A stretch of 24,000 nt of DNA from Citrifermentans bremense. GTDB lineage: Bacteria; Desulfobacterota; Desulfuromonadia; Geobacterales; Geobacteraceae. How positions within the stretch are numbered: the stretch's first letter is position 1; every line of letters begins with the position of its first letter. Position numbers and translations under genes: made by a program. The notes under the pieces were generated by a model. It did not search any database and was not told where the DNA came from. It worked only from the letters and a program-made list of their open reading frames with translations. Positions 1-24,000 of the stretch are shown one piece after another. The DNA is taken from NCBI RefSeq assembly GCF_014218275.1, contig NZ_AP023213.1, positions 4,002,954-4,026,953 of the forward strand. Reading direction: 5' to 3'.

Positions 1-728
1 ATGTAGGGGGAGATGAAAGAGATGACCGAGGCGATGGCGGTCGGGAAGGCGATCCCGCTCATGCCGCCGAAAAGATAGCCACCCCTTTTCGTCACCAGGA
101 ACCATGCTCCGGATGCAAGCGTCGCGGCCATTACGCCAAAGAAGGAGAGCGCCATGGGAGCCGCAGGCGCGGAGACAATGCCGGAAGCCAGGGTCTTCGA
201 ACCCTTGCTGAAGAGACTGCCGCAGCACGAGGTGATGATGTCGGGGTTGAGCCTCCAGAAATAGACGCCCTGCGTTGTGGTTTCGGCGAGGATCAAAGGG
301 ACCATCAGCAACAGCAGCCAGTACTTCACCCGGATCAAGGGGTAGTCGCGCCCTTCGTTGTCGGCATGGTTCAGGATGAGCCAGATCCCTGCCAGCAGGA
401 AAGTCACAACCTTCAAGAGCAACGCGGGGTATCCGAAAGCGTTCACCTTCAAGGCACCGGCCGCGCACATGGCGCCGGTGAAGAGATGACTGATGCCGTC
501 GACGGTCCCTATGAACAAAAACAGGGAGAGGAGTTGCAACGGCAGGAATACAGCGACGATGGTAGAGATGAGATAGGTCCGCCGCTCAAGGGCGAGCTGC
601 AGTTCGCTTCCGCTGGCGAGGTCCCAGTGGCGGATGATCGCTGTTCCTTCTTTTGCCGCGACGAGCAGCATCGCGCTCACCAGGAAAGAGCAGACCTGCA
701 GGGCGACTATTCCCGGGGCGAGTGTCAC
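1..728 (-). CDS. polytopic integral membrane protein, partial (3' end runs off the left edge); last visible gene of the NosL/ABC operon
   Basis: My translation of the minus strand from GTG (728-726) stays open to position 1, about 242 codons: VTLAPGIVALQVCSFLVSAMLLVAAKEG...HLFTGAMCAAGALKVNAFGYPALLLKVVTFLLAGIWLILNH...DIITSCCGSLFSKGSK...AFPTAIASVISFISPY. It has several long hydrophobic segments. The GTGA start/stop overlaps the upstream ATPase stop (725-727), and GGGAG lies about 9 nt upstream. It is absent from the ORF track because no stop lies in the window. I do not recognise the family. Confidence 0.55.
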   Translation of the reverse strand, partial: MTLAPGIVALQVCSFLVSAMLLVAAKEGTAIIRHWDLASGSELQLALERRTYLISTIVAVFLPLQLLSLFLFIGTVDGISHLFTGAMCAAGALKVNAFGYPALLLKVVTFLLAGIWLILNHADNEGRDYPLIRVKYWLLLLMVPLILAETTTQGVYFWRLNPDIITSCCGSLFSKGSKTLASGIVSAPAAPMALSFFGVMAATLASGAWFLVTKRGGYLFGGMSGIAFPTAIASVISFISPY

Positions 729-1411
729 GTATCCATACTCCCGGTCACGATCCGGCCGTCACGCATCTCCACTACCCGGTCGATGAAATCGCAGCCGTAG
801 ACGACGGGGTCGTGGCTGGCGAGGATAACCGCGGTCCCTGCCTCCTTCACCTCCTTCATAAGTGCCATGAAGTCGCAGGAAAGCTTCGTGTCAAGGTGCG
901 CAGTAGGCTCGTCGGCTATGATGACGGCCGGGCTGTTGATCATGGCGCGCGCGATCGCCACCCTCTGTGCCTCCCCTCCGGAAAGCCACTCAACCTTGGC
1001 CTCGGCGCGCCGCTTCAGGTCCAACCGCTCCAGGATATCGAGGGCCCTTTGCCTGAGCAGGCAAAAAGGCTCCCCTTCCGGGTAGGCGGGCGCCATGACA
1101 TTCTCCAGCACGGATATGCCGTTGATCAGGTTGTGGCGCTGAAAGACGAACCCGAAAGTCGATCTCCGGATTCTGGTGAGAAACCGCTCCGGCAGGCTGG
1201 TGATCTCCTCTTCCTTTACGAAGATCCGGCCGGATGTGGGGCGGGCCATACACCCGATCAAGGAGAGGAGCGTCGTCTTTCCCGAACCGCTGGGCCCAAC
1301 CAGTGCCGTGGCCTGATCAAGCCCCATTTCGAGGCTTACCTCCCGGAGCGCGCACAGTTCGTTCGGTCGACCGCCGTTGAATACCTTCATCACGTTCTGA
1401 ACGGAAATCAT
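725..1411 (-). CDS. ABC transporter ATP-binding protein (MacB/LolD/FtsE-like ATPase partner of an FtsX-type permease)
   Basis: 228-aa ORF with Walker A GPSGSGKTT, ABC signature LSGGEAQRVAIARA and Walker B VIIADEPTAHLD. It lies 7 nt downstream of the FtsX permease gene. Confidence 0.9.
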   Translation of the reverse strand: MISVQNVMKVFNGGRPNELCALREVSLEMGLDQATALVGPSGSGKTTLLSLIGCMARPTSGRIFVKEEEITSLPERFLTRIRRSTFGFVFQRHNLINGISVLENVMAPAYPEGEPFCLLRQRALDILERLDLKRRAEAKVEWLSGGEAQRVAIARAMINSPAVIIADEPTAHLDTKLSCDFMALMKEVKEAGTAVILASHDPVVYGCDFIDRVVEMRDGRIVTGSMDT

Positions 1412-1418
1412 AAGGCCT

Positions 1419-2543
1419 TCACCTCATCACCACATCTGGGTCGATTGTTGCGGCACGCCAGGAAGGGATTATGACAGCGACGGTATAGGGGACCACCGTC
1501 AGGAAGAAGAGCGCCGCGAGCTGCCGGAGATCGACGGATGGCTGGAGCCTGAAACTGGGGTAGAGGGTCGACCATCCTTTCAGGACCGGGAGGAAAAGCG
1601 CGGAGGAAAAGAAAAAGACATGGAGGTAGGCGAGGATGCTTCCGGCGAGGAAAGCCGAGAGCGAAACGACGATCCCCTCCCAGAACTTCATTAGCAACAC
1701 GTCGGACGTGTCCCACCCGACTGCCTTCAGGATGCCTATCTCTCTTCTCTCCTCGGCGGAGATCCCCGTAGCCTTGTCCCAGGCGAAGATGAAGAAGGCG
1801 AGACCCGCCCCGCTGAAGATGACCAGCAGCAGCGAAGAGCGCCAGCCATATATGGCGTCGTAGGTCCGCCGCATCTCCTCGCGCAAGATGGGACGCGCAC
1901 CGGGGAAAAGACGGGTGATCTTCTCCGCTACGGTCCGCTGCTCGCGGGGATTAGGCACCCGCACAACGAGATCCGTCGCCTGGCCTGCGGGCATACCGGT
2001 GAGCTTCCGGAAGTCCTTTTCCGAAAGGACCATGAGGTCGGCGGTCAAAAGCTGCGAATCGGAGGAGAGCGTCTTTCGGATGGTGAAGGGATGCGGCAGC
2101 CCGTCGTGCCCTGAAAGGGAGATGATGTCGCCGGGATAGGCGCCGCGTGTACGGGAAACGGCGCTGCCCAGGTCGATGCTTCCTTCAGGCGACTCGCCCC
2201 CTACAGGCACCAGGAGGGTGTAGTTGGCCGCAAACGCGCTATCGTAGCGGTATCCCCAAAGCCGAGGCGCTGCCGAGGCGACGCCGCGGATGGCGCCGAT
2301 TGTGTGTCGCCAATCCACCGGGACCGGATGAGGCCGTCCGGCGAGGGTGTTTTGGACCACGATATCAGGGGCGTCTTCGAGCAGCAGCGACGCCTCGTGC
2401 TGCAAGGCATGGGTGAAGAGCAAAACAGAAGCGACTGCGAACACCACCAGGGTATAGACAACCAGCAAGGCGGCATTTTTCCCCTTTCTCCGGAGAAAGG
2501 ACGCCAGTGTGAAGTCGAGGATGTAGCGCTGGCGTTCAATCAC
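1419..2543 (-). CDS. FtsX/MacB-type ABC permease (N-terminal TM helix, about 200-aa periplasmic domain, C-terminal 3-TM FtsX domain)
   Basis: The ORF track gives 1419..2555 from a TTG with no SD. I prefer the GTG at 2543, which has GGGAG 5 nt upstream. The topology is typical of the family: TM1 ALLVVYTLVVFAVASVLLF, a large soluble middle region, then a C-terminal block REIGILKAVGWDTSDVLLMKFWEGIVVSLSAFLAGSILAY. Confidence 0.85.
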   Translation of the reverse strand: MIERQRYILDFTLASFLRRKGKNAALLVVYTLVVFAVASVLLFTHALQHEASLLLEDAPDIVVQNTLAGRPHPVPVDWRHTIGAIRGVASAAPRLWGYRYDSAFAANYTLLVPVGGESPEGSIDLGSAVSRTRGAYPGDIISLSGHDGLPHPFTIRKTLSSDSQLLTADLMVLSEKDFRKLTGMPAGQATDLVVRVPNPREQRTVAEKITRLFPGARPILREEMRRTYDAIYGWRSSLLLVIFSGAGLAFFIFAWDKATGISAEERREIGILKAVGWDTSDVLLMKFWEGIVVSLSAFLAGSILAYLHVFFFSSALFLPVLKGWSTLYPSFRLQPSVDLRQLAALFFLTVVPYTVAVIIPSWRAATIDPDVVMR

Positions 2544-2844
2544 GGGGGCTCCCAAACAGGTGCGGGGGGGGCTGCATCAGCGTGCCGCTGGGGAAGTGCT
2601 CAAGTGACAGGGGGGAGTCCTGGAAAGCCGACGCCGTGCCGGTGATGCCGGGGTTTCTGGTATAGCCGGTCTCGGTAAAGACACAGAGGTCGGTCAATTG
2701 CAACTGTCTCGCCAACAGCGCGTTGGCAGCAACGACCGGGGCTGCGGAGTTGGCTCGCTGCCGGGCATGTACCAGCAGGCCCGCCAGGATCAAGGCGAGA
2801 AAGGCAACTGCGTTCAGGAAAAGTGCTGATTTTCGGCAGGTCAT
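2536..2844 (-). CDS. small membrane-anchored hypothetical protein (102 aa)
   Basis: Its ATG overlaps the NosL stop (ATGA at 2841-2844) and its stop overlaps the FtsX GTG start (GTGATTGA). It has an N-terminal hydrophobic anchor ALFLNAVAFLALILAGLLV. Codon style matches the neighbours. No family recognised. Confidence 0.5.
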   Translation of the reverse strand: MTCRKSALFLNAVAFLALILAGLLVHARQRANSAAPVVAANALLARQLQLTDLCVFTETGYTRNPGITGTASAFQDSPLSLEHFPSGTLMQPPPHLFGSPRD

Positions 2845-3329
2845 CGCTCAAGCAGGGAGAGCACCGCAGGCGTCACGTCCTGGAACCTGAACAGGTGTTT
2901 CCCCTCATGGTCCTTCAGGAAGTCCTCTGCCTCCGACCTGTTGGCAAAGGGTATCAGTTCGCGTCCCATCGGGCCGTACACGTCGCTCCCCGCGACGTAC
3001 AGCGCCTTTTTCCCGTCGATCAGGTTCAGCTCGTAGTAGTTGGTCACATAGACGGCCGAAACGTCAGAGGCATGGAGGCCCGGTGCATAGCGGGCAACGT
3101 TGAAATAGAACATGAACATGTCTTTGGCGCCGTCGAAGTGGAAGACTTGGCCATCGTGGAACTTGACCTGGGCGGCGAAGTCGGGATATTTCGCAACGAA
3201 CATCCCGCAGACGGGGCACCTGTCCTTTGGCCCCACCTTGTCCGACCTGATCGTGGCCGCCAACCCCAGCGCCGCGACCAGGAACGGCGCGAGGCAGACG
3301 GACAGGTAGTTAAGGAAGCGGCGGATCAT
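2841..3329 (-). CDS. NosL-family protein (putative Cu(I)-binding periplasmic/lipoprotein chaperone)
   Basis: 162 aa with a signal/anchor segment. It has the CPVCGMFVAKYPDF motif followed by FDGAKDMFMFY and GSDVYGPMGRELIPF, which I recall as the typical NosL-family pattern. An ATGA overlap joins it to the upstream gene. Confidence 0.8.
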   Translation of the reverse strand: MIRRFLNYLSVCLAPFLVAALGLAATIRSDKVGPKDRCPVCGMFVAKYPDFAAQVKFHDGQVFHFDGAKDMFMFYFNVARYAPGLHASDVSAVYVTNYYELNLIDGKKALYVAGSDVYGPMGRELIPFANRSEAEDFLKDHEGKHLFRFQDVTPAVLSLLER

Positions 3330-3841
3330 CTGGGTCCCCCGCTCGCCCCTCGCTTGGCTTTGCGCCTTTCCCTGATCGCCTTCGTGTCCTTGTACATGTC
3401 AAGGTAAGCGGCGCTCACTGACTCCTCGAAAGTGGCGAGCTTACCGCCGTTTTCCTTTACAAAGCGTTCCGCCCCTTCCTTGGTTTCGAAGGCCCATTTG
3501 GCATTGGCGGACATCACCCCCTGGCGGCTCCCTCCGATGACCCAGGACGCGGTTTCAGCGTCGATGAGGCTTTTGCTGCCGTAATCGCCCACGTAGATGT
3601 GCAACGGGGTCCTGTCTATATTTACGGCAAGATCGACGGCCGCACAGTGAAGGCTGCAGGTCGCCACGGAGGAGCCGTCGCCGTATTCGATGAGCATTCT
3701 GCTATGGCCGAACTTTGCCCTGTCCATCCCACAGTAGTTGCAGGTCGGGTACATGTCGACATCAGGGGATGCGGCCAGGGCAATCCCGGCGATTGAGGCA
3801 ACGAGCATGCTGACGATGATAAATCCTCTGAATGCTTTCAT
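3326..3841 (-). CDS. NosL-like protein, second paralogue
   Basis: 171 aa with signal peptide MKAFRGFIIVSMLVASIAGIALA. It has a CNYCGMDRAKFGHSRM motif and a second Cys pair, CSLHC, plus a basic C-terminal tail. An ATGA overlap joins it to the TlpA-like gene. Confidence 0.75.
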   Translation of the reverse strand: MKAFRGFIIVSMLVASIAGIALAASPDVDMYPTCNYCGMDRAKFGHSRMLIEYGDGSSVATCSLHCAAVDLAVNIDRTPLHIYVGDYGSKSLIDAETASWVIGGSRQGVMSANAKWAFETKEGAERFVKENGGKLATFEESVSAAYLDMYKDTKAIRERRKAKRGASGGPR

Positions 3842-4347
3842 CTGGCGCCTCCTCCCTGGTCGACCTGCTGGATTAGCTTCTCGAGCTTGGACGCCGGGAT
3901 CTGTCCAAGCACCTTCTGCCTCAGAATACCGTTTCTGTCCAGTATGAACGCCGTCGGGAAGGAAAAGACCATGAAGTCCTTCGCCAAGGTGGAACCCCCA
4001 TCGACCAGTATCGGGACCGAGAGCCCGCTGGTTGCCGCTATGGAAGCCACTTCTTTTTCCTCGTCGAGCACATTTATTGCTATGACCGCAACGCCCTTGT
4101 CCCTGTTTCTGCGAAAGACCGGCTCAAGGTCCTGTTTCAGGGTGTCGCCGCAGCAGGAATTGGTCCAGAAAAAAAGCACGACCACCTTCCCCTTGAGGGC
4201 CTCAAGGGAGACGGTGTTGCCGTTGATGTCCCTTCCGGAGACCGGTGGAGGCTCCTCGCCCACCTTCAGCATCTTCCTGTCGCACCCCCAACAAAGGATG
4301 GCGAGGCAGAAAACAATGAGGAAGAAGCGGCAGGTTGGTCGAGCCAT
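3838..4347 (-). CDS. TlpA/ResA-like thioredoxin-fold protein with a non-canonical active site (SCCGD instead of WCxxC)
   Basis: 169 aa with an N-terminal hydrophobic leader ending in CWGC. The redoxin fold signature is GKVVVLFFWTNSCCGDT ... cis-Pro motif FPTAFILDRNG. GGAG lies about 9 nt upstream of the ATG. Confidence 0.85.
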   Translation of the reverse strand: MARPTCRFFLIVFCLAILCWGCDRKMLKVGEEPPPVSGRDINGNTVSLEALKGKVVVLFFWTNSCCGDTLKQDLEPVFRRNRDKGVAVIAINVLDEEKEVASIAATSGLSVPILVDGGSTLAKDFMVFSFPTAFILDRNGILRQKVLGQIPASKLEKLIQQVDQGGGAR

Positions 4348-4374
4348 CTGGTGGTTCTCCAGGTGAGATTTATT

Positions 4375-4626
4375 CTACTGCCGGCGAATCAGGCGGAGGG
4401 TTCGATCTATGGTTTCGGCGGTCACCGACGCATCGAAGCAACCGGCACCCGCATAGGCGTCGTAATCGCGAACCTGGGCAAGCAGCAACTCAACCAGTTC
4501 ATGCCGGTGTCCATGCAGCTCAGGCGCATTCGCCACCTCGAGCACTCCTGCAAGAAGCCAGTCCGGAAAATCACCCTCTTCGTTTTTGCTGACTGCTGCA
4601 GCTTTGAGTTCCCCGAACAGATCCAT
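4375..4626 (-). CDS. small acidic hypothetical protein (83 aa from the preferred start)
   Basis: The ORF track gives 4375..4653. The internal ATG at 4626 has AGGAG 5 nt upstream, whereas 4653 has no SD. It sits 27 nt upstream of the TlpA-like gene on the same strand. No family recognised. Confidence 0.45.
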   Translation of the reverse strand: MDLFGELKAAAVSKNEEGDFPDWLLAGVLEVANAPELHGHRHELVELLLAQVRDYDAYAGAGCFDASVTAETIDRTLRLIRRQ

Positions 4627-4806
4627 CGCGTCTCCTGGCAACTCTATGTGCATGGGTGGGCTGTCGGGAAACTAGCATAAATCTAGCGGAAATAAAATAA
4701 ATTCATTACGGTGACCGATAGACCACGGAACCTTCTCCGCAGCCATCCTGGTAGCGCAGCAAACCGCCGCGAGGCGCCCGATAAGATGATTAAATGTTTT
4801 CTCCGC

Positions 4807-4834
4807 TTGACGATACATTGGTTGATGTTAATTT
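4807..4834 (+). promoter_or_regulatory. sigma70-type promoter candidate for the FN3-domain gene
   Basis: TTGACG (4807-4812), a 16-nt spacer, then TAATTT (4829-4834), preceded by an extended -10 TGn (4826-4828). It lies about 50 nt upstream of the ATG at 4884. Confidence 0.35.
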
Positions 4835-4883
4835 TTCTCAGACACAGATAACACCAACGCCTGCGAACACGAGGGGAGGCATA

Positions 4884-5531
4884 ATGAACTTTATCCTGCA
4901 AACGAGCTTCAAAGACGACACCGATGGCGACCTCATCTTAAGGGTGAGGCATATGGCCAATATACTAGACAACCTCGATGCCTACAAAACCGAGCTCCCA
5001 CCGTGGATACCCGGAGGGAAGCAGTTCCGGGAGCACGCCGACAGGTTGGAGGAAGTGGTCAACTTACCCGGTTCGGGTAAAACGAAAGAAGAAGAGAGGA
5101 TAGCCGTGCGGGAAGAGACCGTTAAGACTGTCAACTTCGCTGTGCAGTATATCACTATGTACTCAACTCACATAAACGACCCAAGCCTCCTGGAGAACCT
5201 CGGACTGGAAATCAAACATAAGACTTATTCCAGAAACCGGAAGCTCCCTGGAAAAGTGGAAAAATTAATTGCCAAAGACGACGCTGAGAAATCGGGTGCC
5301 ATGGTGATCCAAGTGAACAATGGCATTGGCAAAAAAGGAAGCGTGGAGTTGCAGATAACGGAAGGGGATCCCACCGATGAAGCGTCGTGGAGGATCGTCG
5401 ACTATTATTTCACCTGTAAATTCCATGTGGAAGGACTGGAGCCCGTGAGAAGGTACCACCTAAGGGCTAGGTTCAAGAATTCGGAAGGTAACGGGCCTTG
5501 GTCAGACGTTGCCACCGTTGTCGTCAGCTGA
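4884..5531 (+). CDS. hypothetical protein with a C-terminal fibronectin type III-like domain
   Basis: The start is set at the internal ATG 4884 (GGGGAGG 5-6 nt upstream), because the ORF-track start 4794 lies upstream of the predicted promoter. The C-terminal roughly 90 aa have the FN3 pattern: ...GAMVIQVNNG...SWRIVDYYFTCKFHVEGLEPVRRYHLRARFKNSEGNGPWSDVATVVVS. No signal peptide. GC is visibly lower than in the neighbours. Confidence 0.7.
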   Translation: MNFILQTSFKDDTDGDLILRVRHMANILDNLDAYKTELPPWIPGGKQFREHADRLEEVVNLPGSGKTKEEERIAVREETVKTVNFAVQYITMYSTHINDPSLLENLGLEIKHKTYSRNRKLPGKVEKLIAKDDAEKSGAMVIQVNNGIGKKGSVELQITEGDPTDEASWRIVDYYFTCKFHVEGLEPVRRYHLRARFKNSEGNGPWSDVATVVVS

Positions 5532-5554
5532 CAGTCACCTTTAAGTGAAACCTG

Positions 5555-5589
5555 ACGCGGTTGCATCGTCCGATGCAGCCGCGTTTTTA
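5555..5589 (+). terminator. rho-independent terminator of the FN3-domain gene
   Basis: ACGCGGTTGCATCG / CGATGCAGCCGCGT form a GC-rich hairpin with one G-U pair, followed by TTTTT (5584-5588). Confidence 0.8.
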
Positions 5590-5714
5590 TTCCCGCGGCA
5601 GAAACTCGGCAGCCGGTAGAGATCTTTCCCCCCAAGATGCCCCTCTTGCGACAAAGGAAGTCAAGTCCCTCCCCTCTAAAGCCAACTCCCGCAGTAAAAA
5701 GTCAAAACTAAACA

Positions 5715-6045
5715 GGAAGAATGCATCTTCCGCCGAAGTTTTGCTATTTGCAGCCTCGGAATTGGCAATTTTTCGCCGGGGGAATACTTTCCGGCGCTGA
5801 AAATGGCATTTCCGGCCATGTAAAGTGCATTCGCCGGGCAAAAAAGGTAAAAAGTTGAACGGGAATTGCCTTCTCTGCTTCGGGGAAGGTAAAAGTTGTC
5901 GCGGGAAATGCATTACTCGGAGCAGAATAGGCAAAAAGTTTGTCGGAGATGCCATTGCCGGCTGCGGGAATGGCATCTTGATCGCAAAAGATGCCTTGCC
6001 GTCCGGCAGACATTGCCGCCGCGTCGTAACTGCCGAAGTTCCTTG
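5715..6045. repeat. array of about 12 degenerate copies of a GGGAAT-GCATT-CCGCCGG-like motif, phased at multiples of about 21 bp
   Basis: Copies start near 5715, 5757, 5778, 5799, 5822, 5861, 5903, 5945, 5966, 5987, 6008 and 6027. The spacings are 42, 21, 21, 23, 39, 42, 42, 21, 21, 21 and 19. A second motif, GGYAAAAAGTTG, at 5846, 5888 and 5930 (42-bp period) fills the wide gaps. The region is non-coding and lies between the terminator and dacB. Confidence 0.6.
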
Positions 6046-6138
6046 ACTCGCCTGAACACTTAGCTCTATCTTTTAGGCCTTTCAAGCATGAACAAAGCTA
6101 TGACCGGCTGTTTTCTTTACCTGAGGAGGCGTAAAGCC

Positions 6139-7605
6139 ATGTCGCATCTCTGCAAGACCGTACGGGTTGTGCTTTCGTTGCTCATTATCGCCGCCGGTTC
6201 GCCTGTCGCCGCCTTTGCCGGACCAACTGCTCCCCCTGTACGAGCCGAATCCGGCGTCCCCGGCGATTCCACCGCTCACCTGAAGAAGGAGATCGACGGC
6301 ATCCTGTCCCGGGATTTCCTGCCTGCGACCACTGCGGGTATCAAGGTGGTCTCGCTTACGCACGGCGACACCATCTACGAGTTCAACCCGCGACTTCTGC
6401 TGGTCCCCGCCTCCACCCAAAAGGTTTTCACCGCGGCAGCAGCCTTGTCCGTCCTGGGGCCGGAGCGCGAGGTCGCCACCACCGTTGCGCTCGATGCGGC
6501 CGCAGCGAGGATCTACCTCAAGGGTTGCGGCGACAGCCTCCTCTCCGCTGCGGACCTGACTGCTTTGGCCTCGGCTGCTGCCCAGAAGATGGAAAAGGGA
6601 AAGGAATACGCCCTGGCCGCCGATCTCTCCTGCTTTGACGACCTCTACCGGGGCATGGGATGGATGTGGGACGACGACGAGATGATGATCTCCCCCCTGT
6701 CGGTGAACCACAATGCTGTATCGGTGCTGGTGCAGCCCGGCCCGAAGGCGGGTGCACCGGCCGTTGTCAGCGCCGAGCCTCGCACCCCCTATTACACCCT
6801 GGAAAACCTTGCCAGGACCGGCGGCTCCGGCGACCCGAACAGCATCCAGGCATCCAGGCGCCCCGGCGAGCGGGAGAACGTGGTCACGGTGACCGGAGCG
6901 ATAGCGACGGGGAGCTCGCCGGTGGTAAGACAGGCCAGCGTCTGGCGGCCGGAGCTCATGGCGCTCGCCCTGTTCCGGGATGCGCTTCGTGCGCAGGGGA
7001 TCAAGGTGACCACCATGACCACGGCACCAGCTCCTGCGGGAGCAACCGAGGTGGCGCGCACCTCCCGCCGCCTTGAGGAACTGGTCCGGTTCGCGCTGAA
7101 GACCAGCGACAACGTGACAGCCGAGAGCCTTTTGAAACTGCTTGGCCTGCACGCCACCGGAAAGCCGGGATCGGCAGAGGCGGGGAGCGTTGTGGTGCGC
7201 GGATACCTGGAGAAGCAGGGGATAGCCAAGGGCAACGTGGTGGTCGCAGACGGCTCCGGTCTCTCGCGCTACAACCTTTCCAGTGCGGAAACCATGATCC
7301 AGACGCTGCGAGCCATTTACCGCGATCCGCTGCTGTACCGGGTCTTTCAGGAATCACTTCCGGTAGCCGGAAAAGATGGGACTTTGAAGAACCGCATGAA
7401 GGGAAGTTGCGCCGAAGGGAAGTTGCGGGGGAAAACGGGAAACATGAAAGGGCTCTCCTCCCTGGCCGGGTACGCCACCAGCGCCGACGGCGAGCCGCTC
7501 GCCTTTTCCATCATGATCCAGAACTATGCCGTCTTCGGCGGGCAGGCCCGCGAGTTCCAGGACCGGATCGCCAAGCTCCTCTGCGGCTTCCGGCGCACTA
7601 AATAA
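6139..7605 (+). CDS. dacB: D-alanyl-D-alanine carboxypeptidase/endopeptidase, PBP4 (peptidase S13)
   Basis: The three active-site motifs of PBP4 are present in order: STQK (SxxK), SDN and KTG (RGKTGNMKG). I prefer the ATG at 6139 (GAGGAGG 8 nt upstream), which gives signal peptide MSHLCKTVRVVLSLLIIAAGSPVAAFA. The ORF track starts at 6088. Confidence 0.9.
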   Translation: MSHLCKTVRVVLSLLIIAAGSPVAAFAGPTAPPVRAESGVPGDSTAHLKKEIDGILSRDFLPATTAGIKVVSLTHGDTIYEFNPRLLLVPASTQKVFTAAAALSVLGPEREVATTVALDAAAARIYLKGCGDSLLSAADLTALASAAAQKMEKGKEYALAADLSCFDDLYRGMGWMWDDDEMMISPLSVNHNAVSVLVQPGPKAGAPAVVSAEPRTPYYTLENLARTGGSGDPNSIQASRRPGERENVVTVTGAIATGSSPVVRQASVWRPELMALALFRDALRAQGIKVTTMTTAPAPAGATEVARTSRRLEELVRFALKTSDNVTAESLLKLLGLHATGKPGSAEAGSVVVRGYLEKQGIAKGNVVVADGSGLSRYNLSSAETMIQTLRAIYRDPLLYRVFQESLPVAGKDGTLKNRMKGSCAEGKLRGKTGNMKGLSSLAGYATSADGEPLAFSIMIQNYAVFGGQAREFQDRIAKLLCGFRRTK

Positions 7606-7748
7606 AATTGAAGCGGCCGCAGTGAATCGTAGTCGATGGGAGACCACGCCGGGGCGGTCGGAGCACCCTTTTGGGTGTAGGTCCATCCCGCCGAGAATAT
7701 TCGAGCAGGCGTTCAAAAATATAGATGACGTTCAGGGGAGGACCGAAC

Positions 7749-8306
7749 ATGATATGTCCATATTGCAAGGAAACTATTCAGGATGAAGCCATCAAATGCC
7801 GCTACTGCGGTTCAATGCTAAATACCCCACCATTTGGATTCTCAATCGATGCTGTCGGTGACGAGGAAGTAAGGACATTCGTCGGCAAGAACTGCGACTA
7901 TTACAATACCGAGTTCAAAAAGTTCACTGTGGCTGGATCCGAGGCGTTCACTCCCACATGGAACTGGTCGGCATTCGCGTTCACTTTTGTCTGGATGCTT
8001 TACCGGAAAATGTACTGGCAGTCGGCGATCACCTTCCTGATCTTCTGCGTTCCGGGCGTCAACATTCTGCTTCACATCGCCGTTGGAGTCGTCAGCAACT
8101 ACCTGTACTACCGGCATGTGATGGGGAAGATCTCGGATCTGAAACGGAATTCGACGCCACAGGACTTGTTTCCAGCACTCCATCAGATTGGGGGCGTCCA
8201 CAGTTGGGCAATTACACTGGGTATCATAGCGGCGGTCATTTTAGTGCTGACGTTCTCGTTCATGTTCGCAATGGTATCAACGCTTATGCTGGGTGGGGTG
8301 CATTAA
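7749..8306 (+). CDS. zinc-ribbon plus DUF2628-type membrane protein
   Basis: The start is set at ATG 7749 (GGGGAGG upstream). It has an N-terminal CxxC...CxxC ribbon (MICPYCKETIQDEAIKCRYCG). The WNWSAFAFTFVWMLYRKMYW block followed by TM helices is what I recall as the DUF2628 signature. Confidence 0.8.
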   Translation: MICPYCKETIQDEAIKCRYCGSMLNTPPFGFSIDAVGDEEVRTFVGKNCDYYNTEFKKFTVAGSEAFTPTWNWSAFAFTFVWMLYRKMYWQSAITFLIFCVPGVNILLHIAVGVVSNYLYYRHVMGKISDLKRNSTPQDLFPALHQIGGVHSWAITLGIIAAVILVLTFSFMFAMVSTLMLGGVH

Positions 8307-8353
8307 GTACACCGCACTCAAGGTTAGAGGCCATGAAACATTAGAATCACAGC

Positions 8354-8390
8354 AAAACACCCTCTTGGAAAAATTCCAAGAGGGTGTTTT
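8354..8390. terminator. bidirectional rho-independent terminator between convergent genes
   Basis: AAAACACCCTCTTGG - AAAAATT - CCAAGAGGGTGTTTT is a perfect 15-bp stem flanked by an A-run and a T-run, so it reads as a terminator on both strands. Confidence 0.85.
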
Positions 8391-8417
8391 GCCTGTTAGC
8401 AGCCGTAGCGGTGATTG

Positions 8418-9740
8418 CTAGTTCTTGTTGCAGGTGAAGTTGGATTCAATACGGCGATTCTGTGCTTTCCCTGCTTTGGTCTTGTTGCTGGCAATGGGTT
8501 TTGTAGGACCATATCCAACAGCTTTTATCCTTTCAGGTGCGATCCCCAATTCTTTGACAAGATAATTACGTACCGTGTCCGCACGCTGCTGGGATAGCTT
8601 CATGTTGAGGGCTTTAGAACCTACGTTGTCGGTATGCCCCTCAATGACGCCAGTGGCATTGGGGAACTCGTTCAAGAAGTCAGCTAAAGATTTCAATTCG
8701 GCGCGATACTGGGGCTTAAGGTCGGCCTTGTTGGTATCGAACTGGATGTTTATGACGGCAGGGCTGCACAGCTTCTGAGCAGGAGTAGGAGCAGAAGCAG
8801 GGGGCAGAACCACTACCGGAGCAGGAGCAACTACCGGAGCGGGTGCAACTACCGCAACTTTGGCTGCGCTCTTAGCGGTGCCACCAGCGCCATTGCAAAT
8901 AAGGGTGTATGCAGTGTTGTCAGCAGGAGTAACCCTCAAGGTACCCTGAGGCTGAACTGAGCCAACTTCTGGCTGTATTTCACAATTTGTGGCGTTGCTC
9001 GAACTCCACGTCAAGATAGCGGCTTCGCCTTTTGTAATAGAACTCGGCGTAACCGTCATTTCGGTAGAGGGAGCGGAGGGAGCCGGGGGCGGCACAGGAG
9101 CGACTACAGGAGCTGGCTTCTGCACGGGAACGGGTTCGGCAACCGGTTTTGGTGCAGGTTTCGGAGCCGCTACCGGCGCAGGAGCTGTCTTGCCGCCAAA
9201 CTGGAAGGTCAGACCAGCGGTGTATTCCCAGTTGTACTTGGGACTGTCTGGGCTTTCCAACACAAACAGCTGGCGAGCATCAGCCCGCAAGGCGACAGAG
9301 TCGGTCACGAAGTACTTAAGTCCACCACCGGCATTGATGGTTGCATCTGTGGTACGGTCGCTTACTTTGAGCCCTTCATGACCGTGCCCATAGGTAATCC
9401 CGCCACCGCCCACCGCAAGGTACGGTACAAGCGGTCCTTCCGGCAGGAAGTTGTAGAGGATGTCCAAGCGATAGGACAAGGCGTTGACACTCCTGTCATT
9501 GCGTGTTCCTTCGGTGGCCAGATAATCAGCGACGGCTTCCACCCCCCAGTTCTTCGTCAGGTCGTAACCCAAGCGTAACCCAAAGACAGGGGCGGTTTCC
9601 AGGTGTTGCTCTCCATCAAAGGTGTAACCACCAACGAACGGAGAAACAGAGAACGCCCCCTCTCTTTCTCCGGCAACTGCTGAAGTTGCCATGGTGAGTA
9701 CAGCAGCACACATAAGCATCGATGAAACAATCTTTTTCAT
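8418..9740 (-). CDS. OmpA-family outer membrane protein: N-terminal beta-barrel, Pro/Ala-rich linker, Ig-like middle domain, second linker, C-terminal OmpA peptidoglycan-binding domain
   Basis: The start is set at the ATG of MKKIVSSMLMCAAVLTMATSAVAGE (AAAGGAGGA RBS). The ORF track extends to a TTG at 9845. The C-terminus reads NIQFDTNKADLKPQY...GHTDNVGSKALNMKLSQQRADTVRNYL...GYGPTKPIASN, which is a canonical OmpA_C domain. Confidence 0.9.
   Translation of the reverse strand: MKKIVSSMLMCAAVLTMATSAVAGEREGAFSVSPFVGGYTFDGEQHLETAPVFGLRLGYDLTKNWGVEAVADYLATEGTRNDRSVNALSYRLDILYNFLPEGPLVPYLAVGGGGITYGHGHEGLKVSDRTTDATINAGGGLKYFVTDSVALRADARQLFVLESPDSPKYNWEYTAGLTFQFGGKTAPAPVAAPKPAPKPVAEPVPVQKPAPVVAPVPPPAPSAPSTEMTVTPSSITKGEAAILTWSSSNATNCEIQPEVGSVQPQGTLRVTPADNTAYTLICNGAGGTAKSAAKVAVVAPAPVVAPAPVVVLPPASAPTPAQKLCSPAVINIQFDTNKADLKPQYRAELKSLADFLNEFPNATGVIEGHTDNVGSKALNMKLSQQRADTVRNYLVKELGIAPERIKAVGYGPTKPIASNKTKAGKAQNRRIESNFTCNKN
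8812..8855. repeat. 18-bp in-frame tandem repeat (2.4 copies) encoding the APAPVV linker of the OmpA-like protein
   Basis: ACTACCGGAGCAGGAGCA / ACTACCGGAGCGGGTGCA / ACTACCGC on the plus strand. It encodes VVAPAPVVAPAPVV on the minus strand. Confidence 0.5.
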
Positions 9741-9923
9741 ACGTCCTCCTTTAAACTTGATTTGAATGCCGGAGTATTGAAAGCTAAATACTACACGGCA
9801 TTCCGAAACAATAGAAAACGTATCACACACGTGGATGGTATTCAATGATTTTAAAAGTGAATTAATGCAATACCAGAAAACAACTCAACAACGGGCTAGC
9901 ACCTCCAAAGGACAATTTCCTGT

Positions 9924-9951
9924 TTGACATCATCGTCAGACTTCATACAGT
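9924..9951 (+). promoter_or_regulatory. orphan sigma70-type promoter candidate pointing into the ompA-like/sugE intergenic region
   Basis: TTGACA (9924-9929), a 16-nt spacer, then TACAGT (9946-9951). There is no annotated plus-strand gene downstream. The next element is the strong hairpin at 10059-10088. Confidence 0.35.
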
Positions 9952-10058
9952 GTTGATTTTTTTATGTTCTCACGACGCCGGCTTACTGAGCTAAGCTCGC
10001 ACAGGCGCGGGACTAAGCTTGAAGCCGAAGGATACGTTTTGTGCTGGAGGGAGTGGGC

Positions 10059-10088
10059 GAAGGGGCCGGTCATGTGACCGGCCCCTTC
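10059..10088. terminator. strong palindromic hairpin (14-bp stem), likely terminator downstream of sugE and/or of a plus-strand short transcript
   Basis: GAAGGGGCCGGTCA-TG-TGACCGGCCCCTTC, 18 nt beyond the sugE stop. On the plus strand it is followed by a U-containing tail (CTGATAT). There is no U-run on the minus strand. Confidence 0.7.
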
Positions 10089-10105
10089 TGATATGGCGGA
10101 GAGGT

Positions 10106-10426
10106 TCAGGCTGGGGTGGCAAGCTTCAGGCCGATGATGCCTGCGACGATAAGGCCTAGACTGACCAGCCTCAAAGGATTTGCGGGTTCGCCCAGCAGGA
10201 GAATCCCGAGCGCTGCTGTTCCAACTGCGCCTACGCCAACCCAGACCGCGTAGGCGGTGCCTACCGGGAGGTGCTTCATCGCGATGCCGAGGAGTCCAAG
10301 GCTGATCAACATGGAAAGCACGGTGCCCACCGTCGGCCAGGGACGGGTGAAGCCCTCGGTGTATTTCAGCCCCACCGCCCATCCGATCTCGAACAAACCC
10401 GCGACAACAAGAACGATCCAATTCAT
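10106..10426 (-). CDS. sugE: SMR-family guanidinium exporter (SugE/Gdx)
   Basis: The start is set at [26 protein letters not shown] (the ORF track begins upstream at 10465, inside the riboswitch). The 106-aa, 4-TM protein is very close, from memory, to E. coli SugE (…[18 protein letters not shown]…[17 protein letters not shown]…). Confidence 0.9.
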
Positions 10427-10439
10427 AGAAAGCCTCACT

Positions 10440-10495
10440 TTTGTTGGGGCCGTCCCCAGTTGCAAGAAAGTAGTGAGGTCGTCCTCACTTCCCAG
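10440..10495 (-). promoter_or_regulatory. guanidine-II riboswitch (mini-ykkC): two ACGR-tetraloop hairpins
   Basis: The minus-strand RNA reads ...A-GUGAGG-ACGA-CCUCAC-U (plus coordinates 10472-10489), then a 13-nt linker, then U-GGGG-ACGG-CCCC-A (10445-10458), then AAAA-GUGAGG-CUUUCU-AUG. Both loops match the conserved GG-ACGR-CC core. It sits directly upstream of an SMR/Gdx gene, which is the canonical context. Confidence 0.8.
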
Positions 10496-10768
10496 GAACC
10501 TAATTTCACTCTGTCAGCTGGTTGTTTTTACCATAAGTGCATACTGGCTGGCTAGGATGGGGCGGTAGGGGCAGGCGGCCTATGTCGTCGTTGGAAGCTA
10601 CAGAACCTGACAGCGGGACCAGGGACCGCAAGGCCAATGATGGGGGCCGCAAGTTTCCGGGATTAAACTGTTCTTGCCGACGAAAACCTTTGGGGGGCAA
10701 GATGTTTGTCGCACATTATTCCCCTGTGGGGACGGTCACGGTTTTCCTCCTGGTAGATAAGATGAGCG

Positions 10769-13273
10769 TCAATGAGGGAAAGGTGGTCTGATCGGCACCT
10801 TCCAGATCTTTTCACAGTACTCGCGTATGGAACGGTCCGAGGAGAATTTCCCCATGCGAGCCACGTTGAGGACGGACTTGACGCTCCAGAGTTCCCTCTG
10901 CCGGAAAGCGGTGCTGACGCGCTCCTGGCACTCGAGGTAGGACCGATAGTCGGCCAGGGCCAGGTACTCGTCGTCGTAGAGCAGGTGATCGACGAGCGGC
11001 TGGAACAGCCCTGCGTCCCCATGGGAAAAGAGCCCAGACCGGACGGCATCGATGGCTTCCCGCAGTTCCCAGTCTTCCTCGTAAAAGCGCCCGGGGTGAT
11101 ACCCGGATTTCTTGAGGGCCTGGACCTCGGTGGCGTTGAGGCCGAAGAGGAAGAAGTTTTCCTCGCCTACCTCCTCCCGAATCTCGACGTTCGCTCCGTC
11201 CAGGGTGCCGATGGTGAGGGCGCCGTTCAGCGAAAACTTCATGTTGCCGGTGCCGGAGGCCTCCTTGCCGGAGGTGGAGATCTGCTCGGAGAGATCGGCC
11301 GCGGGGTAGATGAGTTGGCCATTGGTGACGTTGAAGTCCGGGAAGAAAACCACCTTCAGGCGACCGGCAACCTCGGGGTCGGCGTTCACCACCTCCGCCA
11401 CCGAATTGATCAGCTTGATAATCAGCTTGGCCATGAAATAGCCGGGAGCGGCCTTCCCGCCGAAGATGAAGGTGCGGGGGGGGATCTGCGCGCCGGGGTC
11501 CCGCTTGATCCTGTGGTAGAGGGTGAGGATGTGGAGCAGGTTCAGGTGCTGGCGCTTGTACTCGTGGATCCGTTTCACCTGTATGTCGAAAAGGCTCTCC
11601 GGATCTACCGCCACTCCGGTCCGCTCCAGGATCGCCGCGGCGAGCGCCCGCTTGTTGGCATCCTTCACACCGCGCCAGGCTGAGAGGAAGGAAGGGTCGG
11701 AGGCGAAACACTCCAGTTCGCGGAGTTTTTCCGGGGCGGTGACCCACTCCTCACCTATGGACTCGCTGATGAGCCAGGCGAGACCCGGGTTGCTTAGCAG
11801 CACCCACCTTCTTGGGGTCACGCCGTTGGTGACGTTGCAGAACTTCTCCGGGGTCATCTGGTAGAAATCTGCGAGCACGGTCTCCTTGAGGAGTTCAGTG
11901 TGCAGATGTGCGACCCCATTGATGGCGTGGCTCCCCACCGATGCCAGGTTCGCCATCCTGACGAATTTACCCCCCGTCTCCTCGATGAGCGACATGCGGG
12001 CCAGCCGTGCCTGGTCGCCGGGGTACGCCCGGGAAACCTCGTCCAGGAAGCGGCGGTTGATCTCGTAGACGATCTCCAGGTGCCGAGGCAGCAGGTTGGC
12101 GAAGAGCTGCAGCGGCCACTTCTCCAGCGCCTCGGGGAGGAGCGTATGGTTGGTGTAGGCCAGGGTGGACCGGGTCACCTTCCAGGCAGCATCCCAGCCC
12201 AGGCCGTGTTCGTCGACCAGCAGGCGCATCAACTCAGCTACCGCCAGGGACGGGTGCGTGTCGTTCATCTGCACGGCGAAGGTCTGGTCGAACTCCTCCA
12301 GGCGTGGCGAGCGTAACAGGTGGACGCGGATCATGTCCTGCAGTGAGCAGGAGACGAAGAAGTACTGCTGGGCAAGGCGCAGCAGCTTGCCTACCCCCGG
12401 TTCGTCGTTGGGGTAGAGGACCTTGGTGATGCTCTCGGAGACGACCTTCTCATCCACAGCGTGGTAGTACTCCCCCGCGTTGAAGGCCTGGAAGTTGAAC
12501 GACTCGACGGCCTCGGACTTCCAGAGGCGCAAAAGCCCCGTGATCCTCGAGCGGTATCCGGCGATTGGGGTGTCGTAGGCCACCCCCTTGATGACCTTCA
12601 CCGGCAACCAGACGATTGCCAGCCGCCCGTCGGCGTCGTGGTGGTATTCGGTGTGTCCCCCCATCTTCACCTCGTAGGCTATCTCCGAGCGGCAGATCTC
12701 CCAGGGGTTGCCGAACTTGAGCCACTTGTCGGCAGTCTCCACCTGCCACCCGTCGCGGATCAGCTGGTCGAAGATGCCGAACTCGTAGCGGATCCCGTAG
12801 CCGATGGAAGGGATGCGCAGGGTCGCCAGGGAGTCGAGGTAGCAGGCCGCCAGCCTGCCGAGGCCGCCGTTGCCGAGCCCCGGCTCCTCCTCCTGGCGAA
12901 GCAGGTCCTCCAGCCTGAGTCCCAGCGACTCCACCGCGTCGCGTGCCGCATCCCACATGCCAGTGTTGATCAGGTTGTTCCCAAGGTGGGGGCCGAGCAG
13001 AAATTCCGCGGAGAGGTAGCTGACCACCTTCAGTTCCTTGTTCCTGAAGTGATGCAGCGAGGCAAGCCAGTCATCGAGCATCCTGTCGCGGACGGCGTGG
13101 GAGAGGGCCATGTACCAGTCGTTTCTGGAGGCGAGAGCCGGGAGGCGGGCCATGGTGAAGTGGAGGTGGTCGAGGATGGCCCGGTTCATGGCCGCGGTGC
13201 CGACGCCGCGGCGCGGATCGTGCCCTTGCGTATGGGAAGAAGCTGCTGTCTTAACGGTGTTATTAGCGGTCAT
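10769..13273 (-). CDS. glgP: glycogen/alpha-glucan phosphorylase (GT35)
   Basis: 834 aa with family-typical blocks throughout, including the pyridoxal-phosphate lysine region EASGTGNMKFSLNGALTIGTLDGANVE. RBS GGAGAGGA is present. Confidence 0.95.
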   Translation of the reverse strand: MTANNTVKTAASSHTQGHDPRRGVGTAAMNRAILDHLHFTMARLPALASRNDWYMALSHAVRDRMLDDWLASLHHFRNKELKVVSYLSAEFLLGPHLGNNLINTGMWDAARDAVESLGLRLEDLLRQEEEPGLGNGGLGRLAACYLDSLATLRIPSIGYGIRYEFGIFDQLIRDGWQVETADKWLKFGNPWEICRSEIAYEVKMGGHTEYHHDADGRLAIVWLPVKVIKGVAYDTPIAGYRSRITGLLRLWKSEAVESFNFQAFNAGEYYHAVDEKVVSESITKVLYPNDEPGVGKLLRLAQQYFFVSCSLQDMIRVHLLRSPRLEEFDQTFAVQMNDTHPSLAVAELMRLLVDEHGLGWDAAWKVTRSTLAYTNHTLLPEALEKWPLQLFANLLPRHLEIVYEINRRFLDEVSRAYPGDQARLARMSLIEETGGKFVRMANLASVGSHAINGVAHLHTELLKETVLADFYQMTPEKFCNVTNGVTPRRWVLLSNPGLAWLISESIGEEWVTAPEKLRELECFASDPSFLSAWRGVKDANKRALAAAILERTGVAVDPESLFDIQVKRIHEYKRQHLNLLHILTLYHRIKRDPGAQIPPRTFIFGGKAAPGYFMAKLIIKLINSVAEVVNADPEVAGRLKVVFFPDFNVTNGQLIYPAADLSEQISTSGKEASGTGNMKFSLNGALTIGTLDGANVEIREEVGEENFFLFGLNATEVQALKKSGYHPGRFYEEDWELREAIDAVRSGLFSHGDAGLFQPLVDHLLYDDEYLALADYRSYLECQERVSTAFRQRELWSVKSVLNVARMGKFSSDRSIREYCEKIWKVPIRPPFPH

Positions 13274-13308
13274 TTCCTGATCCTCTCCGCGGGTATGCGC
13301 ATGCCGCT

Positions 13309-14754
13309 CTACCTGGCTGTTCGGGGGAGCTCCGCCCCCTTGCCGGTCCTGCCGGCAGCATCCTCCACCCAGTCGCCCCCCATCACCTTGTAGAGGTTTA
13401 TGGCCGCCTGCAAAAGCGCCGCCTGGCTCTGCACGTAGGCCAGCTGCCCGCTGAACAGGTTCCGCTCGGCGTCCAGCACCTCGAGGTAGCTGGAGTAGCC
13501 GTTCTCGTACCTCATGTTGGCAAGAAAGAGGTACTTCTCCAGGTCGCCGAGCTCCCTCTTCCTGACCGCGAGCTGCTCCCCGCTGGTGGCCCTGTCAACC
13601 AGCGCATCCTCAACCTCCTTGAAGGCGTTCTGGATCACCTGCCGGTAGTTGACCAGGGCCTGCTCTCGCTGCGCTTCTGCCACCTTCACGCTCCCGGAGA
13701 TCTTCCCGGCGGTAAAAACCGGCACGCTCACCGGCACGGAGTAGCTCCAGACCCGTGCGGGGCCGGTGAAAAGATCTGAGAGCTGCGCGCTCGCCCCCCC
13801 GAACATCCCGGTGAGGGTGATGGCAGGGAAATAGGCGGCCCGGGCGATGCCGATCTGGGCGTTGGCGGCGACCAGTTCCTGCTCGGCCTGCCGGATGTCT
13901 GGGCGGCGGGCCAGCAGTTCCGATGGGAGCCCTGCCGGCACCTCAGGAGGGCCCAGTTGATCGATGCTGCGGCTGCGCGGCACCGGGCCGGGGTTGCGCC
14001 CAAGGAGCAGGTTGAGCGCGTTTTCCTGCTGTGCCACCGCCTTCTCGAACTGCGGCAGGGCCGCCAGCGAGTCCTCGTAGAGGAGCTTCGTCTGCGTCAG
14101 CTCTATCTCGGAGATGACCCCGCCCCGGTACCTCTGATCGAACACCTCCAGGGTCTTTCGCCTCGATTCGGCGGTCTCCCTGCCGATCTCAAACTGGCGG
14201 TCGAGGTTGCGCAGGTTCACGTAGGAGGCCACCACCGAGGAGACCAGCGAGAGGACCACGGCCTGCCGCCCCTCCTCACTGGCGAGGTACTGTGCCCGGG
14301 CGGCCTCGGTACCGCGCCTGATCCTCCCCCAGAGGTCGAGTTCCCAGCTGGCGCTGACGGTAGCAGAAAAGGAGTCCAGCGTACTCTTATAACCGGCCGG
14401 AAGCGCGTTCCCTCCCCGCTCTGTGTTCTTTTGGCGCGCGTATTGTGCCCCCGCGCCGGCCTGGGGAAAGAGGTCGGCCCTGGCGATGCCGTACTTGGCG
14501 GCGAATTCTTCGACTAGAACGGCGGCCAGCCGCAGGTCCTTGTTCTCCCTGAGGGCGCTGGACACCAGGTCGTTCAGCACCGGGTCGCCCAACGACTCCC
14601 ACCAGCCTGAGCCTGCAAAAGCGGCAGCTTCCTTCCCCTCCGGCGCGGCGTAACGCCACTTCGCCGGGGCATCCGCATCGGGACGGACATAGTCGGGGCC
14701 GACCATGCAGCCTGAGAGGCAGCAGAGGGTGACCAGACAGATCAGGTGGCGCAT
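13309..14754 (-). CDS. RND efflux outer-membrane factor lipoprotein (NodT/OprM family)
   Basis: 481 aa with lipobox LSGCMVGPDY and the family-typical N-terminus after Cys (GPDYVRPD...WW). It shows the two-repeat OEP architecture. Its start is 1 nt from the RND pump stop (TGAcATG). Confidence 0.9.
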   Translation of the reverse strand: MRHLICLVTLCCLSGCMVGPDYVRPDADAPAKWRYAAPEGKEAAAFAGSGWWESLGDPVLNDLVSSALRENKDLRLAAVLVEEFAAKYGIARADLFPQAGAGAQYARQKNTERGGNALPAGYKSTLDSFSATVSASWELDLWGRIRRGTEAARAQYLASEEGRQAVVLSLVSSVVASYVNLRNLDRQFEIGRETAESRRKTLEVFDQRYRGGVISEIELTQTKLLYEDSLAALPQFEKAVAQQENALNLLLGRNPGPVPRSRSIDQLGPPEVPAGLPSELLARRPDIRQAEQELVAANAQIGIARAAYFPAITLTGMFGGASAQLSDLFTGPARVWSYSVPVSVPVFTAGKISGSVKVAEAQREQALVNYRQVIQNAFKEVEDALVDRATSGEQLAVRKRELGDLEKYLFLANMRYENGYSSYLEVLDAERNLFSGQLAYVQSQAALLQAAINLYKVMGGDWVEDAAGRTGKGAELPRTAR

Positions 14755-14755
14755 G

Positions 14756-17700
14756 TCAGATCACCTCCTTGCCGGCCCCGGGTTTCCCCTCTTCGCCAGG
14801 TTCCCCTGAAGGGGGTGCCTGACCGGCGCTGCCGGGTTTTTCCCCCGATGGGAGCTTACCCCTCTTCCTCCTTTCGCTCCAGCTTCCGAAGATGTAGAAA
14901 AAGAGCGGCACGTAGAGCATGGCGAGGGTCGCCTCCCCTATCATCCCGCCGATGATCCCGGTGCCGATGGAGTGCCGCGCGTTGGCACCCGCCCCCATGG
15001 CGACGGCGAGCGGGAAGACGCCGCAGATGAAGGCGAGCGAGGTCATCACGATGGGGCGCAGCCGCAGCTCGCCGGCCTCGATGGTGGCGTCCAGAAGGGA
15101 CCTCCCCTGTTTGCGCAGCTCGACCGCGAAGGTCACCCTGAGCAGGGCGTTCTTGGCCCCCAGCCCCACCAGGACCAACAGGCCGATCTGGAAGTAGACG
15201 TCGTTTTGCAGGCCGCGCATCCAGTTGAAAAGAAGCGCCCCCAGCACTCCGAAGGGGACCGCCGTCATGATGGAACCCGGCAGGGTCCAGGATTCGTACT
15301 GCGCGGCCAGGATCAGGAACACGAAGACGAGGCCGAAGGCGAAGGCGAGCCCCGAGGTCCCCCCCGCGCTCTTCTCTTCGTAGGCGAGCCCCGACCAGGC
15401 AAAGGAGTACCCCGCCGGCAGCACCTCGCCTGCCACCTCCTCCATCGCCTGCAACGCCTGCCCCGAGCTGAACCCTTCGGCCGCGTTGCCGTTCACCTTG
15501 GCTGCCGGGAAGCCGTTGAAATGCGGCAGGATGTTGGGACCGGTGACCCAGCTGGTGGTGATCACCGCGGAGAGCGGGACCATCTCGCCATTGCGGGAGC
15601 GGGTGTAGAGCCTGGCGATGTCACCCGGGTTCTGGCGGAATTCCGGCGAGGACTGCAGTATCACCCACCAGACCCGGCTGAACTCGTTGAACTGGCTTGC
15701 CGTCAGTGAGCCGAACTGCGCCTGGATGGCATTGTAGACGTCCTGCACCGGGACCTCCAGGAGGTTCGCCTTGTCCCTGTCCACCTCGACCCGGAGCTGC
15801 TGCGCCGTCGCCTTGAAGGTGGTGTTGAGGCCGGAGAGTTCCTTGCGCTGGCGCGCCTTTTCCAGGAAGGTGCGGGTCACCTGCTCGAGTTGCGCCGGTT
15901 CCCTCGACTCCTTGTCCTGGATCCAGAACTCGAAGCCCCCCGATACGCCGATGCCGGGGACAGCCGGGGGGGCGACCGGGTAGACGGTCGCCGTGGTGAT
16001 CTTCTTCGCCTCCTTGTAGACGTTCACCAGCACCGCGCGCGCGTTCTCGGCCAGCGCCTTTTTCACCGACTGGTAACGCTCCTCGAAAGGTTTCAGCGTC
16101 ACGAAGAAGGTGCCGTTGTTGGTGCTGTAGCTCCCGTCCAGAAGGCTGTAGCCGGAGATCTGGGTCCTGTTCTCGACCCCCGGGGTCCCGGCGAAGATGC
16201 GGTCCACGCGGTCGGCGACCTCCATGGTCCGCTCCAGGCTCGCTGCATCGGGAAGGAAGATGGCCGACATGACGTACCCCTGGTCCTCGTTGGGAACGAA
16301 ACTCGTGGGGATAGCCCGGAACAGGTGCACGATCCCGTAGACGAGAACCACCAGAAGAAGGAGCGCTACGGCCATCCGCCTGATGACCAGGACCACCCCC
16401 CTGCCGAAGGCCCGGGTGAAACGGTCGAACTGGCGGTTGAACCAGGCGAAGGGCCCCCTGGTCGGGGGGGGCGAGTGGCGCAGCAAAAGGCTGCTCAGGG
16501 CCGGCGTGAGGGTGAGCGCCACGAAGCCGGAGATGGCCACCGATATGGCGATGGTGATGGCGAACTGCTTGTAGAGCTGACCTGTGGTCCCCGGGAGGAA
16601 GGCGGCGGAGACGAAGACGGCCCCCATGACCAGCACCGTGGCGATGACAGGGCTCGTGACTTCCCCCATCGCCTTGATGGTCGCCTCCCTGGGAGAGAGG
16701 TGGCACTGGGACATGTTCCGTTCCACGTTCTCGACCACGACGATGGCGTCGTCGACCACAATTCCAATGGCGAGTACCAGGCCGAACAGGGTGAGGAGGT
16801 TGATGGAGAAGCCCAGCGAGAGCATCACCGGGAAGGAACCGATGAGGGCGACGAAGATGGCGATGGCGCAGATGATGGTGGCGCGGAAGTTCTGCAGGAA
16901 TAGGAACACCACCAGCACCACCAGCACGATTGCCTCGATCAGGGTGTCCTGTACCTCCTTGATGGAGAGCCGGACGAACTCGGTGGTGTCGAGAGAGACG
17001 ACGTAGTCGATGCCGCTGGGGAAGCGCTTCTTCATCTCCTCCAGCGTGTTCCGGATCTCGCGGGACACCTTGAGCCCGTTCGCCCCCGGCTGCTGGTAGA
17101 TAGCGATCAGGGTGGCGGGCCTTCCGTTCAGCTTGCTGTCCATCACGTACTGCCTGAGGCCGACCTCGGCGCGCGCCACGTCCTTGAGCCTGACGATGGC
17201 GCTCCCGTCCTGGCTGGCGCGCAGGATGATGTTGTCGTACTCCTCGGCCCTGGTGAAGGGGCGCTGGGTCACCACCGGAAAGGTCATCTGGACTGCGCCG
17301 GCGTTCGGCTGCTGGCCGATCTGCCCCGCCCCGAACTGGGAGTTCTGGGTGGAAACCGCCTGCTGTATGTCGCTGGTGGTGATGCCCAGCGATGCCATCC
17401 GCTCCGGGTCCATCCAGATGCGCATCGCCTGGTCGGCGACCCCCATGATCGACGCCTGCCCCGCCCCAGGTACCCTCTTGAGCGCGTCGAGCACGTAGAC
17501 GTTGGCGTAGTTGGCGATGTACTCGCTGGAGTAGCGGCTCTCCCTGGAGGTGATGCAGATCAGCATCATGATGGAGGAGGTCTTCTTCTGGACCGACACC
17601 CCCTGCTGGGTCACGGCGACCGGGAGCTGGGGGACGGCGAGGTTCACCCGGTTCTGGACCTGCACCTGGGCCACGTCGGGGTCGGTGTTGAGCCCGAAGT

Positions 17701-17980
17701 AGACGGTGATGGTGAGCATGCCGCTGGAGGAGCTGGTCGAGGACATGTAGAGCATGTTGTCGATGCCGTTGATCTGGGCCTCCAGCGGGGCCGCAACGGA
17801 ATCGGCCAGCGTCCTCGAGTCGGCGCCGGGGTATGTCGCCTGCACCGTGACCTGGACCGGCGTGATGGGCGGGTACTGCTCGACCGGCATGGCGAAGAGC
17901 GCCACCACCCCCGCGATGCAGATGATGATGGAGACCACCGCGGCAAAAACGGGGCGCTCTATGAAGAACCTGGAGAACAT
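14756..17980 (-). CDS. RND multidrug efflux pump, inner-membrane permease (HAE1, AcrB/MexB-like)
   Basis: 1074 aa. The N-terminus MFSRFFIERPVFAAVVSIIICIAG is the canonical AcrB-family start. It has the 12-TM, two-large-loop organisation. Confidence 0.95.
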   Translation of the reverse strand: MFSRFFIERPVFAAVVSIIICIAGVVALFAMPVEQYPPITPVQVTVQATYPGADSRTLADSVAAPLEAQINGIDNMLYMSSTSSSSGMLTITVYFGLNTDPDVAQVQVQNRVNLAVPQLPVAVTQQGVSVQKKTSSIMMLICITSRESRYSSEYIANYANVYVLDALKRVPGAGQASIMGVADQAMRIWMDPERMASLGITTSDIQQAVSTQNSQFGAGQIGQQPNAGAVQMTFPVVTQRPFTRAEEYDNIILRASQDGSAIVRLKDVARAEVGLRQYVMDSKLNGRPATLIAIYQQPGANGLKVSREIRNTLEEMKKRFPSGIDYVVSLDTTEFVRLSIKEVQDTLIEAIVLVVLVVFLFLQNFRATIICAIAIFVALIGSFPVMLSLGFSINLLTLFGLVLAIGIVVDDAIVVVENVERNMSQCHLSPREATIKAMGEVTSPVIATVLVMGAVFVSAAFLPGTTGQLYKQFAITIAISVAISGFVALTLTPALSSLLLRHSPPPTRGPFAWFNRQFDRFTRAFGRGVVLVIRRMAVALLLLVVLVYGIVHLFRAIPTSFVPNEDQGYVMSAIFLPDAASLERTMEVADRVDRIFAGTPGVENRTQISGYSLLDGSYSTNNGTFFVTLKPFEERYQSVKKALAENARAVLVNVYKEAKKITTATVYPVAPPAVPGIGVSGGFEFWIQDKESREPAQLEQVTRTFLEKARQRKELSGLNTTFKATAQQLRVEVDRDKANLLEVPVQDVYNAIQAQFGSLTASQFNEFSRVWWVILQSSPEFRQNPGDIARLYTRSRNGEMVPLSAVITTSWVTGPNILPHFNGFPAAKVNGNAAEGFSSGQALQAMEEVAGEVLPAGYSFAWSGLAYEEKSAGGTSGLAFAFGLVFVFLILAAQYESWTLPGSIMTAVPFGVLGALLFNWMRGLQNDVYFQIGLLVLVGLGAKNALLRVTFAVELRKQGRSLLDATIEAGELRLRPIVMTSLAFICGVFPLAVAMGAGANARHSIGTGIIGGMIGEATLAMLYVPLFFYIFGSWSERRKRGKLPSGEKPGSAGQAPPSGEPGEEGKPGAGKEVI

Positions 17981-17992
17981 GTTATGTCTCCT

Positions 17993-19174
17993 TTACCTGC
18001 CGCGGGCCCCGGGCCCGGCGTTCGGGCGCCCCGACGAGTACCGCTGCAACTGCACCTTGCTCCCTGCGCTGAGCGCGAGGGTGCCATCCACCACGACCCG
18101 CTCTCCCCCCTTGATACCCTCCGAGATGTACCACTCGTTCCCCCGCCACTCCCCGACAGTAACCGGGCGCTGCTCGACGGTGTCGTCCCTGCCCACCACC
18201 CAGACGAAGTGCCCCTGCGCCCCCTGCTGCACCGCGCGCTGCGGCAGCAGGATCGCCTGCGGGCGCAGCGCCCCCTTGAGCCTGACCCGGACGAACTGGT
18301 TCGGGAGGAGGTGGCCGTTGCGGTTGTCGAGGCTCGCCCTGATCAGGAAGGTCCCGGTCTGCGGATTATAGGAGGGGGCGGCGAAGGTGATCCGGCCTGT
18401 CTGCGGCAGCGGCGTCCCGTCGGGGAGCACCACCTCGACCAGGAACTTCTCCCCGGAGGGTACCCTCAGCCTGCCGCTGGCGATCTCCTGGCGGTACTTC
18501 AGCATCTCGTTCTCGGACATGCTGAAGTTGACCCAGATGGGGGAAAGGGCCGAGACCGTGGTGAGCAGGCTGTTCTGGGAGCTGATGTAGGTTCCCTCAG
18601 CCTGCTGCGCCGCGCTCGTGATGCCCCGAATCGGGGAGGTGATGGTGGCGTAGGAGAGGTTGAGGAGCGCGGAGTCCAGCTGCGCCTTGGCCTGCTCGAC
18701 CGCCGCGGCTTCAGACTGGAACCTGCTGGTGGCGTCGTCCAGGTCCTTCTTGGAGAGCGCGTTCACCTGGGCCAGCGGCTTGGTCCGCTCCAGGTTCAGG
18801 CGCGCCGCCTTCAGGCCGGCCTCCTGCCGGGAGAGGGCGGCACGAGCCTGGGCGACCTGGACCTGGAACGGCTTGGGATCGATCTGGAAGAGGACCTTCC
18901 CCTTGTCGACAATGGCCCCCTCGGTGTAGAGGCACCGGTCCAGGAACCCGTTCACCCGCGCCTGTATGTTCACCATCTGCGAGCTCTGCGTCTGCGCTAT
19001 CTTCTCGAGGACGACCGGTCCGTCTTGTGGCTGCACCACGATGACCGAGACTGTCGGGGTTGACGTGGCAGGCTCGAGCTTCTCCTTCTTGCCACAGCCG
19101 GAAAAGGCAAGGGAAACGCCGCACAAAAGCGTTGCCACTAAAACCCCCGGAATTGCCGCCTTGACCTGCCTCAT
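17993..19174 (-). CDS. RND efflux membrane fusion protein (AcrA/MexA family lipoprotein)
   Basis: 393 aa with lipobox AFSGCGKK, plus lipoyl/hairpin/beta-barrel-type sequence (VNGFLDRCLYTEGAIVDKGKVLFQIDPKPFQ...ATITSPIRG). It lies 12 nt upstream of the pump gene. Confidence 0.9.
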   Translation of the reverse strand: MRQVKAAIPGVLVATLLCGVSLAFSGCGKKEKLEPATSTPTVSVIVVQPQDGPVVLEKIAQTQSSQMVNIQARVNGFLDRCLYTEGAIVDKGKVLFQIDPKPFQVQVAQARAALSRQEAGLKAARLNLERTKPLAQVNALSKKDLDDATSRFQSEAAAVEQAKAQLDSALLNLSYATITSPIRGITSAAQQAEGTYISSQNSLLTTVSALSPIWVNFSMSENEMLKYRQEIASGRLRVPSGEKFLVEVVLPDGTPLPQTGRITFAAPSYNPQTGTFLIRASLDNRNGHLLPNQFVRVRLKGALRPQAILLPQRAVQQGAQGHFVWVVGRDDTVEQRPVTVGEWRGNEWYISEGIKGGERVVVDGTLALSAGSKVQLQRYSSGRPNAGPGARGR

Positions 19175-19232
19175 CGCTCACCCTCCCTCAAGCCGTCCCC
19201 AAGCTTGCCGGTCTTTGGTCAGGGCCGGCCTT

Positions 19233-19925
19233 TCACGGCGCTACGCACCCGGTCCCCCCGCGGTTCTGGCACAGGAGGTACGCGGCCCGCCTGGCCCAGA
19301 ACTTCATCGCCTCGTCCGCGCCGTGCCAGGTGTCCCAAGCCCCCTGCAACGATGCGCCGCCGACGCGCCGGTCCAGTGCTGCAATCAGCAGCTCGCCGTT
19401 CTCCGCATCGGTCAGTCTGAATTCGGCAGTTATCTCCCCGACGGCGCTAGGCTTGCCGGTGGCTGCGTATTTCGCCGCGTTTATCGCGAGCCCGATGGGC
19501 AAAATGGTGGAGGTGATGCTCCGCACCCGGCTCGACGTGTCGATGTCGCGGATCGCCATCTGCAGGACCATGGTGTCCTTTTCAGGCCTCTTGACCACCC
19601 GGATCTCCTTTTGCAGCGCTTCGGTCAGGTAGAGGTAGGCGTTGTCGGCCAGTTTTTGGTAGTTCTCCTTCTCCTGGACGCTGAGTTCCCCGTCCTTCGC
19701 AATCAACACCGGCTCTACCAGGACCGCGGAGTACCTCCTGATGTCGAATCCTGGGTTGACGTAACGGTACAGGGCCTGCCCCGAGCTCCCCCTTTGCAGG
19801 ATCTCCGGCTTGAACAGCATGGTGTTCTTGACCTCGACCTCGCGCGCCTGCTTGCTGGCGCCGCAACCGCCCAGGATGAGTGCCGCTATTGCCGGCAGTA
19901 TGCTGGTCAAAAGTTTGATTCTCAT
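19233..19925 (-). CDS. putative lipoprotein, DUF3313-like
   Basis: 230 aa with lipobox LILGGCGAS and a GAGGAGG RBS. Its size and pattern (YRYVNPGFDIRRYSAVLVEPVLI...) match my recollection of DUF3313. The domain name is not verified. Confidence 0.7.
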   Translation of the reverse strand: MRIKLLTSILPAIAALILGGCGASKQAREVEVKNTMLFKPEILQRGSSGQALYRYVNPGFDIRRYSAVLVEPVLIAKDGELSVQEKENYQKLADNAYLYLTEALQKEIRVVKRPEKDTMVLQMAIRDIDTSSRVRSITSTILPIGLAINAAKYAATGKPSAVGEITAEFRLTDAENGELLIAALDRRVGGASLQGAWDTWHGADEAMKFWARRAAYLLCQNRGGTGCVAP

Positions 19926-19951
19926 TTTTCGGCCTCCTCAAGTGGTATGCG

Positions 19952-20917
19952 CTACTTTTTCAACCCCCGGAGTTCCGCCACCTGGAGCATGACCGGCAAG
20001 ACCACAAGGTGGCGCCCCTCGGCGTTGCTTGCTACCAAAAGCGGCAGCTCAACGACATCCTCGGCCGGCTCCTCGTGCTTGATTCCCATGCTGTCCACCA
20101 AAACGGTTTCCTGCTGCCCCACCAGGTACTGCTCCGGATGCCCAAGCAGGTCGACAACCACATCCAGGTACACATCGAGCACCCGGTCCTCTCCCCCCAG
20201 TTCTTTCAACTGTGCCTCGATCCGCCCCAGCTTCTCCTCGAAAGTGGTGATGTCGTCGGTAGCGTCACCGAAGCCGACCCCCACCTTCTCTAACAGGGCG
20301 AGCTTCGCCTGCAGCAGTGCGCGCCACCGCTCCAGGTCTCTGCGCTCCGACTTAAGCCCGGCCAGGCGTTTCAGGGCGAGGCTGAGCAGGTGATCGAAGG
20401 CACGCCGCATGAGCTGGCGCCGGTTTTCCCGCTCGTCGCAGGTAGGGTCAAGAAAGCGATGGATGTCGAAGCTGACCGTCACCTGGGGGACGTCGCGGAT
20501 CACGATGTCGCCCGAGAGCGCGACGCCGAACCCCACCCGCTCCTGCTTCTCCATGCCGAGCAGGGCGTAAACGCTCCGGCACTCCTTCCCCTCGCCGCCG
20601 AGGAAATCGGCCAGCGCGCGGTCGGTGACAAGTACCTTGCGCAGGTCGTCCTGCGAGATGAAAAACTTCTTCATCACCTTGTCGTCCGTGTATCCGGCCA
20701 GGGAGAGCGGCAGTGACGGCGGCAACCGGTTCACCAGCGACACCACGAAATCGATGGAGCGGATCACGGAGGGGCGGAGCTTCTTCCTGTACCCTGAAAC
20801 TGCACGCAACCAGGGGTCGGTGCAGTCCACCGTCCTCTCGATGGCGGCCTTCACCAGGGATTCGGGATAGGCACCCTCGCGGTGGTTCCCGAAAATGGAC
20901 TGCAGCAGGCTCAGCAT
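19952..20917 (-). CDS. hypothetical cytoplasmic protein (321 aa) with a central coiled-coil-like segment; first gene of the RND unit
   Basis: A long ORF with codon style matching the neighbours. It lies 26 nt upstream of the lipoprotein gene. It has no TM segment or signal peptide, and no HTH or any family I recognise. The SD is weak. Confidence 0.7.
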   Translation of the reverse strand: MLSLLQSIFGNHREGAYPESLVKAAIERTVDCTDPWLRAVSGYRKKLRPSVIRSIDFVVSLVNRLPPSLPLSLAGYTDDKVMKKFFISQDDLRKVLVTDRALADFLGGEGKECRSVYALLGMEKQERVGFGVALSGDIVIRDVPQVTVSFDIHRFLDPTCDERENRRQLMRRAFDHLLSLALKRLAGLKSERRDLERWRALLQAKLALLEKVGVGFGDATDDITTFEEKLGRIEAQLKELGGEDRVLDVYLDVVVDLLGHPEQYLVGQQETVLVDSMGIKHEEPAEDVVELPLLVASNAEGRHLVVLPVMLQVAELRGLKK

Positions 20918-21600
20918 GGTACACCCAGCCCTGTGCGCGGCCTCCCGCTTGACGCCGTCAGGAGCAAGCGGAGCGCAGCAAGGGAGACACGGAGGAAAGG
21001 GGGCAGCACGCTGCGGCAGGATCGGGGAAGAAGCCGGAAGTCTGTGGCGGGTATGCGGGTAGAGGGGTGCGGGAACGCCCTATGGGTGCTCTTCGCCTGG
21101 AGAGGGTGGACAACGGCCGGCTGCACTTTCCACTGGCCATAATTCGGCAAAGCTGGCCTCCCTGCCCTGCAGGATTTCTATCGAGGTTCATGCCGCTGCC
21201 GGGAGAAGCGCCAATAGATTCACATAGGGCAAGGGATCATATGCTGCAGTGTTCAGGTTCTCCTGGTGGAGTATCTGCTTACGTCCGGGAAGTCATAGCT
21301 GCTGGAGTTGTGACAATACCTGCACTGGGCATGAGTGAGGTCGGGCACGGTGTGTCACGTGCGTCCACGCGAAATGTTATCATGCGCGGAAAGAATCTCA
21401 ACTTGCGGAAGGAGTTGCCGGCGTTGCCCCCAGTCATGACCGGGCGGAAAGAAGCGCGATGCTTAGCTGATAGTGGGGCCTTCGCTTTCAGTGGTAAAAG
21501 TCGGAGCGAGTTGAGGAGGACTACGACGACATATTGCACTACTTTGGTAGTGGGGGGGCAGGGGACGCGTATAAAGAGTATAAGTTTCTCCTGTTGATTG

Positions 21601-22478
21601 TTATGAACTTATAACACCCCCCCCCGGGCTTCCCATTTCAATGACCTGACGGCACTTCGGAAACGTCGAGCAGGCCCAGAAGAGCTTCCCGGCATGGGGG
21701 CCATTCTTGGCCTGTCGCCGTACCATGCTCGCACCACATCTTCCGCATTTCGGTGACGTCTCTGCTTCTGGCTGCGCGGCTATCGGTGTCGGGCCCTGTT
21801 CGTTTGTCTTGATGGACTCGGCTCCTGAGAGTTGGCTAGCGTGGGTGCGGGTACGTGCATGGTGAGTTTAAAAGCCTCGGCCAACTTGATCCTGAGCTCT
21901 TGAATCTGATACCCTTTTTTCACTGAGAATCGAGCAATCGGAATGCCAGCACAGCTCAACGCATGATCAACCAGGGCATCCCTTTCCGTACGATCTTCCC
22001 GTTCATGCGACTGGTCATCGAGTTCTATCACACCGACTACCGCAAGATCCGTTGCAGTGCAGACAACAAAGTCCACATGCTTCTGGTTCACTTTGTTCCG
22101 CACACCAACTCGCTTACTGTTGGATAATCCCTTCGCAGGTTTGACAAGATCCCCGAGGCGGACCTTCCCGAAAATCCTGTATTTGTTGTCCAGAGTCTGA
22201 TCGAGCGCCCCGAGAAATGACCGTTCTGCTGGCGATTCAAGGGTCTGTATTGAACACAGGCCCTTTTTTACGCTTAGGGCCGCGCTCAGGTGCGGTCCTT
22301 TGGGGCGTAAAACAAGGTGGAGCAGATGATGTAAGAGGTTGGATGCGGGTGGGAAATAAGCCACCAAGGTTTCATAAGGGGTAGGTTCTAGTGTTAAGAC
22401 GTCGGCATAATTGATGGAGGGCACAAAAAAGAAACTGCTTTGGGAGGTTGCCGCTGTACTTGGACTTGTTTTTAGCAA
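21601..22478 (-). pseudogene. DUF2726 (PD-(D/E)xK nuclease-like) plus topoisomerase-type C4 zinc-finger gene, split by a frameshift
   Basis: The track ORF 21780..22478 carries the DUF2726-type core (YRIFGKVRLGDLV...KHVDFVVC...VVGVIELDDQSHEREDRTERDALVDHALSCAGIPIARF). It starts at a TTG with an odd N-terminus. A different frame downstream (about 21640-21757) encodes SPKCGRCGASMVRRQAKNGPHAGKLFWACSTFPKCRQVIE, a textbook zf-C4_Topoisom finger, ending at TAA 21601-21603. The finger frame is open only below the TAA at 21868-21870. Confidence 0.6.
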
Positions 22479-23233
22479 GTCTAAGTGCGGTCTCTGACCA
22501 AAGCAGTTTCGGTGACTCCCGGCGGCAGAGCAGCGTTTTTAATGCTAGCAGTGTCTACGCTCAGCCGTTGGTTTTTTTAGGACCGATGGCTGGTGGAGCG
22601 GGAGCCTTTACCTGTTTCTGAAGGTTTTCGCATTCGATAGATGTGGTTGGCATCCTTTCGGTCCGATTATCTTCATAGCAGGTAAGAGTAATTATCTGCC
22701 TGTCAGCGAGAAAAGCAAACAGGAATTTTGGACTCAACAGGCGCCAGAATTCCGCGCGCCCCTCGCTCCAATTGGGCCGTGCGGTACGAGCCAGACGTGG
22801 TCGTGGTGTTCATACATGGCAGGGCGCGGCTGTCGACGAGTGGGCGACATGCGTTGATCACATACGTGCAGCGTGCTGCGGGCTAGATTAACTTCTCATC
22901 TGTACTGACCGTGCGCCGCCAGTCCCCAACCAGGGCCCCGTAAAGGTAATAGGCGCCGTCCTAGGACGAATTCTGCTCAGGGGTATAGCAACGGATGAGG
23001 TGAGGCTCTGTACAGATTATCCCATCCAGTTCATGATCCTTTGCAACGAAGGACTCATGCTTCTTTGGGCGCTTCTGCAGCAGTTGTTTCAAGCAGATTG
23101 GGAAGCCCAACCATTTCAGGTCGGCTAGATTTGAGTGTGGGGTTGCAAGACATAATTATTGATGGAAACGGAGTCTGGTGATAGCATCGCATGCTTGACG
23201 TAGCAAGATTCTGACTTAAGAGCAGGAGGAAAG

Positions 23234-23665
23234 ATGAAAAGAGTGACGAGCATAGTTATTGCGATGGCCATTGCTATTCCCGGCTTGGCTACGGCTAATG
23301 ACACCATTGCTGACGCAGCAAGAGAAAAGGGGGCAATAAAGACAGCATCCGGAATGGTGTATCAGCCCATAAAGGAAGGGAGCGGCCCCTCGCCTAAGGC
23401 ATCGAGCATCGTAGGAGTCGACTATCGTGGCACCCTGCCCAATGGCAGGGAATTTGACAGTTCATACAAAAGTAAAATGATCACAAAATTTCCCCTCTCG
23501 AATGTTATTCCCTGTTGGACCGAGGGGGTCCTGATGATGAAGGTCGGAGGCAAAGCCAAGCTTTTCTGTCCACCTGAGTTAGCCTACGGAAGTCGTGGCG
23601 CTGGACAGGCAATACCGCCGAATGCCACCCTCATATTTGAGGTTGAACTTCTAAGTATAGAATAG
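23234..23665 (+). CDS. FKBP-type peptidyl-prolyl cis-trans isomerase, secreted
   Basis: 143 aa with an AGGAGG RBS and signal peptide MKRVTSIVIAMAIAIPGLATA. The FKBP core reads VDYRGTLPNGREFDSSY...VIPCWTEGVLMMKVGGKAKLFCPPELAYGSRGAGQAIPPNATLIFEVELL. Confidence 0.9.
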   Translation: MKRVTSIVIAMAIAIPGLATANDTIADAAREKGAIKTASGMVYQPIKEGSGPSPKASSIVGVDYRGTLPNGREFDSSYKSKMITKFPLSNVIPCWTEGVLMMKVGGKAKLFCPPELAYGSRGAGQAIPPNATLIFEVELLSIE

Positions 23666-24000
23666 GAGTGAGAAGGTGGTGAGTAGGGAAAGAACTGCAA
23701 TCGAGGAGAATAAAGTGCGGTTGCAGAACTTAGTCCATTTCCCCCCTTAAATTTTTTCTGAAGGGCCACTCACCTTGCACTTTACGCCATGAAGGTCGCC
23801 AAGTAATAGCGGTCAGATCATCCCCATATCCTACCTGAGGCGATGCAATAATGTTAAAGCTGAAACAAAAAACAGACCTTTCAGGCTTATGTAACTTTGC
23901 TGCAGAAGTGGTCTATGGTCCCGCCGTACCTATATCGTACCTATAACTATATGCTTCACACAAGGCGGGGACGGCGAGCAGCCGCCAGGAGAACGACAAA

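Follow-up and report, generated by a model that had tools for sequence, protein, structure and literature searches.

A conserved NosL-FtsX cassette in Citrifermentans bremense: a putative ATP-driven envelope machine for Cu(I)

What do NosL proteins serve where no nos genes are in view? This question is raised by the left end of the window, i.e., the whole stretch of 24,000 nucleotides of the Citrifermentans bremense genome analyzed here, in which two NosL paralogues share an operon with an FtsX-type ABC system. The initial annotation had taken these genes for a stand-alone system of the periplasm, dealing with a thiophilic metal or a sulfur species. Our literature search found no paper describing the cassette and no experimental data for any member; it is apparently unstudied so far and present in several hundred bacterial species.

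Operon layout and gene families

The operon lies on the minus strand and runs from position 4626 to position 1, where it exits the window at the left edge. It comprises eight co-directional genes, preceded by a conserved non-coding block:

g1, 4375-4626, minus strand: 83 aa, acidic, GSU3529 family
g2, 3838-4347, minus strand: 169 aa, TlpA/ResA-like thioredoxin-fold protein
g3, 3326-3841, minus strand: 171 aa, NosL paralogue, TRASH-like
g4, 2841-3329, minus strand: 162 aa, NosL paralogue, DxxxD type
g5, 2536-2844, minus strand: 102 aa, single-pass membrane protein
g6, 1419-2543, minus strand: 374 aa, GTG start, FtsX/MacB-type permease
g7, 725-1411, minus strand: 228 aa, ABC ATPase
g8, 1-728, minus strand: GTG start, N-terminal 242 of 332 aa in the window, 8-TM protein
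Conserved non-coding block 5' of g1, 4671-4706, minus strand: candidate promoter or operator

On the coding strand, ATGA junctions are found at 3838-3841, 3326-3329 and 2841-2844, and g7 and g8 are joined by GTGA at 725-728. The overlap of g5 and g6 at 2536-2543 reads GTGATTGA on the coding strand; intergenic gaps measure 27 nt (g1/g2) and 7 nt (g6/g7). This layout agrees with the initial annotation in every overlap and gap, and identical gene calls were recovered independently from a Logan contig (L001) and from the sister species C. bemidjiense (L002). The ATG of g1 at 4626 is kept in C. bemidjiense, an upstream ATG at 4653 is not. When two Citrifermentans species were compared, 4671-4706 was the sole long conserved stretch in a diverged upstream region; a sigma-70 consensus scan gave no match in this block, a candidate promoter or operator upstream of g1. 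Completion of g8 needs about 270 nt past the left edge. In C. bemidjiense, g8 is the last gene of the operon, an M23 peptidase gene comes next in convergent orientation, and no nos genes occur within 10 kb on either side of the operon.

Both NosL proteins exceed the Pfam cut-off of 24 bits (g3 52.6 bits, g4 111.5 bits) and retain the Cu(I) ligands. In S. denitrificans NosL these are C62, M64 and M145, and mutation of NosL Cu-ligand residues abolishes Cu delivery (PMC8457098). g4 carries the motifs CxxCGM, DxxxD and GPMG and aligns over its full length to the NosL structures 7og7, 7osf and 2hpu, with CxxCGM and GPMG falling on the three ligands and Asp taking the place of NosL Cys88 in the structure alignment. 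The structure search with g4 also returned the NosL-NosDFY entries 7osf-7osj and 7znq. CxxCxM is present in 61 of 62 g4 orthologues and DxxxD in 56 of 62, and this DxxxD type is the NosL form conserved with the cassette. g3, 27% identical to g4, combines CxxCGM with a TRASH-like CxxxC and a signal peptide, and lacks a lipobox; its C-terminal half aligns to 7og7, the Met145 position included. All 37 g3 orthologues have CxxCxM and CxxxC, and just one has a lipobox-like motif. Judged by these features, g3 and g4 are periplasmic NosL paralogues.

The ABC partner, earlier described as FtsX-type rather than NosY-type, passed the Pfam thresholds as such: g6 matches FtsX with 36.2 bits (cut-off 25.5) and g7 matches ABC_tran with 106.8 bits. 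Hydropathy places four TM segments in g6 (TM1 at 25-43, TM2-4 at 236-360) around a loop at 44-235, i.e., a periplasmic domain of about 190 aa. This domain gave no match to the MacB_PCD model, and g6 scored 26.7 bits with the LolC/E model (cut-off 362). Because g6 has no cysteines and its periplasmic domain no conserved Met or His cluster, the domain is unlikely to bind metal itself. The top NCBIfam matches of g7 are LolD, MacB and FtsE, all under equivalog cut-offs, and its closest PDB matches are the Spr0694-type NBD 5xu1, MJ0796, MacB, LolD and FtsE. By family matching we assign g6 to the FtsX/MacB-type (type VII) ABC permeases and g7 to the MacB/LolD/FtsE subfamily of ATPases. MacB-type ABC systems perform mechanical work in the periplasm.

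The redoxin g2 also passes the Pfam thresholds (AhpC-TSA 67.1 bits, Redoxin 53) and scores 73 bits with the ResA model, below the cut-off of 170. Its motif reads FWTNSCCGD, i.e., SCCG replaces CxxC, as the initial annotation had seen. SCCG is common to the g2 proteins of C. bremense, C. bemidjiense, locus L009 and Geomonas (L083); redoxins of other cassettes have ACGC, CSSC or a canonical WCxxC. We classify g2 as an exported or anchored TlpA/ResA-like thioredoxin-fold protein.

Three proteins had initially been left without a family. One of them, the 83-aa g1, does belong to one, as it matches NCBIfam GSU3529_fam (NF045727) with 98.6 bits (cut-off 44); neither a TM segment nor a signal peptide is predicted. 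The 102-aa g5 and the polytopic g8 are indeed without a Pfam family. No family scored above threshold for g5, which showed a weak DUF6162 match (E 0.05; 3 of 24 members). An AF2 model of g5 has a TM helix at 5-47 followed by a low-confidence tail. Its invariant periplasmic motif, LTDLC…YTRNP…FQDSP.sLEHFPSG, belongs to 17 invariant columns that include one Cys and one His.

g8 is 100% identical to a C. bremense "putative membrane protein" (P0001), has no Pfam match even at E≤10, and the PDB yielded neither a sequence match nor a fold match. The AF2 model (pLDDT 84.7) contains eight long helices, and K+R counts place the odd loops in the cytoplasm (13 versus 6). C88, SCCG168-170 and HHCPFC249-254 are invariant in g8, whose five invariant Cys and two His are predicted in loops on the periplasmic face. 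No conserved Cys, Met or His was found within the TM helices, which thus give no clue to the metal's final destination.

Conserved core and copper-gene neighborhood

Relatives of g8 form 933 clusters at 50% identity and occupy at least 577 places in species-representative genomes from at least six phyla. Taxa with the cassette include Desulfuromonadota, Nitrospirota, Thermodesulfobacteriota, Methylomirabilis, Methylococcales, Aminicenantes and Dongiaceae. We counted gene presence in 67 evaluable loci of g8 relatives and neighbors in 80 related loci. g7 lies directly upstream of g8 in all 67; g6 is present in 65, g5, always immediately upstream of FtsX, in 62, and g4 in 59. All four accompany g8 in 55 of the 67, and g5-g8 recur even where NosL is absent. 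The conserved unit is hence not the full set of eight genes but a five-gene core, g4-g8 (NosL of the DxxxD type, the 102-aa protein, FtsX, ABC ATPase and the 8-TM protein), and this gene set is conserved across phyla. The second, TRASH-like NosL g3 is a frequent companion found in about half of the loci. The redoxin is a variable add-on, with TlpA-like redoxins at about 21 loci. g1, a cytoplasmic protein, accompanies the cassette only in two Citrifermentans species and is a lineage-specific first gene outside the conserved cassette.

A CusA/CzcA-family RND pump is encoded at 22 of the 80 related loci, often co-directional and contiguous; in L020, L036 and L070, cusA directly precedes g5-FtsX-ABC-g8. 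The one pump tested scored 1087 bits with TIGR00914 and matched E. coli CusA better than ZneA (1004 versus 490). Further copper-related neighbors are a CusB-like adaptor with a YHS domain, a Met-rich YtkA, Sco1 (four loci), DsbD_2-cupredoxin proteins (three loci) and a multicopper oxidase within the cassette of L071. Methylococcales loci carry a NosL-outer-membrane-barrel fusion together with a DsbD_2-cupredoxin gene, and one Aminicenantes locus has a TonB-dependent receptor upstream of the cassette. About 70% of related loci have no cus genes in the retrieved DNA. In the window, none adjoin the operon, and the only RND pump, 9 kb off, is AcrB-type. NosZ and NosD domains were found in none of 142 neighboring proteins of related loci; the absence of nos genes first noted for the window thus extends to these and, in the sister genome, beyond its left edge. 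The recurrent CusA-type, CusB-YHS, YtkA, Sco1 and multicopper oxidase neighbors make Cu(I) (or Ag(I)) the most probable substrate. Of the system first proposed, the thiophilic-metal part is supported by the missing nos genes, the NosL ligands and the conserved gene set; the sulfur species finds no support.

A proposed Cu(I) machine and its alternatives

We favor a self-contained ATP-driven envelope machine for Cu(I), possibly Ag(I), that is independent of nitrous-oxide reductase, and give this explanation an even chance. Starting from gene content, family memberships, ligand conservation, the five-gene core and the copper-gene neighborhood, we infer which metal is handled, that the parts form a physical complex, which way the metal moves and what ATP does, as follows. 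As soluble periplasmic chaperones, g3 and g4 would take up Cu(I) with their Cys/Met/Met ligands and swap it with an inner-membrane complex of the type VII ABC pair g6/g7, the single-pass g5 with its one invariant Cys, and the 8-TM g8. Cytoplasmic ATP hydrolysis would send a mechanical signal to the periplasmic side, where the stroke could drive loading or stripping of very tightly bound metal, modeled on NosDFY acting with NosL and on CcmABCD releasing heme-loaded CcmE. NosL docks on NosDFY and transfers Cu(I) in an ATP-dependent cycle. g2 might hold thiols reduced or offer an extra metal-thiolate station. Overall, the machine would most likely remove or buffer Cu(I) in the periplasm, and in many relatives the cassette would supply a CusBA-type efflux pump.

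The direction could be the reverse, with scarce Cu(I) acquired in anoxic or sulfidic habitats and inserted into cuproenzymes, e.g., multicopper oxidases, cbb3 or CuA oxidases or pMMO, as a NosDFY-L-like line without NosZ. We consider copper supply possible, though clearly the less probable direction. The known function of NosL is that of a delivery chaperone; Methylococcales and Methylomirabilis, both methanotrophs with a high demand for copper, are among the carriers of the cassette; and Sco1 and the L071 multicopper oxidase fit as well. The NosL-barrel fusion in methanotrophs, alongside DsbD_2-cupredoxin, and the single TonB-dependent receptor point towards acquisition rather than efflux. 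Moreover, other clients have been proposed for NosDFY-L clusters lacking NosZ (PMC13068155). However, no client cuproenzyme is conserved beside the cassette, a NosD-like periplasmic acceptor is absent, and the commonest neighbor is an efflux pump.

In Salmonella, ScsBCD provides a link between copper tolerance and both TlpA-like and DsbD-like proteins, and g8 might similarly be a membrane thiol:disulfide oxidoreductase from which electrons flow to g2, g5 and NosL for repair of copper-induced disulfides, metal transfer being secondary. The CxxC, the vicinal CC and the further Cys on the periplasmic face of g8, the redoxins and the three DsbD_2 genes would suit such thiol-redox protection. We nevertheless judge it unlikely: searches with g8 revealed no similarity to DsbD, CcdA, DsbB or VKOR, its Cys lie in loops and those of DsbD/CcdA in TM helices, most loci lack a redoxin, the one here lacks CxxC, and the ABC motor is left unexplained. 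Quite unlikely, too, is another thiophilic species, i.e., Hg(II), methylmercury, Ni or sulfide/polysulfide, handed from NosL to a vicinal-Cys membrane protein as from MerP to MerT. MerT has a vicinal Cys-Cys, as do g8 and g2, and the host genus methylates and demethylates mercury. NosL, with its TRASH fold, also shares the fold of MerB (PMC10114901, PMC8261052). Yet no mer genes are found among the neighbors, the CusA-type, YtkA, Sco1 and multicopper oxidase neighbors are all copper-specific, and the conserved Cys/Met/Met is the Cu(I) ligand set. A variant or degenerate nos cluster, or else an ABC of generic Lol or peptide-exporter type that adjoins NosL by chance, is suggested by the NosL name and by LolD as best ATPase match. 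It is highly improbable and essentially refuted: nosZ, nosD, nosF and nosY are absent from 20 kb of the sister genome and from the neighbors of the 80 loci, Lol equivalog scores stay far under cut-off (26.7 versus 362; 185.6 versus 307.75), and chance adjacency is ruled out by the five-gene order conserved across phyla.

Comparison with known systems

The favored Cu(I) machine resembles NosL-NosDFY of P. stutzeri (7osf-7osj, 7znq) in the Cys/Met/Met ligand set of its NosL-family Cu(I) chaperone and in the ABC gene alongside; the NosDFY ATP cycle, too, is thought to act on periplasmic hand-over, not on solute transport. NosY, however, is of the ABC-2 type, and the cassette lacks both the NosD β-helix acceptor and the NosZ client. 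Its NosLs are not lipoproteins and represent two ancient paralogues, and nos clusters have no counterpart to g5 and g8. With the type VII mechanotransmission systems MacAB-TolC, LolCDE and FtsEX the cassette shares a permease of FtsX fold that has four TM segments and a large periplasmic domain, and its NBD is nearest to those of MacB, LolD and FtsE. It differs in a periplasmic domain missed by the MacB_PCD model, in Lol and Fts scores far below equivalog cut-offs and in an operon without a membrane-fusion or outer-membrane partner; the ABC pair is instead partnered with metallochaperones and Cys-rich membrane proteins.

Like CusCFBA with its chaperone CusF, the cassette places a periplasmic soft-metal chaperone beside an envelope pump, with CusA- and CusB-type genes contiguous at the 22 related loci. 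Unlike there, cus genes do not adjoin it in the window, the chaperone is NosL/TRASH rather than CusF, and an ATP-driven machine is added. ScsABCD and DsbD-TlpA likewise link a TlpA-like thioredoxin-fold protein and a Cys-bearing polytopic protein to copper, but g8 is unrelated to DsbD/ScsB by sequence, its fold matches no solved structure, and the cassette redoxin is SCCG and optional. In System I cytochrome c maturation (CcmABCD-CcmE-CcmG), ATP is spent on releasing the loaded chaperone. Its parts list recurs here, i.e., ABC ATPase and permease, polytopic "loader", small single-pass subunit, periplasmic cofactor chaperone and TlpA-like thioredoxin, but there is no sequence relationship and heme stands against a metal ion, so that this likeness is an analogy of architecture only.

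Operon layout and conservation of the cassette

Citrifermentans bremense, formerly Geobacter, encodes eight head-to-tail genes (g1–g8) on the minus strand from position 4626 down to position 1 and beyond, as the initial annotation had described. The junctions it had listed were all found on the coding strand, i.e., ATGA overlaps at 3838–3841, 3326–3329 and 2841–2844, a GTGA overlap at 725–728 and an overlap at 2536–2543 that reads GTGATTGA; the only gaps, as claimed, measure 27 nt and 7 nt. The same eight products were called independently on a Logan contig and in C. bemidjiense. The last gene, g8, needs 90 more codons past the left window edge, and its part inside the window is 100% identical to a 332-aa "putative membrane protein" of C. 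bremense. We read the region past this edge from the sister genome, C. bemidjiense Bem, where the operon is syntenic, with an S13 peptidase and an ORF of about 130 aa upstream as in the window. There, the operon ends at the 332-aa g8 and is followed by a convergent M23 peptidase gene.

Features of the window outside the eight genes
4671–4706, minus strand: AT-rich block of 36 nt upstream of g1, ATGAATTTATTTTATTTCCGCTAGATTTATGCTAGT
4794–5531, plus strand: ORF of 245 aa with a weak fibronectin-III match
5587–5976, minus strand: conserved upstream ORF of 129 aa
10106–10465, minus strand: small four-helix SMR/SugE-like ORF, directly downstream of the riboswitch
10446–10490, minus strand: guanidine-II (mini-ykkC) riboswitch, 41.9 bits (gathering score 32)
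13309–19174 and 19233–19925, minus strand: RND operon with OEP, AcrB-type ACR_tran (1070 bits) and HlyD/CusB-fold adaptor, adjoining a DUF3313 protein

Promoter and terminator scans returned nothing beyond shuffle expectation. Of the sequence upstream of the operon, only the AT-rich block is well conserved between C. bremense and C. bemidjiense; it may be a promoter or operator, and a sigma-70 consensus scan gave no match in it. The 245-aa ORF separates the operon from the 129-aa ORF and has the opposite orientation; the gene calls of C. bemidjiense have none at the equivalent position. Further away, the guanidine-II riboswitch before an SMR/SugE-like gene is a classic guanidinium exporter arrangement.

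The g8 family comprises 933 clusters at 50% identity among 1.84 billion representative proteins and occurs at no fewer than 577 places in a genome set in which each species is represented once. Its taxa include Geobacterales, Desulfuromonadales, Syntrophobacterales, Desulfobulbales and Nitrospirota/Thermodesulfovibrionales, moreover Ca. Methylomirabilis, Methylococcales, Aminicenantes and one alphaproteobacterium. Gene presence was scored by tblastn of the window proteins against the 80 best loci carrying g8 relatives, 67 of which had enough flanking DNA.

Genes of the operon in loci with enough flanking DNA
ABC ATPase g7: 67/67 loci
FtsX permease g6: 65/67 loci
Single-pass protein g5: 62/67 loci
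g4-type NosL: 59/67 loci
g4, g5, g6 and g7 together: 55/67 loci
g3-type NosL: 35/67 loci

Thioredoxin-fold genes, of lower identity, were seen at about 21 of the 80 loci, and g1 lies beside the cassette in the two Citrifermentans species only. Where the cassette is split (L016, L050, L067), ABC ATPase and g8 remain paired, and NosL, g5 and FtsX remain together. From the gene counts and the split-locus pattern we conclude that the conserved unit is a five-gene core, g4–g8, with g3 as a frequent sixth member and lineage-specific additions beyond. At the Ca. Methylomirabilis locus, g8 is followed by another FtsX-like permease (L019:10033–11238), which is divergent and shares 42% identity with g6.

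NosL paralogues, ABC system and membrane proteins

The initial annotation had assigned g3 and g4 to NosL, g6 to FtsX, g7 to the ABC ATPases and g2 to the redoxins, and all five assignments held in Pfam. Both NosL proteins passed PF05573 (cut-off 24), with 52.6 bits for g3 and 111.5 bits for g4. The full length of g4 aligns with NosL structures from crystallography and cryo-EM, with the motifs CPVCGM and GPMG at Cys59/Cys62/Met64 and Met145 (S. denitrificans numbering). In both paralogues, CxxCGM and G(P/V)M align to the Cu(I) ligands Cys62, Met64 and Met145, mutation of which abolishes copper delivery (PMC8457098). These motifs are kept in 98 of 99 orthologues, i.e., 61/62 of the g4 type and 37/37 of the g3 type. 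The structural Zn site (Cys59/Cys62/Cys88/Asp92) varies among NosLs (PMC8457098): at the positions of Cys88 and Asp92, g4 has Asp-x3-Asp and g3 has Cys-x3-Cys, a TRASH-like four-Cys arrangement with CxxCGM and the Met retained. The N-termini of g3 and g4 resemble signal peptides and contain no plausible lipobox; a lipobox-like motif was found in only 1/37 g3-type and 3/62 g4-type orthologues. As they lack it, we predict both to be soluble or signal-anchored periplasmic proteins, unlike canonical NosL. With only 27% identity to each other they are therefore old paralogues.

The FtsX match of g6 reached 36.2 bits (cut-off 25.5), and ABC_tran was found in g7. The permease has the FtsX/MacB (type VII) topology: hydropathy places one transmembrane segment of g6 at residues 25–43, followed by a loop (44–235), i.e., a periplasmic domain of about 190 residues, and three further segments. 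The permease contains no cysteine, and the MacB_PCD domain (PF12704, Porter/Sabre periplasmic core) was not detected in it by Pfam search. The best matches of g7 were LolD, MacB and FtsE in NCBIfam, and 5xu1, MJ0796, MacB, LolD and FtsE in the PDB. All NCBIfam equivalog cut-offs were missed widely (lolCE, 26.7 bits with a cut-off of 362.45; LolD, 185.6 with 307.75; FtsE, 170.7 with 264.85; MacB, 173.2 with 966). We therefore reject a Lol, Fts or MacB system proper for g6 and g7.

The initial annotation had found no recognizable family for g1, g5 and g8. This was incorrect for the 83-aa g1, which belongs to NCBIfam GSU3529, and correct for g5 and g8, which have no Pfam family. A homologue search with g1 gave seven close relatives and no functional lead except a UniRef label, "addiction module component".

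g8 had no Pfam match at E≤10, no PDB profile match and no PDB-fold relative; DsbD/CcdA, DsbB/VKOR, CopD and MerT were rejected as its family as neither sequence nor fold similarity to them was detected. The AF2 model (pLDDT 84.7) consists of eight long helices. Lys and Arg counts put loops 1–2, 3–4, 5–6 and 7–8 inside (13 positive charges versus 6), and the invariant Cys/His motifs, C88, S-C-C-G (168–170) and H-H-C-P-F-C (249–254), are therefore all predicted to face the periplasm. The cytoplasmic loops also carry invariant residues, but these are acidic or polar, not thiophilic. There are no conserved Cys, Met or His within the helices, which argues against a Cu(I) translocation pathway. It favours g8 being a platform on the periplasmic side, for binding or for redox chemistry, that is coupled to a cytoplasmic element, plausibly the NBD.

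In g5, a 102-aa single-pass protein, the periplasmic tail has 17 invariant residues (LTDLC, YTR.P, F..P…EHFP.G), including one Cys and one His. AF2 modelled only the transmembrane helix with confidence and the conserved tail as disordered, which suggests that the tail folds against a partner. Weak DUF6162 matches were seen for g5 (2536–2844) and a few orthologues (3/24 members, best E 0.003), and these proteins may be distantly linked to this other uncharacterized family; a literature search found no paper mentioning DUF6162.

The redoxin g2, a thioredoxin-fold protein, scored 67.1 bits with AhpC-TSA, 53 with Redoxin and 30.4 with Thioredoxin_8. Its active site reads FWTNSCCGD, i.e., the atypical SCCG motif is present as annotated and a CxxC is lacking, the second Cys adjoining the first instead of standing at +3. 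The ResA model gave 73 bits (cut-off 170). SCCG is common to close relatives in Citrifermentans and Geomonas. We compared g2 (3838–4347) with the cassette-linked redoxins of C. bemidjiense (L002) and of loci L009, L083, L007, L031, L056, L022, L034, L062 and L081; Nitrospirota and others have WCxxC, redoxins encoded next to cusBA have CSSC, some Geobacter MAGs have ACGC, and Citrifermentans and Geomonas have SCCG. Given SCCG here versus ACGC, CSSC or WCxxC elsewhere, the motif in the Citrifermentans lineage has drifted away from redox type towards vicinal thiols.

Copper genes in the neighbourhood

As the initial annotation had stated, nosZ, nosD, nosF and nosY are missing from the window. In C. 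bemidjiense, the 10 kb on each side are likewise free of them, and a Pfam census covering 142 further proteins encoded near related loci contained no NosZ and no NosD. On this neighbourhood evidence, a variant or remnant of a nos cluster is essentially excluded. The neighbours of the cassette were found by clustering all ORFs of the 80 best loci.

Recurrent neighbours of the cassette
Heavy-metal RND pump: 22 of 80 loci
Thioredoxin-fold protein: 21 of 80 loci
RND adaptor: 18 of 80 loci
Met-rich YtkA/FixH-like protein: 10 of 80 loci
Sigma-54 response regulator: 9 of 80 loci

One RND pump that we tested scored 1087 bits with the CusA/CzcA model, and 1004 bits with E. coli CusA versus 490 with the Zn pump ZneA. 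The CusB-type adaptor beside the cassette carries a C-terminal YHS domain. Many loci have a contiguous, co-directional run adaptor-CusA-(redoxin)-NosL-NosL-g5-FtsX-ABC-g8; at L020, L036 and L070, cusA is directly followed by g5-FtsX-ABC-g8 and there is no NosL gene. The census also found Sco1 (4), DsbD_2 (3) and extra NosL (4). A three-domain multicopper oxidase stands between the NosL genes and the redoxin-g5-FtsX part at L071:4506–6251, and a TonB-dependent receptor gene accompanies the cassette in one Aminicenantes locus. In Methylococcales, two fusion proteins flank the cassette. The one after it joins a NosL domain to a C-terminal domain of about 300 aa with weak similarity to outer-membrane channel proteins (Phenol_MetA_deg; L049:11046–12527, L055:10862–12478, L027:2458–3879); the one before it combines a DsbD_2 membrane domain and a cupredoxin-like domain (L055:5057–6346, L077:4946–6319).

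The operon studied here has neither a CusA-type RND pump nor a CusB adaptor. The tripartite RND operon of the window is of the multidrug and not of the CusA type and probably has no connection with the NosL operon; as it is AcrB-type and 9 kb away, we rejected it as a partner of the cassette.

Proposed role and relation to known systems

The genes for two NosL-type Cu(I) chaperones, for a type VII ABC system and for two membrane proteins with Cys are passed on together, often beside Cu(I)/Ag(I) efflux genes. The known route for moving Cu(I) on from NosL is the ATP-driven conformational cycle of NosDFY, and type VII is the ABC class in which ATP hydrolysis is relayed to periplasmic domains. NosL itself binds Cu(I) extremely tightly, an attomolar affinity being cited in the NosL paper. 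Given this tight binding, the NosDFY precedent and type VII mechanics, we propose that g5, g6, g7 and g8 might form an inner-membrane complex that would load Cu(I) onto the NosL shuttles or strip it from them, with the Cys of g5 and the Cys/His cluster of g8 as putative thiolate stations. The earlier idea of a periplasmic system for a thiophilic metal was thus supported and narrowed to copper; the putative mechanism is plausible.

Clearance or buffering of periplasmic Cu(I) is the likeliest net role, because CusBA is the commonest neighbour. Its main rival is the supply of Cu(I) to cuproenzymes, which the methanotroph loci favour and which we regard as rather improbable overall. An Scs-like thiol repair system and the handling of Hg or another metal are less likely still.

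A full-text literature search found no description of a NosL-FtsX-ABC-g8 cassette, and g5 and g8 appear in the source databases as "hypothetical" or "putative membrane protein". A review of 2020 on copper homeostasis in bacteria presents NosL solely as a NosZ chaperone. The literature treats NosL as a dedicated nitrous-oxide reductase helper; in the present loci it recurs as the partner of another machine, which is widespread and occurs in several hundred species, among them iron reducers, sulfate reducers, syntrophs, Nitrospirota and methanotrophs. In anoxic habitats, copper is in short supply and at the same time toxic; relatives of Geobacter are genetically tractable. If the cassette handles Cu(I), it would bring a new, ATP-driven step into the copper homeostasis of bacteria in such habitats, give a function to two unannotated protein families and extend the "mechanotransmission" ABC class to metal trafficking.

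A bolder reading, which we put forward only tentatively, is that g5–g8 with NosL are an unrecognized class of ATP-powered machine loading or unloading periplasmic metallochaperones, i.e., a "Ccm/NosDFY for copper" built on a type VII ABC. One ATPase would serve both the FtsX permease and an 8-TM protein of new fold, and g8 would assemble a Cu(I)-thiolate site at the periplasmic face; g7 and g8 stay adjacent even in the split cassettes. If true, this would be a major, so far overlooked copper-handling route in anaerobes, Nitrospirota and methanotrophs. By analogy only, the cassette resembles CcmABCD-CcmE-CcmG, with an ABC, a polytopic loader, a small subunit, a periplasmic chaperone and a TlpA-like protein. 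From the NosL-ABC copper relay it differs in using another ABC class and two uncharacterized membrane components.
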